Source of the DNA: Escherichia phage T7
Strand: one strand, 5' to 3'
Length of the DNA stretch: 36,575 bases
Sequence record: MZ375294.1
In this document: piece by piece, positions 1 through 36,575 of the stretch
How the letters are laid out: each line of letters begins with the position of its first letter
Position numbering within the stretch: the first letter of the stretch is position 1
The notes under the pieces: model-generated
Databases searched by the model: none
Told to the model about the DNA's origin: nothing
Seen by the model: only the letters and a program-made list of their open reading frames with translations
Made by a program: the position numbers and the translations under genes

Positions 1-143
1 TCTCACAGTGTACGGACCTAAAGTTCCCCCCATAGGGTGTACCTAAAGCCCAGCCAATCACCTAAAGTCAACCTTCGGTTGACCTTGAGGGTTCCCTAAG
101 GGTTTGTCTTTGGGTGTTACCTTGAGTGTCTCTCTGTGTCCCT
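1..143 (+). repeat. Left direct terminal repeat (T7-type terminal redundancy)
   Basis: Bases 1-143 are repeated exactly at 36433-36575; begins TCTCACAGTGTACGG as in T7 genome ends. Confidence 0.95.
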
Positions 144-330
144 CTCTGTTACAGTCTCCTAAAGTATCCTCCTAAAGTCACCTCCTAACGTCCATCCTAA
201 AGCCAACACCTAAAGCCAACACCTAAAGACCCATCAAGTCACCGCCTATCTTAAAGTTTAAACATAAAGACCAGACCTAAAGACCAGACCTAAAGACACT
301 ACATAAAGACCAGACCTAAAGACGCCTTGT
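144..330 (+). repeat. Left-end array of short CCTAAAG / ACCTAAAGAC-type repeats (concatemer-junction/packaging region)
   Basis: Many closely spaced copies of cctaaag and agaccagacctaaag motifs; tandem 13-bp unit ctaaagccaacac x2 at 197-222. Confidence 0.8.
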
Positions 331-370
331 TGTTAGCCATAAAGTGATAACCTTTAATCATTGTCTTTAT

Positions 371-393
371 TAATACAACTCACTATAGGGAGA
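371..393 (+). promoter_or_regulatory. T7 RNAP promoter phiOL (replication-associated, left end)
   Basis: taatacaactcactatagggaga; 22/23 match to the T7 promoter consensus, A at -11. Confidence 0.85.
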
Positions 394-444
394 GACAACT
401 TAAAGAGACTTAAAAGATTAATTTAAAATTTATCAAAAAGAGTA

Positions 445-480
445 TTGACTTAAAGTCTAACCTATAGGATACTTACAGCC
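445..480 (+). promoter_or_regulatory. E. coli sigma70 early promoter A1
   Basis: -35 TTGACT (445-450), 17-nt spacer, -10 GATACT (468-473). Confidence 0.8.
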
Positions 481-571
481 ATCGAGAGGGACACGGCGAA
501 TAGCCATCCCAATCGACACCGGGGTCAACCGGATAAGTAGACAGCCTGATAAGTCGCACGAAAAACAGGTA

Positions 572-610
572 TTGACAACATGAAAGTAACATGCAGTAAG
601 ATACAAATCG
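572..610 (+). promoter_or_regulatory. E. coli sigma70 early promoter A2
   Basis: -35 TTGACA (572-577), -10 TAAGAT (597-602); spacer counted as 19 nt. Confidence 0.7.
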
Positions 611-697
611 CTAGGTAACACTAGCAGCGTCAACCGGGCGCACAGTGCCTTCTAGGTGACTTAAGCGCACCACGGCACATAAGGTGAAACAAAACGG

Positions 698-735
698 TTG
701 ACAACATGAAGTAAACACGGTACGATGTACCACAT
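698..735 (+). promoter_or_regulatory. E. coli sigma70 early promoter A3
   Basis: -35 TTGACA (698-703), 17-nt spacer, -10 TACGAT (721-726). Confidence 0.8.
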
Positions 736-844
736 GAAACGACAGTGAGTCACCACACTGAAAGGTGATGCGGTCTAACGAAACCTGACCTAAGACGCTC
801 TTTAACAATCTGGTAAATAGCTCTTGAGTGCATGACTAGCGGAT

Positions 845-880
845 AACTCAAGGGTATCGCAAGGTGCCCTTTATGATATT
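845..880 (+). promoter_or_regulatory. RNase III processing hairpin R0.3
   Basis: actcaagggtatcgcaaggtgccctttatgat: imperfect hairpin of the ACTCAAGG...CCTTTATGA family that recurs before several genes in this window. Confidence 0.55.
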
Positions 881-908
881 CACTAATAACTGCACGAGGT
901 AACACAAG

Positions 909-1262
909 ATGGCTATGTCTAACATGACTTACAACAACGTTTTCGACCACGCTTACGAAATGCTGAAAGAAAACATCCGTTATGATGACATCCGTGACAC
1001 TGATGACCTGCACGATGCTATTCACATGGCTGCCGATAATGCAGTTCCGCACTACTACGCTGACATCTTGAGCGTAATGGCAAGTGAGGGCATTGACCTT
1101 GAGTTCGAAGACTCTGGTCTGATGCCTGACACCAAGGACGTAATCCGCATCCTGCAAGCGCGTATCTATGAGCAATTAACGATTGACCTCTGGGAAGACG
1201 CAGAAGACTTGCTCAATGAATACTTGGAGGAAGTCGAGGAGTACGAGGAGGATGAAGAGTAA
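909..1262 (+). CDS. ocr: Ocr, DNA-mimic anti-restriction protein (gene 0.3)
   Basis: 117-aa ORF, very acidic, ends [11 protein letters not shown]; first gene after the early promoters. Confidence 0.95.
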
Positions 1263-1306
1263 TGTCTACTACCAACGTGCAATACGGTCTGACCGCTATC
1301 TCATAA
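1262..1306 (+). pseudogene. Gene 0.4 remnant: first 12 codons fused to sequence just upstream of gene 0.7 (genes 0.4-0.6 deleted)
   Basis: ATG overlaps ocr stop (TAATG); [17 protein letters not shown] stops after 14 aa; 0.7 RBS follows directly. Confidence 0.7.
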
Positions 1307-1328
1307 CGAACATAAAGGACACAATGCA

Positions 1329-2408
1329 ATGAACATTACCGACATCATGAACGCTATCGACGCAATCAAAGCACTGCCAATCTGTGAACTTGACAAGCGT
1401 CAAGGTATGCTTATCGACTTACTGGTCGAGATGGTCAACAGCGAGACGTGTGATGGCGAGCTAACCGAACTAAATCAGGCACTTGAGCATCAAGATTGGT
1501 GGACTACCTTGAAGTGTCTCACGGCTGACGCAGGGTTCAAGATGCTCGGTAATGGTCACTTCTCGGCTGCTTATAGTCACCCGCTGCTACCTAACAGAGT
1601 GATTAAGGTGGGCTTTAAGAAAGAGGATTCAGGCGCAGCCTATACCGCATTCTGCCGCATGTATCAGGGTCGTCCTGGTATCCCTAACGTCTACGATGTA
1701 CAGCGCCACGCTGGATGCTATACGGTGGTACTTGACGCACTTAAGGATTGCGAGCGTTTCAACAATGATGCCCATTATAAATACGCTGAGATTGCAAGCG
1801 ACATCATTGATTGCAATTCGGATGAGCATGATGAGTTAACTGGATGGGATGGTGAGTTTGTTGAAACTTGTAAACTAATCCGCAAGTTCTTTGAGGGCAT
1901 CGCCTCATTCGACATGCATAGCGGGAACATCATGTTCTCAAATGGAGACGTACCATACATCACCGACCCGGTATCATTCTCGCAGAAGAAAGACGGTGGC
2001 GCATTCAGCATCGACCCTGAGGAACTCATCAAGGAAGTCGAGGAAGTCGCACGACAGAAAGAAATTGACCGCGCTAAGGCCCGTAAAGAACGTCACGAGG
2101 GGCGCTTAGAGGCACGCAGATTCAAACGTCGCAACCGCAAGGCACGTAAAGCACACAAAGCTAAGCGCGAAAGAATGCTTGCTGCGTGGCGATGGGCTGA
2201 ACGTCAAGAACGGCGTAACCATGAGGTAGCTGTAGATGTACTAGGAAGAACCAATAACGCTATGCTCTGGGTCAACATGTTCTCTGGGGACTTTAAGGCG
2301 CTTGAGGAACGAATCGCGCTGCACTGGCGTAATGCTGACCGGATGGCTATCGCTAATGGTCTTACGCTCAACATTGATAAGCAACTTGACGCAATGTTAA
2401 TGGGCTGA
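1329..2408 (+). CDS. 0.7: Gene 0.7 serine/threonine protein kinase (host transcription shutoff)
   Basis: 359-aa ORF with basic Arg/Lys-rich C-terminal segment; position and length match T7 gp0.7. Confidence 0.93.
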
Positions 2409-2409
2409 T

Positions 2410-2470
2410 AGTCTTATCTTACAGGTCATCTGCGGGTGGCCTGAATAGGTACGATTTACTAACTGGAAGA
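2410..2470 (+). promoter_or_regulatory. RNase III processing site R1 upstream of gene 1
   Basis: Structured leader between 0.7 stop and gene 1 RBS (gaagaggcactaaATG). Confidence 0.5.
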
Positions 2471-2478
2471 GGCACTAA

Positions 2479-5130
2479 ATGAACACGATTAACATCGCTA
2501 AGAACGACTTCTCTGACATCGAACTGGCTGCTATCCCGTTCAACACTCTGGCTGACCATTACGGTGAGCGTTTAGCTCGCGAACAGTTGGCCCTTGAGCA
2601 TGAGTCTTACGAGATGGGTGAAGCACGCTTCCGCAAGATGTTTGAGCGTCAACTTAAAGCTGGTGAGGTTGCGGATAACGCTGCCGCCAAGCCTCTCATC
2701 ACTACCCTACTCCCTAAGATGATTGCACGCATCAACGACTGGTTTGAGGAAGTGAAAGCTAAGTGCGGCAAGCGCCCGACAGCCTTCCAGTTCCTGCAAG
2801 AAATCAAGCCGGAAGCCGTAGCGTACATCACCATTAAGACCACTCTGGCTTGCCTAACCAGTGCTGACAATACAACCGTTCAGGCTGCAGCAAGCGCAAT
2901 CGGTCGGGCCATTGAGGACGAGGCTCGCTTCGGTCGTATCCGTGACCTTGAAGCTAAGCACTTCAAGAAAAACGTTGAGGAACAACTCAACAAGCGCGTA
3001 GGGCACGTCTACAAGAAAGCATTTATGCGAGTTGTCGAGGCTGACATGCTCTCTAAGGGTCTACTCGGTGGCGAGGCGTGGTCTTCGTGGCATAAGGAAG
3101 ACTCTATTCATGTAGGAGTACGCTGCATCGAGATGCTCATTGAGTCAACCGGAATGGTTAGCTTACACCGCCAAAATGCTGGCGTAGTAGGTCAAGACTC
3201 TGAGACTATCGGACTCGCACCTGAATACGCTGAGGCTATCGCAACCCGTGCAGGTGCGCTGGCTGGCATCTCTCCGATGTTCCAACCTTGCGTAGTTCCT
3301 CCTAAGCCGTGGACTGGCATTACTGGTGGTGGCTATTGGGCTAACGGTCGTCGTCCTCTGGCGCTGGTGCGTACTCACAGTAAGAAAGCACTGATGCGCT
3401 ACGAAGACGTTTACATGCCTGAGGTGTACAAAGCGATTAACATTGCGCAAAACACCGCATGGAAAATCAACAAGAAAGTCCTAGCGGTCGCCAACGTAAT
3501 CACCAAGTGGAAGCATTGTCCGGTCGAGGACATCCCTGCGATTGAGCGTGAAGAACTCCCGATGAAACCGGAAGACATCGACATGAATCCTGAGGCTCTC
3601 ACCGCGTGGAAACGTGCTGCCGCTGCTGTGTACCGCAAGGACAAGGCTCGCAAGTCTCGCCGTATCAGCCTTGAGTTCATGCTTGAGCAAGCCAATAAGT
3701 TTGCTAACCATAAGGCCATCTGGTTCCCTTACAACATGGACTGGCGCGGTCGTGTTTACGCTGTGTCAATGTTCAACCCGCAAGGTAACGATATGACCAA
3801 AGGACTGCTTACGCTGGCGAAAGGTAAACCAATCGGTAAGGAAGGTTACTACTGGCTGAAAATCCACGGTGCAAACTGTGCGGGTGTCGATAAGGTTCCG
3901 TTCCCTGAGCGCATCAAGTTCATTGAGGAAAACCACGAGAACATCATGGCTTGCGCTAAGTCTCCACTGGAGAACACTTGGTGGGCTGAGCAAGATTCTC
4001 CGTTCTGCTTCCTTGCGTTCTGCTTTGAGTACGCTGGGGTACAGCACCACGGCCTGAGCTATAACTGCTCCCTTCCGCTGGCGTTTGACGGGTCTTGCTC
4101 TGGCATCCAGCACTTCTCCGCGATGCTCCGAGATGAGGTAGGTGGTCGCGCGGTTAACTTGCTTCCTAGTGAAACCGTTCAGGACATCTACGGGATTGTT
4201 GCTAAGAAAGTCAACGAGATTCTACAAGCAGACGCAATCAATGGGACCGATAACGAAGTAGTTACCGTGACCGATGAGAACACTGGTGAAATCTCTGAGA
4301 AAGTCAAGCTGGGCACTAAGGCACTGGCTGGTCAATGGCTGGCTTACGGTGTTACTCGCAGTGTGACTAAGCGTTCAGTCATGACGCTGGCTTACGGGTC
4401 CAAAGAGTTCGGCTTCCGTCAACAAGTGCTGGAAGATACCATTCAGCCAGCTATTGATTCCGGCAAGGGTCTGATGTTCACTCAGCCGAATCAGGCTGCT
4501 GGATACATGGCTAAGCTGATTTGGGAATCTGTGAGCGTGACGGTGGTAGCTGCGGTTGAAGCAATGAACTGGCTTAAGTCTGCTGCTAAGCTGCTGGCTG
4601 CTGAGGTCAAAGATAAGAAGACTGGAGAGATTCTTCGCAAGCGTTGCGCTGTGCATTGGGTAACTCCTGATGGTTTCCCTGTGTGGCAGGAATACAAGAA
4701 GCCTATTCAGACGCGCTTGAACCTGATGTTCCTCGGTCAGTTCCGCTTACAGCCTACCATTAACACCAACAAAGATAGCGAGATTGATGCACACAAACAG
4801 GAGTCTGGTATCGCTCCTAACTTTGTACACAGCCAAGACGGTAGCCACCTTCGTAAGACTGTAGTGTGGGCACACGAGAAGTACGGAATCGAATCTTTTG
4901 CACTGATTCACGACTCCTTCGGTACCATTCCGGCTGACGCTGCGAACCTGTTCAAAGCAGTGCGCGAAACTATGGTTGACACATATGAGTCTTGTGATGT
5001 ACTGGCTGATTTCTACGACCAGTTCGCTGACCAGTTGCACGAGTCTCAATTGGACAAAATGTCAGCACTTCCGGCTAAAGGTAACTTGAACCTCCGTGAC
5101 ATCTTAGAGTCGGACTTCGCGTTCGCGTAA
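2479..5130 (+). CDS. 1: T7 RNA polymerase (gene 1), single-subunit DNA-directed RNA polymerase
   Basis: 883-aa ORF starting MNTINIAKNDFSDIELAAIPF and ending ILESDFAFA. Confidence 0.98.
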   Translation: MNTINIAKNDFSDIELAAIPFNTLADHYGERLAREQLALEHESYEMGEARFRKMFERQLKAGEVADNAAAKPLITTLLPKMIARINDWFEEVKAKCGKRPTAFQFLQEIKPEAVAYITIKTTLACLTSADNTTVQAAASAIGRAIEDEARFGRIRDLEAKHFKKNVEEQLNKRVGHVYKKAFMRVVEADMLSKGLLGGEAWSSWHKEDSIHVGVRCIEMLIESTGMVSLHRQNAGVVGQDSETIGLAPEYAEAIATRAGALAGISPMFQPCVVPPKPWTGITGGGYWANGRRPLALVRTHSKKALMRYEDVYMPEVYKAINIAQNTAWKINKKVLAVANVITKWKHCPVEDIPAIEREELPMKPEDIDMNPEALTAWKRAAAAVYRKDKARKSRRISLEFMLEQANKFANHKAIWFPYNMDWRGRVYAVSMFNPQGNDMTKGLLTLAKGKPIGKEGYYWLKIHGANCAGVDKVPFPERIKFIEENHENIMACAKSPLENTWWAEQDSPFCFLAFCFEYAGVQHHGLSYNCSLPLAFDGSCSGIQHFSAMLRDEVGGRAVNLLPSETVQDIYGIVAKKVNEILQADAINGTDNEVVTVTDENTGEISEKVKLGTKALAGQWLAYGVTRSVTKRSVMTLAYGSKEFGFRQQVLEDTIQPAIDSGKGLMFTQPNQAAGYMAKLIWESVSVTVVAAVEAMNWLKSAAKLLAAEVKDKKTGEILRKRCAVHWVTPDGFPVWQEYKKPIQTRLNLMFLGQFRLQPTINTNKDSEIDAHKQESGIAPNFVHSQDGSHLRKTVVWAHEKYGIESFALIHDSFGTIPADAANLFKAVRETMVDTYESCDVLADFYDQFADQLHESQLDKMSALPAKGNLNLRDILESDFAFA

Positions 5131-5138
5131 CGCCAAAT

Positions 5139-5161
5139 TAATACGACTCACTATAGAGGGA
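5139..5161 (+). promoter_or_regulatory. T7 RNAP promoter phi1.1A
   Basis: taatacgactcactatagaggga. Confidence 0.9.
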
Positions 5162-5163
5162 CA

Positions 5164-5203
5164 AACTCAAGGTCATTCGCAAGAGTGGCCTTTATGATTG
5201 ACC
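5164..5203 (+). promoter_or_regulatory. RNase III processing hairpin R1.1
   Basis: actcaaggtcattcgcaagagtggcctttatgattgacc. Confidence 0.6.
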
Positions 5204-5213
5204 TTCTTCCGGT

Positions 5214-5236
5214 TAATACGACTCACTATAGGAGAA
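5214..5236 (+). promoter_or_regulatory. T7 RNAP promoter phi1.1B
   Basis: taatacgactcactataggagaa. Confidence 0.9.
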
Positions 5237-5314
5237 CCTTAAGGTTTAACTTTAAGACCCTTAAGTGTTAATTAGAGATTTAAATTAAAGAATTATTAAG
5301 AGAGGACTTTAAGT
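5237..5314 (+). other. AT-rich segment of the primary origin of DNA replication (downstream of phi1.1A/phi1.1B)
   Basis: ccttaaggtttaactttaagacccttaagtgttaattagagatttaaattaaagaattattaagag; strongly AT-rich immediately after the paired promoters. Confidence 0.7.
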
Positions 5315-5443
5315 ATGCGTAACTTCGAAAAGATGACCAAACGTTCTAACCGTAATGCTCGTGACTTCGAGGCAACCAAAGGTCGCAAGTTGAATAAGAC
5401 TAAGCGTGACCGCTCTCACAAGCGTAGCTGGGAGGGTCAGTAA
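5315..5443 (+). CDS. 1.1: Gene 1.1 small basic protein, function unknown
   Basis: 42-aa ORF MRNFEKMTKRSNRNARDFEATKGRKLNKTKRDRSHKRSWEGQ. Confidence 0.8.
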   Translation: MRNFEKMTKRSNRNARDFEATKGRKLNKTKRDRSHKRSWEGQ

Positions 5444-5444
5444 G

Positions 5445-5702
5445 ATGGGACGTTTATATAGTGGTAATCTGGCAGCATTCAAGGCAGCAACAAACAAGCT
5501 GTTCCAGTTAGACTTAGCGGTCATTTATGATGACTGGTATGATGCCTATACAAGAAAAGATTGCATACGGTTACGTATTGAGGACAGGAGTGGAAACCTG
5601 ATTGATACTAGCACCTTCTACCACCACGACGAGGACGTTCTGTTCAATATGTGTACTGATTGGTTGAACCATATGTATGACCAGTTGAAGGACTGGAAGT
5701 AA
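5445..5702 (+). CDS. 1.2: Gene 1.2 inhibitor of host dGTP triphosphohydrolase
   Basis: 85-aa ORF MGRLYSGNLAAFKAATNKLF...; the track ORF 5406-5702 is an upstream extension of the same frame. Confidence 0.85.
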   Translation: MGRLYSGNLAAFKAATNKLFQLDLAVIYDDWYDAYTRKDCIRLRIEDRSGNLIDTSTFYHHDEDVLFNMCTDWLNHMYDQLKDWK

Positions 5703-5722
5703 TACGACTCAGTATAGGGACA
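5700..5722 (+). promoter_or_regulatory. T7 RNAP promoter phi1.3
   Basis: taatacgactcagtatagggaca. Confidence 0.85.
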
Positions 5723-5724
5723 AT

Positions 5725-5760
5725 GCTTAAGGTCGCTCTCTAGGAGTGGCCTTAGTCATT
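5725..5760 (+). promoter_or_regulatory. RNase III processing hairpin R1.3
   Basis: gcttaaggtcgctctctaggagtggccttagtcatt. Confidence 0.55.
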
Positions 5761-5782
5761 TAACCAATAGGAGATAAACATT

Positions 5783-6862
5783 ATGATGAACATTAAGACT
5801 AACCCGTTTAAAGCCGTGTCTTTCGTAGAGTCTGCCATTAAGAAGGCTCTGGATAACGCTGGATATCTTATCGCTGAAATCAAGTACGATGGTGTACGCG
5901 GGAACATCTGCGTAGACAATACTGCTAACAGTTACTGGCTCTCTCGTGTATCTAAAACGATTCCGGCACTGGAGCACTTAAACGGGTTTGATGTTCGCTG
6001 GAAGCGTCTACTGAACGATGACCGTTGCTTCTACAAAGATGGCTTTATGCTTGATGGGGAACTCATGGTCAAGGGCGTAGACTTTAACACAGGGTCCGGC
6101 CTACTGCGTACCAAATGGACTGACACGAAGAACCAAGAGTTCCATGAAGAGTTATTCGTTGAACCAATCCGTAAGAAAGATAAAGTTCCCTTTAAGCTGC
6201 ACACTGGACACCTTCACATAAAACTGTACGCTATCCTCCCGCTGCACATCGTGGAGTCTGGAGAAGACTGTGATGTCATGACGTTGCTCATGCAGGAACA
6301 CGTTAAGAACATGCTGCCTCTGCTACAGGAATACTTCCCTGAAATCGAATGGCAAGCGGCTGAATCTTACGAGGTCTACGATATGGTAGAACTACAGCAA
6401 CTGTACGAGCAGAAGCGAGCAGAAGGCCATGAGGGTCTCATTGTGAAAGACCCGATGTGTATCTATAAGCGCGGTAAGAAATCTGGCTGGTGGAAAATGA
6501 AACCTGAGAACGAAGCTGACGGTATCATTCAGGGTCTGGTATGGGGTACAAAAGGTCTGGCTAATGAAGGTAAAGTGATTGGTTTTGAGGTGCTTCTTGA
6601 GAGTGGTCGTTTAGTTAACGCCACGAATATCTCTCGCGCCTTAATGGATGAGTTCACTGAGACAGTAAAAGAGGCCACCCTAAGTCAATGGGGATTCTTT
6701 AGCCCATACGGTATTGGCGACAACGATGCTTGTACTATTAACCCTTACGATGGCTGGGCGTGTCAAATTAGCTACATGGAGGAAACACCTGATGGCTCTT
6801 TGCGGCACCCATCGTTCGTAATGTTCCGTGGCACCGAGGACAACCCTCAAGAGAAAATGTAA
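5783..6862 (+). CDS. 1.3: ATP-dependent DNA ligase (gene 1.3)
   Basis: 359-aa ORF; adenylation motif EIKYDGVR with active-site Lys. Confidence 0.95.
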   Translation: MMNIKTNPFKAVSFVESAIKKALDNAGYLIAEIKYDGVRGNICVDNTANSYWLSRVSKTIPALEHLNGFDVRWKRLLNDDRCFYKDGFMLDGELMVKGVDFNTGSGLLRTKWTDTKNQEFHEELFVEPIRKKDKVPFKLHTGHLHIKLYAILPLHIVESGEDCDVMTLLMQEHVKNMLPLLQEYFPEIEWQAAESYEVYDMVELQQLYEQKRAEGHEGLIVKDPMCIYKRGKKSGWWKMKPENEADGIIQGLVWGTKGLANEGKVIGFEVLLESGRLVNATNISRALMDEFTETVKEATLSQWGFFSPYGIGDNDACTINPYDGWACQISYMEETPDGSLRHPSFVMFRGTEDNPQEKM

Positions 6863-6867
6863 TCACA

Positions 6868-6900
6868 CTGGCTCACCTTCGGGTGGGCCTTTCTGCGTTT
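6868..6900 (+). terminator. TE, intrinsic terminator for host RNA polymerase early transcription
   Basis: GC-rich hairpin ggctcaccttcgggtgggcc followed by tttctgcgttt. Confidence 0.8.
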
Positions 6901-6912
6901 ATAAGGAGACAC

Positions 6913-6935
6913 TTTTACGACTCACTAAAGGAGGT
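6913..6935 (+). promoter_or_regulatory. T7 RNAP promoter phi1.5, upstream edge altered (TTT instead of TAA at -17 to -15)
   Basis: tttTACGACTCACTAAAGGAGGT; positions -14 to +6 are promoter-like, -17 to -15 replaced by the deletion junction. Confidence 0.65.
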
Positions 6936-6942
6936 ACACACC

Positions 6943-7032
6943 ATGATGTACTTAATGCCATTACTCATCGTCATTGTAGGATGCCTTGCGCTCCACTGTA
7001 GCGATGATGATATGCCAGATGGTCACGCTTAA
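6943..7032 (+). CDS. 1.5: Gene 1.5 small protein, function unknown
   Basis: 29-aa ORF MMYLMPLLIVIVGCLALHCSDDDMPDGHA with RBS AGGAGGT. Confidence 0.7.
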   Translation: MMYLMPLLIVIVGCLALHCSDDDMPDGHA

Positions 7033-7052
7033 TACGACTCACTAAAGGAGAC
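7030..7052 (+). promoter_or_regulatory. T7 RNAP promoter phi1.6
   Basis: taatacgactcactaaaggagac. Confidence 0.88.
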
Positions 7053-7057
7053 ACTAT

Positions 7058-7318
7058 ATGTTTCGACTTCATTACAACAAAAGCGTTAAGAATTTCACGG
7101 TTCGCCGTGCTGACCGTTCAATCGTATGTGCGAGCGAGCGCCGAGCTAAGATACCTCTTATTGGTAACACAGTTCCTTTGGCACCGAGCGTCCACATCAT
7201 TATCACCCGTGGTGACTTTGAGAAAGCAATAGACAAGAAACGTCCGGTTCTTAGTGTGGCAGTGACCCGCTTCCCGTTCGTCCGTCTGTTACTCAAACGA
7301 ATCAAGGAGGTGTTCTGA
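7058..7318 (+). CDS. 1.6: Gene 1.6 protein, function unknown
   Basis: 86-aa [18 protein letters not shown]... Confidence 0.8.
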
Positions 7319-7353
7319 TGGGACTGTTAGATGGTGAAGCCTGGGAAACATAA
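7318..7353 (+). pseudogene. Gene 1.7 remnant (most of the gene deleted)
   Basis: ATG overlaps 1.6 stop (TGATGG); [14 protein letters not shown] stops after 11 aa, followed directly by the gene 1.8 start region. Confidence 0.7.
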
Positions 7354-7364
7354 GGATAAATGTT

Positions 7365-7705
<341 letters not shown>

Positions 7706-7708
<3 letters not shown>

Positions 7709-7728
7709 TACGACTCACTATTAGGGAA
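7706..7728 (+). promoter_or_regulatory. T7 RNAP promoter phi2.5 (initiates with A)
   Basis: taatacgactcactattagggaa. Confidence 0.88.
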
Positions 7729-7773
7729 GACTCCCTCTGAGAAACCAAACGAAACCTAAAGGAGATTAACATT

Positions 7774-8352
7774 ATGGCTAAGAAGATTTTCACCTCTGCG
7801 CTGGGTACCGCTGAACCTTACGCTTACATCGCCAAGCCGGACTACGGCAACGAAGAGCGTGGCTTTGGGAACCCTCGTGGTGTCTATAAAGTTGACCTGA
7901 CTATTCCCAACAAAGACCCGCGCTGCCAGCGTATGGTCGATGAAATCGTGAAGTGTCACGAAGAGGCTTATGCTGCTGCCGTTGAGGAATACGAAGCTAA
8001 TCCACCTGCTGTAGCTCGTGGTAAGAAACCGCTGAAACCGTATGAGGGTGACATGCCGTTCTTCGATAACGGTGACGGTACGACTACCTTTAAGTTCAAA
8101 TGCTACGCGTCTTTCCAAGACAAGAAGACCAAAGAGACCAAGCACATCAATCTGGTTGTGGTTGACTCAAAAGGTAAGAAGATGGAAGACGTTCCGATTA
8201 TCGGTGGTGGCTCTAAGCTGAAAGTTAAATATTCTCTGGTTCCATACAAGTGGAACACTGCTGTAGGTGCGAGCGTTAAGCTGCAACTGGAATCCGTGAT
8301 GCTGGTCGAACTGGCTACCTTTGGTGGCGGTGAAGACGATTGGGCTGACTAA
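7774..8352 (+). CDS. 2.5: Single-stranded DNA-binding protein gp2.5, truncated by premature TAA (192 aa; acidic C-terminal tail codons remain in frame downstream to 8472)
   Basis: ORF MAKKIFTSALGTAEPYAYIAKPDYGNEERGF...GGEDDWAD then TAA at 8350-8352; same frame continues VEENGYVASGSAKASKPRDEESWDEDDEESEEADEDGDF to TAA at 8470-8472. Confidence 0.9.
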   Translation: MAKKIFTSALGTAEPYAYIAKPDYGNEERGFGNPRGVYKVDLTIPNKDPRCQRMVDEIVKCHEEAYAAAVEEYEANPPAVARGKKPLKPYEGDMPFFDNGDGTTTFKFKCYASFQDKKTKETKHINLVVVDSKGKKMEDVPIIGGGSKLKVKYSLVPYKWNTAVGASVKLQLESVMLVELATFGGGEDDWAD

Positions 8353-8472
8353 GTTGAAGAGAACGGCTATGTTGCCTCTGGTTCTGCCAAAGCGAGCAAA
8401 CCACGCGACGAAGAAAGCTGGGACGAAGACGACGAAGAGTCCGAGGAAGCAGACGAAGACGGAGACTTCTAA

Positions 8473-8892
8473 GTGGAACTGCGGGAGAAAATCCTTGAGC
8501 GAATCAAGGTGACTTCCTCTGGGTGTTGGGAGTGGCAGGGCGCTACGAACAATAAAGGGTACGGGCAGGTGTGGTGCAGCAATACCGGAAAGGTTGTCTA
8601 CTGTCATCGCGTAATGTCTAATGCTCCGAAAGGTTCTACCGTCCTGCACTCCTGTGATAATCCATTATGTTGTAACCCTGCACACCGTTCCATAGGAACT
8701 CCAAAAGAGAACTCCACTGACATGGTAAATAAGGGTCGCTCACACAAGGGGTATAAACTTTCAGACGAAGACGTAATGGCAATCATGGAGTCCAGCGAGT
8801 CCAATGTATCCTTAGCTCGCACCTATGGTGTCTCCCAACAGACTATTTGTGATATACGCAAAGGGAGGCGACATGGCAGGTTACGGCGCTAA
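8473..8892 (+). CDS. 2.8: Gene 2.8 HNH-endonuclease-like protein (GTG start)
   Basis: 139-aa ORF with HNH-like motif HSCDNPLCCNPAH and Cys/His pairs. Confidence 0.75.
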   Translation: MELREKILERIKVTSSGCWEWQGATNNKGYGQVWCSNTGKVVYCHRVMSNAPKGSTVLHSCDNPLCCNPAHRSIGTPKENSTDMVNKGRSHKGYKLSDEDVMAIMESSESNVSLARTYGVSQQTICDIRKGRRHGRLRR

Positions 8893-9322
8893 AGGAATCC
8901 GAAAGGTTGGAGCGTTTCGCTCTGGCCTAGAGGACAAGGTTTCAAAGCAGTTGGAATCAAAAGGTATTAAATTCGAGTATGAAGAGTGGAAAGTGCCTTA
9001 TGTAATTCCGGCGAGCAATCACACTTACACTCCAGACTTCTTACTTCCAAACGGTATATTCGTTGAGACAAAGGGTCTGTGGGAAAGCGATGATAGAAAG
9101 AAGCACTTATTAATTAGGGAGCAGCACCCCGAGCTAGACATCCGTATTGTCTTCTCAAGCTCACGTACTAAGTTATACAAAGGTTCTCCAACGTCTTATG
9201 GAGAGTTCTGCGAAAAGCATGGTATTAAGTTCGCTGATAAACTGATACCTGCTGAGTGGATAAAGGAACCCAAGAAGGAGGTCCCCTTTGATAGATTAAA
9301 AAGGAAAGGAGGAAAGAAATAA
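8873..9322 (+). CDS. 3: Endonuclease I, Holliday-junction resolvase (gene 3)
   Basis: 149-aa ORF MAGYGAKGIRKVGAFRSGLEDKVSKQLESKGIKFEYEE... Confidence 0.93.
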   Translation: MAGYGAKGIRKVGAFRSGLEDKVSKQLESKGIKFEYEEWKVPYVIPASNHTYTPDFLLPNGIFVETKGLWESDDRKKHLLIREQHPELDIRIVFSSSRTKLYKGSPTSYGEFCEKHGIKFADKLIPAEWIKEPKKEVPFDRLKRKGGKK

Positions 9323-9777
9323 TGGCTCGTGTACAGTTTAAACAACGTGAATCTACTGACGCAATCTTTGTTCACTGCTCGGCTACCAAGCCAAGTCAGA
9401 ATGTTGGTGTCCGTGAGATTCGCCAGTGGCACAAAGAGCAGGGTTGGCTCGATGTGGGATACCACTTTATCATCAAGCGAGACGGTACTGTGGAGGCAGG
9501 ACGAGATGAGATGGCTGTAGGCTCTCACGCTAAGGGTTACAACCACAACTCTATCGGCGTCTGCCTTGTTGGTGGTATCGACGATAAAGGTAAGTTCGAC
9601 GCTAACTTTACGCCAGCCCAAATGCAATCCCTTCGCTCACTGCTTGTCACACTGCTGGCTAAGTACGAAGGCGCTGTGCTTCGCGCCCATCATGAGGTGG
9701 CGCCGAAGGCTTGCCCTTCGTTCGACCTTAAGCGTTGGTGGGAGAAGAACGAACTGGTCACTTCTGACCGTGGATAA
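9322..9777 (+). CDS. 3.5: T7 lysozyme, N-acetylmuramoyl-L-alanine amidase and RNA polymerase inhibitor (gene 3.5)
   Basis: 151-aa ORF MARVQFKQRESTDAIFVHCSATK...; zinc amidase-type His/Cys residues. Confidence 0.95.
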   Translation: MARVQFKQRESTDAIFVHCSATKPSQNVGVREIRQWHKEQGWLDVGYHFIIKRDGTVEAGRDEMAVGSHAKGYNHNSIGVCLVGGIDDKGKFDANFTPAQMQSLRSLLVTLLAKYEGAVLRAHHEVAPKACPSFDLKRWWEKNELVTSDRG

Positions 9778-11647
<1,870 letters not shown>

Positions 11648-11650
<3 letters not shown>

Positions 11651-11670
11651 TACGACTCACTAAAGGAGAC
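11648..11670 (+). promoter_or_regulatory. T7 RNAP promoter phi4.3 (its gene 4.3 is deleted)
   Basis: taatacgactcactaaaggagac. Confidence 0.85.
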
Positions 11671-11709
11671 ACACCAAATTCTTTGAGTAATCAAACAGGA
11701 GAAACCATT

Positions 11710-11979
11710 ATGTCTAACGTAGCTGAAACTATCCGTCTATCCGATACAGCTGACCAGTGGAACCGTCGAGTCCACATCAACGTTCGCAACGGTAAGGCGA
11801 CTATGGTTTACCGCTGGAAGGACTCTAAGTCCTCTAAGAATCACACTCAGCGTATGACGTTGACAGATGAGCAAGCACTGCGTCTGGTCAATGCGCTTAC
11901 CAAAGCTGCCGTGACAGCAATTCATGAAGCTGGTCGCGTCAATGAAGCTATGGCTATCCTCGACAAGATTGATAACTAA
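11710..11979 (+). CDS. 4.5: Gene 4.5 protein, function unknown
   Basis: 89-aa ORF MSNVAETIRLSDTADQWNRRVHINVRNGKATMVYRWKD... with RBS AGGAGA. Confidence 0.8.
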   Translation: MSNVAETIRLSDTADQWNRRVHINVRNGKATMVYRWKDSKSSKNHTQRMTLTDEQALRLVNALTKAAVTAIHEAGRVNEAMAILDKIDN

Positions 11980-11980
11980 G

Positions 11981-12020
11981 AGTGGTATCATCAAGGTCGC
12001 CAAAGTGGTGGCCTTCATGA
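11981..12020 (+). promoter_or_regulatory. RNase III processing hairpin R4.7
   Basis: tcatcaaggtcgccaaagtggtggccttcatgaatac. Confidence 0.55.
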
Positions 12021-12023
12021 ATA

Positions 12024-12046
12024 CTATTCGACTCACTATAGGAGAT
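12024..12046 (+). promoter_or_regulatory. T7 RNAP promoter phi4.7 (its gene 4.7 is deleted)
   Basis: ctattcgactcactataggagat. Confidence 0.8.
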
Positions 12047-12070
12047 ATTACCTCAATAGGAGAAATCAAT

Positions 12071-14185
12071 ATGATCGTTTCTGACATCGAAGATAACGCC
12101 CTCTTAGAGAGCGTCACTAAGTTCCACTGCGGGGTTATCTACGACTACTCCACCGCTGAGTACGTAAGCTACCGTCCGAGTGACTTCGGTGCGTATCTGG
12201 ATGCGCTGGAAGCCGAGGTTGCACGAGGCGGTCTTATTGTGTTCCACAACGGTCACAAGTATGACGTTCCTGCATTGACCAAACTGGCAAAGTTGCAATT
12301 GAACCGAGAGTTCCACCTTCCTCGTGAGAACTGTATTGACACCCTTGTGTTGTCACGTTTGATTCATTCCAACCTCAAGGACACCGATATGGGTCTTCTG
12401 CGTTCCGGCAAGTTGCCCGGAAAACGCTTTGGGTCTCACGCTTTGGAGGCGTGGGGTTATCGCTTAGGCGAGATGAAGGGTGAATACAAAGACGACTTTA
12501 AGCGTATGCTTGAAGAGCAGGGTGAAGAATACGTTGACGGAATGGAGTGGTGGAACTTCAACGAAGAGATGATGGACTATAACGTTCAGGACGTTGTGGT
12601 AACTAAAGCTCTCCTTGAGAAGCTACTCTCTGACAAACATTACTTCCCTCCTGAGATTGACTTTACGGACGTAGGATACACTACGTTCTGGTCAGAATCC
12701 CTTGAGGCCGTTGACATTGAACATCGTGCTGCATGGCTGCTCGCTAAACAAGAGCGCAACGGGTTCCCGTTTGACACAAAAGCAATCGAAGAGTTGTACG
12801 TAGAGTTAGCTGCTCGCCGCTCTGAGTTGCTCCGTAAATTGACCGAAACGTTCGGCTCGTGGTATCAGCCTAAAGGTGGCACTGAGATGTTCTGCCATCC
12901 GCGAACAGGTAAGCCACTACCTAAATACCCTCGCATTAAGACACCTAAAGTTGGTGGTATCTTTAAGAAGCCTAAGAACAAGGCACAGCGAGAAGGCCGT
13001 GAGCCTTGCGAACTTGATACCCGCGAGTACGTTGCTGGTGCTCCTTACACCCCAGTTGAACATGTTGTGTTTAACCCTTCGTCTCGTGACCACATTCAGA
13101 AGAAACTCCAAGAGGCTGGGTGGGTCCCGACCAAGTACACCGATAAGGGTGCTCCTGTGGTGGACGATGAGGTACTCGAAGGAGTACGTGTAGATGACCC
13201 TGAGAAGCAAGCCGCTATCGACCTCATTAAAGAGTACTTGATGATTCAGAAGCGAATCGGACAGTCTGCTGAGGGAGACACAGCATGGCTTCGTTATGTT
13301 GCTGAGGATGGTAAGATTCATGGTTCTGTTAACCCTAATGGAGCAGTTACGGGTCGTGCGACCCATGCGTTCCCAAACCTTGCGCAAATTCCGGGTGTAC
13401 GTTCTCCTTATGGAGAGCAGTGTCGCGCTGCTTTTGGCGCTGAGCACCATTTGGATGGGATAACTGGTAAGCCTTGGGTTCAGGCTGGCATCGACGCATC
13501 CGGTCTTGAGCTACGCTGCTTGGCTCACTTCATGGCTCGCTTTGATAACGGCGAGTACGCTCACGAGATTCTTAACGGCGACATCCACACTAAGAACCAG
13601 ATAGCTGCTGAACTACCTACCCGAGATAACGCTAAGACGTTCATCTATGGGTTCCTCTATGGTGCTGGTGATGAGAAGATTGGACAGATTGTTGGTGCTG
13701 GTAAAGAGCGCGGTAAGGAACTCAAGAAGAAATTCCTTGAGAACACCCCCGCGATTGCAGCACTCCGCGAGTCTATCCAACAGACACTTGTCGAGTCCTC
13801 TCAATGGGTAGCTGGTGAGCAACAAGTCAAGTGGAAACGCCGCTGGATTAAAGGTCTGGATGGTCGTAAGGTACACGTTCGTAGTCCTCACGCTGCCTTG
13901 AATACCCTACTGCAATCTGCTGGTGCTCTCATCTGCAAACTGTGGATTATCAAGACCGAAGAGATGCTCGTAGAGAAAGGCTTGAAGCATGGCTGGGATG
14001 GGGACTTTGCGTACATGGCATGGGTACATGATGAAATCCAAGTAGGCTGCCGTACCGAAGAGATTGCTCAGGTGGTCATTGAGACCGCACAAGAAGCGAT
14101 GCGCTGGGTTGGAGACCACTGGAACTTCCGGTGTCTTCTGGATACCGAAGGTAAGATGGGTCCTAATTGGGCGATTTGCCACTGA
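12071..14185 (+). CDS. 5: T7 DNA polymerase (gene 5), family A polymerase with 3'-5' exonuclease
   Basis: 704-aa [29 protein letters not shown]...; family A polymerase-type palm residues near the C-terminus. Confidence 0.97.
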
Positions 14186-14230
14186 TACAGGAGGCTACTC
14201 CAAAGGCATAAAACTATAGGAGAAATTATT

Positions 14231-14530
14231 ATGGCTATGACAAAGAAATTTAAAGTGTCCTTCGACGTTACCGCAAAGATGTCGTCTGACGTTCAGGCAA
14301 TCTTAGAGAAAGATATGCTGCATCTATGTAAGCAGGTCGGCTCAGGTGCGATTGTCCCCAATGGTAAACAGAAGGAAATGATTGTCCAGTTCCTGACACA
14401 CGGTATGGAAGGATTGATGACATTCGTAGTACGTACATCATTTCGTGAGGCCATTAAGGACATGCACGAAGAGTATGCAGATAAGGACTCTTTCAAACAA
14501 TCTCCTGCAACAGTACGGGAGGTGTTCTGA
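14231..14530 (+). CDS. 5.5: Gene 5.5 protein (H-NS-binding)
   Basis: 99-aa ORF MAMTKKFKVSFDVTAKMSSDVQAILEKDMLH... Confidence 0.85.
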   Translation: MAMTKKFKVSFDVTAKMSSDVQAILEKDMLHLCKQVGSGAIVPNGKQKEMIVQFLTHGMEGLMTFVVRTSFREAIKDMHEEYADKDSFKQSPATVREVF

Positions 14531-14739
14531 TGTCTGACTACCTGAAAGTGCTGCAAGCAATCAAAAGTTGCCCTAAGACTTTCCAGTCCAACTATGTACG
14601 GAACAATGCGAGCCTCGTAGCGGAGGCCGCTTCCCGTGGTCACATCTCGTGCCTGACTACTAGTGGACGTAACGGTGGCGCTTGGGAAATCACTGCTTCC
14701 GGTACTCGCTTTCTGAAACGAATGGGAGGATGTGTCTAA
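14530..14739 (+). CDS. 5.7: Gene 5.7 protein
   Basis: 69-aa ORF; ATG overlaps 5.5 stop. Confidence 0.8.
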   Translation: MSDYLKVLQAIKSCPKTFQSNYVRNNASLVAEAASRGHISCLTTSGRNGGAWEITASGTRFLKRMGGCV

Positions 14740-14897
14740 TGTCTCGTGACCTTGTGACTATTCCACGCGATGTGTGGAACGATATACAGGGCTACATCGA
14801 CTCTCTGGAACGTGAGAACGATAGCCTTAAGAATCAACTAATGGAAGCTGACGAATACGTAGCGGAACTAGAGGAGAAACTTAATGGCACTTCTTGA
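14739..14897 (+). CDS. 5.9: Gene 5.9 RecBCD inhibitor
   Basis: 52-aa acidic ORF MSRDLVTIPRDVWNDIQGYIDSLERENDSLKNQLMEADEYVAELEEKLNGTS. Confidence 0.8.
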   Translation: MSRDLVTIPRDVWNDIQGYIDSLERENDSLKNQLMEADEYVAELEEKLNGTS

Positions 14898-15786
14898 CCT
14901 TAAACAATTCTATGAGTTACGTGAAGGCTGCGACGACAAGGGTATCCTTGTGATGGACGGCGACTGGCTGGTCTTCCAAGCTATGAGTGCTGCTGAGTTT
15001 GATGCCTCTTGGGAGGAAGAGATTTGGCACCGATGCTGTGACCACGCTAAGGCCCGTCAGATTCTTGAGGATTCCATTAAGTACTACGAGACCCGTAAGA
15101 AGGCTTGGGCAGGTGCTCCAATTGTCCTTGCGTTCACCGATAGTGTTAACTGGCGTAAAGAACTGGTTGACCCGAACTATAAGGCTAACCGTAAGGCCGT
15201 GAAGAAACCTGTAGGGTACTTTGAGTTCCTTGATGCTCTCTTTGAGCGCGAAGAGTTCTATTGCATCCGTGAGCCTATGCTTGAGGGTGATGACGTTATG
15301 GGAGTTATTGCTTCCAATCCGTCTGCCTTCGGTGCTCGTAAGGCTGTAATCATCTCTTGCGATAAGGACTTTAAGACCATCCCTAACTGTGACTTCCTGT
15401 GGTGTACCACTGGTAACATCCTGACTCAGACCGAAGAGTCCGCTGACTGGTGGCACCTCTTCCAGACCATCAAGGGTGACATCACTGATGGTTACTCAGG
15501 GATTGCTGGATGGGGTGATACCGCCGAGGACTTCTTGAATAACCCGTTCATAACCGAGCCTAAAACGTCTGTGCTTAAGTCCGGTAAGAACAAAGGCCAA
15601 GAGGTTACTAAATGGGTTAAACGCGACCCTGAGCCTCATGAGACGCTTTGGGACTGCATTAAGTCCATTGGCGCGAAGGCTGGTATGACCGAAGAGGATA
15701 TTATCAAGCAGGGCCAAATGGCTCGAATCCTACGGTTCAACGAGTACAACTTTATTGACAAGGAGATTTACCTGTGGAGACCGTAG
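14884..15786 (+). CDS. 6: 5'-3' exonuclease (gene 6)
   Basis: 300-aa ORF MALLDLKQFYELREGCDDKGILVMDGDWLVF... Confidence 0.93.
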   Translation: MALLDLKQFYELREGCDDKGILVMDGDWLVFQAMSAAEFDASWEEEIWHRCCDHAKARQILEDSIKYYETRKKAWAGAPIVLAFTDSVNWRKELVDPNYKANRKAVKKPVGYFEFLDALFEREEFYCIREPMLEGDDVMGVIASNPSAFGARKAVIISCDKDFKTIPNCDFLWCTTGNILTQTEESADWWHLFQTIKGDITDGYSGIAGWGDTAEDFLNNPFITEPKTSVLKSGKNKGQEVTKWVKRDPEPHETLWDCIKSIGAKAGMTEEDIIKQGQMARILRFNEYNFIDKEIYLWRP

Positions 15787-15887
15787 CGTATATTGGTCTG
15801 GGTCTTTGTGTTCTCGGAGTGTGCCTCATTTCGTGGGGCCTTTGGGACTTAGCCAGAATAATCAAGTCGTTACACGACACTAAGTGA
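15774..15887 (+). CDS. 6.3: Gene 6.3 small hydrophobic protein (GTG start)
   Basis: 37-aa ORF VETVAYIGLGLCVLGVCLISWGLWDLARIIKSLHDTK overlapping gene 6 stop. Confidence 0.55.
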   Translation: METVAYIGLGLCVLGVCLISWGLWDLARIIKSLHDTK

Positions 15888-15907
15888 TAAACTCAAGGTC
15901 CCTAAAT

Positions 15908-15930
15908 TAATACGACTCACTATAGGGAGA
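15908..15930 (+). promoter_or_regulatory. T7 RNAP promoter phi6.5 (class III consensus)
   Basis: taatacgactcactatagggaga. Confidence 0.92.
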
Positions 15931-15984
15931 TAGGGGCCTTTACGATTATTACTTTAAGATTTAACTCTAAGAGGAATCTTTATT

Positions 15985-16239
15985 ATGTTAACACCTATTA
16001 ACCAATTACTTAAGAACCCTAACGATATTCCAGATGTACCTCGTGCAACCGCTGAGTATCTACAGGTTCGATTCAACTATGCGTACCTCGAAGCGTCTGG
16101 TCATATAGGACTTATGCGTGCTAATGGTTGTAGTGAGGCCCACATCTTGGGTTTCATTCAGGGCCTACAGTATGCCTCTAACGTCATTGACGAGATTGAG
16201 TTACGCAAGGAACAACTAAGAGATGATGGGGAGGATTGA
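15985..16239 (+). CDS. 6.5: Gene 6.5 protein
   Basis: 84-aa [30 protein letters not shown]... Confidence 0.85.
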
Positions 16240-16243
16240 CACT

Positions 16244-16510
16244 ATGTGTTTCTCACCGAAAATTAAAACTCCGAAGATGGATACCAATCAGATTCGAGCC
16301 GTTGAGCCAGCGCCTCTGACCCAAGAAGTGTCAAGCGTGGAGTTCGGTGGGTCTTCTGATGAGACGGATACCGAGGGCACCGAAGTGTCTGGACGCAAAG
16401 GCCTCAAGGTCGAACGTGATGATTCCGTAGCGAAGTCTAAAGCCAGCGGCAATGGCTCCGCTCGTATGAAATCTTCCATCCGTAAGTCCGCATTTGGAGG
16501 TAAGAAGTGA
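16244..16510 (+). CDS. 6.7: Gene 6.7 virion protein
   Basis: 88-aa ORF MCFSPKIKTPKMDTNQIRAVEPAPLTQEVSS... Confidence 0.8.
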   Translation: MCFSPKIKTPKMDTNQIRAVEPAPLTQEVSSVEFGGSSDETDTEGTEVSGRKGLKVERDDSVAKSKASGNGSARMKSSIRKSAFGGKK

Positions 16511-16911
16511 TGTCTGAGTTCACATGTGTGGAGGCTAAGAGTCGCTTCCGTGCAATCCGGTGGACTGTGGAACACCTTGGGTTGCCTAAAGGATTCGAAG
16601 GACACTTTGTGGGCTACAGCCTCTACGTAGACGAAGTGATGGACATGTCTGGTTGCCGTGAAGAGTACATTCTGGACTCTACCGGAAAACATGTAGCGTA
16701 CTTCGCGTGGTGCGTAAGCTGTGACATTCACCACAAAGGAGACATTCTGGATGTAACGTCCGTTGTCATTAATCCTGAGACAGACTCTAAGGGCTTACAG
16801 CGATTCCTAGCGAAACGCTTTAAGTACCTTGCGGAACTCCACGATTGCGATTGGGTGTCTCGTTGTAAGCATGAAGGCGAGACAATGCGTGTATACTTTA
16901 AGGAGGTATAA
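16510..16911 (+). CDS. 7: Gene 7 virion/host-range protein
   Basis: 133-aa ORF MSEFTCVEAKSRFRAIRWTVEHLGLPKGFEGHF... Confidence 0.8.
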   Translation: MSEFTCVEAKSRFRAIRWTVEHLGLPKGFEGHFVGYSLYVDEVMDMSGCREEYILDSTGKHVAYFAWCVSCDIHHKGDILDVTSVVINPETDSKGLQRFLAKRFKYLAELHDCDWVSRCKHEGETMRVYFKEV

Positions 16912-16914
16912 GTT

Positions 16915-17214
16915 ATGGGTAAGAAAGTTAAGAAGGCCGTGAAGAAAGTCCCCAAGTCCGTTAAGAAAGTCGTTAAGGAAGGGGCTAGTCCGGTTAAACA
17001 GGTTGCTGGCGGTCTAGCTGGTCTGGCTGGTGGTACTGGTGAAGCACAGATGGTGGAAGTACCACAAGCTGCCGCACAGATTGTTGACGTACCTGAGAAA
17101 GAGGTTTCCACTGAGGACGAAGCACAGACAGAAAGCGGACGCAAGAAAGCTCGTGCTGGCGGTAAGAAATCCTTGAGTGTAGCCCGTAGCTCCGGTGGCG
17201 GTATCAACATTTAA
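16915..17214 (+). CDS. 7.3: Gene 7.3 tail-associated protein
   Basis: 99-aa ORF MGKKVKKAVKKVPKSVKKVVKEGASPVKQVAGGLAGLAGG... Confidence 0.85.
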   Translation: MGKKVKKAVKKVPKSVKKVVKEGASPVKQVAGGLAGLAGGTGEAQMVEVPQAAAQIVDVPEKEVSTEDEAQTESGRKKARAGGKKSLSVARSSGGGINI

Positions 17215-17227
17215 TCAGGAGGTTATC

Positions 17228-17250
17228 CGTAAGACATGGAGACACATTTA
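17228..17250 (+). other. Gene 7.7 remnant (3' end only; carries the gene 8 RBS)
   Basis: cgtaagacatggagacacatttaa directly after the 7.3 stop and RBS AGGAGGTTATC; no start codon for a 7.7 ORF. Confidence 0.7.
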
Positions 17251-18861
17251 ATGGCTGAGAAACGAACAGGACTTGCGGAGGATGGCGCAAAGTCTGTCTA
17301 TGAGCGTTTAAAGAACGACCGTGCTCCCTATGAGACACGCGCTCAGAATTGCGCTCAATATACCATCCCATCATTGTTCCCTAAGGACTCCGATAACGCC
17401 TCTACAGATTATCAAACTCCGTGGCAAGCCGTGGGCGCTCGTGGTCTGAACAATCTAGCCTCTAAGCTCATGCTGGCTCTATTCCCTATGCAGACTTGGA
17501 TGCGACTTACTATATCTGAATATGAAGCAAAGCAGTTACTGAGCGACCCCGATGGACTCGCTAAGGTCGATGAGGGCCTCTCGATGGTAGAGCGTATCAT
17601 CATGAACTACATTGAGTCTAACAGTTACCGCGTGACTCTCTTTGAGGCTCTCAAACAGTTAGTCGTAGCTGGTAACGTCCTGCTGTACCTACCGGAACCG
17701 GAAGGGTCAAACTATAATCCCATGAAGCTGTACCGATTGTCTTCTTATGTGGTCCAACGAGACGCATTCGGCAACGTTCTGCAAATGGTGACTCGTGACC
17801 AGATAGCTTTTGGTGCTCTCCCTGAGGACATCCGTAAGGCTGTAGAAGGTCAAGGTGGTGAGAAGAAAGCTGATGAGACAATCGACGTGTACACTCACAT
17901 CTATCTGGATGAGGACTCAGGTGAATACCTCCGATACGAAGAGGTCGAGGGTATGGAAGTCCAAGGCTCCGATGGGACTTATCCTAAAGAGGCTTGCCCA
18001 TACATCCCGATTCGGATGGTCAGACTAGATGGTGAATCCTACGGTCGTTCGTACATTGAGGAATACTTAGGTGACTTACGGTCCCTTGAAAATCTCCAAG
18101 AGGCTATCGTCAAGATGTCCATGATTAGCTCTAAGGTTATCGGCTTAGTGAATCCTGCTGGTATCACCCAGCCACGCCGACTGACCAAAGCTCAGACTGG
18201 TGACTTCGTTACTGGTCGTCCAGAAGACATCTCGTTCCTCCAACTGGAGAAGCAAGCAGACTTTACTGTAGCTAAAGCCGTAAGTGACGCTATCGAGGCT
18301 CGCCTTTCGTTTGCCTTTATGTTGAACTCTGCGGTTCAGCGTACAGGTGAACGTGTGACCGCCGAAGAGATTCGGTATGTAGCTTCTGAACTTGAAGATA
18401 CTTTAGGTGGTGTCTACTCTATCCTTTCTCAAGAATTACAATTGCCTCTGGTACGAGTGCTCTTGAAGCAACTACAAGCCACGCAACAGATTCCTGAGTT
18501 ACCTAAGGAAGCCGTAGAGCCAACCATTAGTACAGGTCTGGAAGCAATTGGTCGAGGACAAGACCTTGATAAGCTGGAGCGGTGTGTCACTGCGTGGGCT
18601 GCACTGGCACCTATGCGGGACGACCCTGATATTAACCTTGCGATGATTAAGTTACGTATTGCCAACGCTATCGGTATTGACACTTCTGGTATTCTACTCA
18701 CCGAAGAACAGAAGCAACAGAAGATGGCCCAACAGTCTATGCAAATGGGTATGGATAATGGTGCTGCTGCGCTGGCTCAAGGTATGGCTGCACAAGCTAC
18801 AGCTTCACCTGAGGCTATGGCTGCTGCCGCTGATTCCGTAGGTTTACAGCCGGGAATTTAA
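17251..18861 (+). CDS. 8: Head-to-tail connector (portal) protein gp8
   Basis: 536-aa ORF MAEKRTGLAEDGAKSVYERLKNDRAPYETRAQNCAQYTIPSLFP...; in-frame ATG 15 nt upstream at 17236. Confidence 0.95.
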   Translation: MAEKRTGLAEDGAKSVYERLKNDRAPYETRAQNCAQYTIPSLFPKDSDNASTDYQTPWQAVGARGLNNLASKLMLALFPMQTWMRLTISEYEAKQLLSDPDGLAKVDEGLSMVERIIMNYIESNSYRVTLFEALKQLVVAGNVLLYLPEPEGSNYNPMKLYRLSSYVVQRDAFGNVLQMVTRDQIAFGALPEDIRKAVEGQGGEKKADETIDVYTHIYLDEDSGEYLRYEEVEGMEVQGSDGTYPKEACPYIPIRMVRLDGESYGRSYIEEYLGDLRSLENLQEAIVKMSMISSKVIGLVNPAGITQPRRLTKAQTGDFVTGRPEDISFLQLEKQADFTVAKAVSDAIEARLSFAFMLNSAVQRTGERVTAEEIRYVASELEDTLGGVYSILSQELQLPLVRVLLKQLQATQQIPELPKEAVEPTISTGLEAIGRGQDLDKLERCVTAWAALAPMRDDPDINLAMIKLRIANAIGIDTSGILLTEEQKQQKMAQQSMQMGMDNGAAALAQGMAAQATASPEAMAAAADSVGLQPGI

Positions 18862-18881
18862 TACAACTCACTATAGGGAGA
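18859..18881 (+). promoter_or_regulatory. T7 RNAP promoter phi9
   Basis: taatacaactcactatagggaga (A at -11). Confidence 0.85.
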
Positions 18882-18960
18882 CCTCATCTTTGAAATGAGC
18901 GATGACAAGAGGTTGGAGTCCTCGGTCTTCCTGTAGTTCAACTTTAAGGAGACAATAATA

Positions 18961-19884
18961 ATGGCTGAATCTAATGCAGACGTATATGCATCTTTTGGCG
19001 TGAACTCCGCTGTGATGTCTGGTGGTTCCGTTGAGGAACATGAGCAGAACATGCTGGCTCTTGATGTTGCTGCCCGTGATGGCGATGATGCAATCGAGTT
19101 AGCGTCAGACGAAGTGGAAACAGAACGTGACCTGTATGACAACTCTGACCCGTTCGGTCAAGAGGATGACGAAGGCCGCATTCAGGTTCGTATCGGTGAT
19201 GGCTCTGAGCCGACCGATGTGGACACTGGAGAAGAAGGCGTTGAGGGCACCGAAGGTTCCGAAGAGTTTACCCCACTGGGCGAGACTCCAGAAGAACTGG
19301 TAGCTGCCTCTGAGCAACTTGGTGAGCACGAAGAGGGCTTCCAAGAGATGATTAACATTGCTGCTGAGCGTGGCATGAGTGTCGAGACCATTGAGGCTAT
19401 CCAGCGTGAGTACGAGGAGAACGAAGAGTTGTCCGCCGAGTCCTACGCTAAGCTGGCTGAAATTGGCTACACGAAGGCTTTCATTGACTCGTATATCCGT
19501 GGTCAAGAAGCTCTGGTGGAGCAGTACGTAAACAGTGTCATTGAGTACGCTGGTGGTCGTGAACGTTTTGATGCACTGTATAACCGCCTTGAGACGCACA
19601 ACCCTGAGGCTGCACAGTCGCTGGATAATGCGTTGACCAATCGTGACTTAGCGACCGTTAAGGCTATCATCAACTTGGCTGGTGAGTCTCGCGCTAAGGC
19701 GTTCGGTCGTAAGCCAACTCGTAGTGTGACTAATCGTGCTATTCCGGCTAAACCTCAGGCTACCAAGCGTGAAGGCTTTGCGGACCGTAGCGAGATGATT
19801 AAAGCTATGAGTGACCCTCGGTATCGCACAGATGCCAACTATCGTCGTCAAGTCGAACAGAAAGTAATCGATTCGAACTTCTGA
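18961..19884 (+). CDS. 9: Capsid assembly (scaffolding) protein gp9
   Basis: 307-aa acidic ORF MAESNADVYASFGVNSAVMSGGSVEEHEQNMLALDV... Confidence 0.95.
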   Translation: MAESNADVYASFGVNSAVMSGGSVEEHEQNMLALDVAARDGDDAIELASDEVETERDLYDNSDPFGQEDDEGRIQVRIGDGSEPTDVDTGEEGVEGTEGSEEFTPLGETPEELVAASEQLGEHEEGFQEMINIAAERGMSVETIEAIQREYEENEELSAESYAKLAEIGYTKAFIDSYIRGQEALVEQYVNSVIEYAGGRERFDALYNRLETHNPEAAQSLDNALTNRDLATVKAIINLAGESRAKAFGRKPTRSVTNRAIPAKPQATKREGFADRSEMIKAMSDPRYRTDANYRRQVEQKVIDSNF

Positions 19885-19897
19885 TAGACTTCGAAAT

Positions 19898-19920
19898 TAA
19901 TACGACTCACTATATGGAGA
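19898..19920 (+). promoter_or_regulatory. T7 RNAP promoter phi10 with T instead of G at +1
   Basis: taatacgactcacTATATGGAGA; followed by the s10 leader and RBS aagaaggagatatacatATG. Confidence 0.85.
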
Positions 19921-19977
19921 CCACAACGGTTTCCCTCTAGAAATAATTTTGTTTAACTTTAAGAAGGAGATATACAT

Positions 19978-21015
19978 ATGGCTAGCATGACTGGTGGACA
20001 GCAAATGGGTACTAACCAAGGTAAAGGTGTAGTTGCTGCTGGAGATAAACTGGCGTTGTTCTTGAAGGTATTTGGCGGTGAAGTCCTGACTGCGTTCGCT
20101 CGTACCTCCGTGACCACTTCTCGCCACATGGTACGTTCCATCTCCAGCGGTAAATCCGCTCAGTTCCCTGTTCTGGGTCGCACTCAGGCAGCGTATCTGG
20201 CTCCGGGCGAGAACCTCGACGATAAACGTAAGGACATCAAACACACCGAGAAGGTAATCACCATTGACGGTCTCCTGACGGCTGACGTTCTGATTTATGA
20301 TATTGAGGACGCGATGAACCACTACGACGTTCGCTCTGAGTATACCTCTCAGTTGGGTGAATCTCTGGCGATGGCTGCGGATGGTGCGGTTCTGGCTGAG
20401 ATTGCCGGTCTGTGTAACGTGGAAAGCAAATATAATGAGAACATCGAGGGCTTAGGTACTGCTACCGTAATTGAGACCACTCAGAACAAGGCCGCACTTA
20501 CCGACCAAGTTGCGCTGGGTAAGGAGATTATTGCGGCTCTGACTAAGGCTCGTGCGGCTCTGACCAAGAACTATGTTCCGGCTGCTGACCGTGTGTTCTA
20601 CTGTGACCCAGATAGCTACTCTGCGATTCTGGCAGCACTGATGCCGAACGCAGCAAACTACGCTGCTCTGATTGACCCTGAGAAGGGTTCTATCCGCAAC
20701 GTTATGGGCTTTGAGGTTGTAGAAGTTCCGCACCTCACCGCTGGTGGTGCTGGTACCGCTCGTGAGGGCACTACTGGTCAGAAGCACGTCTTCCCTGCCA
20801 ATAAAGGTGAGGGTAATGTCAAGGTTGCTAAGGACAACGTTATCGGCCTGTTCATGCACCGCTCTGCGGTAGGTACTGTTAAGCTGCGTGACTTGGCTCT
20901 GGAGCGCGCTCGCCGTGCTACCTTCCAAGCGGACCAGATTATCGCTAAGTACGCAATGGGCCACGGTGGTCTTCGCCCAGAAGCTGCTGGTGCAGTGGTT
21001 TTCAAAGTGGAGTAA
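19978..21015 (+). CDS. 10A: Major capsid protein gp10A
   Basis: 345-aa ORF MASMTGGQQMGTNQGKGVVAAGDKLALF... ending VVFKVE. Confidence 0.97.
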   Translation: MASMTGGQQMGTNQGKGVVAAGDKLALFLKVFGGEVLTAFARTSVTTSRHMVRSISSGKSAQFPVLGRTQAAYLAPGENLDDKRKDIKHTEKVITIDGLLTADVLIYDIEDAMNHYDVRSEYTSQLGESLAMAADGAVLAEIAGLCNVESKYNENIEGLGTATVIETTQNKAALTDQVALGKEIIAALTKARAALTKNYVPAADRVFYCDPDSYSAILAALMPNAANYAALIDPEKGSIRNVMGFEVVEVPHLTAGGAGTAREGTTGQKHVFPANKGEGNVKVAKDNVIGLFMHRSAVGTVKLRDLALERARRATFQADQIIAKYAMGHGGLRPEAAGAVVFKVE

Positions 21016-21173
21016 TGCTGGGGGTGGCCTCAACGGTCGCTGCTAGTCCCGAAGAGGCGAGTGTTACTTCAACAGAAGAAACCTTAACGCCAGCACAGGA
21101 GGCCGCACGCACCCGCGCTGCTAACAAAGCCCGAAAGGAAGCTGAGTTGGCTGCTGCCACCGCTGAGCAATAA
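19978..21173 (+). CDS. 10B: Minor capsid protein gp10B, made by -1 ribosomal frameshift near the end of 10A
   Basis: Open -1 frame from the end of 10A to TAA at 21171-21173; established T7 frameshift product. Confidence 0.7.
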
Positions 21174-21221
21174 CTAGCATAACCCCTTGGGGCCTCTAAA
21201 CGGGTCTTGAGGGGTTTTTTG
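21174..21221 (+). terminator. Tphi, T7 RNA polymerase terminator
   Basis: ctagcataaccccttggggcctctaaacgggtcttgaggggttttttg: GC hairpin plus U-run. Confidence 0.95.
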
Positions 21222-21238
21222 CTGAAAGGAGGAACTAT

Positions 21239-21829
21239 ATGCGCTCATACGATATGAACGTTGAGACTGCCGCTGAGTTATCAGCTGTGAACGACATTCT
21301 GGCGTCTATCGGTGAACCTCCGGTATCAACGCTGGAAGGTGACGCTAACGCAGATGCAGCGAACGCTCGGCGTATTCTCAACAAGATTAACCGACAGATT
21401 CAATCTCGTGGATGGACGTTCAACATTGAGGAAGGCATAACGCTACTACCTGATGTTTACTCCAACCTGATTGTATACAGTGACGACTATTTATCCCTAA
21501 TGTCTACTTCCGGTCAATCCATCTACGTTAACCGAGGTGGCTATGTGTATGACCGAACGAGTCAATCAGACCGCTTTGACTCTGGTATTACTGTGAACAT
21601 TATTCGTCTCCGCGACTACGATGAGATGCCTGAGTGCTTCCGTTACTGGATTGTCACCAAGGCTTCCCGTCAGTTCAACAACCGATTCTTTGGGGAACCG
21701 GAAGTAGAGGGTGTACTCCAAGAAGAGGAAGATGAGGCTAGACGTCTCTGCATGGAGTATGAGATGGACTACGGTGGGTACAATATGCTGGATGGAGATG
21801 CGTTCACTTCTGGTCTACTGACTCGCTAA
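21239..21829 (+). CDS. 11: Tail tubular protein A gp11
   Basis: 196-aa [38 protein letters not shown]... Confidence 0.93.
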
Positions 21830-21852
21830 CATTAATAAATAAGGAGGCTCTA

Positions 21853-24237
21853 ATGGCACTCATTAGCCAATCAATCAAGAACTTGAAGGGTGGTATCAGC
21901 CAACAGCCTGACATCCTTCGTTATCCAGACCAAGGGTCACGCCAAGTTAACGGTTGGTCTTCGGAGACCGAGGGCCTCCAAAAGCGTCCACCTCTTGTTT
22001 TCTTAAATACACTTGGAGACAACGGTGCGTTAGGTCAAGCTCCGTACATCCACCTGATTAACCGAGATGAGCACGAACAGTATTACGCTGTGTTCACTGG
22101 TAGCGGAATCCGAGTGTTCGACCTTTCTGGTAACGAGAAGCAAGTTAGGTATCCTAACGGTTCCAACTACATCAAGACCGCTAATCCACGTAACGACCTG
22201 CGAATGGTTACTGTAGCAGACTATACGTTCATCGTTAACCGTAACGTTGTTGCACAGAAGAACACAAAGTCTGTCAACTTACCAAATTACAACCCTAATC
22301 AAGACGGATTGATTAACGTTCGTGGTGGTCAGTATGGTAGGGAACTAATTGTACACATTAACGGTAAAGACGTTGCGAAGTATAAGATACCAGATGGTAG
22401 TCAACCTGAACACGTAAACAATACGGATGCCCAATGGTTAGCTGAAGAGTTAGCCAAGCAGATGCGCACTAACTTGTCTGATTGGACTGTAAATGTAGGG
22501 CAAGGGTTCATCCATGTGACCGCACCTAGTGGTCAACAGATTGACTCCTTCACGACTAAAGATGGCTACGCAGACCAGTTGATTAACCCTGTGACCCACT
22601 ACGCTCAGTCGTTCTCTAAGCTGCCACCTAATGCTCCTAACGGCTACATGGTGAAAATCGTAGGGGACGCCTCTAAGTCTGCCGACCAGTATTACGTTCG
22701 GTATGACGCTGAGCGGAAAGTTTGGACTGAGACTTTAGGTTGGAACACTGAGGACCAAGTTCTATGGGAAACCATGCCACACGCTCTTGTGCGAGCCGCT
22801 GACGGTAATTTCGACTTCAAGTGGCTTGAGTGGTCTCCTAAGTCTTGTGGTGACGTTGACACCAACCCTTGGCCTTCTTTTGTTGGTTCAAGTATTAACG
22901 ATGTGTTCTTCTTCCGTAACCGCTTAGGATTCCTTAGTGGGGAGAACATCATATTGAGTCGTACAGCCAAATACTTCAACTTCTACCCTGCGTCCATTGC
23001 GAACCTTAGTGATGACGACCCTATAGACGTAGCTGTGAGTACCAACCGAATAGCAATCCTTAAGTACGCCGTTCCGTTCTCAGAAGAGTTACTCATCTGG
23101 TCCGATGAAGCACAATTCGTCCTGACTGCCTCGGGTACTCTCACATCTAAGTCGGTTGAGTTGAACCTAACGACCCAGTTTGACGTACAGGACCGAGCGA
23201 GACCTTTTGGGATTGGGCGTAATGTCTACTTTGCTAGTCCGAGGTCCAGCTTCGCGTCCATCCACAGGTACTACGCTGTGCAGGATGTCAGTTCCGTTAA
23301 GAATGCTGAGGACATTACATCACACGTTCCTAACTACATCCCTAATGGTGTGTTCAGTATTTGCGGAAGTGGTACGGAAAACTTCTGTTCGGTACTATCT
23401 CACGGGGACCCTAGTAAAATCTTCATGTACAAATTCCTGTACCTGAACGAAGAGTTAAGGCAACAGTCGTGGTCTCATTGGGACTTTGGGGAAAACGTAC
23501 AGGTTCTAGCTTGTCAGAGTATCAGCTCAGATATGTATGTGATTCTTCGCAATGAGTTCAATACGTTCCTAGCTAGAATCTCTTTCACTAAGAACGCCAT
23601 TGACTTACAGGGAGAACCCTATCGTGCCTTTATGGACATGAAGATTCGATACACGATTCCTAGTGGAACATACAACGATGACACATTCACTACCTCTATT
23701 CATATTCCAACAATTTATGGTGCAAACTTCGGGAGGGGCAAAATCACTGTATTGGAGCCTGATGGTAAGATAACCGTGTTTGAGCAACCTACGGCTGGGT
23801 GGAATAGCGACCCTTGGCTGAGACTCAGCGGTAACTTGGAGGGACGCATGGTGTACATTGGGTTCAACATTAACTTCGTATATGAGTTCTCTAAGTTCCT
23901 CATCAAGCAGACTGCCGACGACGGGTCTACCTCCACGGAAGACATTGGGCGCTTACAGTTACGCCGAGCGTGGGTTAACTACGAGAACTCTGGTACGTTT
24001 GACATTTATGTTGAGAACCAATCGTCTAACTGGAAGTACACAATGGCTGGTGCCCGATTAGGCTCTAACACTCTGAGGGCTGGGAGACTGAACTTAGGGA
24101 CCGGACAATATCGATTCCCTGTGGTTGGTAACGCCAAGTTCAACACTGTATACATCTTGTCAGATGAGACTACCCCTCTGAACATCATTGGGTGTGGCTG
24201 GGAAGGTAACTACTTACGGAGAAGTTCCGGTATTTAA
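21853..24237 (+). CDS. 12: Tail tubular protein B gp12
   Basis: 794-aa ORF MALISQSIKNLKGGISQQPDILRYPDQGS... Confidence 0.95.
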   Translation: MALISQSIKNLKGGISQQPDILRYPDQGSRQVNGWSSETEGLQKRPPLVFLNTLGDNGALGQAPYIHLINRDEHEQYYAVFTGSGIRVFDLSGNEKQVRYPNGSNYIKTANPRNDLRMVTVADYTFIVNRNVVAQKNTKSVNLPNYNPNQDGLINVRGGQYGRELIVHINGKDVAKYKIPDGSQPEHVNNTDAQWLAEELAKQMRTNLSDWTVNVGQGFIHVTAPSGQQIDSFTTKDGYADQLINPVTHYAQSFSKLPPNAPNGYMVKIVGDASKSADQYYVRYDAERKVWTETLGWNTEDQVLWETMPHALVRAADGNFDFKWLEWSPKSCGDVDTNPWPSFVGSSINDVFFFRNRLGFLSGENIILSRTAKYFNFYPASIANLSDDDPIDVAVSTNRIAILKYAVPFSEELLIWSDEAQFVLTASGTLTSKSVELNLTTQFDVQDRARPFGIGRNVYFASPRSSFASIHRYYAVQDVSSVKNAEDITSHVPNYIPNGVFSICGSGTENFCSVLSHGDPSKIFMYKFLYLNEELRQQSWSHWDFGENVQVLACQSISSDMYVILRNEFNTFLARISFTKNAIDLQGEPYRAFMDMKIRYTIPSGTYNDDTFTTSIHIPTIYGANFGRGKITVLEPDGKITVFEQPTAGWNSDPWLRLSGNLEGRMVYIGFNINFVYEFSKFLIKQTADDGSTSTEDIGRLQLRRAWVNYENSGTFDIYVENQSSNWKYTMAGARLGSNTLRAGRLNLGTGQYRFPVVGNAKFNTVYILSDETTPLNIIGCGWEGNYLRRSSGI

Positions 24238-24267
24238 TTAAATATTCTCCCTGTGGTGGCTCGAAAT

Positions 24268-24290
24268 TAATACGACTCACTATAGGGAGA
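24268..24290 (+). promoter_or_regulatory. T7 RNAP promoter phi13 (class III consensus)
   Basis: taatacgactcactatagggaga. Confidence 0.92.
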
Positions 24291-24317
24291 ACAATACGAC
24301 TACGGGAGGGTTTTCTT

Positions 24318-24734
24318 ATGATGACTATAAGACCTACTAAAAGTACAGACTTTGAGGTATTCACTCCGGCTCACCATGACATTCTTGAAGCTAAGGCTGC
24401 TGGTATTGAGCCGAGTTTCCCTGATGCTTCCGAGTGTGTCACGTTGAGCCTCTATGGGTTCCCTCTAGCTATCGGTGGTAACTGCGGGGACCAGTGCTGG
24501 TTCGTTACGAGCGACCAAGTGTGGCGACTTAGTGGAAAGGCTAAGCGAAAGTTCCGTAAGTTAATCATGGAGTATCGCGATAAGATGCTTGAGAAGTATG
24601 ATACTCTTTGGAATTACGTATGGGTAGGCAATACGTCCCACATTCGTTTCCTCAAGACTATCGGTGCGGTATTCCATGAAGAGTACACACGAGATGGTCA
24701 ATTTCAGTTATTTACAATCACGAAAGGAGGATAA
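24318..24734 (+). CDS. 13: Internal virion protein A gp13
   Basis: 138-aa ORF MMTIRPTKSTDFEVFTPAHHDILEAKAAGIEPSF... Confidence 0.9.
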   Translation: MMTIRPTKSTDFEVFTPAHHDILEAKAAGIEPSFPDASECVTLSLYGFPLAIGGNCGDQCWFVTSDQVWRLSGKAKRKFRKLIMEYRDKMLEKYDTLWNYVWVGNTSHIRFLKTIGAVFHEEYTRDGQFQLFTITKGG

Positions 24735-24738
24735 CCAT

Positions 24739-25329
24739 ATGTGTTGGGCAGCCGCAATACCTATCGCTATATCTGGCGCTCAGGCTATCAGTGGTCAGAA
24801 CGCTCAGGCCAAAATGATTGCCGCTCAGACCGCTGCTGGTCGTCGTCAAGCTATGGAAATCATGAGGCAGACGAACATCCAGAATGCTGACCTATCGTTG
24901 CAAGCTCGAAGTAAACTTGAGGAAGCGTCCGCCGAGTTGACCTCACAGAACATGCAGAAGGTCCAAGCTATTGGGTCTATCCGAGCGGCTATCGGAGAGA
25001 GTATGCTTGAAGGTTCCTCAATGGACCGCATTAAGCGAGTCACAGAAGGACAGTTCATTCGGGAAGCCAATATGGTAACTGAGAACTATCGCCGTGACTA
25101 CCAAGCAATCTTCGCACAGCAACTTGGTGGTACTCAAAGTGCTGCAAGTCAGATTGACGAAATCTATAAGAGCGAACAGAAACAGAAGAGTAAGCTACAG
25201 ATGGTTCTGGACCCACTGGCTATCATGGGGTCTTCCGCTGCGAGTGCTTACGCATCCGGTGCGTTCGACTCTAAGTCCACAACTAAGGCACCTATTGTTG
25301 CCGCTAAAGGAACCAAGACGGGGAGGTAA
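24739..25329 (+). CDS. 14: Internal virion protein B gp14
   Basis: 196-aa ORF MCWAAAIPIAISGAQAISGQNAQAKMIAAQTAAGRRQ...; the track ORF 24664-25329 is an upstream extension of this frame. Confidence 0.9.
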   Translation: MCWAAAIPIAISGAQAISGQNAQAKMIAAQTAAGRRQAMEIMRQTNIQNADLSLQARSKLEEASAELTSQNMQKVQAIGSIRAAIGESMLEGSSMDRIKRVTEGQFIREANMVTENYRRDYQAIFAQQLGGTQSAASQIDEIYKSEQKQKSKLQMVLDPLAIMGSSAASAYASGAFDSKSTTKAPIVAAKGTKTGR

Positions 25330-25335
25330 TGAGCT

Positions 25336-27579
25336 ATGAGTAAAATTGAATCTGCCCTTCAAGCGGCACAACCGGGACTCTCTCGGTTACGTGGTGGTGC
25401 TGGAGGTATGGGCTATCGTGCAGCAACCACTCAGGCCGAACAGCCAAGGTCAAGCCTATTGGACACCATTGGTCGGTTCGCTAAGGCTGGTGCCGATATG
25501 TATACCGCTAAGGAACAACGAGCACGAGACCTAGCTGATGAACGCTCTAACGAGATTATCCGTAAGCTGACCCCTGAGCAACGTCGAGAAGCTCTCAACA
25601 ACGGGACCCTTCTGTATCAGGATGACCCATACGCTATGGAAGCACTCCGAGTCAAGACTGGTCGTAACGCTGCGTATCTTGTGGACGATGACGTTATGCA
25701 GAAGATAAAAGAGGGTGTCTTCCGTACTCGCGAAGAGATGGAAGAGTATCGCCATAGTCGCCTTCAAGAGGGCGCTAAGGTATACGCTGAGCAGTTCGGC
25801 ATCGACCCTGAGGACGTTGATTATCAGCGTGGTTTCAACGGGGACATTACCGAGCGTAACATCTCGCTGTATGGTGCGCATGATAACTTCTTGAGCCAGC
25901 AAGCTCAGAAGGGCGCTATCATGAACAGCCGAGTGGAACTCAACGGTGTCCTTCAAGACCCTGATATGCTGCGTCGTCCAGACTCTGCTGACTTCTTTGA
26001 GAAGTATATCGACAACGGTCTGGTTACTGGCGCAATCCCATCTGATGCTCAAGCCACACAGCTTATAAGCCAAGCGTTCAGTGACGCTTCTAGCCGTGCT
26101 GGTGGTGCTGACTTCCTGATGCGAGTCGGTGACAAGAAGGTAACACTTAACGGAGCCACTACGACTTACCGAGAGTTGATTGGTGAGGAACAGTGGAACG
26201 CTCTCATGGTCACAGCACAACGTTCTCAGTTTGAGACTGACGCGAAGCTGAACGAGCAGTATCGCTTGAAGATTAACTCTGCGCTGAACCAAGAGGACCC
26301 AAGGACAGCTTGGGAGATGCTTCAAGGTATCAAGGCTGAACTAGATAAGGTCCAACCTGATGAGCAGATGACACCACAACGTGAGTGGCTAATCTCCGCA
26401 CAGGAACAAGTTCAGAATCAGATGAACGCATGGACGAAAGCTCAGGCCAAGGCTCTGGACGATTCCATGAAGTCAATGAACAAACTTGACGTAATCGACA
26501 AGCAATTCCAGAAGCGAATCAACGGTGAGTGGGTCTCAACGGATTTTAAGGATATGCCAGTCAACGAGAACACTGGTGAGTTCAAGCATAGCGATATGGT
26601 TAACTACGCCAATAAGAAGCTCGCTGAGATTGACAGTATGGACATTCCAGACGGTGCCAAGGATGCTATGAAGTTGAAGTACCTTCAAGCGGACTCTAAG
26701 GACGGAGCATTCCGTACAGCCATCGGAACCATGGTCACTGACGCTGGTCAAGAGTGGTCTGCCGCTGTGATTAACGGTAAGTTACCAGAACGAACCCCAG
26801 CTATGGATGCTCTGCGCAGAATCCGCAATGCTGACCCTCAGTTGATTGCTGCGCTATACCCAGACCAAGCTGAGCTATTCCTGACGATGGACATGATGGA
26901 CAAGCAGGGTATTGACCCTCAGGTTATTCTTGATGCCGACCGACTGACTGTTAAGCGGTCCAAAGAGCAACGCTTTGAGGATGATAAAGCATTCGAGTCT
27001 GCACTGAATGCATCTAAGGCTCCTGAGATTGCCCGTATGCCAGCGTCACTGCGCGAATCTGCACGTAAGATTTATGACTCCGTTAAGTATCGCTCGGGGA
27101 ACGAAAGCATGGCTATGGCGCAGATGACCAAGTTCCTTAAGGAATCTACCTACACGTTCACTGGTGATGATGTTGACGGTGATACCGTTGGTGTGATTCC
27201 TAAGAATATGATGCAGGTTAACTCTGACCCGAAATCATGGGAGCAAGGTCGGGATATTCTGGAGGAAGCACGTAAGGGAATCATTGCGAGCAACCCTTGG
27301 ATAACCAATAAGCAACTGACCATGTATTCTCAAGGTGACTCCATTTACCTTATGGACACCACAGGTCAAGTCAGAGTCCGATACGACAAAGAGTTACTCT
27401 CGAAGGTCTGGAGTGAGAACCAGAAGAAACTCGAAGAGAAAGCTCGTGAGAAGGCTCTGGCTGATGTGAACAAGCGAGCACCTATAGTTGCCGCTACGAA
27501 GGCCCGTGAAGCTGCTGCTAAACGAGTCCGAGAGAAACGTAAACAGACTCCTAAGTTCATCTACGGACGTAAGGAGTAA
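25336..27579 (+). CDS. 15: Internal virion (core) protein C gp15
   Basis: 747-aa ORF MSKIESALQAAQPGLSRLRGGAGGMGYRAATTQ... Confidence 0.95.
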   Translation: MSKIESALQAAQPGLSRLRGGAGGMGYRAATTQAEQPRSSLLDTIGRFAKAGADMYTAKEQRARDLADERSNEIIRKLTPEQRREALNNGTLLYQDDPYAMEALRVKTGRNAAYLVDDDVMQKIKEGVFRTREEMEEYRHSRLQEGAKVYAEQFGIDPEDVDYQRGFNGDITERNISLYGAHDNFLSQQAQKGAIMNSRVELNGVLQDPDMLRRPDSADFFEKYIDNGLVTGAIPSDAQATQLISQAFSDASSRAGGADFLMRVGDKKVTLNGATTTYRELIGEEQWNALMVTAQRSQFETDAKLNEQYRLKINSALNQEDPRTAWEMLQGIKAELDKVQPDEQMTPQREWLISAQEQVQNQMNAWTKAQAKALDDSMKSMNKLDVIDKQFQKRINGEWVSTDFKDMPVNENTGEFKHSDMVNYANKKLAEIDSMDIPDGAKDAMKLKYLQADSKDGAFRTAIGTMVTDAGQEWSAAVINGKLPERTPAMDALRRIRNADPQLIAALYPDQAELFLTMDMMDKQGIDPQVILDADRLTVKRSKEQRFEDDKAFESALNASKAPEIARMPASLRESARKIYDSVKYRSGNESMAMAQMTKFLKESTYTFTGDDVDGDTVGVIPKNMMQVNSDPKSWEQGRDILEEARKGIIASNPWITNKQLTMYSQGDSIYLMDTTGQVRVRYDKELLSKVWSENQKKLEEKAREKALADVNKRAPIVAATKAREAAAKRVREKRKQTPKFIYGRKE

Positions 27580-27605
27580 CTAAAGGCTACATAAGGAGGC
27601 CCTAA

Positions 27606-30600
27606 ATGGATAAGTACGATAAGAACGTACCAAGTGATTATGATGGTCTGTTCCAAAAGGCTGCTGATGCCAACGGGGTCTCTTATGACCTTTTACGTAA
27701 AGTCGCTTGGACAGAATCACGATTTGTGCCTACAGCAAAATCTAAGACTGGACCATTAGGCATGATGCAATTTACCAAGGCAACCGCTAAGGCCCTCGGT
27801 CTGCGAGTTACCGATGGTCCAGACGACGACCGACTGAACCCTGAGTTAGCTATTAATGCTGCCGCTAAGCAACTTGCAGGTCTGGTAGGGAAGTTTGATG
27901 GCGATGAACTCAAAGCTGCCCTTGCGTACAACCAAGGCGAGGGACGCTTGGGTAATCCACAACTTGAGGCGTACTCTAAGGGAGACTTCGCATCAATCTC
28001 TGAGGAGGGACGTAACTACATGCGTAACCTTCTGGATGTTGCTAAGTCACCTATGGCTGGACAGTTGGAAACTTTTGGTGGCATAACCCCAAAGGGTAAA
28101 GGCATTCCGGCTGAGGTAGGATTGGCTGGAATTGGTCACAAGCAGAAAGTAACACAGGAACTTCCTGAGTCCACAAGTTTTGACGTTAAGGGTATCGAAC
28201 AGGAGGCTACGGCGAAACCATTCGCCAAGGACTTTTGGGAGACCCACGGAGAAACACTTGACGAGTACAACAGTCGTTCAACCTTCTTCGGATTCAAAAA
28301 TGCTGCCGAAGCTGAACTCTCCAACTCAGTCGCTGGGATGACTTTCCGTGCTGGTCGTCTCGATAATGGTTTTGATGTGTTTAAAGACACCATTACGCCG
28401 ACTCGCTGGAACTCTCACATCTGGACTCCAGAGGAGTTAGAGAAGATTCGAACAGAGGTTAAGAACCCTGCGTACATCAACGTTGTAACTGGTGGTTCCC
28501 CTGAGAACCTCGATGACCTCATTAAATTGGCTAACGAGAACTTTGAGAATGACTCCCGCGCTGCCGAGGCTGGCCTAGGTGCCAAACTGAGTGCTGGTAT
28601 TATTGGTGCTGGTGTGGACCCGCTTAGCTATGTTCCTATGGTCGGTGTCACTGGTAAGGGCTTTAAGTTAATCAATAAGGCTCTTGTAGTTGGTGCCGAA
28701 AGTGCTGCTCTGAACGTTGCATCCGAAGGTCTCCGTACCTCCGTAGCTGGTGGTGACGCAGACTATGCGGGTGCTGCCTTAGGTGGCTTTGTGTTTGGCG
28801 CAGGCATGTCTGCAATCAGTGACGCTGTAGCTGCTGGACTGAAACGCAGTAAACCAGAAGCTGAGTTCGACAATGAGTTCATCGGTCCTATGATGCGATT
28901 GGAAGCCCGTGAGACAGCACGAAACGCCAACTCTGCGGACCTCTCTCGGATGAACACTGAGAACATGAAGTTTGAAGGTGAACATAATGGTGTCCCTTAT
29001 GAGGACTTACCAACAGAGAGAGGTGCCGTGGTGTTACATGATGGCTCCGTTCTAAGTGCAAGCAACCCAATCAACCCTAAGACTCTAAAAGAGTTCTCCG
29101 AGGTTGACCCTGAGAAGGCTGCGCGAGGAATCAAACTGGCTGGGTTCACCGAGATTGGCTTGAAGACCTTGGGGTCTGACGATGCTGACATCCGTAGAGT
29201 GGCTATCGACCTCGTTCGCTCTCCTACTGGTATGCAGTCTGGTGCCTCAGGTAAGTTCGGTGCAACAGCTTCTGACATCCATGAGAGACTTCATGGTACT
29301 GACCAGCGTACTTATAATGACTTGTACAAAGCAATGTCTGACGCTATGAAAGACCCTGAGTTCTCTACTGGCGGCGCTAAGATGTCCCGTGAAGAAACTC
29401 GATACACTATCTACCGTAGAGCGGCACTAGCTATTGAGCGTCCAGAACTACAGAAGGCACTCACTCCGTCTGAGAGAATCGTTATGGACATCATTAAGCG
29501 TCACTTTGACACCAAGCGTGAACTTATGGAAAACCCAGCAATATTCGGTAACACAAAGGCTGTGAGTATCTTCCCTGAGAGTCGCCACAAAGGTACTTAC
29601 GTTCCTCACGTATATGACCGTCATGCCAAGGCGCTGATGATTCAACGCTACGGTGCCGAAGGTTTGCAGGAAGGGATTGCCCGCTCATGGATGAACAGCT
29701 ACGTCTCCAGACCTGAGGTCAAGGCCAGAGTCGATGAGATGCTTAAGGAATTACACGGGGTGAAGGAAGTAACACCAGAGATGGTAGAGAAGTACGCTAT
29801 GGATAAGGCTTATGGTATCTCCCGCTCAGACCAGTTCACCAACAGTTCCATAATAGAAGAGAACATTGAGGGCTTAGTAGGTATCGAGAATAACTCATTC
29901 CTTGAGGCACGTAACTTGTTTGATTCGGACCTATCCATCACTATGCCAGACGGACAGCAATTCTCAGTGAATGACCTAAGGGACTTCGATATGTTCCGCA
30001 TCATGCCAGCGTATGACCGCTGTGTCAATGGTGACATCGCCATCATGGGGTCTACTGGTAAAACCACTAAGGAACTTAAGGATGAGATTTTGGCTCTCAA
30101 AGCGAAAGCTGAGGGAGACGGTAAGAAGACTGGCGAGGTACATGCTTTAATGGATACCGTTAAGATTCTTACTGGTCGTGCTAGACGCAATCAGGACACT
30201 GTGTGGGAAACCTCACTGCGTGCCATCAATGACCTAGGGTTCTTCGCTAAGAACGCCTACATGGGTGCTCAGAACATTACGGAGATTGCTGGGATGATTG
30301 TCACTGGTAACGTTCGTGCTCTAGGGCATGGTATCCCAATTCTGCGTGATACACTCTACAAGTCTAAACCAGTTTCAGCTAAGGAACTCAAGGAACTCCA
30401 TGCGTCTCTGTTCGGGAAGGAGGTGGACCAGTTGATTCGGCCTAAACGTGCTGACATTGTGCAGCGCCTAAGGGAAGCAACTGATACCGGACCTGCCGTG
30501 GCGAACATCGTAGGGACCTTGAAGTATTCAACACAGGAACTGGCTGCTCGCTCTCCGTGGACTAAGCTACTGAACGGAACCACTAACTACCTTCTGGATG

Positions 30601-31562
30601 CTGCGCGTCAAGGTATGCTTGGGGATGTTATTAGTGCCACCCTAACAGGTAAGACTACCCGCTGGGAGAAAGAAGGCTTCCTTCGTGGTGCCTCCGTAAC
30701 TCCTGAGCAGATGGCTGGTATCAAGTCTCTCATCAAGGAACATATGGTACGCGGTGAGGACGGGAAGTTTACCGTTAAGGACAAGCAAGCGTTCTCTATG
30801 GACCCACGGGCTATGGACTTATGGAGACTGGCTGACAAGGTAGCTGATGAGGCAATGCTGCGTCCACATAAGGTGTCCTTACAGGATTCCCATGCGTTCG
30901 GAGCACTAGGTAAGATGGTTATGCAGTTTAAGTCTTTCACTATCAAGTCCCTTAACTCTAAGTTCCTGCGAACCTTCTATGATGGATACAAGAACAACCG
31001 AGCGATTGACGCTGCGCTGAGCATCATCACCTCTATGGGTCTCGCTGGTGGTTTCTATGCTATGGCTGCACACGTCAGAGCATACGCTCTGCCTAAGGAG
31101 AAACGTAAGGAGTACTTGGAGCGTGCACTGGACCCAACCATGATTGCCCACGCTGCGTTATCTCGTAGTTCTCAATTGGGTGTTCCTTTGGCTATGGTTG
31201 ACCTAGTTGGTGGTGTTTTAGGGTTCGAGTCCTCCAAGATGGCTCGCTCTACGATTCTACCTAAGGACACCGTGAAGGAACGTGACCCAAACAAACCGTA
31301 CACCTCTAGAGAGGTAATGGGCGCTATGGGTTCAAACCTTCTGGAACAGATGCCTTCGGCTGGCTTTGTGGCTAACGTAGGGGCTACCTTAATGAATGCT
31401 GCTGGCGTGGTCAACTCACCTAATAAAGCAACCGAGCAGGACTTCATGACTGGTCTTATGAACTCCACAAAAGAGTTAGTACCGAACGACCCATTGACTC
31501 AACAGCTTGTGTTGAAGATTTATGAGGCGAACGGTGTTAACTTGAGGGAGCGTAGGAAATAA
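27606..31562 (+). CDS. 16: Internal virion (core) protein D gp16 with N-terminal lytic transglycosylase domain
   Basis: 1318-aa ORF; N-terminus VAWTESRFVPTAKSKTGPLGMMQFT resembles the lytic transglycosylase catalytic Glu motif. Confidence 0.95.
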   Translation: MDKYDKNVPSDYDGLFQKAADANGVSYDLLRKVAWTESRFVPTAKSKTGPLGMMQFTKATAKALGLRVTDGPDDDRLNPELAINAAAKQLAGLVGKFDGDELKAALAYNQGEGRLGNPQLEAYSKGDFASISEEGRNYMRNLLDVAKSPMAGQLETFGGITPKGKGIPAEVGLAGIGHKQKVTQELPESTSFDVKGIEQEATAKPFAKDFWETHGETLDEYNSRSTFFGFKNAAEAELSNSVAGMTFRAGRLDNGFDVFKDTITPTRWNSHIWTPEELEKIRTEVKNPAYINVVTGGSPENLDDLIKLANENFENDSRAAEAGLGAKLSAGIIGAGVDPLSYVPMVGVTGKGFKLINKALVVGAESAALNVASEGLRTSVAGGDADYAGAALGGFVFGAGMSAISDAVAAGLKRSKPEAEFDNEFIGPMMRLEARETARNANSADLSRMNTENMKFEGEHNGVPYEDLPTERGAVVLHDGSVLSASNPINPKTLKEFSEVDPEKAARGIKLAGFTEIGLKTLGSDDADIRRVAIDLVRSPTGMQSGASGKFGATASDIHERLHGTDQRTYNDLYKAMSDAMKDPEFSTGGAKMSREETRYTIYRRAALAIERPELQKALTPSERIVMDIIKRHFDTKRELMENPAIFGNTKAVSIFPESRHKGTYVPHVYDRHAKALMIQRYGAEGLQEGIARSWMNSYVSRPEVKARVDEMLKELHGVKEVTPEMVEKYAMDKAYGISRSDQFTNSSIIEENIEGLVGIENNSFLEARNLFDSDLSITMPDGQQFSVNDLRDFDMFRIMPAYDRCVNGDIAIMGSTGKTTKELKDEILALKAKAEGDGKKTGEVHALMDTVKILTGRARRNQDTVWETSLRAINDLGFFAKNAYMGAQNITEIAGMIVTGNVRALGHGIPILRDTLYKSKPVSAKELKELHASLFGKEVDQLIRPKRADIVQRLREATDTGPAVANIVGTLKYSTQELAARSPWTKLLNGTTNYLLDAARQGMLGDVISATLTGKTTRWEKEGFLRGASVTPEQMAGIKSLIKEHMVRGEDGKFTVKDKQAFSMDPRAMDLWRLADKVADEAMLRPHKVSLQDSHAFGALGKMVMQFKSFTIKSLNSKFLRTFYDGYKNNRAIDAALSIITSMGLAGGFYAMAAHVRAYALPKEKRKEYLERALDPTMIAHAALSRSSQLGVPLAMVDLVGGVLGFESSKMARSTILPKDTVKERDPNKPYTSREVMGAMGSNLLEQMPSAGFVANVGATLMNAAGVVNSPNKATEQDFMTGLMNSTKELVPNDPLTQQLVLKIYEANGVNLRERRK

Positions 31563-31582
31563 TACGACTCACTATAGGGAGA
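31560..31582 (+). promoter_or_regulatory. T7 RNAP promoter phi17 (class III consensus)
   Basis: taatacgactcactatagggaga overlapping the gene 16 stop. Confidence 0.92.
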
Positions 31583-31634
31583 GGCGAAATAATCTTCTCC
31601 CTGTAGTCTCTTAGATTTACTTTAAGGAGGTCAA

Positions 31635-33296
31635 ATGGCTAACGTAATTAAAACCGTTTTGACTTACCAGTTAGATGGCTCCAATCGTGATTTTAATATC
31701 CCGTTTGAGTATCTAGCCCGTAAGTTCGTAGTGGTAACTCTTATTGGTGTAGACCGAAAGGTCCTTACGATTAATACAGACTATCGCTTTGCTACACGTA
31801 CTACTATCTCTCTGACAAAGGCTTGGGGTCCAGCCGATGGCTACACGACCATCGAGTTACGTCGAGTAACCTCCACTACCGACCGATTGGTTGACTTTAC
31901 GGATGGTTCAATCCTCCGCGCGTATGACCTTAACGTCGCTCAGATTCAAACGATGCACGTAGCGGAAGAGGCCCGTGACCTCACTACGGATACTATCGGT
32001 GTCAATAACGATGGTCACTTGGATGCTCGTGGTCGTCGAATTGTGAACCTAGCGAACGCCGTGGATGACCGCGATGCTGTTCCGTTTGGTCAACTAAAGA
32101 CCATGAACCAGAACTCATGGCAAGCACGTAATGAAGCCTTACAGTTCCGTAATGAGGCTGAGACTTTCAGAAACCAAGCGGAGGGCTTTAAGAACGAGTC
32201 CAGTACCAACGCTACGAACACAAAGCAGTGGCGCGATGAGACCAAGGGTTTCCGAGACGAAGCCAAGCGGTTCGAGAATACGGCTGGTCAATACGCTACA
32301 TCTGCTGGGAACTCTGCTTCCGCTGCGCATCAATCTGAGGTAAACGCTGAGAACTCTGCCACAGCATCCGCTAACTCTGCTCATTTGGCAGAACAGCAAG
32401 CAGACCGTGCGGAACGTGAGGCAGACAAGCTGGAAAATTACAATGGATTGGCTGGTGCAATTGATAAGGTAGATGGAACCAATGTGTACTGGAAAGGAAA
32501 TATTCACGCTAACGGGCGCCTTTACATGACCACAAACGGTTTTGACTGTGGCCAGTATCAACAGTTCTTTGGTGGTGTCACTAATCGTTACTCTGTCATG
32601 GAGTGGGGAGATGAGAACGGATGGCTGATGTATGTTCAACGTAGAGAGTGGACAACAGCGATAGGCGGTAACATCCAGTTAGTAGTAAACGGACAGATCA
32701 TCACCCAAGGTGGAGCCATGACCGGTCAGCTAAAATTGCAGAATGGGCATGTTCTTCAATTAGAGTCCGCATCCGACAAGGCGCACTATATTCTATCTAA
32801 AGATGGTAACAGGAATAACTGGTACATTGGTAGAGGGTCAGATAACAACAATGACTGTACCTTCCACTCCTATGTACATGGTACGACCTTAACACTCAAG
32901 CAGGACTATGCAGTAGTTAACAAACACTTCCACGTAGGTCAGGCCGTTGTGGCCACTGATGGTAATATTCAAGGTACTAAGTGGGGAGGTAAATGGCTGG
33001 ATGCTTACCTACGTGACAGCTTCGTTGCGAAGTCCAAGGCGTGGACTCAGGTGTGGTCTGGTAGTGCTGGCGGTGGGGTAAGTGTGACTGTTTCACAGGA
33101 TCTCCGCTTCCGCAATATCTGGATTAAGTGTGCCAACAACTCTTGGAACTTCTTCCGTACTGGCCCCGATGGAATCTACTTCATAGCCTCTGATGGTGGA
33201 TGGTTACGATTCCAAATACACTCCAACGGTCTCGGATTCAAGAATATTGCAGACAGTCATTCAGTACCTAAGGCAATCATGGTGGAGAACGAGTAA
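31635..33296 (+). CDS. 17: Tail fiber protein gp17
   Basis: 553-aa ORF MANVIKTVLTYQLDGSNRDFNIPFEYLARKFVVVTLIGVDRKVL... Confidence 0.95.
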   Translation: MANVIKTVLTYQLDGSNRDFNIPFEYLARKFVVVTLIGVDRKVLTINTDYRFATRTTISLTKAWGPADGYTTIELRRVTSTTDRLVDFTDGSILRAYDLNVAQIQTMHVAEEARDLTTDTIGVNNDGHLDARGRRIVNLANAVDDRDAVPFGQLKTMNQNSWQARNEALQFRNEAETFRNQAEGFKNESSTNATNTKQWRDETKGFRDEAKRFENTAGQYATSAGNSASAAHQSEVNAENSATASANSAHLAEQQADRAEREADKLENYNGLAGAIDKVDGTNVYWKGNIHANGRLYMTTNGFDCGQYQQFFGGVTNRYSVMEWGDENGWLMYVQRREWTTAIGGNIQLVVNGQIITQGGAMTGQLKLQNGHVLQLESASDKAHYILSKDGNRNNWYIGRGSDNNNDCTFHSYVHGTTLTLKQDYAVVNKHFHVGQAVVATDGNIQGTKWGGKWLDAYLRDSFVAKSKAWTQVWSGSAGGGVSVTVSQDLRFRNIWIKCANNSWNFFRTGPDGIYFIASDGGWLRFQIHSNGLGFKNIADSHSVPKAIMVENE

Positions 33297-33354
33297 TTGG
33301 TAAATCACAAGGAAAGACGTGTAGTCCACGGATGGACTCTCAAGGAGGTACAAG

Positions 33355-33558
33355 GTGCTATCATTAGACTTTAACAACGAATTGATTAAGGCTGCTCCAA
33401 TTGTTGGGACGGGTGTAGCAGATGTTAGTGCTCGACTGTTCTTTGGGTTAAGCCTTAACGAATGGTTCTACGTTGCTGCTATCGCCTACACAGTGGTTCA
33501 GATTGGTGCCAAGGTAGTCGATAAGATGATTGACTGGAAGAAAGCCAATAAGGAGTGA
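33355..33558 (+). CDS. 17.5: Holin gp17.5 (GTG start)
   Basis: 67-aa ORF with one hydrophobic segment FYVAAIAYTVVQIGAKVV and charged C-terminus. Confidence 0.85.
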   Translation: MLSLDFNNELIKAAPIVGTGVADVSARLFFGLSLNEWFYVAAIAYTVVQIGAKVVDKMIDWKKANKE

Positions 33559-33563
33559 TATGT

Positions 33564-33833
33564 ATGGAAAAGGATAAGAGCCTTATTACATTCTTAGAGA
33601 TGTTGGACACTGCGATGGCTCAGCGTATGCTTGCGGACCTTTCGGACCATGAGCGTCGCTCTCCGCAGCTCTATAATGCTATTAACAAACTGTTAGACCG
33701 CCACAAGTTCCAGATTGGTAAGTTGCAGCCGGATGTTCACATCTTAGGTGGCCTTGCTGGTGCTCTTGAAGAGTACAAAGAGAAAGTCGGTGATAACGGT
33801 CTTACGGATGATGATATTTACACATTACAGTGA
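33564..33833 (+). CDS. 18: Terminase small subunit gp18
   Basis: 89-aa ORF MEKDKSLITFLEMLDTAMAQRMLADLSDHERRSPQLYNAINKLLDRHKFQ... Confidence 0.9.
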   Translation: MEKDKSLITFLEMLDTAMAQRMLADLSDHERRSPQLYNAINKLLDRHKFQIGKLQPDVHILGGLAGALEEYKEKVGDNGLTDDDIYTLQ

Positions 33834-33834
33834 T

Positions 33835-33872
33835 ATACTCAAGGCCACTACAGATAGTGGTCTTTATGGATG
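33835..33872 (+). promoter_or_regulatory. RNase III processing hairpin R18.5
   Basis: atactcaaggccactacagatagtggtctttatggatg. Confidence 0.55.
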
Positions 33873-33927
33873 TCATTGTCTATACGAGATGCTCCTACGT
33901 GAAATCTGAAAGTTAACGGGAGGCATT

Positions 33928-34359
33928 ATGCTAGAATTTTTACGTAAGCTAATCCCTTGGGTTCTCGCTGGGATGCTATTCGGGTTAGGATGGCATCTAG
34001 GGTCAGACTCAATGGACGCTAAATGGAAACAGGAGGTACACAATGAGTACGTTAAGAGAGTTGAGGCTGCGAAGAGCACTCAAAGAGCAATCGATGCGGT
34101 ATCTGCTAAGTATCAAGAAGACCTTGCCGCGCTGGAAGGGAGCACTGATAGGATTATTTCTGATTTGCGTAGCGACAATAAGCGGTTGCGCGTCAGAGTC
34201 AAAACTACCGGAACCTCCGATGGTCAGTGTGGATTCGAGCCTGATGATCGAGCCGAACTTGACGACCGAGATGCTAAACGTATTCTCGCAGTGACCCAGA
34301 AGGGTGACGCATGGATTCGTGCGTTACAGGATACTATTCGTGAACTGCAACGTAAGTAG
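33928..34359 (+). CDS. 18.5: Rz-like inner-membrane spanin gp18.5
   Basis: 143-aa ORF with N-terminal TM segment WVLAGMLFGLGW and coiled-coil-like remainder. Confidence 0.85.
   Translation: MLEFLRKLIPWVLAGMLFGLGWHLGSDSMDAKWKQEVHNEYVKRVEAAKSTQRAIDAVSAKYQEDLAALEGSTDRIISDLRSDNKRLRVRVKTTGTSDGQCGFEPDDRAELDDRDAKRILAVTQKGDAWIRALQDTIRELQRK
34043..34294 (+). CDS. 18.7: Rz1-like outer-membrane lipoprotein spanin gp18.7, embedded in 18.5 in another frame
   Basis: 83-aa ORF with signal peptide and lipobox-like ATISGCAS, proline-rich; nested inside 18.5. Confidence 0.75.
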   Translation: MSTLRELRLRRALKEQSMRYLLSIKKTLPRWKGALIGLFLICVATISGCASESKLPEPPMVSVDSSLMIEPNLTTEMLNVFSQ

Positions 34360-34380
34360 GAAATCAAGTAAGGAGGCAAT

Positions 34381-36141
34381 GTGTCTACTCAATCCAATCG
34401 TAATGCGCTCGTAGTGGCGCAACTGAAAGGAGACTTCGTGGCGTTCCTATTCGTCTTATGGAAGGCGCTACACCTACCGGTGCCCACTAAGTGTCAGATT
34501 GACATGGCTAAGGTGCTGGCGAATGGAGACAACAAGAAGTTCATCTTACAGGCTTTCCGTGGTATCGGTAAGTCGTTCATCACATGTGCGTTCGTTGTGT
34601 GGTCCTTATGGAGAGACCCTCAGTTGAAGATACTTATCGTATCAGCCTCTAAGGAGCGTGCAGACGCTAACTCCATCTTTATTAAGAACATCATTGACCT
34701 GCTGCCATTCCTATCTGAGTTAAAGCCAAGACCCGGACAGCGTGACTCGGTAATCAGCTTTGATGTAGGCCCAGCCAATCCTGACCACTCTCCTAGTGTG
34801 AAATCAGTAGGTATCACTGGTCAGTTAACTGGTAGCCGTGCTGACATTATCATTGCGGATGACGTTGAGATTCCGTCTAACAGCGCAACTATGGGTGCCC
34901 GTGAGAAGCTATGGACTCTGGTTCAGGAGTTCGCTGCGTTACTTAAACCGCTGCCTTCCTCTCGCGTTATCTACCTTGGTACACCTCAGACAGAGATGAC
35001 TCTCTATAAGGAACTTGAGGATAACCGTGGGTACACAACCATTATCTGGCCTGCTCTGTACCCAAGGACACGTGAAGAGAACCTCTATTACTCACAGCGT
35101 CTTGCTCCTATGTTACGCGCTGAGTACGATGAGAACCCTGAGGCACTTGCTGGGACTCCAACAGACCCAGTGCGCTTTGACCGTGATGACCTGCGCGAGC
35201 GTGAGTTGGAATACGGTAAGGCTGGCTTTACGCTACAGTTCATGCTTAACCCTAACCTTAGTGATGCCGAGAAGTACCCGCTGAGGCTTCGTGACGCTAT
35301 CGTAGCGGCCTTAGACTTAGAGAAGGCCCCAATGCATTACCAGTGGCTTCCGAACCGTCAGAACATCATTGAGGACCTTCCTAACGTTGGCCTTAAGGGT
35401 GATGACCTGCATACGTACCACGATTGTTCCAACAACTCAGGTCAGTACCAACAGAAGATTCTGGTCATTGACCCTAGTGGTCGCGGTAAGGACGAAACAG
35501 GTTACGCTGTGCTGTACACACTGAACGGTTACATCTACCTTATGGAAGCTGGAGGTTTCCGTGATGGCTACTCCGATAAGACCCTTGAGTTACTCGCTAA
35601 GAAGGCAAAGCAATGGGGAGTCCAGACGGTTGTCTACGAGAGTAACTTCGGTGACGGTATGTTCGGTAAGGTATTCAGTCCTATCCTTCTTAAACACCAC
35701 AACTGTGCGATGGAAGAGATTCGTGCCCGTGGTATGAAAGAGATGCGTATTTGCGATACCCTTGAGCCAGTCATGCAGACTCACCGCCTTGTAATTCGTG
35801 ATGAGGTCATTAGGGCCGACTACCAGTCCGCTCGTGACGTAGACGGTAAGCATGACGTTAAGTACTCGTTGTTCTACCAGATGACCCGTATCACTCGTGA
35901 GAAAGGCGCTCTGGCTCATGATGACCGATTGGATGCCCTTGCGTTAGGCATTGAGTATCTCCGTGAGTCCATGCAGTTGGATTCCGTTAAGGTCGAGGGT
36001 GAAGTACTTGCTGACTTCCTTGAGGAACACATGATGCGTCCTACGGTTGCTGCTACGCATATCATTGAGATGTCTGTGGGAGGAGTTGATGTGTACTCTG
36101 AGGACGATGAGGGTTACGGTACGTCTTTCATTGAGTGGTGA
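34381..36141 (+). CDS. 19: Terminase large subunit gp19 (GTG start in the track)
   Basis: 586-aa ORF; Walker A-like FRGIGKSF; acidic nuclease-domain residues. Confidence 0.95.
35027..35284 (+). CDS. 19.2: Gene 19.2, ORF in an alternative frame inside gene 19
   Basis: Track ORF 35015-35284 ends where annotated T7 gene 19.2 would end; expression unverified. Confidence 0.3.
35564..35737 (+). CDS. 19.3: Gene 19.3, ORF in an alternative frame inside gene 19
   Basis: 57-aa [25 protein letters not shown]... at the position of annotated T7 gene 19.3; expression unverified. Confidence 0.3.
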
Positions 36142-36222
36142 TTTATGCATTAGGACTGCATAGGGATGCACTATAGACCACGGATGGTCAGTTCTTTAAG
36201 TTACTGAAAAGACACGATAAAT

Positions 36223-36245
36223 TAATACGACTCACTATAGGGAGA
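36223..36245 (+). promoter_or_regulatory. T7 RNAP promoter phiOR (replication-associated, right end)
   Basis: taatacgactcactatagggaga. Confidence 0.9.
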
Positions 36246-36310
36246 GGAGGGACGAAAGGTTACTATATAGATACTGAATGAATACTTATAGAGTGCATAA
36301 AGTATGCATA

Positions 36311-36395
36311 ATGGAGTTCCTATAGTGACCTCTAAGAATGGTGATTATATTGTATTAGTATCACCTTAACTTAAGGGCCTATGGAGTTCCTATAG
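36311..36395 (+). repeat. Two 15-bp direct repeats atggagttcctatag (36311-36325 and 36381-36395) flanking the right-end deletion junction
   Basis: Exact 15-bp copies 70 bp apart between phiOR and the right terminal repeat. Confidence 0.8.
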
Positions 36396-36432
36396 GGTCC
36401 TTTAAAATATACCATAAAAATCTGAGTGACTA

Positions 36433-36575
36433 TCTCACAGTGTACGGACCTAAAGTTCCCCCCATAGGGTGTACCTAAAGCCCAGCCAATCACCTAAAGT
36501 CAACCTTCGGTTGACCTTGAGGGTTCCCTAAGGGTTTGTCTTTGGGTGTTACCTTGAGTGTCTCTCTGTGTCCCT
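36433..36575 (+). repeat. Right direct terminal repeat
   Basis: Exact copy of bases 1-143. Confidence 0.95.

Follow-up and report, generated by a model that had tools for sequence, protein, structure and literature searches.

The window analysed here (the whole stretch of DNA, a complete T7 genome of 36,575 bp) passes from gene 0.3 (ocr) to gene 0.7 through a short open reading frame, in place of genes 0.4, 0.5, 0.6A and 0.6B. How was this segment lost, and was the loss designed? Aligned with the reference V01146 (39,937 bp), the window is collinear at about 99.8% identity and carries nine internal deletions and a small deletion in the terminal repeats. The deletion considered here is the first of the internal ones. 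A previous reading based on the sequence only had estimated from the T7 map that about 676 bp were missing, and the alignment gives exactly 676 bp, expressed as the net difference from V01146. In a base-by-base walk against this reference, the missing DNA is ref 1314-1989 or, equally, ref 1310-1985. The left flank matches up to window 1297 (ref 1313) and the right flank matches from window 1294 (ref 1986). The 4 bp CGCT at window 1294-1297 are common to both edges of the deletion, with zero inserted bases between them, and it was at this tetranucleotide that the sequence-only reading had placed the junction. The features of the region are as follows.

909-1262, plus strand: gene 0.3 (ocr), intact except for F54L; its stop codon overlaps the ATG of the remnant (TAATG).
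1262-1306, plus strand: remnant open reading frame of 14 codons and a stop, in which codons 1-12 of gene 0.4 are joined to intergenic sequence.
1289-1297, no strand: the retained single copy of an imperfect 9-bp direct repeat, CTGACCGCT.
1294-1297, no strand: junction microhomology CGCT, with the crossover to the right of the repeat mismatch and the C of the upstream copy kept (the form called delta-676b below).
1298-1328, plus strand: untouched leader of gene 0.7 (ref 1990-2020), including the ribosome-binding AAGGA.
1329-2408, plus strand: gene 0.7 (protein kinase), intact, its protein identical to that of the reference.

The left end of the deletion lies 36 nt inside gene 0.4, and the right end 17 nt beyond the stop codon of gene 0.6B. 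The deletion takes away codons 13-51 of gene 0.4, gene 0.5 and genes 0.6A/0.6B, in agreement with the earlier claim that genes 0.4, 0.5 and 0.6 are gone, and the minor E. coli promoter B (ref 1514) lies within the lost DNA. Translation of window 1262-1306 reproduced the 14-codon remnant that had been described: the gene 0.4 start, overlapping the ocr stop codon in TAATG, runs for 12 codons, after which the frame enters the 0.6B/0.7 intergenic sequence and ends there with Ile-Ser-stop. The sequence beyond the junction had been taken for the DNA immediately 5' of gene 0.7, and correctly so, since the 31-base stretch ATCTCATAACGAACATAAAGGACACAATGCA corresponds to ref 1990-2020 and the ATG of gene 0.7 comes next, at ref 2021. 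Ref 1430-1477, also lost, folds into a stable hairpin (-23.9 kcal/mol, z -3.05). This hairpin corresponds to the RNase III site R0.5, which is annotated in this interval in DQ100054, and the absence of R0.5 from the window, also part of the earlier account, is thus borne out.

The four shared bases are part of a larger element. The parental genome holds CTGACCGCT at ref 1305-1313, within gene 0.4, and CTGAACGCT at ref 1981-1989, 17 nt beyond the 0.6B stop codon. The two form an imperfect 9-bp direct repeat, CTGA(C/A)CGCT, identical at 8 of the 9 positions, and this is the element that recombined: exactly one copy (CTGACCGCT, window 1289-1297) is left at the junction, and nothing is inserted. 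The earlier description of a 4-bp microhomology is therefore right for the register in which this particular junction was resolved, and too narrow for the element as a whole, which spans 9 bp with one mismatch. Apart from CTGA(C/A)CGCT, no pair of 9-mers with one mismatch or none encloses nearly all of genes 0.4-0.6B. With endpoints drawn at random in the region, a microhomology of at least 4 bp arises with a probability of 0.0165, so the homology at the junction is above chance, and a junction that falls within two 9-mers matching at 8 or more positions arises with a probability of 0.0009. A longer, perfect repeat, the 10-bp CAATGGCACA at ref 1369/1822, is not used in any allele seen, and repeat length alone is therefore no predictor of the outcome.

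Where does this genome come from? Judged by its shared deletions and SNPs, the window belongs to the lineage produced by CiPGr, a genome-reduction study (Yuan, Shi, Jiang and Ma, Nucleic Acids Res 2022, PMC9825161; GenBank MZ375233-MZ375293 and OL964739-41). There, T7 went through 300 transfers on E. coli MG1655 cells equipped with SpCas9 and with plasmids encoding a library of guides and repair templates (50-bp arms). Up to 8 guides per gene were directed against the non-essential genes of T7, and two plaques were sequenced per 10 transfers (PMC9825161). The authors report that genes 0.4-0.6 are dispensable, that gp0.3 was targeted and never lost, presumably being needed in MG1655, and that about 60 point mutations accumulated per clone; they class the loss of a large "gp0.3-0.6" fragment as undesigned and probably due to CRISPR escape (PMC9825161). 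In its remaining deletions the window agrees with T7_300S, and it has many SNPs in common with that clone. With the CiPGr clones that carry its junction, the window also shares the accompanying set of designed deletions and many SNPs. No record in the searched collection is identical to the window, for which CiPGr siblings are the best matches; it pairs its junction with a T7_300S-type backbone and a larger deletion in the 19.5 region. The published sizes for T7_300L disagree: 36,937 bp, or 8.4% reduced, in PMC9825161, and 37,262 bp (6.7%) in GenBank (MZ375291), where the clone carries a 563-bp allele of the early region; the window, at 36,575 bp, is reduced by 8.42%, equal to the 8.4% quoted in the paper for its smallest T7. 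The paper gives neither junction sequences nor the repeat (PMC9825161), and both were worked out in the present analysis.

Typing of the sibling clones revealed that at least five deletion alleles of the early region arose in the CiPGr experiment, each at direct repeats. The states of the region are these.

Wild-type early region: transfer 10 only (T7_10L/10S); no repeat junction.
1,480-bp deletion, ref 1257-2736: perfect 13-bp repeats AGGAAGTCGAGGA; end of ocr fused to gene 0.7; T7_20L, 20S and 30S.
563-bp deletion, from about ref 1342/1353 to 1904/1915: two registers ("a" and "b") of a 9/12 imperfect repeat; transfers 30 to 300.
delta-676a, 676 bp: CTGA register of CTGA(C/A)CGCT, reading CTGAACGCT; 11 clones, transfers 40-280.
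delta-676b, 676 bp: CGCT register of CTGA(C/A)CGCT, reading CTGACCGCT; 5 clones, transfers 220-270, and the window.

The wild-type region of T7_10L and T7_10S contradicts the possibility that the parent stock already lacked the segment. The 1,480-bp allele is seen only at transfers 20-30, after which alleles that keep ocr replace it; selection to keep ocr would explain its disappearance. The 563-bp alleles are the most frequent among sequenced clones from transfer 30 to 300. Their form "a" keeps the three mismatched bases of the downstream copy, and form "b" keeps those of the upstream copy and joins at GTGGC. The two 676-bp forms differ by a single base, at the repeat mismatch. The junction of the window is found, identical base for base, in five GenBank siblings (T7_220S, 240L, 250L, 270L and 270S); outside the CiPGr records it was absent among the matches listed from the GenBank phage collection, and from the IMG/VR, JGI metagenome and GTDB genome collections that were searched. 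The recurrence of the 676-bp deletion at one repeat in two junction forms could mean independent events, the sister strands of a heteroduplex, or a point mutation. The haplotypes around these alleles are mosaic, with all four combinations of the early-region and 4.3-4.7 alleles present, and recombination therefore erases the lineage signal of linked markers. As an example, a flanking haplotype with 717G-1086G adjoins delta-676a in 280L and delta-676b in 240L.

That the 676-bp deletion was repeat-mediated is supported by the 8/9 repeat, by siblings in which the mismatch was resolved in the alternative way, and by the published classification of the loss as not designed. Very probably, we are looking at an undesigned deletion in a CiPGr laboratory T7, which arose by illegitimate recombination between the imperfect 9-bp repeats, was driven by Cas9 breaks and was selected for loss of the targets. 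What is directly observed is the deletion itself, its repeat, the sibling clones and the provenance; the part played by Cas9, the choice between annealing and slippage, and the number of steps, we infer. By its provenance from the CiPGr lineage, the deletion arose under nuclease targeting of the very genes that it removes, and a Cas9 break probably both stimulated and selected the event. Between the repeats, Cas9 would have cut both strands within the dispensable genes. After resection of the ends, the short complementary repeats would have annealed, or a template switch would have taken place between them. Finally, the flaps would have been trimmed and the ends ligated by the replication and recombination machinery of T7, leaving a single hybrid repeat copy with the switch in its CGCT half; T7 genes 1.3, 2.5, 3, 4, 5 and 6 are all present in the window. 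Selection may then have favoured loss of the Cas9 targets in 0.4-0.6B, with the host-required ocr and gene 0.7 kept. In ref 1278-1972, delta-676b removes 62 of 64 candidate NGG sites and keeps 2; the number left is 1 in delta-676a and 8 in the 563-bp alleles. The remnant retains one complete candidate protospacer with a CGG PAM (ref 1281-1300), which counts against the explanation by target loss. In 1994, Kong and Masker reportedly found that double-strand breaks between repeats strongly stimulate deletion in T7.

The sequence-only reading had called the junction a classical repeat-mediated deletion. Repeat-mediated is an apt description, in view of the 8/9 repeat, the registers of the siblings and the undesigned loss; classical is not, since the genome comes from serial passage under Cas9 and not from a Studier-type strain. 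The event resembles the classical T7 deletions (the Studier mutants and the work of Masker) in affecting the non-essential early region, in its short flanking repeat, and in keeping one copy without filler; it differs in that its repeat is imperfect (8/9) and that it took place under programmed Cas9 pressure. A second relative is the 59-nt deletion in gene 0.7 by which T7 escaped a type I-E CRISPR system (Strotskaya et al., 2017, PMC5389539). There, too, part of a dispensable early gene was lost and the targeted protospacers were gone, whereas the present case involves Cas9, a multiplexed library and a larger deletion of four ORFs at once.

Was the segment lost in one step or in two? The 563-bp deletion is wholly nested in the 676-bp deletion, and the window could descend from a genome that already carried the former and then lost a further 113 bp between the same 9-bp repeats, under continued Cas9 attack on the leftovers of 0.4 and 0.6B. 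Such an origin would refine the explanation given above and does not contradict it, and we consider it quite possible, if somewhat short of an even chance. Recombination should be easier between repeats separated by 113 bp than by 676 bp, which favours two steps. Among the sequenced clones, the wild-type region occurs at transfer 10 only, the 563-bp alleles dominate transfers 30-300, and delta-676b first appears at transfer 220. Moreover, the 563-bp alleles leave 8 candidate NGG targets, of which the extra loss of 113 bp removes 6, and the other deletions and the right-flank SNPs of the window (3456T, 3904G, 5754T and 5988T) match the 563-bp clones 290S, 300L and 300S, and not the other delta-676b clones. 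Against this, the two histories lead to an identical final sequence; with no more than two clones sequenced per 10 transfers, rare wild-type genomes could have persisted unseen; the mosaic haplotypes imply that recombination could move an existing delta-676b segment onto a 300-type backbone; and the sister allele delta-676a, present from transfer 40, could be the source instead. T7_5t1 (OL964739, positions 1400-1410) carries the 563-bp deletion together with A1985C, by which its 9-bp repeats, separated by 113 bp, become identical (CTGACCGCT). This clone could be an intermediate towards delta-676b, a templated conversion, a recombinant or the consensus of a mixed sample. We also considered A1985C as a Cas9-escape change that would explain the C of the window, and rejected it: the protospacer with a CCA PAM that would cover it, as read by hand from the sequence, lies outside annotated genes and is already destroyed in the 676-bp alleles. 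It is tempting to speculate, though we put it forward rather tentatively, that CRISPR escape here was stepwise and nested, with 563 bp lost first, cleavable stubs of 0.4 and 0.6B left behind, and then 113 bp lost between the next pair of repeats outwards, and that the a/b pairs possibly represent the two strands of heteroduplexes formed by single-strand annealing, which segregated without mismatch repair.

Recombination stimulated by Cas9 has to be weighed against replication slippage independent of Cas9, in which a shorter early region, or the loss of gp0.4-0.6, would be advantageous or neutral in serial passage. The genes are dispensable (PMC9825161), and T7 is reported to undergo spontaneous deletion between short direct repeats (Pierce and Masker, 1989). 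This account is nevertheless unlikely. At least five deletion alleles in about 1.5 kb became detectable within 40-220 transfers, under a library designed to cut those genes, and the CiPGr authors themselves ascribe the losses to CRISPR escape (PMC9825161). Furthermore, according to the title of Kiro et al. (2013), gp0.4 raises the competitiveness of T7, and its loss would therefore be unexpected without another selective force.

The crossover itself might have been in CTGA, as in delta-676a, with the C of the window introduced later by an A-to-C mutation or a short gene-conversion patch; the CGCT microhomology would then be only apparent. The two forms are one base apart, delta-676a precedes delta-676b by about 180 transfers, the 717G-1086G haplotype lies beside both (280L and 240L), and some 60 point mutations accumulate in each clone. 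A mutation would, however, have to turn one specific base into that of the upstream copy, for which a rough estimate from about 50 SNPs, 36.5 kb and 3 possible bases is about 5e-4. The a and b registers of the 563-bp deletion differ at three positions, for which a point mutation is insufficient; alternative resolution of imperfect repeats therefore does occur in the CiPGr system, and derivation from delta-676a by mutation or conversion becomes the less likely course. We regard it as quite improbable. Finally, a designed "cassette-gene" deletion, or the product of a chimeric or mis-synthesised repair template, can be dismissed as very improbable: the window does hold several template-designed deletions, and only 42% of the cloned cassettes were error-free (PMC9825161), but those of 1.4, 4.7, 5.3 and 7.7 start at the ATG with zero microhomology, as templates with 50-bp arms would give (the contrast with codon-anchored deletions that had been pointed out from the sequence), the ends of the 676-bp deletion do not fall on gene boundaries (36 nt inside 0.4, and 17 nt past the 0.6B stop codon, in the repeat), one template would not yield two junction variants at the repeat mismatch, and PMC9825161 lists the loss as undesigned.

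Several other changes were observed in the window. The deletion of 536 bp inside gene 1.7 (window 7345-7348, ref 8197-8732) has a 4-bp GAAA overlap and stops short of the overlaps with both neighbouring genes; it was probably designed, and the homology is then due to chance. At window 36374-36376, a deletion of 356 bp (ref 39366-39721), which surrounds gene 19.5 and reaches well past it, joins at AGG; siblings carry different, smaller deletions in the gene 19.5 region, of about 189 and 204 bp, and the 356-bp deletion fits the second class of undesigned loss, that of a "gp19.5" fragment (PMC9825161). The terminal repeats (window 1-143 and 36433-36575) are identical to each other and 143 bp long, compared to 160 bp, and both have an 18-bp deletion (ref 99-116), an additional C at ref 26 and G37T. 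An A-to-G change at window 388 (ref 405) converts the phiOL T7 promoter TATAAGGAGA into the consensus TATAGGGAGA, and is found in nearly all typed siblings from T7_50S on, T7_60S being without it. Alone among the clones compared, the window has an additional A at about position 584 (after ref 600), by which the spacer of the E. coli promoter A2 becomes one base longer. In Ocr, F54L results from a T-to-G change at window 1070 (ref 1086), which is found beside all four 563-bp and 676-bp alleles. The position is the eighth from the TGG PAM of a candidate SpCas9 protospacer, CGCTGACATCTTTAGCGTAA (ref 1074-1093), and the change resembles an escape mutation in the seed, within a gene that the phage must keep.

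What does the phage lose with this segment? As read from the genome, it no longer has the FtsZ inhibitor gp0.4, gp0.5, gp0.6A/B, the RNase III site R0.5 or promoter B. The earlier description of gp0.4 as an inhibitor of host cell division agrees with the literature, in which Kiro et al. (2013), as relayed by PMC4944311, identify it as an inhibitor of FtsZ. The 51-residue protein has a central helix-turn-helix as its modelled FtsZ-binding element, and the 14-residue remnant peptide cannot substitute for it. A report from 2026 adds that gp0.4 triggers the CapRel defence protein of Enterobacter chengduensis (PMC13423816). With R0.5 gone, we infer that ocr, the 14-codon remnant and gene 0.7 should be found on one RNase III processing product. 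RNA structure at the junction was not significant (fold z = +0.42 sense and -1.38 antisense), and 0 promoter-like sites, no terminator and 0 Rfam matches were found there. Small antisense ORFs across the junction (for example 1213-1329, 38 aa, with a TTG start) were set aside as mechanical and unsupported.

The 676-bp deletion is thus real and already known, as a by-product in a published lineage of engineered phage, formed by a mechanism that has long been known. The present analysis adds the imperfect 9-bp repeat, the two registers per deletion and a possible nested two-step history. The finding matters mainly for annotation: the window is an engineered and evolved T7, its differences from the wild type should not be taken for natural variation, and the 676-bp deletion is a by-product, of illegitimate recombination or of CRISPR escape, and was not designed. 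For phage engineering, the allele series is a small but concrete case in which multiplexed Cas9 pressure on T7 repeatedly gives deletions at short imperfect repeats that spare the ocr gene demanded by the host. If the paired alleles are indeed the segregated strands of heteroduplexes, these clones would show, as a natural series, the way in which Cas9 breaks are resolved in T7.

Follow-up and report, generated by a model that had tools for sequence, protein, structure and literature searches.

Five missense substitutions in gene 1 of a genome-reduced laboratory derivative of bacteriophage T7

Gene 1 and its five substitutions

The stretch of DNA analysed here (the window, 36,575 bp) is a whole T7 genome, about 3.4 kb under the reference length. 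Translation of positions 2479-5130 gave the reading frame of T7 RNA polymerase at the unchanged length of 883 amino acids claimed by the original prediction, which had also listed about five amino acid substitutions. Reference gene 1 (NC_001604, positions 3171-5822) was translated for the protein comparison, and bases were compared with V01146. In gene 1, this base-by-base comparison identified five differences and no others, each of them nonsynonymous; synonymous differences were absent. The residues, codon numbers and coordinates that had been listed were all correct, and protein and nucleotide alignment to reference gene 1 found no identity at the five codons.

2479..5130, + strand: gene 1, T7 RNA polymerase, 883 amino acids plus stop (translation, base comparison, Pfam and PDB match)
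2764..2766, + strand: codon 96, R96C, C>T at 2764 relative to V01146
2887..2889, + strand: codon 137, V137A, promoter-binding domain, T>C at 2888 relative to V01146
3028..3030, + strand: codon 184, Q184R, subdomain H, A>G at 3029 relative to V01146
3211..3213, + strand: codon 245, E245G, intercalating beta-hairpin, A>G at 3212 relative to V01146
5062..5064, + strand: codon 862, P862S, extended foot module, C>T at 5062 relative to V01146

As a single-subunit T7-like DNA-dependent RNA polymerase, the enzyme matched the Pfam families RNA_pol (PF00940, the catalytic domain, E 8e-109) and RPOL_N (PF14700, the N-terminal domain, E 1.8e-33), both far above the curated cut-offs, and matched PDB 1CEZ/1QLN over its full length. 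The catalytic and nucleotide-selection residues D537, K631, Y639, H811 and D812, invariant in a 91-sequence alignment that includes the window, are unchanged, and the C-terminal FAFA is retained. The five changes leave the catalytic core untouched.

We placed each substitution using residue ranges quoted in published papers (PMC8874028, PMC13614062, PMC5445346) and examined conservation among 89 relatives. The N-terminal promoter-binding and refolding domain carries four of the five changes, an enrichment (four of five in 37% of the protein) that is not significant (P about 0.07). Residue 96 lies in the AT-rich recognition loop, where R96L is among the known changes (PMC8874028); this position is R or K in 75% of the relatives and C in none. 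Codon 137 is two residues from the near-invariant Q135, and 27 of 89 relatives naturally have alanine there. Position 184, a glutamine in 78 of 89 relatives, falls in subdomain H (residues 151-190), a part of the enzyme that refolds as it passes into elongation (PMC13614062). The intercalating beta-hairpin spans residues 230-245, making E245 its last residue (PMC8874028); position 245 is variable, with Q the commonest residue and G in no relative. P862 lies in the extended foot module (residues 835-883) (PMC13614062) and is invariant (89 of 89); the lysozyme contacts of the polymerase are at residues 844, 850-853 and 855 (PMC5445346).

Genome-wide changes and origin of the allele

Genome-wide alignment to V01146 returned 54 mismatches. 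Three of these (window positions 1293, 7344 and 9869) were discarded as alignment-edge artefacts in microhomologies at deletion junctions, leaving 51 true substitutions, or about 1 per 700 bp, in keeping with the predicted scatter of one single-base difference per several hundred bp. The original prediction had also suggested computing the genome-wide ratio of nonsynonymous to synonymous changes: it is 31 to 5 among the 36 coding changes, a dN/dS of 1.8 that, taken from the window's genome alone, is statistically indistinguishable from neutrality (P = 0.11). Nor is gene 1 a hotspot (5 substitutions versus 2.9 expected, P = 0.16), and the chance of all five of its changes being missense is 0.11.

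The genome also carries nine internal deletions and an 18-bp deletion in each terminal repeat, a shortening that had gone unremarked. Genes 1.4 (7608-7763) and 4.7 (13927-14334) are deleted to the base; because they were removed exactly as open reading frames, these deletions were designed. Further deletions affect genes 0.4-0.6, 1.7, 3.8, 4.3, 5.3, 7.7 and 19.5.

The best matches to the window were the GenBank entries named "Mutant Escherichia phage T7 clone" T7_290L, T7_300L and T7_300S, from the CRISPR/Cas9 iterative genome-reduction (CiPGr) study of Yuan et al. (2022, NAR, PMC9825161), in which T7 went through about 300 transfers on an E. coli MG1655 host equipped with Cas9, lambda-Red and a deletion-cassette library. 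T7 mutants from that study carry about 60 point mutations each, 90% of them missense, with a Ka/Ks of 2.9, and point mutations are reported there only in aggregate (PMC9825161). Gene 1 of T7_290L (MZ375289) and T7_300L (MZ375291) is 100% identical to that of the window over all 2,652 bases, and these clones belong to the same deletion family and have 32-33 of the window's substitutions in common. Outside gene 1, T7_300L differs from the window by about 35 substitutions and three further deletions. Among the phage records searched, R96C, E245G and P862S were confined to MZ375/OL9647 records. Q184R had 61 exact-match records that appear to be CiPGr only; all 26 listed in a spread sample were MZ375/OL9647 records.

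The window is thus a T7 clone of the CiPGr lineage: it carries derived alleles, such as R96C, E245G and P862S, that are otherwise found only in CiPGr clones, and its deletions remove non-essential genes, including designed open reading frames exactly. No identical genome, and so no deposited clone of the series that equals it, was found among the records of the phage collection, where even the closest clones are tens of substitutions and several deletions away; the window is either an unlisted CiPGr sibling or a genome whose own record is absent from the collection searched. Its prediction as a mutagenised, evolved or synthetic derivative was borne out for the evolved and engineered part, which the match to CiPGr clones supports, and was not supported for chemical mutagenesis. 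A spectrum dominated by G:C>A:T transitions with many synonymous changes would be expected of the latter, while the window has 25 transitions to 26 transversions (the three artefacts removed) and only 5 synonymous changes in 36; isolate P, a T7 line discussed below, shows the contrasting G:C>A:T-rich pattern. Natural strain variation was considered and rejected. The five-change allele is therefore correctly described but largely ordinary, as it belongs to a laboratory lineage that is already published and deposited. A literature search retrieved no paper naming the five substitutions together with T7 RNA polymerase.

The sibling clones also record the order of the changes. The early clone T7_10S has reference gene 1, and therefore all five changes arose during the experiment, spontaneously and stepwise over the passages. 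Q184R, absent in T7_10S, is present by transfer 30 (T7_30L and later clones). V137A, carried by 34 records, is first seen at transfer 130, is polymorphic at transfers 130-190 and is in all clones from about transfer 200 (200L) on. R96C occurs in seven CiPGr records from T7_250S (about transfer 250) onward. E245G (T7_290L, 300L and 300S) and P862S (T7_290L, 290S and 300L) came last, at transfers 290-300, and each is confined to three records. All four combinations of E245 and P862 alleles occur among clones 280S, 290S, 300S and 290L, showing that the gene 1 changes recombined within the population.

Sequencing noise was rejected since sibling clones that were assembled independently carry the same alleles. 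This sharing refutes the broader suggestion that the differences stem from mistakes in sequencing, in assembly or in the 1983 reference sequence, to which we assign a negligible probability; gene 1 of T7_10S, a clone of the same laboratory, agrees with the reference throughout, and reference alleles are present in many other T7 records. Nothing specific favors such errors beyond one known discrepancy of a single base outside gene 1, where T7_10S has an additional A at reference position 1896.

Off-target Cas9 cutting within gene 1 might account for some of the changes, which would then be escape mutations of no significance for transcription. In the CiPGr study 23.5% of T7 point mutations fell in spacer or PAM regions (PMC9825161), and tight clusters of substitutions elsewhere in the window (8681/8687/8688 and 36315/36318/36323) resemble protospacer escape. 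However, the five changes in gene 1 are isolated from one another, and the essential gene 1 is not mentioned as a target; we regard this origin as very improbable.

Promoter mutations and selection on transcription

The following T7 promoters in the window carry changes relative to the reference.

371..393, + strand: phiOL, +1 A>G at window position 388, toward the consensus GGGAGA
5139..5161, + strand: phi1.1A, -17 C>T at window position 5139, toward the consensus
6913..6935, + strand: phi1.5, -17 to -15 replaced by the gene 1.4 deletion junction (TAA>TTT)
18859..18881, + strand: phi9, -11 G>A at window position 18865, away from the consensus
19898..19920, + strand: phi10 (major capsid gene), +1 G>T at window position 19915

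The phiOL change is in most clones from T7_30L onward, and the phi10 change is in every fetched clone from T7_130L on. The phi1.1A change, which lies inside the stretch bound by the AT-rich loop, was not found in any fetched sibling locus or in any of 50,697 phage records; the phi9 change was likewise absent from the fetched sibling loci and from every record of the phage collection. The T7 promoters, 391 bp in all, hold four point mutations where 0.55-0.58 would be expected (P about 0.003). The promoters of the window keep the T7 specificity bases except at -11 in phi9.

Several further observations hint at selection alongside this promoter enrichment. Across the clones examined there are nine distinct gene 1 mutations (R96C, P100Q, V137A, Q184R, E245G, R357H, E477D, K577N and P862S), and all nine are missense with none synonymous (P about 0.05). 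The AT-rich loop was altered twice, by R96C in the window and by P100Q in T7_1t2, with the qualification that the P100Q clones came from mixed populations and their independence is uncertain. V137A recurs, as the identical T>C change, in an unrelated laboratory T7 line with many mutations, isolate P (AY264777/AY264778), which we take to be that of Bull et al. 2003. It is the only T>C change in gene 1 of isolate P, which has 20 other differences there (18 G:C>A:T transitions, roughly half of which are synonymous, and 2 uncalled as N) and none of the window's other four substitutions.

Together, these observations suggest, but do not establish, that the polymerase changes were selected. As a whole, we lean slightly toward an explanation in which a CiPGr clone's gene 1 acquired spontaneous, stepwise changes that in part reflect selected retuning of transcription. 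Q184R and V137A, the early sweeps, and probably R96C may have been selected for retuned promoter binding and a retuned switch from initiation to elongation. From the placement of the residues, R96C would take away a positive charge by which the polymerase holds the AT-rich upstream promoter region, Q184R would add a positive charge in the subdomain that refolds into the RNA exit path, and E245G would leave the base of the DNA-melting hairpin with one negative charge fewer. These changes may act jointly with the point mutations in phiOL, phi1.1A, phi9 and phi10, rebalancing transcription in a genome whose layout of genes and promoters was altered by deletions, presumably with promoter specificity unaltered. 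P862S, which replaces an invariant proline close to the foot that binds lysozyme, could equally well be a late, slightly harmful passenger or an adaptation.

A serious competitor, to which we give somewhat less than even odds, is that all of the changes are neutral or slightly harmful passengers with no useful effect on transcription, fixed under relaxed purifying selection by hitch-hiking with deletions and Cas9-escape alleles or by drift in population crashes. Sweeps of such deletions and alleles could fix neutral polymerase changes, and the protocol re-expanded populations that had fallen below 1e5 PFU/ml (PMC9825161). The neutral-like dN/dS and the lack of enrichment in gene 1 fit this reading, as do the natural variability of positions 137 and 245 and the loss of an invariant proline in P862S. 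T7_300L, which has the same gene 1 allele, has a burst size of about 2 versus 143 in wild type (PMC9825161), and therefore the late changes coincide with falling fitness. [quoted passage not shown]

The partly selected retuning that we prefer has a more specific form, which we consider unlikely. The polymerase and its 17 cognate promoters would have co-evolved in the reduced genome: R96C would loosen the hold of the AT-rich loop on promoter positions -17 to -13, with compensation at individual promoters, for example through C>T at -17 of phi1.1A and tolerance of the phi1.5 junction, while down-mutations in phi9 and phi10 would lower capsid-gene transcription to suit crippled replication. If true, the lineage would document how natural selection retunes a single-subunit polymerase together with 17 promoters.

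The main value of these results is provenance, as users of this "T7" sequence should be aware that they have a laboratory derivative whose genome is reduced, whose polymerase and promoters are altered and whose ssDNA-binding protein is truncated. The ordered polymerase and promoter mutations additionally provide a modest lead on how T7 transcription is rebalanced after gene loss, and the substitutions at R96, Q184 and P862 are candidate variants of an enzyme widely used in RNA manufacture.

Comparison with known T7 RNA polymerases

Relative to the reference polymerase (V01146/NC_001604; PDB 1CEZ, 1QLN and 1ARO), the window's enzyme is identical at 878 of 883 residues, is of equal length and has the same domains, differing by the five substitutions alone. 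T7 RNA polymerases evolved by PACE to recognize the T3 promoter carry R96L, K98R, E207K, E222K, N748D and P759S/L (PMC8874028). The presence of R96L in that set is the one point in favor of deliberate engineering of the window's polymerase, for example for altered promoter specificity, higher thermostability or lower by-product formation. We consider this highly improbable: the changes came singly over 300 transfers, and the CiPGr paper describes no gene 1 editing, with "RNA polymerase" appearing only in its reference list (PMC9825161). In addition, the specificity-loop and auxiliary-helix changes of the PACE enzymes are absent from the window's enzyme, in which N748, E222, E207, K98 and P759 are all unchanged, so that it shows no T3-type switch in specificity. 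What the PACE enzymes and the window's polymerase have in common is the loss of arginine 96 of the AT-rich loop, which is replaced by leucine in the former and by cysteine in the latter.

The gene 1 allele and its lineage

The gene 1 open reading frame, encoding T7 RNA polymerase, translates without interruption from window 2479-5130 into 883 aa, the unchanged length claimed in the original prediction. Comparison with gene 1 of reference T7 (NC_001604/V01146, 3171-5822) identified exactly five base differences, all amino acid-changing, and no synonymous differences over the whole gene. These are the five substitutions predicted, with matching residues, codon numbers and coordinates.

Differences from reference gene 1 by base comparison (window coordinates)
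2764, + strand: C>T, R96C
2888, + strand: T>C, V137A
3029, + strand: A>G, Q184R
3212, + strand: A>G, E245G
5062, + strand: C>T, P862S

The best database matches to the window were GenBank records MZ375233-MZ375293 and OL9647xx, named 'Mutant Escherichia phage T7 clone' T7_10S to T7_300S (transfer number, then plaque size), from a CRISPR/Cas9 iterative genome-reduction experiment, CiPGr (Yuan et al. 2022, Nucleic Acids Res 50:13183, PMC9825161). There, T7 underwent 300 passages on E. coli MG1655 with Cas9/lambda-Red and a deletion-cassette library (PMC9825161). Gene 1 of the window is base-identical to that of T7_290L (MZ375289) and T7_300L (MZ375291), supporting the proposal of an evolved or synthetic derivative rather than reference T7. 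These two clones have 32-33 of the window's substitutions in common with it, but T7_300L is ~35 substitutions and three deletions apart genome-wide. No record compared was identical over the whole genome, and a search of 50,697 phage records gave no match for some window alleles, including -17T in promoter phi1.1A and -11A in promoter phi9; the window is therefore a separate sibling clone of the CiPGr lineage. It is near certain that its gene 1 is a laboratory-evolved CiPGr allele. Taken together, three observations exclude errors in sequencing, natural variation or engineering by design as the source: the alleles are common to several clones, T7_10S has the reference allele, and known specificity-switch changes are missing.

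T7_10S encodes the reference polymerase and has seven substitutions genome-wide, four of them common to the window. Q184R was in clones by transfer 30; its exact matches number 61 records, and all 26 of those listed are from CiPGr. V137A appeared earliest at transfer 130, was polymorphic to 190 and is in all clones from 200L on, while R96C is carried by 250S (which also has the missense change K577N) and 280S-300S. Among database records, E245G is limited to 290L, 300L and 300S, and P862S to 290L, 290S and 300L. All four allele combinations at residues 245 and 862 are present among 280S, 290S, 300S and 290L; therefore recombination took place inside gene 1, as expected because passaging used high multiplicity. 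Another allele, gene 17 N546K (window 33272), is common to T7_30L and the window but missing in 290L and 300L, which indicates a long-lived polymorphism or recombination between sub-lineages.

Genome architecture

A BLAST chain showed that the window is a complete T7 genome, colinear with V01146 (36,575 bp vs 39,937 bp), with a terminal repeat at each end. Internally it has nine deletions, in or across genes 0.4-0.6, 1.4, 1.7, 3.8, 4.3, 4.7, 5.3, 7.7 and 19.5.

Terminal repeats and deletion junctions (window coordinates)
1-143 and 36433-36575: terminal repeats, 143 bp vs 160 bp in the reference
1297/1298, 6915/6916, 7348/7349, 9869/9870, 11676/11677, 12052/12053, 14200/14201, 17227/17228 and 36376/36377: deletion junctions

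Both repeats have an identical 18-bp deletion (reference 99-116), an extra C (window 26 and 36458) and, at window 38 and 36470, an identical G>T change. Two deletions, those of gene 1.4 (7608-7763) and gene 4.7 (13927-14334), coincide to the base with the annotated ORFs, which indicates that they are the product of design. Others end in 3-9 bp microhomologies, suggesting repair following Cas9 cutting rather than templated deletion. The smallest T7 genome in PMC9825161 is that of T7_300L, given there as 36,937 bp; the GenBank record of T7_300L is 37,262 bp, and the window and several deposited clones are shorter than 36,937 bp.

The alignment to V01146 contained 54 mismatches. Those at window 1293, 7344 and 9869 were rejected as alignment artefacts within junction microhomologies, leaving 51 true substitutions (~one per 700 bp), in line with the scattered differences and rough rate first noticed. 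Two groups of three fall within 8-9 bp, in gene 2.8 (window 8681, 8687 and 8688) and upstream of the 19.5 deletion (36315, 36318 and 36323), a pattern expected of Cas9 protospacer escape. Over the whole window, the + (non-template) strand has A>G 10-11 times vs T>C once (P about 0.01), and A>C 8-9 times vs T>G three. This asymmetry could reflect selection or a transcription- or replication-strand bias, which is conceivable because all T7 genes are transcribed rightward.

Possible selection on the polymerase and its promoters

The window polymerase has Pfam RNA_pol and RPOL_N matches, a full-length match to solved T7 RNA polymerase structures and unchanged catalytic residues. Published residue ranges were used to place the substitutions: PMC8874028 puts the AT-rich recognition loop at 93-101 and the intercalating hairpin at 230-245, PMC13614062 puts subdomain H at 151-190 and the extended foot at 835-883, and PMC5445346 gives lysozyme contacts at 844, 850-853 and 855. 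Conservation was assessed in 89 relatives of 66-98% identity. R96C lies in the AT-rich loop, which contacts promoter positions -17 to -13; 75% of relatives have R or K at residue 96, and none has C. R96 forms a salt bridge at non-template -16 in simulations, and R96L is a recurrent change in polymerases selected for use of the T3 promoter (PMC8874028). V137A is two residues from the near-invariant Q135 (V in 50/89, A in 27/89), and Q184R (Q in 78/89) is inside subdomain H, which refolds when the polymerase switches to elongation. E245G is at the final hairpin residue, a variable position that is never G, and P862S falls within the extended foot, seven residues past the lysozyme contacts, where all 89 relatives have P.

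All 17 T7 promoters were compared with the reference, and four had point changes; in addition, positions -17 to -15 of phi1.5 were replaced via the gene 1.4 deletion.

Promoter point changes
phiOL: A>G at +1, nearer to consensus, from transfer 30 on
phi10: G>T at +1, from transfer 130 on
phi1.1A: C>T at -17, nearer to consensus, in the window only
phi9: G>A at -11, further from consensus, in the window only

Because four substitutions in 391 bp exceed the ~0.55 expected (P about 0.003), it looks like polymerase and promoters together, as a transcription system, were a target of change in the CiPGr lineage.

The window genome alone does not prove selection. The original prediction had pointed to the ratio of nonsynonymous to synonymous changes; the 36 substitutions in retained coding sequence are 31 nonsynonymous (one nonsense) and five synonymous, and a spectrum-matched neutral model attains the resulting dN/dS of 1.8 with P = 0.11. 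Gene 1 has five substitutions vs 2.9 expected (P = 0.16). The main rival explanation, that all five gene 1 changes are hitch-hikers or drift, is compatible with these values, and off-target Cas9 escape would be a less likely source of some of them.

The lineage-wide picture is suggestive of selection on gene 1. All nine distinct gene 1 mutations across the clones examined are missense (P about 0.05), and for 38 of 40 clones listed, mismatch counts equal amino acid differences, which excludes synonymous gene 1 changes there. The recurrence of V137A in the unrelated isolate P, described below, is a further hint. T7_1t2 (OL964749, gene 1 at 1586-4237), published as the fittest reduced T7 (PMC9825161), has Q184R plus the missense changes P100Q, R357H and E477D; P100Q, like R96C, alters the AT-rich loop, which was thus mutated twice in the lineage. 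Counting against selection, T7_300L has a burst size of ~2 with the same gene 1 allele, the P100Q clone derived from mixed populations (PMC9825161), and P862S, possibly a harmful passenger, changes an invariant residue. On balance, the best-supported reading, at roughly even chances, is selection of the early changes and probably of R96C, which together with the mutated promoters would have retuned initiation and promoter escape.

Replication proteins and comparison with known T7 lines

Substitutions in replication genes (window coordinates)
7774-8352: gp2.5, ssDNA-binding protein, E193* (stop at 8350-8352)
12093 and 13281: gene 5, DNA polymerase, A8D and K404T

E193* removes 40 C-terminal residues of gp2.5, including the acidic tail, which is reportedly essential. 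The allele is also in 280L, 280S, 290L, 300L and 300S, and T7_270S instead has a frameshift that converts the tail to basic sequence, so the tail was lost twice. K404T is in all fetched clones from 250S on, and thus predates and accompanies all tail-less gp2.5 alleles; A8D is in most late clones. Both are candidate suppressors permitting tail loss.

The gene 1 allele and the CiPGr lineage are already public, and many missense point mutations with Ka/Ks above 1 were reported before (Yuan et al. 2022), at ~60 point mutations in each T7 mutant (90% missense) and Ka/Ks 2.9 (PMC9825161). Further work might be worthwhile only on the polymerase-promoter pattern, which PMC9825161 does not discuss, and on the missing acidic tail of gp2.5. 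Outside this lineage, the same V137A T>C change is found in isolate P (AY264777/AY264778), an unrelated laboratory line with a heavy load of G:C>A:T mutations, where it is the sole T>C among 21 differences in gene 1 (AY264777, 2022-4673), the other 20 being 18 G:C>A:T transitions and two uncalled bases (N).

What the first reader, a model, noticed from the sequence alone, without database searches (positions are those of the whole stretch)
6906..6942. Gene 1.4 excision truncates the upstream edge of promoter phi1.5
After the ligase terminator TE the sequence reads gagacacttt|tacgactcactaaaggaggt. The -14 to +6 part of a T7 promoter is intact, but -17 to -15 is TTT rather than TAA, apparently because the stop codon of the removed ORF supplied those bases. 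The far-upstream AT-rich positions contribute to promoter binding, so phi1.5 may be weakened. Genes 1.5 and 1.6 can still be reached by read-through from upstream promoters and from phi1.6.
Basis: partly seen in the sequence, partly recalled or inferred. Interest (0 to 1): 0.45.

Follow-up and report, generated by a model that had tools for sequence, protein, structure and literature searches.

The report
Engineered gene deletion clips T7 promoter
A designed, scarless removal of the small T7 gene 1.4 in a published laboratory genome-reduced phage also removed the gene's stop codon, which doubled as the first three bases of the next T7 promoter; two A-to-T changes result, and they probably weaken that redundant promoter only mildly.

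Summary
The window is a complete 36,575-bp phage T7 genome from the CiPGr genome-reduction experiment (Yuan et al. 2022, NAR). Compared with NC_001604 it lacks reference bases 7608-7763, which is exactly gene 1.4 from ATG to TAA, with no microhomology at the junction (window 6915|6916). The TAA stop codon was positions -17 to -15 of promoter phi1.5, and these now read TTT. Only -16 and -15 actually change (A to T); -17 stays T by chance, and -14 to +6 is intact.

The same junction occurs in 63 database records, all CiPGr T7 mutants from transfer 30 onward, and in no natural viral contig. Published in-vitro data on the consensus promoter (Komura 2018) give about 68% of wild-type activity for each single A-to-T change, against 4-15% for G or C. 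The region stays A/T-only, so mild weakening is expected, roughly 2-fold and perhaps up to 7-fold.

phi1.6, phi1.1A/B and phi1.3 are still present. Phage T3 naturally has TE followed directly by phi1.5 with no gene 1.4. This is an ordinary side-effect of a designed deletion and of low interest. Other features of the same genome may matter more: RNA polymerase R96C in the loop that reads this region, and point mutations in phi10, phi9 and phiOL.

The parts
5783..6862 (+). Gene 1.3 (DNA ligase), intact, immediately upstream
   Evidence: ORF of 359 aa. Corresponds to reference 6475-7554.
6870..6900 (+). Early terminator TE for E. coli RNA polymerase: hairpin GGCTCACC-TTCG-GGTGGGCC (6870-6889) followed by TTTCTGCGTTT
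   Evidence: Identical to reference 7562-7592. TE is annotated at reference 7588, which is window 6896. The simple terminator scan did not flag it because the T-run is interrupted.
6903..6908 (+). Orphaned Shine-Dalgarno (AAGGAG) of the deleted gene 1.4. No start codon follows it any more.
   Evidence: Sequence. The reference has ATG of gene 1.4 at 7608, immediately after ...aaggagacacttt.
6915..6916 (.). Deletion junction. Reference 7608-7763 (gene 1.4, ATG through TAA, 156 bp) is missing between these two bases.
   Evidence: 0 nt microhomology. The junction is found in 63 CiPGr T7 records.
6913..6935 (+). Promoter phi1.5, -17 to +6: TTTTACGACTCACTAAAGGAGGT. The start site (+1) is at 6930. 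Positions -16 (6914) and -15 (6915) are T instead of A.
   Evidence: One search gives the promoter table for reference and window. One search gives the alignment.
6943..7032 (+). Gene 1.5 (29 aa), intact, served by phi1.5 and by read-through
   Evidence: Corresponds to reference 7791-7880. The frame is seen.
7030..7052 (+). Promoter phi1.6 (TAATACGACTCACTAAAGGAGAC), unchanged, +1 at 7047
   Evidence: identical to the reference.
7058..7318 (+). Gene 1.6, intact
   Evidence: 86 aa. Corresponds to reference 7906-8166.
5139..5739 (+). Upstream class II promoters whose transcripts can read through into genes 1.5 and 1.6: phi1.1A (+1 at 5156, with -17 C>T), phi1.1B (+1 at 5231) and phi1.3 (+1 at 5717)
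2764..2766 (+). Codon 96 of T7 RNA polymerase, CGT>TGT (R96C). It lies in the AT-rich recognition loop (residues 93-101), which contacts promoter positions -17 to -13.
   Evidence: Present in 7 late-transfer records. The role of the loop is taken from PMC8874028.

Best explanation
The window is a laboratory T7 genome from the CRISPR/Cas9 iterative genome-reduction experiment (CiPGr).

Origin of the change. A 'cassette-gene' repair template with two 50-bp arms flanking the gene 1.4 ORF deleted the ORF from its ATG to its TAA. In wild-type T7 that TAA is also positions -17 to -15 of the class II promoter phi1.5. The last three bases of the gene 1.4 ribosome-binding-site spacer (TTT) now occupy those positions.

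Expected effect (inferred). The net change is two A.T to T.A transversions, at -16 and -15. Everything from -14 to +6 is untouched, including the specificity region (-12 to -5), the unwinding region and the start site. T7 RNA polymerase reads -17 to -13 through the minor groove with its AT-rich recognition loop, a readout that distinguishes A/T from G/C far better than A from T. So phi1.5 should still fire at reduced strength: about half of wild type if the two effects multiply, possibly several-fold less.

Expected phenotype (inferred). The cost should be small:
- Gene 1.6 and later genes also have phi1.6.
- Gene 1.5 and all downstream genes receive read-through transcripts from phi1.1A, phi1.1B and phi1.3.
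- Genes 1.4 and 1.5 are non-essential.

Shown: the deletion, its exact ends, its origin in the CiPGr lineage, and the retained promoter core. Inferred: the size of the promoter effect and its phenotypic irrelevance.
For: Exact ORF-to-ORF deletion with no microhomology.

The window's other zero-microhomology deletions also start or end on ORF boundaries:
- gene 4.7, reference 13927-14334, exact ORF;
- gene 5.3, from its start at 16483;
- gene 7.7, from its start at 19848.

The junction is in 63 records, all MZ375237 onward or OL9647xx. It is absent from T7_10L and the other early clones.

The core promoter is identical to the reference.

Komura et al. 2018, S2 File (RNA reads per DNA read):
- wild type: 169 +/- 19;
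- -16: A>T 114.5, A>G 26.0 and 21.8, A>C 17.3 and 9.1;
- -15: A>T 115.7, A>C 7.2, A>G 6.8 and 6.0.

T at -16 occurs naturally in T7 phi4.7 (CTATTCG...). T at -15 is present in the one T3 promoter read here, phi1.5 (CATTAACCC...).

Sibling clones such as T7_270S are viable after a further 117-bp collapse of phi1.5 onto phi1.6. That leaves the TTT-headed promoter as the only T7 promoter between TE and gene 1.6.

T3 naturally has TE followed 16 nt later by phi1.5, with no gene 1.4 and a non-consensus -17.
Against: - No activity measurement exists for this exact promoter. The -16T/-15T double mutant is absent from the held part of the Komura table.
- The one informative multi-mutant (TTT plus -6G and +2A) gave 2.93. 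The product of the single effects of -6G and +2A predicts about 21. This hints at a roughly 7-fold TTT effect rather than 2-fold. It rests on one barcode, and the matched -6G/+2A double was not measured.
- A at -15 is invariant in all 17 T7 promoters.
- TTT followed by the T7 core was found in 0 natural viral contigs, against 116 stretches with TAA.
- The published data used the class III consensus and wild-type polymerase in vitro. phi1.5 is a weaker class II promoter, and this genome's polymerase carries R96C in the loop that reads these positions, so the numbers may not transfer.
Confidence: 0.7

Rival explanations
1. The clipped phi1.5 is effectively dead. Losing the native -16/-15 contacts on an already weak class II promoter drops binding below a useful level, and genes 1.5 and 1.6 now rely wholly on read-through and on phi1.6.
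For: - A at -15 is invariant in all 17 T7 promoters.
- No natural contig carries TTT before the T7 core.
- A TTT-containing quadruple mutant was about 7-fold below the multiplicative expectation.
- Weak promoters often show steeper-than-additive losses (inference).
Against: - Each single A>T keeps about 68% of activity, while G or C substitutions at the same positions drop it to 4-15%. The readout is therefore A/T versus G/C, and TTT preserves it.
- The -17A/-16T double mutant ATATACG... still gave 83.7, about 50% of wild type.
- Clones with the TTT promoter as the sole promoter directly ahead of gene 1.6 are viable.
Confidence: 0.1
2. The change is functionally silent. TTT and TAA at -17..-15 give indistinguishable phi1.5 activity in vivo.
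For: - Minor-groove readout barely distinguishes A.T from T.A (established principle).
- The 68% values each come from a single barcode, in an assay whose wild-type replicates range from 142 to 188.
- The junction was fixed by transfer 30 and was never reverted or modified in 63 records.
Against: - Both single substitutions fall below all five wild-type replicates.
- The conservation of TAA in natural promoters (211 of 226 core matches in the fetched contigs) argues that some selection maintains it.
Confidence: 0.17
3. The deletion arose spontaneously, as a CRISPR-escape or illegitimate-recombination event, rather than from the designed repair template.
For: The same genome carries undesigned deletions with 3-4 nt microhomology: the 0.4-0.6 region, gene 1.7 and the gene 19.5 region. 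The paper reports such events.
Against: This junction has 0 nt of microhomology, and its ends are the first base of the ATG and the last base of the TAA. Hitting both by chance is of the order of one in tens of thousands for a locus of this size. This matches the stated design.
Confidence: 0.03

Closest known systems
Wild-type T7 class II promoter phi1.5 (NC_001604, +1 at 7778)
   Same: Identical from -14 to +6, and identical downstream (gene 1.5 RBS, gene 1.5, phi1.6).
   Different: - -16 and -15 are T instead of A.
- The flank at -22..-18 is GACAC instead of ACTGG.
- TE now ends about 30 bp upstream of the start site instead of about 190 bp.
Phage T3 arrangement: ligase, TE, phi1.5, gene 1.5 (NC_003298)
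   Same: - No gene 1.4.
- The early terminator is followed within 16 nt by phi1.5.
- The T3 phi1.5 also deviates from its family consensus at the upstream edge: CATTAACCC... versus the T3 consensus AATTAACCC, the consensus being recalled from memory.

The engineered T7 has converged on this layout.
   Different: - T3 promoters have a different specificity core (AACCCTCAC) and are read by T3 RNA polymerase.
- The T3 arrangement is natural.
- T3 has no phi1.6 annotated before gene 1.6.
T7 phi4.7 (CTATTCGACTCACTATAGGAGAT) and other naturally off-consensus T7 promoters (phi1.1A and phi4c with CAA)
   Same: They are functional T7 promoters with non-TAA bases at -17..-15. phi4.7 has T at -16.
   Different: None has T at -15. 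All 17 keep A there.
T7.1 refactored genome (Chan, Kosuri & Endy 2005; DQ100054)
   Same: It is also an engineered T7 in which the gene 1.4 / phi1.5 overlap had to be dealt with.
   Different: T7.1 duplicated the 3' end of gene 1.4 (gttaactggtaa), so that both the stop codon and a complete phi1.5 were kept. The CiPGr deletion removed the shared bases.
Synthetic T7 promoter variants from saturation and double-mutant libraries (Komura 2018; 2026 'T7 Promoter Calculator' preprint)
   Same: The single -16T and -15T variants have been measured. All 2-bp variants of -17..+6, which include -16T/-15T, were built in the 2026 library.
   Different: These are in the class III consensus background, in vitro, with wild-type polymerase. 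The value for the double mutant is not in the texts held.

Membership tests
T7 RNA polymerase promoter (class II, phi1.5) | Specificity and binding core at -12 to -5 (CGACTCAC), with G at -11 and CTC at -9..-7 | tested here: met
   Window 6918-6925 is CGACTCAC, identical to the reference.
T7 RNA polymerase promoter (class II, phi1.5) | A/T-rich unwinding region at -4..-1 and G at +1 | tested here: met
   TAAA then GGAGGT, identical to reference phi1.5.
T7 RNA polymerase promoter (class II, phi1.5) | A/T-only bases at -17..-13 for the AT-rich recognition loop | tested here: met
   TTTTA (window 6913-6917). There is no G or C, which are the substitutions that cost 85-96% of activity in vitro.
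T7 RNA polymerase promoter (class II, phi1.5) | Consensus TAA at -17..-15 | tested here: not met
   TTT in the window, against TAA in the reference and in 13 of 17 T7 promoters. A at -15 is invariant in all 17.
T7 RNA polymerase promoter (class II, phi1.5) | Transcription actually initiates at the predicted +1 | not testable with these tools
   Needs 5'-end mapping or in-vitro transcription.
CiPGr 'cassette-gene' designed deletion (Yuan et al. 2022) | The deleted interval equals a whole annotated ORF, joined without scar or microhomology | tested here: met
   Reference 7608-7763 is the gene 1.4 CDS, with 0 nt microhomology.
CiPGr 'cassette-gene' designed deletion (Yuan et al. 2022) | The junction is shared by clones of that experiment and absent elsewhere | tested here: met
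   63 records, all MZ3752xx or OL9647xx. Absent from T7_10L. 0 hits in IMG/VR for the clipped promoter.
CiPGr 'cassette-gene' designed deletion (Yuan et al. 2022) | A synthesized cassette whose arms are reference 7558-7607 and 7764-7813 | not tested
   The supplementary tables with cassette sequences are not held.

The most novel reading that the evidence does not exclude
The clipped phi1.5 may be one sign of polymerase-promoter co-evolution in the CiPGr lineage.

Late clones, including this window, carry R96C in the polymerase's AT-rich recognition loop, the element that reads -17..-13. The lineage has also accumulated promoter point mutations:
- phiOL +1 A>G, fixed from transfer 30;
- phi10 +1 G>T, in 33 records;
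- phi9 -11 G>A and phi1.1A -17 C>T, private to this window.

R96C might relax or retune upstream-edge recognition, changing the relative strengths of all 17 promoters, the TTT-headed one among them.
Probability: 0.08. Interest if true: 0.45.

Novelty: already known. Interest (0 to 1): 0.12.

Why it matters
The practical lesson is a small one for genome design. In compact phage genomes, ORF-exact 'scarless' deletions can clip overlapping regulatory elements. The authors say they avoided regulatory elements, yet the 3-bp overlap between the gene 1.4 stop codon and phi1.5 slipped through.

By luck the replacement bases are A/T, which published data suggest is tolerated. A G/C-ending spacer would probably have cost about 10-fold or more.

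It also matters for interpreting the low fitness of the smallest CiPGr T7 genomes. Regulatory lesions and point mutations accompany the gene losses, but this particular lesion is unlikely to be a major contributor. It opens no new biological question.

Tried and rejected
- **Imburgio et al. 2000**, the classic single-substitution series of T7 promoters, is not in the paper library. Its numbers are not used.
- **The exact -16T/-15T double mutant** is absent from the held part of Komura's S2 table, as are the matched backgrounds for two TTT-containing multi-mutants. Only an indirect estimate was possible.
- **The 2026 T7 Promoter Calculator preprint** built all double mutants, but its supplementary data are not held.
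- **Supplementary tables of Yuan et al. 2022** (cassette sequences, clone list, accession table) are not held. The cassette for gene 1.4 and the clone name of the window could not be confirmed.
- **Identity of the window.**
  - No record in the phage collection is identical to it. Its phi9 -11A variant is found in none.
  - Its length matches the paper's '8.4% reduced' figure for T7_300L, though not the printed 36,937 bp.
  - It lacks the gp17 N158D change reported for the T12 descendant.
- **The consensus terminator scan** did not flag TE. I rely instead on identity to the annotated reference TE.
- **New elements at the junction.** I considered whether the junction creates a new sigma-70 promoter, a new ORF or a shifted promoter register, and rejected this. 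No promoter-like site was found. There is no start codon after the orphan Shine-Dalgarno sequence. The only new ORF listing is an upstream GTG extension of the gene 1.5 frame.
- **My quick flank-based SNP typing** is unreliable next to repeated promoter sequences. The phi9 and phi10 states were re-checked by database search.

Full report
**What the window is.**
- Megablast of the region, and of the first 25 kb, finds phage T7 at 99.9-100% identity. The best matches are 'Mutant Escherichia phage T7 clone T7_270L / T7_300S ...' records MZ3752xx.
- A whole-window comparison with the T7 reference NC_001604 shows colinear blocks interrupted by nine deletions, plus 47 substitutions in the ungapped blocks compared.
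- The window is 36,575 bp, 8.4% shorter than the 39,937-bp reference. That matches the paper's figure for its smallest T7 genome, T7_300L, although the paper prints 36,937 bp.
- No record in the phage collection is identical to the window, so the clone name is an inference.

**The observation.**
- Window 6906-6935 reads gagacactttTACGACTCACTAAAGGAGGT.
- Window 6915 corresponds to reference 7607 and window 6916 to reference 7764. The missing interval is reference 7608-7763, which is exactly the annotated gene 1.4 CDS from the A of ATG to the last A of TAA.
- There is no microhomology, and no alternative placement of the deletion is possible.
- The phi1.5 start site (reference 7778) maps to window 6930, so -17..+6 is window 6913-6935.
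- The reference has TAATACGACTCACTAAAGGAGGT and the window has TTTTACGACTCACTAAAGGAGGT.

**Origin.**
- The paper describes 200-nt cassettes carrying a spacer and two 50-bp homology arms. [quoted passage not shown] The authors state they avoided 'likely regulatory elements'.
- The window's other zero-microhomology deletions follow the same logic:
  - Gene 4.7 is removed exactly (reference 13927-14334).
  - Genes 5.3 and 7.7 are removed from their start codons but keep their last 19-24 nt, which carry the next gene's ribosome-binding site.
- In contrast, the deletions in the 0.4-0.6 region, gene 1.7 and the gene 19.5 region have 3-4 nt microhomologies. The paper's list of undesigned 'large fragment' deletions includes gp0.3-0.6 and gp19.5.
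- The gene 1.4 junction occurs as a single uninterrupted match in 63 records, all MZ375237 onward or OL9647xx. It is absent from the transfer-10 clone and other early clones, and present from T7_30L on.
- It is thus a designed edit that was fixed early and inherited.
- The pattern TTTTACGACTCACTAWAG is absent from the IMG/VR viral contigs. The TAA version occurs in 116 stretches.

**What it probably does to phi1.5.**
- T7 RNA polymerase contacts -17 to -13 with its AT-rich recognition loop, residues 93-101 (summarised in PMC8874028).
- The best accessible data are Komura et al. 2018 (PMC5937735, S2 File), which report RNA reads per DNA read for barcoded variants of the consensus promoter in vitro:

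| Position | Base | Activity |
|---|---|---|
| wild type | TAA | 169 +/- 19 (five barcodes, 142-188) |
| -16 | A>T | 114.5 |
| -16 | A>G | 26.0, 21.8 |
| -16 | A>C | 17.3, 9.1 |
| -15 | A>T | 115.7 |
| -15 | A>C | 7.2 |
| -15 | A>G | 6.8, 6.0 |
| -2 | T>A (class II-like) | 161, 138 |

- These positions clearly matter, but the polymerase discriminates A/T from G/C and hardly A from T. That is what a minor-groove readout predicts.
- The deletion happened to bring in T.A pairs. Multiplying the two single effects gives about 46% of the wild-type level.
- The exact double mutant is not in the held table.
- One quadruple mutant, TTT plus -6G and +2A, gave 2.93. The product of the -6G (about 47.7) and +2A (about 74.3) single effects predicts about 21. 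The TTT effect could therefore be as large as about 7-fold. This rests on one barcode and an unmeasured background.
- The -17A/-16T double mutant retains about 50% (83.7).
- Natural variation points the same way:
  - phi4.7 has T at -16.
  - phi1.1A and phi4c have C at -17.
  - A at -15 is invariant in all 17 T7 promoters.
  - T3's phi1.5 carries T at -15.

**Why the phenotypic effect should be small.**
- phi1.6, 117 bp downstream, is unchanged. phi1.1A, phi1.1B and phi1.3 upstream are present.
- Class II transcripts made by T7 RNA polymerase run through TE, which is a terminator for the host enzyme (established knowledge, Dunn & Studier 1983).
- phi1.6 lies downstream of gene 1.5, so it backs up gene 1.6 but not gene 1.5.
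- Three sibling records (MZ375283, T7_270S = MZ375286 and MZ375290) match the junction query only up to +3 of phi1.5. In the one inspected, T7_270S, a further 117-bp collapse between the near-identical phi1.5 and phi1.6 sequences has deleted gene 1.5. It leaves a single TTT-headed promoter in front of gene 1.6. Those phages were isolated as viable plaques.
- Phage T3 naturally lacks gene 1.4. Its TE is followed 16 nt later by its phi1.5, whose -17 is also off-consensus. The engineered T7 layout therefore mimics a natural one.
- The T7.1 refactoring project recognised the overlap between the gene 1.4 stop codon and phi1.5. It duplicated the 3' end of gene 1.4 to keep both elements whole.

**A caveat specific to this genome.** The polymerase itself is mutated.
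- Gene 1 carries R96C, V137A, Q184R, E245G and P862S.
- R96 lies in the AT-rich recognition loop. In molecular-dynamics work it makes a salt bridge near non-template -16. R96L plus K98R are among the changes that shift T7 polymerase towards T3 promoters in directed evolution.
- R96C is absent at transfers 10, 30 and 270L, and present in T7_300S, the window and six other late records. It arose long after the gene 1.4 deletion.
- Nothing here links the two events causally. It does mean that promoter-strength numbers obtained with wild-type polymerase may not transfer exactly.

**Verdict.**
- It is an unintended but trivial by-product of a published, designed deletion.
- The functional consequence is most likely a mild weakening of a redundant, weak promoter.
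- It is neither surprising to a specialist nor a route to an open question.

Noticed in passing
window 2764 (codon 96 of gene 1); also 2888, 3029, 3212, 5062: T7 RNA polymerase carries five missense changes: R96C, V137A, Q184R, E245G and P862S. R96C lies in the AT-rich recognition loop that reads promoter positions -17..-13. It appears only in late-transfer clones (7 records plus the window). V137A matches the T3 residue at that position.
   Followed up: partly
window 19915 (phi10 +1): The start-site base of the major capsid promoter phi10 is G>T (TATAGGGAGA becomes TATATGGAGA). The variant is shared by 33 CiPGr records. In Komura's in-vitro data +1 G>T gives about 8% of wild-type activity (13.8 versus 169). 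It could contribute to the low burst size reported for the smallest T7 mutant.
   Followed up: partly
window 18865 (phi9 -11): phi9 has G>A at -11, a key specificity position. No record in the phage collection shares this, so it is private to this genome. phiOL naturally has A at -11.
   Followed up: partly
window 388 (phiOL +1) and 5139 (phi1.1A -17): Two promoter changes move towards the consensus. phiOL +1 A>G gives GGGAGA and is fixed from transfer 30 onward. phi1.1A -17 C>T gives TAATACG and was not seen in the four sibling clones compared.
   Followed up: partly
window 8350 (gene 2.5 codon 193): GAG>TAG truncates the single-stranded DNA-binding protein gp2.5 at residue 192 of 232, removing its acidic C-terminal tail. 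That tail is regarded as essential for interaction with T7 DNA polymerase and helicase (own knowledge). The change is shared with T7_270L and T7_300S, whose annotated CDS is correspondingly short. Gene 5 carries A8D and K404T in the same genomes, which might be suppressors.
   Followed up: no
window 1294-1297, 7345-7348, 9869|9870, 11674-11676, 12052|12053, 14200|14201, 17227|17228, 36374-36376: There are eight further deletions relative to NC_001604:
- about 1310-1985 (genes 0.4 to 0.6);
- about 8193-8728 (gene 1.7);
- 11254-11545 (gene 3.8);
- about 13350-13547 (gene 4.3);
- 13927-14334 (gene 4.7, exact ORF);
- 16483-16820 (gene 5.3);
- 19848-20216 (gene 7.7);
- about 39363-39718 (gene 19.5 region).

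The deletions in 3.8, 4.7, 5.3 and 7.7 have 0 nt of microhomology. Those in 4.7, 5.3 and 7.7 begin or end on ORF boundaries, which looks designed. The other four have 3-4 nt microhomology, and those in 0.4-0.6, 1.7 and 19.5 look like CRISPR-escape events.
   Followed up: yes
MZ375286 (L132), MZ375283, MZ375290: These sibling clones match the junction query only up to +3 of phi1.5. In T7_270S (MZ375286), the one inspected, a 117-bp collapse between the near-identical phi1.5 and phi1.6 sequences has removed gene 1.5. It leaves one hybrid promoter (TTT head, phi1.6 tail) in front of gene 1.6.
   Followed up: yes
window 93|94 (left terminal repeat), and the matching right-end repeat near 36525: An 18-bp deletion (reference 93-110) and several substitutions lie in the terminal repeat. 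They are shared with T7_300S. The right-end copy shows the same shortened form in the BLAST blocks.
   Followed up: no
L122-L131 (IMG/VR contigs of 4-52 kb): Ten contigs carry ...CCTG TTATACGACTCACTAWAG A(C/T)TC(A/T)A, that is a T7-core-like motif with T at -16. At least two of these contigs (24 and 52 kb) differ in length from T7-like genomes. Whether this is a promoter of another phage group or a conserved coding stretch was not examined.
   Followed up: no

Follow-up and report, generated by a model that had tools for sequence, protein, structure and literature searches.

The single-stranded DNA-binding (SSB) protein of bacteriophage T7, gp2.5, has a C-terminal acidic tail that is described as essential for viability of the phage, and removal of this tail raises the affinity for ssDNA and abolishes the interactions with partner proteins (PMC2965674). 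The tail docks on the front basic patch of T7 DNA polymerase (K587/K589/R590/R591), and primer extension in vitro is slowed, not abolished, when gp2.5 lacks it (PMC12339929). The truncated proteins gp2.5-delta26C and gp2.5-delta21C bind ssDNA more tightly and are less readily displaced by T7 polymerase. In vivo, gp2.5-delta21C is reportedly lethal. Changes in the gene 5 polymerase are reported to suppress a lethal gp2.5 that lacks the C-terminal Phe (Marintcheva et al., Mol Microbiol 2009).

A second line of previous work concerns the CRISPR/Cas9 iterative genome-reduction (CiPGr) experiment, in which T7 was passaged 300 times on E. coli MG1655 with spCas9, lambda Red and a pTarget library of spacers and repair templates (PMC9825161). 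The authors listed gp2.5 among the designed genes that were detected as 'deleted or disrupted', and found 23.5% of the T7 point mutations within spacer or PAM regions (Yuan et al., PMC9825161). Here, we describe a T7 genome in which gene 2.5 is closed by a premature ochre codon after 192 codons. A protein truncated in this way is of a known kind; that phages which encode it are viable in vivo is unexpected.

Identity of the genome

The window, by which we mean the whole stretch of 36,575 bp analysed in this study, comprises an entire T7 genome, in which both terminal repeats are present. It has nine deletions (genes 0.4-0.6, 1.4, 1.7, 3.8, 4.3, 4.7, 5.3, 7.7 and 19.5) and, the genome ends not counted, ~45 substitutions. 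The nine deletions agree with the CiPGr design. Furthermore, the best database matches of the window are the records named 'Mutant Escherichia phage T7 clone T7_nnnL/S' (MZ375233-292), which almost certainly stem from Yuan et al. (NAR 2022; PMC9825161). The window is a laboratory T7 derivative of the CiPGr experiment, or a very close relative thereof. The nearest deposited clone, 300S, is at least 23 variant sites apart from it, and the window is therefore a further clone of the same late CiPGr population as the deposited siblings. A first-pass annotation of the sequence had named a defective or synthetic genome as one option, and this was correct in the sense that the genome is that of a laboratory-engineered, evolved, genome-reduced and non-wild-type T7. 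The coordinates of the features discussed below are collected in Table 1. Both changes in the non-essential gene 2.8 lie inside NGG protospacers, and look like CRISPR escape.

Table 1. Features of the gene 2.5 region and of the replication genes, in window coordinates.
Feature	Position	Strand	Basis
Promoter phi2.5, TAATACGACTCACTATTAGGGAA	7706..7728; +1 at 7723	+	reference annotation places phi2.5 at 9107; no difference in alignment
Shortened gene 2.5 ORF, 192 codons + TAA, whole OB-fold core	7774..8352	+	100% identity to 1JE5 residues 1-192
Candidate SpCas9 target, GCTGAC[G>T]AAGTTGAAGAGAA (8344-8363) + CGG PAM (8364-8366)	8344..8366	+	sole NGG protospacer with the site
Ochre codon from G>T at 8350 (E193*)	8350..8352	+	alignment to V01146; same T in seven sibling records
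Orphaned coding sequence of the acidic C-terminal tail, 39 codons + native TAA	8353..8472	+	untranslated; without in-frame start codon
Gene 2.8 (non-essential), E70A (8681) and L72R (8687-8688, TA>GT)	8473..8892	+	both changes within NGG protospacers
Gene 4 primase-helicase, M316I in Walker A loop (GSGMGKST to GSGIGKST; 10836)	9889..11589	+	reference comparison
Gene 5 DNA polymerase, A8D (12093) and K404T (13281)	12071..14185	+	alignment to PDB T7 polymerase

A nonsense codon in gene 2.5

Alignment to reference T7 (V01146) shows a G>T substitution at reference position 9734, which corresponds to window position 8350 and turns codon 193 of gene 2.5 from GAA into TAA (E193*). The resulting stop falls in the reading frame that opens with the gene 2.5 ATG (7774), and the ORF of 192 codons ends in ...GGEDDWAD. 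This substitution is the sole difference from V01146 within the gene, and E193* is the sole premature stop among all retained genes of the window. Beyond the stop, the frame remains open for 39 sense codons (VEENGYVASGSAKASKPRDEESWDEDDEESEEADEDGDF, VEENGY...DGDF) up to the native TAA at 8470-8472, which is directly followed by the GTG of gene 2.8 at 8473. The truncated gene has the location of the gp2.5 family, as it follows promoter phi2.5 and is flanked by gene 2 and gene 2.8. The first-pass annotation had read the locus in the same way, with a TAA after 192 codons, a second in-frame TAA just before gene 2.8, a single GAA-to-TAA change as its cause, and an acidic, Phe-terminated tail as the segment that was lost. 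The alignment to reference gene 2.5 that it had proposed as a check agrees with it on all of these points.

The same allele occurs in sibling clones. A 60-nt probe centred on the stop matched seven records at 100%, and 159 other T7-like records with one mismatch. The T is carried by MZ375281, 285, 287, 288, 289, 291 and 292, and by no other record of the phage collection; position 8350 is G in all 159 other T7-like database records. As E193* is one defined substitution set against 159 T7-like records with G, chance is not at issue. The seven siblings are clones 250L, 270L, 280L, 280S, 290L, 300L and 300S. Their depositors annotated an SSB gene of 579 nt in all seven records, and the allele stands on differing deletion backgrounds; for instance, 280S still has gene 1.7. 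E193* is a genuine, inherited nonsense mutation.

The truncated protein

Over its full length, the 192-aa product matches residues 1-192 of gp2.5-delta26C (206 aa; PDB 1JE5) at 100% identity. For a homolog with 97% identity, an AlphaFold model built with a 48-sequence alignment places the last strand at residues 166-179, and has a pLDDT <50 at residues 184-190 and 203-233. According to this model, the OB fold of the 192-aa gp2.5 would be untouched. The domain PF21265 (gp2.5-like OB fold) was found in all homologs examined, and the OB-fold core is likewise present in the gp2.5 of the window.

The acidic tail with its aromatic end is missing from this protein, as the ORF stops at residue 192. 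All 48 natural homologs in the alignment, which share 59-93% identity with the first aligned homolog, have the acidic tail; the final residue is F in 46 of them and Y in the other 2. Hence, a tail-less gp2.5 was not seen in nature among the 48 homologs examined. Also lost is a conserved linker motif after D192, the EVEENGYVA segment, in which E196, G198 and A201 are conserved. In total, 40 C-terminal residues are absent and, judging from the coding sequence, the phage makes a gp2.5 in which the OB fold is intact but the tail is missing. The normal roles of the lost 40 residues are to occupy the DNA-binding cleft, to stabilise the dimer, and to dock on the helicase and on T7 DNA polymerase, in the latter case at its basic patches.

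Viability on a non-suppressor host

E. coli MG1655 is a non-suppressor strain. The CiPGr clones were plaque-purified and assayed on MG1655 free of plasmids (Yuan et al., PMC9825161). One of them, T7_300L (MZ375291), carries E193*. It had a burst of 2.1 compared to 143 for the wild type, and reportedly remained genetically stable when it was transferred 12 times on the original host; a change in gp17 was the only one noted (PMC9825161). The sibling clones and the source paper together show that an E193* phage forms plaques on a non-suppressor host. Among the clones of transfers 250-300, five of the six L clones and two of the six S clones have the allele, so that it is not associated with smaller plaques among contemporaries.

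According to the literature, gp2.5 and its tail are essential (PMC2965674), and E193* is thus a premature stop in an essential gene. We searched the window for features that might compensate for it. It contains no tRNA gene, hence no phage-borne suppressor tRNA; neither gene 2.5 nor its tail occurs a second time; and the orphaned tail sequence has no in-frame start codon (ATG, GTG, TTG or other) from which it could be restarted. This absence, the stability of T7_300L over its 12 transfers, and the purification and assay of the siblings on a plasmid-free host all disagree with the earlier suggestion of an allele that needs suppression or complementation. As to the related claim that C-terminally truncated gp2.5 does not support growth, the burst of T7_300L, at 2.1 instead of 143, is compatible with a severe cost, and the siblings form plaques.

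A candidate Cas9 target site at the mutated codon

NGG sites are so dense in T7 that nearly every base of the genome falls within some protospacer, and reference position 9734 is in exactly one (GCTGACGAAGTTGAAGAGAA + CGG), at 14 nt from the PAM. We surveyed the lesions at this site, in reference coordinates, in 12 late clones (transfers 250-300) and the window. Three different lesions were found. The 9734 G>T substitution (E193*, 192 aa) is present in 8 genomes, consisting of 7 deposited clones and the window. In clone 290S, the same base has changed by G>A, which gives E193K and keeps the tail. Clone 270S has an insertion of GA (GTTGAAGAGAACGG to GTTGAAGAGAGAACGG), a frameshift that yields a 246-aa protein in which a basic tail replaces the acidic one. 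This insertion coincides with the cut position predicted for Cas9, 3 bp 5' of the CGG PAM. In 250S, 260L and 260S the site is unaltered. Accordingly, one of the three lesions is present in 8/8 deposited clones of transfers 270-300 versus 1/4 at transfers 250-260, in a collection that was picked by plaque size and killing curve and is not a random sample.

Gene 2.5 also stands out by its variant density, which over the 13 late genomes is the highest among the replication genes (12.9 per kb, versus 2.2-5.3 per kb in genes 4, 5 and 6). One of its variants, a G>T at reference 9588, destroys a CGG PAM. The spacer library included gene 2.5 among its targets, as is apparent from the list of designed genes in the source paper (PMC9825161), and the independent alleles G>T, G>A and +GA converge on one protospacer and cut site. 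Probably, E193* arose at this candidate Cas9-targeted protospacer as a cut-associated or escape mutation, and was kept because it reduced cleavage in the spacer-library host. Such an origin was not visible to the first-pass annotation. That reference nucleotide 9734 has changed in two distinct ways, and that the tail survives one of them, argues that selection acted on the DNA as a target and not on the protein.

Some observations are at odds with Cas9 escape. At 14 nt from the PAM, the base that changed is outside the classical 12-nt seed. Moreover, synonymous mutations in the seed would have been possible, yet none was seen at the site among the compared clones. Escape from one spacer in a library of mixed spacers would also bring only a small gain per generation, and escape alone may not explain the takeover by this allele.

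Alternative explanations

If the stop were an artefact of sequencing, assembly or annotation and the true base were G, the same T would have to have been introduced in seven sibling genomes that were separately assembled and deposited, each with a 579-nt SSB gene, and that differ in deletion background (280S keeps gene 1.7). Neighbouring clones read G, A or an insertion at this position, which indicates that the site was resolved clone by clone. We therefore consider an artefact extremely unlikely, and the sequencing error that the first-pass annotation had offered as an option can be set aside. A different possibility is that the nonsense allele is conditionally lethal but leaky, such that a little full-length gp2.5 would be supplied by ochre readthrough, by a host suppressor or by co-infecting intact genomes. 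gp2.5 is abundant, and even rare readthrough would yield some full-length molecules. Conversely, both release factors recognise UAA, and UAA followed by G is an efficient stop context. Co-infection was common during the serial transfers, with ~10^9 phage on 10^9 cells (PMC9825161), and leakiness would fit with a tail that is deemed essential for viability (PMC2965674). However, single plaques were purified on plasmid-free MG1655, on which T7_300L also went through its one-step curves and 12 transfers; the window has no tRNA gene; and the consensus assemblies of eight genomes all have T. In addition, gp2.5 without the terminal Phe is reported to be dominant lethal (Marintcheva et al. 2009), so that a trace of full-length protein amid an excess of tail-less protein should not rescue growth. 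All in all, leaky expression appears very unlikely as the basis of viability, even if a minor full-length allele or low-level readthrough may exist beside E193*. E193* is a true nonsense allele and not a sequencing error; on present evidence, it is not a suppressor-dependent conditional lethal either.

A third explanation accepts the allele but shifts the cause of its spread from the DNA to the protein. Tail loss itself might have been adaptive, if a tail-less gp2.5 that binds more tightly to ssDNA aids break repair, recombination or replication in a lineage that had suffered deletions and was under attack by Cas9. Selection via the protein would be consistent with two independent alleles that destroy the tail (E193* and the 270S frameshift, with its basic instead of acidic tail), whereas E193K at the same nucleotide as E193* retains the entire tail. 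Similarly, the mutated base is PAM-distal and as such a weak escape position, whereas the insertion in 270S is exactly at the predicted Cas9 cut. The large-plaque clones of transfers 250-300 have E193* in 5/6 cases, and the allele persisted for 12 transfers on a plain host with no reversion reported, as might be expected of a beneficial change. Yet, ~15 other Glu codons in the tail are open to stops by G>T and none of these was seen, the tail has been kept in 48/48 natural homologs, and the burst of T7_300L was only 2.1. Overall, we judge adaptive tail loss to be improbable, though the most serious of these three alternatives. The best overall explanation combines descent from the CiPGr experiment, origin of E193* at a Cas9 site, a tail-less gp2.5, viability of the phage and tolerance of the defect, and we regard it as likely to be correct.

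Polymerase substitutions and tolerance of tail loss

The gp5 of the window differs from the PDB T7 polymerase only by A8D and K404T, and the residues of its front basic patch (K587/K589/R590/R591) are those of the wild type. Molecular dynamics simulations place K404 in contact with duplex DNA (PMC5984650). K404T is present from clone 90L on, and in every clone from 200L onward. It is older than E193*, having been fixed ~50 transfers before, and because it is fixed in all late clones its association with E193* cannot be gauged.

A8D adjoins D5 and E7, catalytic residues of the exonuclease that have been replaced in the standard exo- enzyme (PMC7073461). A8D was found in 10/11 genomes that carry a lesion at the E193 site and in 0/3 clones with an unaltered site, which is an association. 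Of the E193* genomes, 7/8 have A8D, the exception being 280S, which has E193* without A8D. A8D also occurs in 150S and 240L, both with an intact tail. It lies in no NGG protospacer and, hence, is not an escape mutation. We also considered A8D as a mutator through a defective exonuclease. This idea found no support: genomes with A8D have 34-45 substitutions versus 36-42 in genomes without it, and the counts of private variants overlap.

No mutation was exclusively linked to E193* in the compared late genomes. Besides A8D, only gp12 T468A and gp16 R806C set the E193* genomes apart from 250S, and since 270S, the clone with the frameshift, has both of them as well, they seem to be markers of the lineage. 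The published gene 5 suppressors are reportedly G371K, and T258M combined with A411T. Residues 258, 371 and 411 of gp5 are wild type in the window, so these suppressor changes are absent.

How the phage copes with its tail-less gp2.5 might be explained as follows. Replication would be slow, and the polymerase would have to displace a tightly bound SSB unaided by the tail. In this respect, the evolved background may be permissive, as K404T alters a DNA-contacting residue and A8D adjoins the catalytic residues of the exonuclease. An altered grip of the polymerase on DNA, or an altered exonuclease site, could allow stripping of the SSB and strand displacement without docking of the tail. Possibly, other acidic, Phe-ended tails stand in, namely those of gp4 and of the host SSB, which are intact and could still engage the polymerase. 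In line with this idea, gp4 has its own acidic C-terminal tail (...DWSNDTDF) unaltered in the window, and T7 polymerase binds the tail of E. coli SSB (PMC6582349). Any single element of this mechanism is tentative, and taken by itself rather more likely to be wrong than right. With slightly more confidence, though still short of even, we suggest that the gp2.5 tail is genetically dispensable in a T7 with K404T, with or without A8D, that lacks several accessory genes. If this is true, there is a bypass route for the coupling of SSB, polymerase and helicase, and the deposited clones provide the material to map it.

Possible growth cost and implications

T7_300L is the smallest T7, and its poor growth has been ascribed to gene loss. 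This interpretation is confounded by E193*, by a G>T at +1 of promoter phi10 and by ~40 other substitutions. It is plausible that E193* is an unacknowledged contributor to the ~70-fold drop in burst of this 'minimal' phage. The burst of 2.1 is not assignable to E193* alone, because the clone has ~40 other substitutions, including the one at phi10 +1.

The gp2.5 tail is a textbook example of an essential replisome hub. Phages that form plaques while encoding only residues 1-192 of gp2.5 show that the need for this hub is bypassable or leakier than thought, and 270S with its frameshifted basic tail likewise speaks to a tail requirement that can be bypassed. The source paper contains no discussion of the in-vivo viability of tail-less gp2.5 (Yuan et al., PMC9825161). 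The E193* clones point to two polymerase substitutions, A8D and K404T, as testable candidates. Furthermore, our results indicate that the inclusion of an essential gene in a Cas9 spacer library can push damaging escape alleles to high frequency.

Comparison with known systems

An earlier nonsense mutant of gene 2.5 reportedly had an amber allele, and was isolated and grown on suppressor hosts. The window resembles it in having a nonsense allele of gene 2.5 in a phage that can be propagated. It differs in that the allele is ochre, and is propagated on a non-suppressor K-12 strain.

Compared to the SpCas9 escape mutations of Yuan et al. (2022), E193* shares the location in an NGG protospacer of a library gene, with three alleles that converge on it and one indel at the cut. 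In contrast to such mutations, the base changed in E193* is 14 nt from the PAM and thus in neither seed nor PAM, and the change sacrifices a protein domain considered 'essential' despite the availability of synonymous alternatives.

The gene 5 suppressors offer a precedent for bypass of a lethal tail defect by the polymerase (Marintcheva et al. 2009). The polymerase of the window is also changed, at two residues, of which one contacts DNA. However, these are A8D and K404T, and the entire tail is missing instead of merely the terminal Phe.

A further likeness is with gp2.5-delta26C and delta21C (1JE5), which are the same protein with the acidic tail gone and the OB fold kept. Yet, the window loses 40 residues, 14 beyond delta26C, and the conserved EVEENGYVA segment is included in this loss. 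The delta26C and delta21C proteins were expressed from plasmids, whereas the truncation described here is encoded in a replicating phage genome. Finally, the literature on these proteins holds that loss of the tail is incompatible with viability, and yet E193* phages form plaques.

Gene 2.5 lesions in sibling clones

The site of the stop in gene 2.5 (E193*, encoding a truncated ssDNA-binding protein gp2.5) was also altered in a sibling mutant T7 clone: 290S (MZ375290, L012, T7_290S) carries E193K at the identical nucleotide. Sibling clone 270S has a frameshift in the same gene, which yields a product of 246 aa that runs into gene 2.8 and ends in a Lys/Arg-rich tail instead of the acidic one. 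Moreover, the substitutions G144V and K150R occurred together in gp2.5 of clones 250S, 260S, 270S and 290S. Gene 2.5, which is essential, was thus hit a second time, away from the E193 site, and this argues for repeated attack on it by Cas9.

Features of the window and its sibling clones. Coordinates are those of the window unless stated otherwise; protospacers and PAMs are candidate SpCas9 target sites.
Feature	Change	Coordinates	Remarks
Terminal repeats	18-bp deletion	100 and about 36,498 (reference 99-116)	Between GGGTT repeats; both terminal repeats
Gene 1, T7 RNA polymerase	R96C, V137A, Q184R, E245G, P862S	2479-5130	Five substitutions
Gene 2.5	Frameshift, +GA after codon 196	MZ375286 (L009, T7_270S) 7655-8395	Sibling clone 270S
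Gene 2.5, gp2.5	G144V, G>T	Reference 9588, equivalent to 8202-8204	CGG PAM lost
Gene 2.8	E70A, A>C	8681	Within NGG protospacer
Gene 2.8	L72R, TA>GT	8687-8688	Adjacent double change, within NGG protospacer
Gene 4	M316I, codon 316	10836	In the Walker A loop of the helicase; GSGMGKST becomes GSGIGKST
Gene 5, DNA polymerase	A8D	12093	Adjoins exonuclease residues D5 and E7
Gene 5, DNA polymerase	K404T	13281	DNA-contacting residue altered
Promoter phi10 (class III)	+1 base G to T	19915 (reference 22904)	TAATACGACTCACTATAGGGAGA to ...TATATGGAGA
Gene 17, tail fibre	K214E, R542H, N546K	31635-33296	

Gene 2.8 and replication proteins

In gp2.8, an HNH-like protein, E70A and L72R both change the motif CCNPEHLSIG. 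The double change underlying L72R was fixed in the late genomes (13/13), while the A>C of E70A was private to the window. In gene 4, the same G>T that gives M316I, a substitution also found in clones 280S and 300S, removes a TGG PAM. As for gene 5, A8D lies outside every NGG protospacer, and K404T has been fixed in the lineage from approximately transfer 200.

Terminal repeats and tail fibre

The two terminal-repeat copies carry the identical 18-bp deletion, and both also have an additional C in a C-run and a nearby G>T. These repeat-internal changes in both copies result in a terminal repeat of ~143 bp, versus 160 bp. In the tail fibre, R542H and N546K are located in the C-terminal receptor-binding tip of the gene 17 product, and may represent adaptation to the K-12 host of the 300 transfers.

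Transcription

The promoter phi10 is the strongest T7 promoter and drives the major capsid gene; its +1 substitution, which would be expected to weaken it, was present in all late genomes compared full length (10/10). The same ten genomes share V137A and Q184R of the T7 RNA polymerase. In addition, an A>G occurs at reference position 405, the coordinate of the phiOL promoter. V137A and Q184R may be co-adapted with this A>G and with the phi10 +1 substitution.

What the first reader, a model, noticed from the sequence alone, without database searches (positions are those of the whole stretch)
17215..17250. HNH-endonuclease-like genes 3.8, 5.3 and 7.7 are all removed while the paralog 2.8 is kept
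In canonical T7, genes 3.8, 5.3 and 7.7 encode HNH homing-endonuclease-like proteins. All three are deleted here (junctions near 9871, 14200 and 17227). Gene 2.8, which carries a recognisable HNH-like motif (HSCDNPLCCNPAH) in this window, is intact at 8473-8892. The remaining 24-bp tail of 7.7 (CGTAAGACATGGAGACACATTTAA) supplies the gene 8 RBS and an in-frame upstream ATG at 17236 that would add 5 residues (METHL) to gp8 if used.
Basis: partly seen in the sequence, partly recalled or inferred. Interest (0 to 1): 0.45.

Follow-up and report, generated by a model that had tools for sequence, protein, structure and literature searches.

The report
Engineered gene-deletion scars in lab T7
The window is a laboratory genome-reduced phage T7 made by CRISPR-assisted recombination, and the missing genes 3.8, 5.3 and 7.7 are three of nine published-style deletion scars, not a natural or selective loss of HNH nuclease genes.

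Summary
The window is a complete T7 genome of 36,575 bp, against 39,937 bp for the reference, with nine internal deletions. Gene 7.7 is cut from its GTG start codon to 24 nt before its stop (junction 17227|17228). Gene 5.3 is cut from its ATG (14200|14201). Gene 3.8 has lost 292 internal bp (about 9867-9869).

The same 80-bp junctions occur in 9, 50 and 41 GenBank "Mutant Escherichia phage T7 clone T7_xxx" records from the CiPGr study (Yuan et al. 2022). That study deleted non-essential genes using Cas9 plus 50-bp homology arms.

- gp3.8 and gp7.7 are HNH proteins, but gp5.3 is a PD-(D/E)XK nuclease.
- The three genes make up 30% of the lost DNA, and their enrichment among the deleted genes is not significant.
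- gp2.8 is a true paralog of gp7.7 (49% identity). It is not wild type: E70A and L72R flank the motif histidine, probably as CRISPR-escape changes.
- The upstream in-frame ATG (METHL) also exists in wild-type T7. The deletion only brings the strong 7.7 Shine-Dalgarno to within 11-13 nt of it.

Verdict: ordinary and already published. Interest is low.

The parts
16915..17214 (+). Gene 7.3 (99 aa), stop TAA at 17212-17214. It lies immediately upstream of the scar.
17217..17223 (+). Shine-Dalgarno AGGAGGT. It drives gene 7.7 in T7. In natural relatives that lack 7.7 it sits 5 nt before the gene 8 ATG. Here it is orphaned, 11-13 nt before ATG 17236 and 27 nt before the gene 8 ATG.
17227..17228 (+). 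Gene 7.7 deletion junction. Reference bases 19848-20216 (369 bp) are missing, with 0 bp of microhomology. The left edge falls exactly at the GTG start codon.
   Evidence: The identical 80-bp junction is in 9 GenBank CiPGr clones.
17228..17251 (+). Retained 24-nt 3' tail of gene 7.7. It holds an in-frame TAA (17230-17232), the upstream ATG (17236-17238), gene 8's native Shine-Dalgarno GGAG (17238-17241) and the TAATG stop/start overlap.
17251..18861 (+). Gene 8 (portal protein, 536 aa from the canonical ATG). The mechanical ORF from 17236 is 541 aa.
14200..14201 (+). Gene 5.3 deletion junction. Reference bases 16483-16820 (338 bp) are missing, starting from the ATG. A 19-nt tail (14201-14219) is kept ahead of the gene 5.5 RBS and its ATG at 14231.
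   Evidence: The junction is in 50 records.
9841..9914 (+). Remnant of gene 3.8: the first 26-29 nt and the last 45-48 nt, with 292 bp deleted and the junction inside the TAA at 9867-9869. The 3.8 ATG (9841) is now in frame with the gene 4A ATG (9889). This gives a 582-codon ORF, 9841-11589.
   Evidence: The junction is in 41 records.
8473..8892 (+). Gene 2.8, the retained HNH-type paralog of 7.7 (139 aa, GTG start). It carries E70A (8681 A>C) and L72R (8687-8688 TA>GT), which flank His71 of the motif.

Best explanation
The site at 17215-17250 is the scar of a designed whole-gene deletion of T7 gene 7.7. [quoted passage not shown] 2022). It is probably one of the 300-transfer clones.

How it arose: Cas9 guided by spacers inside a non-essential gene cuts the incoming phage DNA. 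A plasmid-borne 100-bp template with two 50-bp arms repairs the break and removes the gene. The edited phage then escapes further cutting and is enriched over hundreds of serial transfers. The 7.7 cassette removed the gene from its GTG to 24 nt before its stop. This kept gene 8's own Shine-Dalgarno and start codon intact. Genes 5.3 and 3.8 were lost the same way earlier in the lineage. So were 1.4 and 4.7, and probably 4.3. The losses at 0.4-0.6, within 1.7 and around 19.5 are flanked by 3-9 bp of (partly imperfect) microhomology. Of these, the paper names only the 0.3-0.6 and 19.5 regions as undesigned large-fragment losses.

Gene 2.8 survived because the phage escaped Cas9 there by point mutation rather than by deletion. 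This step is inferred. Two or three successive substitutions occurred within 8 nt.

Effect at the scar: translational coupling between 7.7 and 8 is lost. The strong 7.7 Shine-Dalgarno now lies 11-13 nt upstream of a pre-existing in-frame ATG. A minority of portal protein may therefore start with METHL. This is inferred and not shown.
For: - The window is collinear with T7 over its whole length at about 99.8-99.9% identity, and the nine deletions account for the size difference exactly.
- Four deletions begin exactly at a start codon with 0 bp of microhomology: 1.4 and 4.7 are exact CDS removals, and 5.3 and 7.7 run from the start codon to 19 and 24 nt before the stop.
- Identical 80-bp junctions occur in GenBank 'Mutant Escherichia phage T7 clone T7_250L/290L/300S...' records. 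The counts are nested as expected for sequential accumulation: 5.3 in 50 records, 3.8 in 41 and 7.7 in 9.
- The paper describes 50-bp arms, a 'cassette-gene' design for whole-gene removal, avoidance of regulatory elements, and undesigned large losses at 0.3-0.6 and 19.5. It names gp5.3 becoming dominant early and gp7.7 as newly removable. It reports about 60 point mutations per T7 mutant, about 90% missense and about 23% in spacer or PAM regions.
- The window has 44 substitutions: 31 missense or nonsense, 4 synonymous and 9 intergenic. Two triplets fall within 10 nt of each other (P=1e-5).
- The stated 8.4% reduction of clone T7_300L equals (39,937-36,575)/39,937 (my arithmetic).
- The L72R doublet is shared with 39 sibling clones, including an early 39.2-kb one. 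E70A is unique to the window.
Against: - No record in the searched collection is identical to the window. Its 0.4-0.6 deletion differs from that of T7_300S and T7_290L, and its right end beyond gene 19 is 157 bp shorter than in T7_300S.
- The length printed for T7_300L in the paper (36,937 bp) does not match 36,575 bp.
Neither the designed arms nor the targeting of gene 2.8 could be verified.
- About 80% of T7 positions lie in the PAM or seed of some NGG site. Overlap of the 2.8 changes with predicted protospacers is therefore weak evidence by itself.
- The left edge of the 3.8 deletion is not at the start codon, so its design rule is unclear.
Confidence: 0.93

Rival explanations
1. Natural polymorphism. 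The window is a wild T7-like phage that never acquired, or naturally lost, the mobile endonuclease genes 3.8, 5.3 and 7.7.
For: Free-standing endonuclease genes are sporadic among relatives. The natural Teseptimavirus CICC 80001 lacks 2.8, 3.8, 5.3 and 7.7 altogether, and ESh1 also joins 7.3 directly to 8.
Against: - Natural empty sites look different. In CICC 80001 and ESh1 the Shine-Dalgarno is followed by 5 nt and then the gene 8 ATG, with no 7.7 tail. The natural 5/5.5 junction likewise has no 5.3 tail.
- The window is about 99.9% identical to laboratory T7.
- It shares exact junctions with deposited 'Mutant ... clone' records.
- It also lacks six other non-mobile regions.
Confidence: 0.01
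2. Spontaneous illegitimate-recombination deletions of the Studier type, or undesigned CRISPR-escape deletions, that happened to remove these genes without any designed template.
For: Five of the nine deletions have 3-9 bp of microhomology (0.4-0.6, 1.7, 3.8, 4.3 and 19.5). The paper reports undesigned large-fragment losses. The 3.8 deletion does not start at the start codon.
Against: The 7.7 and 5.3 junctions have 0 bp of microhomology. They start on the first base of the start codon and stop just upstream of the next gene's RBS, as do 1.4 and 4.7. That precision at four loci is not expected from illegitimate recombination. The paper does not list 3.8, 5.3 or 7.7 among its undesigned losses.
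Confidence: 0.04
3. Function-driven selection. HNH-type nucleases were specifically counter-selected in the Cas9 host, while gp2.8 was kept because it provides a needed, possibly nuclease-independent, function.
For: - The 2.8 segment is present in 113 T7-level records, against about 114-117 such records overall. So essentially no sequenced clone lost it.
- It accumulated missense changes rather than a deletion.
- HNH homing endonucleases, including catalytically dead T7 gp3.8, can attenuate a DNA-break-sensing defence system.
Against: - Enrichment of nuclease genes among the deleted set is not significant (P=0.076 and 0.22).
- A T7 lacking 2.8, 3.8 and 7.7 is viable and plates normally on ordinary hosts.
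- A natural relative has no 2.8.
- An early escape mutation that removes the selective pressure explains retention more simply.
Confidence: 0.02

Closest known systems
CiPGr genome-reduced T7 clones (Yuan et al. 2022, NAR 50:13183, PMC9825161; GenBank MZ375281, MZ375287-MZ375292, OL964748, OL964749)
   Same: The 7.7, 5.3 and 3.8 junctions are identical at 80/80 nt. The clones also share the gp2.5 truncation to 192 aa, the gp2.8 L72R doublet and the 582-aa 3.8/4A fusion ORF.
   Different: The window has a larger 0.4-0.6 deletion (676 bp), 157 bp less DNA beyond gene 19 at the right end and an extra gp2.8 E70A change. No deposited record in the collection is identical to it.
SMART 'T7-B' chassis phage (mBio 2025, PMC12153263; probably PV223880-PV223883)
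   Same: It deliberately removes essentially the same gene set (0.4-0.7, 1.4, 1.7, 3.8, 4.3-4.7, 5.3, 7.7, 19.5) and keeps 2.8. Its 5.3 junction matches at 79/80 nt.
   Different: It was built by recombineering and reassembly, not by Cas9 selection. The 7.7 and 3.8 junctions differ, since there were no PV hits. It also removes 0.7 and 4.5.
T7 delta-3HE (delta 2.8, 3.8, 7.7; Mahata et al. 2025, bioRxiv 10.1101/2025.09.07.674715)
   Same: It removes the HNH homing-endonuclease genes 3.8 and 7.7, and it shows that these genes are dispensable on standard hosts.
   Different: It also removes 2.8 and keeps 5.3. It was made by trxA marker exchange. It was used to show that the endonucleases give a fitness benefit against the GAPS4 defence system.
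Natural Teseptimavirus genomes without these genes (e.g. Escherichia phage CICC 80001, NC_027387; Shigella phage ESh1)
   Same: Genes 7.3 and 8 are adjacent, as are 5 and 5.5, and 3.5 and 4. The same CAGGAGGT Shine-Dalgarno follows the 7.3 stop codon.
   Different: The natural empty sites carry no tail of 7.7 or 5.3. The Shine-Dalgarno is 5 nt from the gene 8 ATG. Gene 2.8 is absent too. Overall identity to the window in this region is only about 80-83%.

Membership tests
HNH / His-Me finger endonuclease (Pfam HNH_3, PF13392) | Reference gp3.8 and gp7.7 match the family model above its curated threshold | tested here: met
   gp3.8 scores 56.0 bits and gp7.7 scores 49.8 bits, against a cut-off of 24.8. 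Both hit multiple PHROG 'HNH endonuclease' families.
HNH / His-Me finger endonuclease (Pfam HNH_3, PF13392) | Reference gp5.3 matches the family model | tested here: not met
   There is no HNH hit at E<=1. BLASTP finds no similarity to gp2.8, gp3.8 or gp7.7. Its PHROG family has unknown function.
HNH / His-Me finger endonuclease (Pfam HNH_3, PF13392) | The gp2.8 encoded in the window matches the family model above threshold and keeps the motif histidines | tested here: inconclusive
   Reference gp2.8 scores 26.1 bits, just above the cut-off. The window's version scores 15.8 bits, below it, because of E70A and L72R. His59 and His71 are retained. Homology is secure through 49% identity to gp7.7 (E=3e-36). 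Activity cannot be tested here.
PD-(D/E)XK nuclease (Pfam PDDEXK_5, PF11645) | gp5.3 matches the family model above its curated threshold | tested here: met
   It scores 42.1 bits against a cut-off of 26.1, E=1.1e-10, over residues 5-96. The best PDB sequence hit is 2OST, 'putative endonuclease', at E=0.013.
Free-standing homing endonuclease gene (mobile element) | Sporadic presence or absence at a fixed site among close relatives | tested here: met
   CICC 80001 lacks genes at all four sites and carries an HNH gene at a different site. ESh1 lacks 7.7.
Free-standing homing endonuclease gene (mobile element) | Demonstrated site-specific cleavage of the empty allele and gene conversion (homing) | not testable with these tools
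   This requires co-infection and cleavage assays. I found no report of it for T7 gp2.8, gp3.8, gp5.3 or gp7.7 in the papers read.
CiPGr-engineered T7 mutant | Deletion junctions identical to deposited CiPGr clones | tested here: met
   The 7.7, 5.3 and 3.8 junctions match at 80/80 nt in 9, 46 (plus 4 further records at 79/80) and 38 (plus 3 lower-identity matches) records respectively.
CiPGr-engineered T7 mutant | Junctions equal the designed 50-bp homology arms, and mutations fall in the designed spacers | not testable with these tools
   The supplementary tables are not held. Boundaries at start codons and non-random mutation clusters are consistent with the design.
CiPGr-engineered T7 mutant | Identity to a specific deposited record | tested here: not met
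   The best records differ by their left- and right-end deletions and by one base in gene 2.8. The length does match the 8.4% reduction stated for T7_300L.

The most novel reading that the evidence does not exclude
Gene 2.8 may be kept under positive selection in the Cas9-expressing host. The phage repeatedly paid for escape with missense changes next to the HNH histidine rather than losing the gene, even though its paralog 7.7 was readily deleted. That would point to a nuclease-independent role for gp2.8, for example masking DNA ends or breaks, as proposed for homing endonucleases that blunt the GAPS4 defence system. A lesser novel reading is that the scar makes part of the portal protein start five residues early (METHL).
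Probability: 0.06. Interest if true: 0.45.

Novelty: already known. Interest (0 to 1): 0.1.

Why it matters
As a discovery it matters little. The deletions are deliberate, published laboratory edits, and the dispensability of genes 3.8, 5.3 and 7.7 is already documented in the CiPGr study, the SMART chassis and T7 delta-3HE.

Its practical value is as a caution for annotation.
- Automatic gene calls on these clones extend gp8 to 541 aa, gp4A to 582 aa and gp5, because the scars put upstream start codons in frame or next to strong ribosome-binding sites.
- gp5.3 should not be labelled HNH.
- A phage lacking 3.8 and 7.7, with an altered 2.8, is predicted from the 2025 preprint to be less fit on hosts that carry GAPS4-type defences. 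This is relevant if such reduced genomes are used as therapeutic chassis.

Tried and rejected
- Searching the paper library for the accession 'MZ375237' found nothing.
- The CiPGr supplementary tables with spacers, arms and accessions are not held. Designed arms and the targeting of 2.8 could not be confirmed.
- The whole-genome sibling loci L003 and L004 were not exported to the Python sandbox. I replaced whole-genome comparison with 80-bp junction BLAST at a strict E-value, plus DNA alignment.
- NCBIfam gave no hit for any of the four proteins.
- A PDB sequence search gave nothing for gp7.7 and only a weak 2OST hit for gp5.3.
- I tested whether the gp2.8 changes lie in Cas9 protospacers. They do, but 80% of all T7 positions lie in the PAM or seed of some NGG site. 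The overlap is therefore uninformative, and I rely on the clustering statistic instead.
- I considered a natural lack of homing endonuclease genes. I rejected it because the natural empty sites have no 7.7 or 5.3 tails.
- I considered selective loss of nuclease genes. I rejected it on the hypergeometric test.
- I did not run structure prediction. gp5.3 and gp7.7 are absent from the window and so cannot be submitted, and the Pfam and PHROG evidence was sufficient.

Full report
**What the window is**

The 36,575-bp window is collinear with phage T7 (NC_001604, 39,937 bp) over its whole length, at about 99.8-99.9% identity. It has nine internal deletions totalling 3,329 bp. It also has an identical 18-bp deletion and small changes in both terminal repeats. 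Together these account exactly for the 3,362-bp size difference. No foreign DNA is present.

**Check of the observation**

- Gene 7.7 is missing from the first base of its GTG start (reference 19848) to 24 nt before its stop (reference 20216). The junction is at window 17227|17228, with no microhomology.
- Gene 5.3 is missing from its ATG (reference 16483) to 19 nt before its stop. The junction is at 14200|14201.
- Gene 3.8 has lost 292 internal bp. The junction lies inside a TAA at 9867-9869.
- None of the deleted sequences is present elsewhere in the window at DNA or protein level. Only gp3.8 residues 1-10 and 108-121 remain.
- Gene 2.8 is an intact 139-codon ORF at 8473-8892.

Gene 3.8 is only partly removed.

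**Origin**

The closest GenBank records are 'Mutant Escherichia phage T7 clone T7_250L / T7_290L / T7_300S / T7_220S' and their siblings, 36.5-39.2 kb long. I ran 80-bp junction-spanning queries with an E-value limit that only a full-length match can pass.

| Junction | Records with a match | Notes |
|---|---|---|
| 7.7 | 9 | all identical |
| 5.3 | 50 | 46 identical |
| 3.8 | 41 | 38 identical |

They are nested, as expected for edits accumulating in a serially passaged lineage.

The records belong to the CiPGr study (Yuan et al. 2022, PMC9825161). In that study:
- Cas9 spacers and 2 x 50-bp homology arms on a plasmid library delete either 100 bp or the whole gene of each non-essential candidate.
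- Phage were passaged 300-600 times.
- gp5.3 mutants became dominant early, and gp7.7 was reported as newly removable.
- Undesigned large losses arose at 0.3-0.6, 4.3-4.7 and 19.5.
- T7 mutants accumulated about 60 point mutations, about 90% missense and about 23% in spacer or PAM regions.

The window fits on every count:
- Four deletions start exactly on a start codon. Genes 1.4 and 4.7 are exact CDS removals, and 5.3 and 7.7 stop just ahead of the next gene's RBS.
- The left-end and right-end deletions are flanked by short microhomology.
- 31 of 44 substitutions are missense or nonsense and only 4 are synonymous.
- The substitutions are clustered. Two triplets fall within 10 nt, P=1e-5 by simulation.

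The paper's smallest clone, T7_300L, is described as reduced by 8.4%. That equals (39,937-36,575)/39,937. The printed length of 36,937 bp disagrees, so this identification is an inference. No record in the collection is identical to the window. Its 0.4-0.6 deletion differs from that of T7_300S and T7_290L, its right end beyond gene 19 is 157 bp shorter than in T7_300S, and it has one extra change in gene 2.8.

**Are the genes HNH-like?**

- Pfam places gp3.8 (56.0 bits) and gp7.7 (49.8 bits) in HNH_3, where the cut-off is 24.8.
- Reference gp2.8 just passes at 26.1 bits.
- gp2.8 and gp7.7 are true paralogs, with 49% identity over 128 residues (E=3e-36). gp3.8 shares only the roughly 50-residue HNH core with them.
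- gp5.3 is different. It matches PDDEXK_5 (42.1 bits against a cut-off of 26.1). It has no similarity to the other three. Its best solved relative is 2OST (E=0.013). From memory, 2OST is the PD-(D/E)XK homing endonuclease I-Ssp6803I.

So gp5.3 can fairly be called 'endonuclease-like', but not 'HNH'. An independent preprint also defines T7's three homing endonucleases as 2.8, 3.8 and 7.7.

**Is there a selective pattern?**

No. The three deletions are 999 of the 3,362 bp lost, or 29.7%. Assume all four nuclease-like genes were among the 36 targeted genes. The chance that at least 3 of the 4 fall among the 11 genes hit is then 0.076. For at least 2 of the 3 HNH genes it is 0.22.

**Why is 2.8 kept?**

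Its ORF is intact but carries three base changes within 8 nt (reference 10065 A>C and 10071-10072 TA>GT). These give E70A and L72R on either side of His71, changing NPEHL to NPAHR. The HNH_3 score drops to 15.8 bits.

The TA>GT doublet is shared with 39 sibling clones, including an early 39.2-kb clone. E70A is unique to the window. One predicted plus-strand protospacer (10058-10077, PAM AGG) and several minus-strand ones cover all three positions. That overlap is expected by chance for 80% of T7 positions, so the clustering is the stronger argument.

The most economical reading is that the phage escaped Cas9 at 2.8 early by point mutation, which removed the pressure to delete the gene. This is inferred.

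Gene 2.8 is not essential. T7 lacking 2.8, 3.8 and 7.7 is viable, and the natural relative CICC 80001 has gene 3 directly after gene 2.5.

**The gene 8 start**

The in-frame TAA (17230-17232), the ATG at 17236 and the METHL codons are all present in wild-type T7. What the deletion changes is the context upstream.

- The strong 7.7 Shine-Dalgarno (AGGAGGT, -11.0 kcal/mol against the anti-SD) now lies 11-13 nt upstream of that ATG. In wild type the ATG has no Shine-Dalgarno (-1.4 kcal/mol).
- Gene 8's own GGAG (-6.4 kcal/mol, spacing 8-9 nt) is unchanged.
- Predicted accessibility of the native RBS falls modestly, from 0.60 to 0.44.
- A spacing of 11-13 nt is longer than optimal, so use of the upstream ATG is possible but probably minor. 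This is inference from general knowledge of SD spacing.
- GenBank annotation of the delta-7.7 clones calls gp8 as 541 aa from the upstream ATG. A sibling that keeps 7.7 is annotated at 536 aa.
- All solved T7 portal structures use the 536-aa form.

**Natural context**

In CICC 80001 and ESh1, genes 7.3 and 8 are adjacent. The same CAGGAGGT sits 5 nt before the gene 8 ATG. Gene 7.7 therefore looks like an insertion between gene 8's ancestral Shine-Dalgarno and its start codon, and it supplies a replacement Shine-Dalgarno in its own 3' end.

Gene 2.8 does the equivalent at gene 3. It uses the GTG that directly follows the 2.5 stop codon, which in CICC 80001 is the start of gene 3.

CICC 80001 lacks 2.8, 3.8, 5.3 and 7.7 and carries an HNH gene elsewhere. 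This is the sporadic distribution expected of free-standing endonuclease genes. The engineered scars differ from the natural empty sites by the retained 7.7 and 5.3 tails, which rules out a natural origin.

**Verdict**

The finding accurately describes deletion scars in a published, engineered, genome-reduced T7. The 'HNH genes removed, paralog spared' framing is partly wrong, because gp5.3 is PD-(D/E)XK and gp2.8 is mutated. It also does not reflect a biological selectivity. Novelty: already known. Interest: low.

Noticed in passing
window 7774-8352 (stop created at 8350): Gene 2.5 (single-stranded DNA-binding protein) carries E193*, which truncates the 232-aa protein to 192 aa. This removes the acidic C-terminal tail, which from memory of the Richardson laboratory work is considered essential. 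Sibling clones T7_290L and T7_300S are annotated with the same 192-aa CDS. Possible compensating changes are gene 5 A8D and K404T, and gene 4 M316I. The paper lists gp2.5 among 'deleted or disrupted' genes and reports a burst size of 2.1 for T7_300L.
   Followed up: partly
window 9841-11589: The 292-bp deletion in 3.8 puts the 3.8 start codon, with its strong GGAGGT Shine-Dalgarno, in frame with gene 4A. This predicts a primase-helicase with 16 extra N-terminal residues ([20 protein letters not shown]…). Sibling GenBank records annotate this 582-aa form.
   Followed up: partly
window 1-143 and 36433-36575: Both terminal repeats carry identical changes relative to the reference: an extra C in a C-run, a G>T change and an 18-bp deletion (gggttggggatgaccctt). 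The repeat is therefore 143 bp instead of 160 bp.
   Followed up: partly
window about 385-395 (phiOL promoter) and about 584: The phiOL promoter start region changes from TATAAGGAGA to TATAGGGAGA, closer to the consensus T7 promoter initiation sequence. One extra A is inserted in the early-promoter region.
   Followed up: no
window 2479-5130 (gene 1): T7 RNA polymerase carries five missense changes: R96C, V137A, Q184R, E245G and P862S. Tail fibre gp17 has K214E, R542H and N546K. Across the genome, 31 of 44 substitutions change the protein and only 4 are synonymous.
   Followed up: no
window 36315-36323: A second tight cluster of three substitutions (reference 39304, 39307 and 39312) lies in intergenic DNA about 50 nt to the left of the 356-bp deletion in the 19.5 region. 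It could be another escape cluster or a footprint of recombination.
   Followed up: no
window 8470-8475 and 17215-17253; L008 14905-14925 and 23840-23865: Comparison with the natural relative CICC 80001 suggests that the paralogs 2.8 and 7.7 each inserted exactly between the translation-start signals and the body of an essential gene (gene 3 and gene 8). Each took over the ancestral Shine-Dalgarno or start codon and supplies a replacement inside its own 3' end.
   Followed up: partly
window 11924-14185: Exact removal of gene 4.7 leaves an upstream ATG in frame with gene 5. The mechanical ORF is therefore 753 aa and the sibling annotation gives 738 aa, against 704 aa for T7 DNA polymerase. This is probably an annotation artefact.
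   Followed up: no
window 1289-1297: The left-end deletion (0.4-0.6, 676 bp) lies between imperfect 9-bp repeats (CTGACCGCT and CTGAACGCT). It is larger than the deletion at this locus in T7_300S and T7_290L, so this locus was hit more than once or independently.
   Followed up: partly

What the first reader, a model, noticed from the sequence alone, without database searches (positions are those of the whole stretch)
19898..19920. phi10, the capsid-gene promoter, has T instead of G at the +1 start site
The sequence is TAATACGACTCACTATA-TGG-AGA, whereas phi6.5, phi13, phi17 and phiOR in this same window all read ...TATAGGGAGA. The downstream s10 leader and RBS (gggagaccacaacggtttccctctagaaataattttgtttaactttaagaaggagatatacatATG) are otherwise canonical. 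T7 RNA polymerase strongly prefers to initiate with G at +1 and +2, so T at position 19915 is predicted to weaken or shift initiation at the strongest late promoter and lower gene 10 mRNA output.
Basis: partly seen in the sequence, partly recalled or inferred. Interest (0 to 1): 0.65.

Follow-up and report, generated by a model that had tools for sequence, protein, structure and literature searches.

The report
Weakened capsid promoter in lab-evolved T7
The main capsid-gene promoter of this laboratory-evolved, genome-reduced phage T7 really does start with T instead of G; this promoter-weakening point mutation arose and spread during a published CRISPR-driven passage experiment, so it is real but fairly ordinary.

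Summary
Window 19898-19920 is T7 promoter phi10 with one change, G to T at +1 (19915 = T7 22904).

The window is a complete 36.6-kb genome of a T7 mutant from the CiPGr genome-reduction experiment (Yuan et al. 2022): 300 transfers on E. coli MG1655 carrying Cas9, lambda-Red and an sgRNA library.

The T is not a sequencing error. It is in 34 of 38 independently sequenced clones from transfers 120-300, in none of 23 earlier clones, and in no other T7-group record.

Published in-vitro data for exactly this variant (TAATACGACTCACTATATG) give about 8% of wild-type output. Published phi10 knockouts cost T7 little fitness, because gene 10 is also transcribed by read-through from phi9 and promoters further upstream.

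The others are phi9 A-6G, phi9 G-11A (this window), phi10 G-11A, and T-to-C just before the gene 10 ATG. Chance expects 0.4 (p about 1e-4). The T7 RNA polymerase also gained five amino-acid changes.

Whether the weakening was selected or hitch-hiked is unresolved. Interest is modest.

The parts
19898..19920 (+). T7 class III promoter phi10 (-17..+6), 22/23 consensus, with T instead of G at +1 (19915 = T7 22904)
   Evidence: V01146 annotates the phi10 start at 22904.
19915..19977 (+). phi10 leader: 5' stem-loop (19915-19935) and s10 ribosome-binding region up to the gene 10 ATG. Unchanged except for its first base.
   Evidence: Folding keeps the hairpin but loses the terminal G-C pair (-19.3 to -15.6 kcal/mol).
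19978..21015 (+). Gene 10A (major capsid protein), the gene driven by phi10. Carries N315T.
18859..18881 (+). Promoter phi9 with G-11A (18865 = T7 21854). It is the next promoter upstream and its read-through transcripts also carry gene 10. The change is private to this window.
   Evidence: None of 160 matching records carries it.
18961..19884 (+). Gene 9 (scaffolding protein), between phi9 and phi10. Carries H209R.
15908..15930 (+). Promoter phi6.5, an intact consensus copy and the first class III promoter. A further source of read-through transcripts reaching gene 10.
   Evidence: Transcript organisation is described.
21221..21221 (+). Position of terminator Tphi (T7 24210), which ends the transcripts that carry gene 10.
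   Evidence: Annotation. Offset of 2989.
371..393 (+). Promoter phiOL with A+1G (388 = T7 405), a change towards the consensus present in every evolved clone examined.
5139..5161 (+). Promoter phi1.1A with C-17T (5139 = T7 5831), towards the consensus and private to this window among the genomes compared.
   Evidence: -17C gives about 88% of wild type in vitro.
2479..5130 (+). Gene 1 (T7 RNA polymerase) with R96C, V137A, Q184R, E245G and P862S, and no synonymous change.

Best explanation
This is a genuine, de novo G-to-T transversion at the +1 start site of the T7 late promoter phi10. It is carried by a clone of the laboratory CiPGr genome-reduction lineage (T7 passaged 300 times on E. coli MG1655 with Cas9, lambda-Red and an sgRNA/repair-template library). 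It arose between transfers 110 and 120 and became the majority allele, then the only sampled one.

Mechanism. T7 RNA polymerase still binds, because -17..-1 is intact. It can no longer start with GTP at +1, so productive initiation from phi10 falls roughly ten-fold. The remaining starts are most likely at the G of +2, or heterogeneous. Gene 10 mRNA is then supplied mainly by read-through from phi9, phi6.5 and promoters further upstream, which keeps the phage viable.

Shown: the mutation, its lineage history, and the in-vitro weakness of this exact sequence with wild-type polymerase. Inferred: the +2 start, the size of the drop in gene 10 mRNA in this phage (perhaps 40% from phi10 alone, more with the phi9 G-11A also present here), and the cause of its spread.

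I judge it somewhat more likely than not (about 0.5) that lower phi9/phi10 output was itself favoured or at least cost-free in that regime, because the gene 9/10 control region was hit repeatedly and independently. The confidence given is for the core claim: a real, partial loss-of-function promoter allele buffered by read-through.
For: Sequence.

Lineage: the window starts at T7 base 1 and differs from V01146 by 54 substitutions, nine gene-sized deletions and an 18-bp deletion in the terminal repeat. The relatives are 'Mutant Escherichia phage T7 clone T7_<transfer><L|S>', from Yuan et al. 2022.

History: the T is in 33 records plus T7_250L, which is 34 of the 38 clones from transfers 120-300. 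It is in 0 of 23 earlier clones and in none of the other T7-group records.

De novo origin: no T7 promoter or other T7 site has T at this position, so there is no donor for gene conversion.

Weakness: Komura et al. 2018 S2 file gives G+1T 13.8 against wild type 169 +/- 19; G+1A gives 68. Changes in the initiation region affect initiation more than binding. There is 5' heterogeneity with non-G +1.

Buffering: a phi10 knockout alone gives a non-significant fitness loss, phi9 and phi10 knockouts have about equal effects on 10A RNA, and the double knockout gives -84 to -86%.

Recurrence: 8 of 147 distinct substitutions lie in the 391 bp of T7 promoters (1.44 expected, p = 1.1e-4). Five of the 10 interior non-coding events lie in the ~100 bp of phi9 plus phi10-to-ATG (p = 1.1e-4 against other non-coding DNA). 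The clones that keep a wild-type phi10 after transfer 120 (140L, 150L, 170L) all carry phi9 A-6G, which gives about 28% in vitro. 250L has a second phi10 hit and the window has a second hit in phi9.

Recombination was active: all four allele combinations of 22904 and 23910 occur, and the G allele was still present at transfer 220. Yet the T was not purged.
Against: No transcription or fitness measurement exists for this phage or this allele in vivo.

The 8% figure rests on one barcode (supported by related double mutants) and on wild-type polymerase. The polymerase here carries five substitutions.

Evidence that the allele may be costly: at transfers 140, 150 and 170 the large-plaque clone has a wild-type phi10 and the small-plaque clone has the T. 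The three clones selected for infectivity on the plain host all have a wild-type phi10. T7_300L, which carries the T, has a burst size of 2.1 against 143.

Four of the eight promoter hits are -11 G<->A exchanges that could be gene conversion between phiOL and consensus promoters, so they may reflect mutational bias rather than selection.
Confidence: 0.8

Rival explanations
1. Passenger mutation. The allele weakens phi10 as described, but it is neutral or mildly deleterious. It spread only because it sat on genomes that acquired Cas9-escaping deletions, which sweep repeatedly in this regime. This rival concerns why it spread, not what it does.
For: The regime imposes repeated hard sweeps and yielded about 60 point mutations per genome. 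Late clones are very unfit on the plain host (burst 2.1 against 143). L/S pairs at transfers 140, 150 and 170 put the T in the small-plaque clone. Clones selected on the plain host lack it. A phi10 knockout has only a small cost, so it could ride along.
Against: Recombination was frequent and the G allele persisted for at least 100 transfers, yet the T still went to 16/16 clones from transfer 230 on. Hits cluster significantly in the gene 9/10 control DNA, and the competing lineage has an independent phi9 down-mutation.
Confidence: 0.35
2. CRISPR-escape mutation. G+1T removes a Cas9 PAM, or mismatches a spacer that was present in the library or acted off-target.
For: The authors say 23.5% of T7 point mutations lie in spacer or PAM regions. 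G+1T destroys the AGG PAM of protospacer -21..-2. It also lies at position 12 of a phi10-specific protospacer, TCACTATAGGGAGACCACAA|CGG, which has a 2-mismatch relative at phi3.8, next to a targeted gene.
Against: Known essential genes were excluded from spacer design, and phi10 lies between essential genes 9 and 10. The two PAM-using protospacers are pure promoter consensus with perfect copies at phi6.5, phi13 and phiOR, none of which changed. phiOL evolved towards the same PAM and target. PAM-critical positions are 19.6% of the genome and hold 20.4% of the SNPs, so there is no enrichment. phi9 A-6G would be PAM-distal in the analogous site. The spacer list itself could not be read.
Confidence: 0.07
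3. Co-evolved polymerase. In this background the mutant RNA polymerase (R96C, V137A, Q184R, E245G, P862S) has altered initiation properties, so phi10-T is not actually weak or is preferentially used.
For: There are five non-synonymous and no synonymous changes in gene 1, acquired stepwise. R96 lies in the 93-101 loop that contacts -17..-13, and E245 lies just past the 232-242 intercalating loop. After phi9/phi10 knockouts, T7 RNAP evolved K95T, E222A and I761M in an independent study.
Against: When the T arose (transfer 120) the polymerase carried only Q184R. None of the five residues is known to me to select the initiating nucleotide. No literature was found on these substitutions.
Confidence: 0.1
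4. Sequencing or assembly error at 19915.
For: None, beyond its being a single-base difference.
Against: The same base is in 34 independently isolated and sequenced clones, with a coherent time course.
Confidence: 0.01

Closest known systems
Wild-type T7 class III promoter phi10 (T7 22887-22909), the promoter used in pET vectors
   Same: Same locus and same -17..-1 and +2..+6 sequence, same leader, RBS and gene.
   Different: +1 is T instead of G. No natural T7 promoter has a pyrimidine at +1. The mutant 23-mer is absent from 2.9 million viral contigs, whereas the wild-type 23-mer occurs about 100 times.
In-vitro promoter variant #7756, TAATACGACTCACTATATG, of Komura et al. 2018 (PMC5937735)
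   Same: Identical sequence from -17 to +6. Measured output about 8% of wild type.
   Different: That was a synthetic template with commercial polymerase in vitro. Here it is the native capsid promoter of a viable phage with a mutated polymerase.
Engineered phi9 and phi10 knockouts of T7 (Paff et al. 2018, PMC6068830)
   Same: Loss of promoter function upstream of genes 9 and 10. Viability is kept through read-through transcripts. The polymerase changes afterwards, including K95T next to the R96C seen here.
   Different: Those were designed 18-23 bp replacements that abolish the promoter and were made as attenuations. Here single-base, partial-loss alleles arose spontaneously and spread.
Natural A-initiating T7 promoters phiOL and phi2.5
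   Same: T7-type promoters with a non-G at +1 that still function. The only two natural consensus-context non-G examples found in viral contigs are phiOL-like with A at +1.
   Different: They start with a purine. G+1A keeps about 40% activity in vitro against about 8% for G+1T. In this lineage phiOL itself changed from A to G.

Membership tests
T7 class III (late) promoter | 23-bp consensus TAATACGACTCACTATAGGGAGA from -17 to +6 | tested here: inconclusive
   22 of 23 positions match. The binding region -17..-5 and the TATA melting region are intact. The single mismatch is +1.
T7 class III (late) promoter | G at +1 and +2 as initiating nucleotides | tested here: not met
   +1 is T and +2 is G. 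All 17 wild-type T7 promoters have a purine at +1.
T7 class III (late) promoter | Located at the orthologous position, upstream of a late gene with its leader | tested here: met
   Collinear with V01146, where the phi10 start is annotated at 22904, 63 nt before the gene 10 ATG.
T7 class III (late) promoter | Strong transcription by T7 RNA polymerase | not testable with these tools
   Published in-vitro value for the identical sequence is about 8% of wild type. Nothing has been measured for this phage or its mutant polymerase.
CRISPR-escape mutation of the CiPGr experiment | Lies in the PAM or seed of a spacer present in the library | not testable with these tools
   The spacer tables are supplementary and not held. 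The design excluded known essential genes.
CRISPR-escape mutation of the CiPGr experiment | All equally good targets of the same spacer must also escape or be lost | tested here: not met
   For the two protospacers whose PAM includes +1, perfect copies at phi6.5, phi13 and phiOR are unchanged in the window. This does not apply to the phi10-specific protospacer with +1 at position 12.
Gene conversion between promoter copies | A donor copy carrying the new base exists in the genome | tested here: not met
   No T7 site within one mismatch of CTCACTATATGGAG has T at that position. It is met for the -11 G<->A changes, whose donor would be phiOL or the consensus promoters.

The most novel reading that the evidence does not exclude
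The weakening of phi10 is not an accident. It would be part of a convergent, adaptive retuning of T7 late transcription in this host and regime. Independent lineages each lowered phi9 or phi10 output or changed the gene 10 start region, phiOL was strengthened, and the polymerase co-evolved (R96C, E245G, P862S). This would imply that the strongest T7 promoters are supra-optimal once the genome is reduced or the host is MG1655 carrying Cas9 and lambda-Red. It would also imply that point mutations, not only gene loss, shape the fitness of the 'minimal' T7 genomes.
Probability: 0.35. Interest if true: 0.5.

Novelty: new variant of a known kind. Interest (0 to 1): 0.3.

Why it matters
Taken alone it is a point mutant of the best-studied promoter in molecular biology, with a predictable effect, in a laboratory strain. 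It matters in two modest ways.

First, the source study attributes the collapse in burst size of its smallest T7 (143 to 2.1) to gene loss. Its main text mentions promoters only for the sgRNA cassette. These genomes also carry a crippled capsid promoter, a truncated gp2.5 and a five-fold mutated polymerase, all of which are confounders for anyone using them as 'minimal' chassis.

Second, the repeated, independent hits on phi9, phi10 and the gene 10 start region give a ready-made natural experiment on whether capsid and scaffold expression in T7 is optimised.

Tried and rejected
- Sequencing error: rejected, because 34 sibling genomes share the base.
- T7Select or other engineered vector origin: considered at first from memory, then dropped once the records identified the CiPGr clones.
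- Accession-number searches in the paper library found nothing. A generic search was uninformative. Clone names found the paper.
- The supplementary spacer list is not held, so the CRISPR-escape rival could only be tested indirectly.
- Creation or loss of a host sigma-70 promoter or terminator by the change: none in mutant or wild type.
- Gene conversion as the source of the T: no donor exists.
- Loss of the 5' leader hairpin: it is kept, minus one base pair.
- Loss of Tphi antitermination by G-rich abortive RNAs from phi10 (Lee et al. 2010): judged minor, because these RNAs act in trans and five other intact promoters in the window start with the same GGGAGA. This is inference.
- Literature on the five polymerase substitutions: nothing relevant.
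- A citable statement that initiation shifts to +2 when +1 is not G: not found. Only 5' heterogeneity could be cited, and Helm et al. 1999 is not held. The +2 start is therefore my inference, based on recollection of Imburgio et al. 2000.
- The single-substitution G-11A value was not in the stored part of the Komura table, so the strength of the window's phi9 allele is unknown. -11 G is retained in 93% of active variants, and the natural phiOL has -11A.

Full report
1. THE OBSERVATION

Window 19898-19920 reads TAATACGACTCACTATATGGAGA, and the T is at 19915. A scan for the 23-bp T7 consensus with up to 3 mismatches finds 10 copies, where shuffles give none. phi6.5, phi13, phi17 and phiOR are perfect copies. 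A looser scan recovers 16 T7-type promoters. Downstream, the leader, Shine-Dalgarno region and start of gene 10 are identical to reference T7. The T is the only difference from V01146 across window 19600-20300.

2. WHAT THE WINDOW IS

The window begins at T7 base 1 and is collinear with T7. Against V01146 it carries:
- 54 substitutions;
- nine gene-sized deletions (genes 0.4-0.6, 1.4, 1.7, 3.8, 4.3, 4.7, 5.3, 7.7 and 19.5);
- an 18-bp deletion in the terminal repeat.

Its closest relatives are GenBank records MZ375233-MZ375293, 'Mutant Escherichia phage T7 clone T7_<transfer><L|S>'. The clone names lead to Yuan et al. 2022 (NAR, PMC9825161). In that study T7 was transferred 300 times on E. coli MG1655 carrying a Cas9/lambda-Red plasmid and a library of sgRNA plus repair-template cassettes. 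Largest (L) and smallest (S) plaques were sequenced every 10 transfers.

The window is not any record in the collection, because its phi9 G-11A occurs in none of 160 matching records. It is nearest to the 290L, 300L and 300S clones.

3. HISTORY OF THE ALLELE

A 61-bp query centred on the site is matched exactly by 33 records, all between MZ375255 (T7_120L) and MZ375292 (T7_300S). All other T7-group records differ.

Direct genotyping gave the following:
- G in 100L.2 and 110S;
- T in 120L, 250L, 270S, 290L, 300L, 300S and the window;
- G in 140L, 150L, 170L and 220S.

The T is therefore in 0 of 23 clones up to transfer 110, in 34 of 38 from transfers 120-300, and in 16 of 16 from transfer 230 on. 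For records I did not fetch, the transfer numbers are interpolated from the accession order, which every fetched record fits.

No T7 site offers a donor for the T, so it is a de novo transversion. The mutant 23-mer is absent from 2.9 million viral contigs, while the wild-type 23-mer occurs about 100 times. The only two natural non-G variants in a consensus context have A at +1 and are phiOL-like.

4. WHAT IT DOES

The exact variant has been measured. In the barcoded in-vitro library of Komura et al. 2018, TAATACGACTCACTATATG followed by GAGA gave 13.8 RNA reads per DNA read. The wild type gave 169 +/- 19.

| Variant | RNA/DNA ratio |
|---|---|
| Wild type | 169 +/- 19 |
| G+1T (this allele) | 13.8 |
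| A-17 with +1T | 10.9 |
| G+1A | 68 |
| -17C | 149 |
| phi9-type A-6G | 46 and 49 |

Reviews state three relevant points. Changes in the melting and initiation region affect initiation rather than binding. 5' heterogeneity appears when +1 G is replaced by A, U or C. U in the first transcribed positions promotes abortive cycling, and no natural T7 promoter has U before +6.

I infer that residual starts use the G at +2. This rests on my recollection of Imburgio et al. 2000, which I could not read here. I also infer, from established knowledge of T7 lysozyme's preferential inhibition of weakly initiating promoters, that the in-vivo loss late in infection may exceed the in-vitro figure.

The leader hairpin survives with one pair fewer. 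No host-type promoter or terminator is created or lost.

5. WHY THE PHAGE TOLERATES IT

T7 late transcripts are polycistronic and end only at Tphi, after gene 10. Paff et al. 2018 replaced phi9 and/or phi10 with non-promoter DNA. They found that each single knockout lowered fitness only slightly (not significant for phi10, P = 0.0749). The two single knockouts had about equal effects on gene 10A RNA. The double knockout reduced it by 84-86% yet left almost 30 doublings per hour.

A phi10 at about 8% strength should therefore remove roughly the phi10 share of gene 10 mRNA, on the order of 40%. The window's additional phi9 G-11A should remove more. Its strength is unknown. -11 G is kept in 93% of active variants, but the natural phiOL works with -11A.

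6. THE WIDER PATTERN

In 13 evolved genomes compared with V01146 there are 147 distinct substitutions. Eight lie in the 391 bp of T7 promoters, where 1.44 are expected (p = 1.1e-4). They are:
- phiOL +1 A>G (in all evolved clones);
- phiOL -11 A>G (150L, 170L);
- phi1.1A -17 C>T (window);
- phi9 -6 A>G (100L.2, 140L, 150L, 170L, plus T7_5t1 and T7_5t2);
- phi9 -11 G>A (window);
- phi10 -11 G>A (250L, on top of +1T);
- phi10 +1 G>T;
- phi13 -11 G>A (220S).

A further change, T>C immediately before the gene 10 ATG (T7 22966), occurs in 170L, 220S, 230S, 250L, T7_5t2 and T7_5t3.

Five of the ten substitution events in interior non-coding DNA fall in the ~100 bp made up of phi9 plus phi10-to-ATG (p = 1.1e-4 against other non-coding DNA). 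The four other perfect class III promoters took one hit in 92 bp. Twelve of the 13 evolved genomes carry at least one of these gene 9/10 cis-changes.

The three post-120 clones with a wild-type phi10 and a phi9 A-6G allele show that two lineages coexisted, each with a partial-loss allele in one of the two adjacent promoters.

The four -11 G<->A events can be explained by gene conversion between phiOL (naturally -11A) and the consensus promoters, which is plausible in a lambda-Red host. They are therefore weak evidence for selection. The +1T and -6G changes have no donor.

The polymerase gained Q184R (by transfer 100), V137A (by 220), R96C and E245G (by 290), and P862S, with no synonymous change. 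R96 lies in the 93-101 loop that contacts -17..-13. In Paff's knockout lines the polymerase acquired K95T, E222A and I761M.

7. SELECTED OR PASSENGER?

For selection or tolerance:
- the clustering and functional parallelism described above;
- pervasive recombination, since all four 22904/23910 allele combinations occur;
- persistence of the G allele to transfer 220 without purging the T.

For a costly passenger:
- the regime creates repeated sweeps of Cas9-escaping genomes;
- at transfers 140, 150 and 170 the large-plaque clone has a wild-type phi10 and the small-plaque clone has the T;
- the three clones selected on the plain host have a wild-type phi10;
- T7_300L has a burst size of 2.1 against 143.

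I put selection or tolerance in the passage environment at about 0.5 and hitch-hiking at about 0.35.

8. CRISPR ESCAPE

The authors report that 23.5% of T7 point mutations lie in spacers or PAMs, and G+1T does destroy an AGG PAM. Several points count against escape:
- Known essential genes were excluded from spacer design.
- The two protospacers that use +1 as PAM are pure promoter consensus, with perfect copies at phi6.5, phi13 and phiOR that remain intact.
- phiOL evolved towards that same target.
- SNPs are not enriched at PAM-critical positions (20.4% against 19.6%).

One phi10-specific protospacer has +1 at position 12 and a 2-mismatch relative at phi3.8. It cannot be excluded without the spacer table, which is not held.

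9. COMPARISON WITH WHAT IS KNOWN, AND VERDICT

This is the known promoter phi10 carrying a known-type down-mutation, in public genomes from a published experiment. In that paper's main text the word 'promoter' refers only to the sgRNA cassette.

It works like the engineered phi10 knockouts of Paff et al., but it is a spontaneous, single-base, partial-loss allele. It fails one defining feature of a class III promoter, the initiating G at +1.

Novelty is low: a new variant of a known kind. Interest is modest. The useful points are the unreported clustering of hits on gene 9/10 control DNA and the caveat it raises for ascribing the fitness of 'minimal' T7 genomes to gene loss alone.

Noticed in passing
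window 7774-8352 (stop created at 8350 = T7 9734 G>T): Gene 2.5 (single-stranded DNA-binding protein) is truncated to 192 aa by E193*, against 232 aa in wild type. This removes the acidic C-terminal tail, which I recall being described as essential. The change is shared with 250L, 290L, 300L and 300S, so something in this background must tolerate or suppress it (candidates: gene 5 A8D and K404T, gene 4 M316I).
   Followed up: partly
window 2479-5130 (gene 1): T7 RNA polymerase carries R96C, V137A, Q184R, E245G and P862S with no synonymous change, acquired stepwise over the passages. R96C lies in the loop that contacts promoter positions -17 to -13, next to the K95T that arose in published phi9/phi10 knockout lines.
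   Followed up: partly
window 18859-18881 (A at 18865): phi9 has G-11A, which makes it identical to the evolved phiOL. The change is private to this window (0 of 160 records). The same -11 G>A occurs in phi10 of T7_250L and in phi13 of T7_220S, and the reverse change occurs in phiOL of 150L and 170L. This suggests gene conversion among promoter copies.
   Followed up: partly
window 371-393 (G at 388): phiOL changed from A to G at +1, towards the class III consensus, in every evolved clone examined from transfer 100 on. This is the opposite direction to the phi9 and phi10 changes.
   Followed up: partly
L009 (T7_220S) 19802 = T7 22966; not in the window: A T>C change immediately before the gene 10 ATG recurs in six clones (170L, 220S, 230S, 250L, T7_5t2, T7_5t3), including two of the three clones selected on the plain host. 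Its effect on translation initiation is unknown.
   Followed up: partly
window 1-260 and 36433-36575: The left end (T7 140-260) is the densest cluster of substitutions in the series, with 14 distinct SNPs in 120 bp across the clones. The window has three of them, plus an 18-bp deletion (T7 99-116) inside the terminal repeat that is mirrored at the right end. Some of these calls may be alignment artefacts in repetitive DNA.
   Followed up: no
window 6913-6935: The designed deletion of gene 1.4 clipped the first bases of promoter phi1.5 (TAAT to TTTT at -17..-14), so this class II promoter is also altered in all evolved clones.
   Followed up: no
whole window: The substitution spectrum of the series is rich in transversions (C>A 32, T>G 22, T>A 13 of 147), and non-synonymous changes greatly outnumber synonymous ones in the window (about 35 to 5). 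This is consistent with the Ka/Ks > 1 that the authors report.
   Followed up: no
Yuan et al. 2022 (PMC9825161), T7_300L: The published burst size of T7_300L is 2.1 against 143 for wild type, and is attributed to gene loss. The clone also carries phi10 +1T, gp2.5 E193* and the five polymerase changes, which were not considered as causes.
   Followed up: no

Follow-up and report, generated by a model that had tools for sequence, protein, structure and literature searches.

Classical deletion mutants of bacteriophage T7, reportedly from the Studier and Masker laboratories, are said to include spontaneous deletions between short direct repeats. The stretch of DNA analyzed here (the window, 36,575 bp at full length) resembles these mutants in having lost dispensable DNA at a short sequence identity, but, unlike in the classical repeat deletions, the identity at its right-end deletion is limited to 3 bp, and a pair of 15-bp repeats in the same region lies off the junction, with both copies surviving. 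A second related system is the set of T7 mutants produced by CRISPR/Cas9 genome reduction (CiPGr; Yuan, Shi, Jiang, Ma, Nucleic Acids Res 2022; GenBank MZ375233-MZ375293 and OL9647xx), which have the same parent as the window and share with it gene deletions, substitutions, and a terminal repeat of 143 bp. In that experiment, T7 went through as many as 300 passages on cells with Cas9 and a spacer library with 2 x 50 bp donors, the library holding cassettes for non-essential genes and aiming at whole-gene deletion, and SOAPdenovo was used for the de novo short-read assembly of the clones (PMC9825161). The authors list three undesigned "large fragment" losses, gp0.3-0.6, gp4.3-4.7, and gp19.5, and ascribe some of the large-fragment losses to CRISPR-escape mutation (PMC9825161). 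A third point of comparison is templated mutation or gene conversion, including quasi-palindrome correction, which produces clustered changes toward a nearby similar sequence, as seen in the left copy of the 15-bp pair (copy 1). Compared to typical templated conversion, the changes in copy 1, as given by a published SOAPdenovo assembly, are stepwise and the implied patches very short.

The window is a complete, laboratory-derived T7 genome of the CiPGr lineage and not a natural phage. Aligned to the T7 reference (NC_001604) by megablast, it splits into ten collinear blocks of 99.8-100% identity, and the missing DNA adds up to 3362 bp, exactly the difference between 39937 and 36575. The nearest records are entries named "Mutant Escherichia phage T7 clone T7_280L/290L/300L/300S" (MZ3752xx). 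Exact deletions of genes 1.4, 4.7, 5.3, and 7.7 are common to the window and the CiPGr clones; the deletions 7608-7763, 13927-14334, 16483-16820, and 19848-20216, together with many substitutions and an 18-bp deletion in the terminal repeat, recur in T7_280L, T7_300S, or T7_250S; and the loss in genes 0.4-0.6 is identical to that of T7_280L. Besides the right-end deletion, the window carries eight other deletions and the shortened terminal repeat. A preliminary description of this DNA had treated the window without recognizing it as a product of engineering and experimental evolution, for which the loss of the gp19.5 region had already been published. The right-end feature is thus a known kind of laboratory deletion, the dispensability of the gp19.5 region having been reported before, and its discovery value is small, as a by-product of a published genome-reduction experiment. 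What is unreported is a small detail, namely three directional substitutions that turn an old imperfect repeat into an exact one. In the phage collection, no record has the exact right-end junction, the triple substitution, or ≥99% identity across 36280-36440. As to genome size, T7_300L is given as 36,937 bp and as the "smallest T7 genome" in PMC9825161, and its deposited record, MZ375291, has 37,262 bp; several deposited clones, and the window with its 36,575 bp, fall below 36,937 bp.

We put at roughly 80% the probability of a joint explanation in which the right end is a scar of the CiPGr experiment, comprising an undesigned deletion joined at AGG, templated changes in copy 1, and a repeat pair without required function. 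The elements on which this explanation bears are as follows, in window coordinates.

34381..36141, plus strand: gene 19, terminase large subunit, 586 aa, intact (from the open reading frame list; collinear with reference 37370-39130)
36223..36245, plus strand: phiOR, T7 RNA polymerase promoter TAATACGACTCACTATAGGGAGA, +1 at 36240, identical to the reference
36311..36335, plus strand: repeat copy 1, with the exact 15-mer at 36311-36325 and a 25-nt similarity to copy 2 (22/25)
36340..36365, no strand: native short inverted repeat GGTGAT...ATCACC, read from the sequence and kept between copy 1 and the junction
36374..36376, no strand: deletion junction with AGG microhomology (reference 39363-39365 and 39719-39721)
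36377..36432, plus strand: 56 bp of unique T7 DNA with copy 2, adjoining the right terminal repeat (reference 39722-39777)
36381..36405, plus strand: repeat copy 2, with the exact 15-mer at 36381-36395; native T7 sequence, reference 39726-39740, unchanged
36433..36575, plus strand: right terminal repeat, 143 bp, identical to window 1-143

Compared to the wild-type T7 right end (NC_001604 39131-39937), the window has the same phiOR (annotated at 39229 in NC_001604) and the same order of elements; the 126 bp downstream of the phiOR start are the same save for 3 substitutions, and the 56 bp adjoining the terminal repeat are the same as well. The wild type, in contrast, has a further 356 bp, gene 19.5 included, that the window lacks, a terminal repeat of 160 instead of 143 bp, and an unconverted copy 1 where that of the window is converted to the sequence of copy 2. 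Gene 19, with its stop at 36141, is the final gene remaining before the right end, and the open reading frame list holds no 19.5-like or notable junction-spanning reading frame in the region, only trivial ones of 20-40 aa. The distance of about 187 bp between phiOR and the terminal repeat given in the preliminary description is correct, as 36246-36432 spans 187 bp and the repeat starts at 36433. A single-strand DNA fold of this spacer region is not unusual (z = -0.6), with the GGTGAT...ATCACC arms pairing. The loop of this inverted repeat carries the substitution G39347A in clones 160S, 250S, 290L, 300L, and 300S, which gives the base found in 7/7 natural T7 relatives; the window keeps G.

The right-end deletion measures 356 bp (reference 39363-39718 by megablast against NC_001604), with a placement that is ambiguous by 3 bp: the left flank runs up to window 36376 (reference 39365) and the right flank starts at window 36374 (reference 39719), AGG being the overlap. 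This agrees with the earlier proposal that canonical T7 is longer here by about 350 bp including gene 19.5, and the region is not full length; the junction likewise lies where it had been placed, between ttaagg and gcctatgg near 36376/36377. Gene 19.5 (reference 39389-39538) falls inside the gap and does not occur between phiOR and the terminal repeat. The gap also takes the ribosome-binding site of gene 19.5, four short repeats of the CCTAAAG/CCTAAGG type, and, by eye, an imperfectly palindromic stretch at reference ~39580-39600. We take the gap region to be the one to which a hairpin intermediate was reportedly mapped by Chung, Nardone and Hinkle (1990).

The nine deletions of the window differ in their junctions. 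Those of genes 1.4, 4.7, 5.3, and 7.7 start exactly at the start codon and are free of overlap, and therefore look designed. The remaining five, the right-end one included, have junction overlaps of 3-9 bp; besides the right-end deletion, these are the following.

Junction 1289-1297: deletion of 676 bp, genes 0.4-0.6, imperfect 9-bp overlap
Junction 7342-7348: deletion of 536 bp, gene 1.7, 7-bp overlap
Junction 9867-9869: deletion of 292 bp, gene 3.8, 3-bp overlap
Junction 11674-11676: deletion of 198 bp, gene 4.3, 3-bp overlap

What looks like a substitution at reference 1985 results from the alignment across the junction of the 676-bp deletion.

That the library contained cassettes for non-essential genes, and that four other deletions in the window are exact gene deletions, would be in keeping with the 356-bp deletion being itself a designed edit, introduced from a cassette with a 2 x 50 bp donor through homologous recombination. 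We regard this as improbable, since the boundaries 39363/39718 do not match those of gene 19.5 and the length is not divisible by three, the authors themselves class the gp19.5 loss as undesigned (PMC9825161), and the sister clones show varied undesigned deletions in the region. All ten sister clones examined carry a deletion of 189 bp between 9-bp repeats (ATAGAGTCA); several also have a small replacement at 39378-39395, and in several the short repeats carry additional losses of 8-23 bp. Their total right-end loss ranges from 189 to 227 bp and is exceeded in every case by the 356 bp of the window, where, unlike after the smaller deletions of the sister clones, all right-side CCTAAAG-type repeats are gone. 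Judged by its boundaries and overlap, the 356-bp deletion does not appear to be a designed cassette edit and probably formed instead by joining or slippage at the 3-bp AGG microhomology. It probably arose on top of earlier nested deletions like those of the sister clones: because the gap spans all of the sister-clone deletions, the template had probably been shortened before and this deletion was the final event. Its retention could be explained by the removal of dispensable DNA targeted by Cas9.

Two exact copies of a 15-mer flanking the junction had also been described, and we find ATGGAGTTCCTATAG at 36311-36325 and 36381-36395, 70 bp apart, with no other mismatch-free copy in the window. 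For direct repeats of an exact 15-mer spaced within 500 bp, the expectation is ~0.017 per genome, and 5 of 300 block shuffles contained one, which argues that the pair is not a product of chance. The pair was, however, not left behind by the deletion, as the preliminary description had it: its exactness is due to three substitutions in copy 1 that are separate from the deletion. A check for the first copy in the reference gives a mixed outcome: a related site does exist there (ATGGTGTACCTAGAG at 39300-39314), but it matches copy 2 at only 12/15 positions, and at 19/25 over the wider segment. The same imperfect pair (12/15) is found in the wild-type parent of the lineage, and most of the clone series keeps the ATGGTGTACCTAGAG form of copy 1. 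Each of the three substitutions, T39304A (window 36315), A39307T (36318), and G39312T (36323), yields the base of copy 2, raising the similarity of the two copies, which have the same orientation, from 19/25 to 22/25 over 25 nt. One of them, G39312T, occurs alone in T7_280L, whereas T39304A and A39307T are unique to the window when compared to the sister clones.

The exact pair is absent from all seven natural T7 relatives compared, all of which keep gene 19.5, and these relatives vary inside both copies (39312 is A in place of the T7 G, and 39738 is G in place of the T7 T). Likewise, a scan of IMG/VR gave no match for the 22-mer hybrid of the converted copy 1 or for the deletion junction, a degenerate 26-mer over the converted copy 1 was not found in the metagenome collection, and the independently evolved T7 lines AY264776 and AY264778 have no changes in copy 1.

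We considered whether the deletion was mediated by the flanking 15-mers and rejected this, as the junction lies outside the repeats, 51 bp to the right of copy 1 and 4 bp to the left of copy 2, and both copies remain. This position of the junction and the survival of both copies indicate that the repeats were not recombination substrates. As G39312T and the phiOR core together make up a full inverted repeat of 10 bp, we also considered this substitution as the origin of a reverse-oriented T7 promoter and rejected this, since by eye the upstream recognition positions are off consensus.

A de novo short-read assembly by SOAPdenovo, in a series where the length of T7_300L differs between paper and GenBank, raises the question of whether the exact repeat is an artefact of assembly or consensus calling. 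This is highly improbable: a 15-bp repeat is shorter than the usual assembly k-mers, so that its collapse is unlikely, and one of the three substitutions is present independently in the record of T7_280L. The flanks are otherwise identical to T7.

How the three substitutions arose can be narrowed down from their direction and distribution. If three substitutions fell freely within the 15-mer, the chance that all of them give the base of copy 2 would be ~8e-5. Because T7_280L has G39312T alone, at least two steps or events are needed, and a single simultaneous event or a single conversion cannot explain all three. Copy 1 may have been corrected from copy 2 by short-patch gene conversion or by template switching between the two 25-nt segments, in at least two steps of which G39312T would be the first. 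The conversion patches implied by this are very short (<8 nt).

Alternatively, the three substitutions could be independent point mutations under selection, either as Cas9 escape or as adaptation of the phiOR leader or origin, with their identity to copy 2 coincidental or convergent; we hold this to be possible, if doubtful. G39312T is located two bases from CCT, a minus-strand NGG PAM (reference 39308-39310), and thus at a seed position, and a deletion of 39307-39316 in T7_300S takes out this candidate PAM. A comparable cluster of three substitutions in gene 2.8 sits at a protospacer-like site with an AGG PAM and was likewise built up stepwise, and Cas9 can speed evolution in spacer and PAM regions (PMC9825161). 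Moreover, late clones carry other changes within 39288-39347 (A39300C, a 10-bp deletion together with C39321T, G39347A, and an inserted A), and this variety among sister clones also fits local selection or relaxed constraint. On the other hand, the library was aimed at genes (PMC9825161), whereas the copy-1 site is intergenic; T39304A and A39307T lie outside the putative protospacer and PAM; and selection for escape or leader function would have to meet the same ~8e-5 chance of matching copy 2 at all three positions.

Similar homogenizing changes are found elsewhere in the lineage. At the left end, T235A (window 218), common to the window, T7_280L, and T7_300S, changes the region 196-228 (reference 213-245) from CCTAAAGCCTACACC to CCTAAAGCCAACACC and makes two neighboring 13-bp units of the left-end short repeats identical over 20 nt. 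In T7_280L (MZ375287, 36790-36801) and also in clones 180S, 210S, and 270S, the 18 bp of reference 39378-39395 are replaced by TAT; this replacement takes out the start codon of gene 19.5 together with its ribosome-binding site, yields a second exact CATAAAGTATGC, the original copy of which lies about 85-86 bp upstream in T7_280L, and looks like a template-switch event. Further, C5831T and A405G shift promoters toward sequences found in other promoters. The recurrence of this homogenizing signature favors short-patch templated correction, and short-patch templated repair is our best guess for the changes in copy 1. If so, the repeat-homogenizing substitutions suggest that such repair has a part in how T7 evolves when it is cut repeatedly by Cas9.

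The 15-mer pair appears to have no required function. In T7_300S, a 10-bp deletion destroys copy 1, and this clone was still isolated as plaque-forming, which argues against a need for copy 1. The right-end spacing and repeats could bear on packaging, as the preliminary description had proposed, and an effect of their alteration is plausible. T7 packaging is described as dependent on two signals at the concatemer junction, PacB and PacC, and a transposon-style map classes most T7 genome-end loci as non-essential. The smallest T7 mutant suffers a large loss of burst size, which its authors ascribe to gene loss in general (PMC9825161). The window keeps phiOR, the 56 bp of unique DNA by the terminal repeat, and the terminal repeat itself.

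Along these lines, the 15-mer might be part of a candidate recognition element for concatemer processing and packaging (e.g., part of pacB), of which selection would have made a second copy in steps, compensating for the deleted DNA. In that case, the second copy would partly compensate for the lost right-end short repeats and palindromic stretch. Copy 2 does lie near the right terminal repeat, 38-52 bp to its left, the segment that holds it is the only unique right-end DNA present in every clone examined, and all three changes in copy 1 go toward copy 2. However, G39312T precedes the deletion, being present in T7_280L, which lacks the 356-bp deletion, and T7_300S forms plaques without copy 1, while the natural relatives vary in both copies. 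We therefore find a selected duplication of a cis-acting element quite unlikely. Under the preferred reading of a CiPGr scar, the window is of modest use as a limit on right-end requirements: T7 is plaque-forming with ~56 bp of unique DNA between the deletion and the right terminal repeat, and plaques form without the right-side CCTAAAG-type repeats or the palindromic stretch at 39580-39600, which narrows the cis-acting need at this end.

The terminal repeats themselves (1-143 and 36433-36575) have 143 instead of 160 bp, owing to an 18-bp deletion between GGGTT repeats (reference 99-116), and contain one extra C (after reference 25) and G37T; the deletion, the extra C, and G37T are common to most late clones. 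The first base past the left terminal repeat, window 144 (reference 161), is changed from A to C, turning ATCTGTT into CTCTGTT; the same change is seen in T7_300S, and T7_280L has an inserted C there instead. We take ATCTGTT to be the conserved seven-base motif of the class II pause/terminator that T7 RNA polymerase meets at the concatemer junction. A preprint describes a strictly conserved seven-base class II motif, the sequence of which is absent there. A T7 essentiality map marks positions 142 and 162 as essential.

Substitutions at window 388, 5139, 18865, and 19915 fall on key positions of T7 promoters. Two of them, phiOL +1 A>G and phi1.1A -17 C>T, go toward the consensus; phi9 -11 G>A makes this position the same as in phiOL, and phi10 +1 G>T goes away from the consensus. 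Taken together, the promoter substitutions suggest regulatory re-tuning or inter-promoter conversion in the reduced genome.

The cluster in gene 2.8 comprises window positions 8681, 8687, and 8688 (reference 10065, 10071, and 10072), at the protospacer-like site with its AGG PAM. A T>G and A>T pair is found in all clones compared and perfects the inverted repeat GTTCC-ATA-GGAAC, and an A>C change is found only in the window; the cluster looks like stepwise Cas9 escape. Its distance to the reverse complement of TGGAGTTCCTAT, the sequence at the core of the 15-mer found at the right end, is 4 nt. As TGGAGTTCCTAT thus recurs reversed in gene 2.8 beside this second substitution cluster, we considered off-target cutting of the right end by a gene 2.8 spacer and rejected it, since the changes in copy 1 would raise the similarity to such a spacer.
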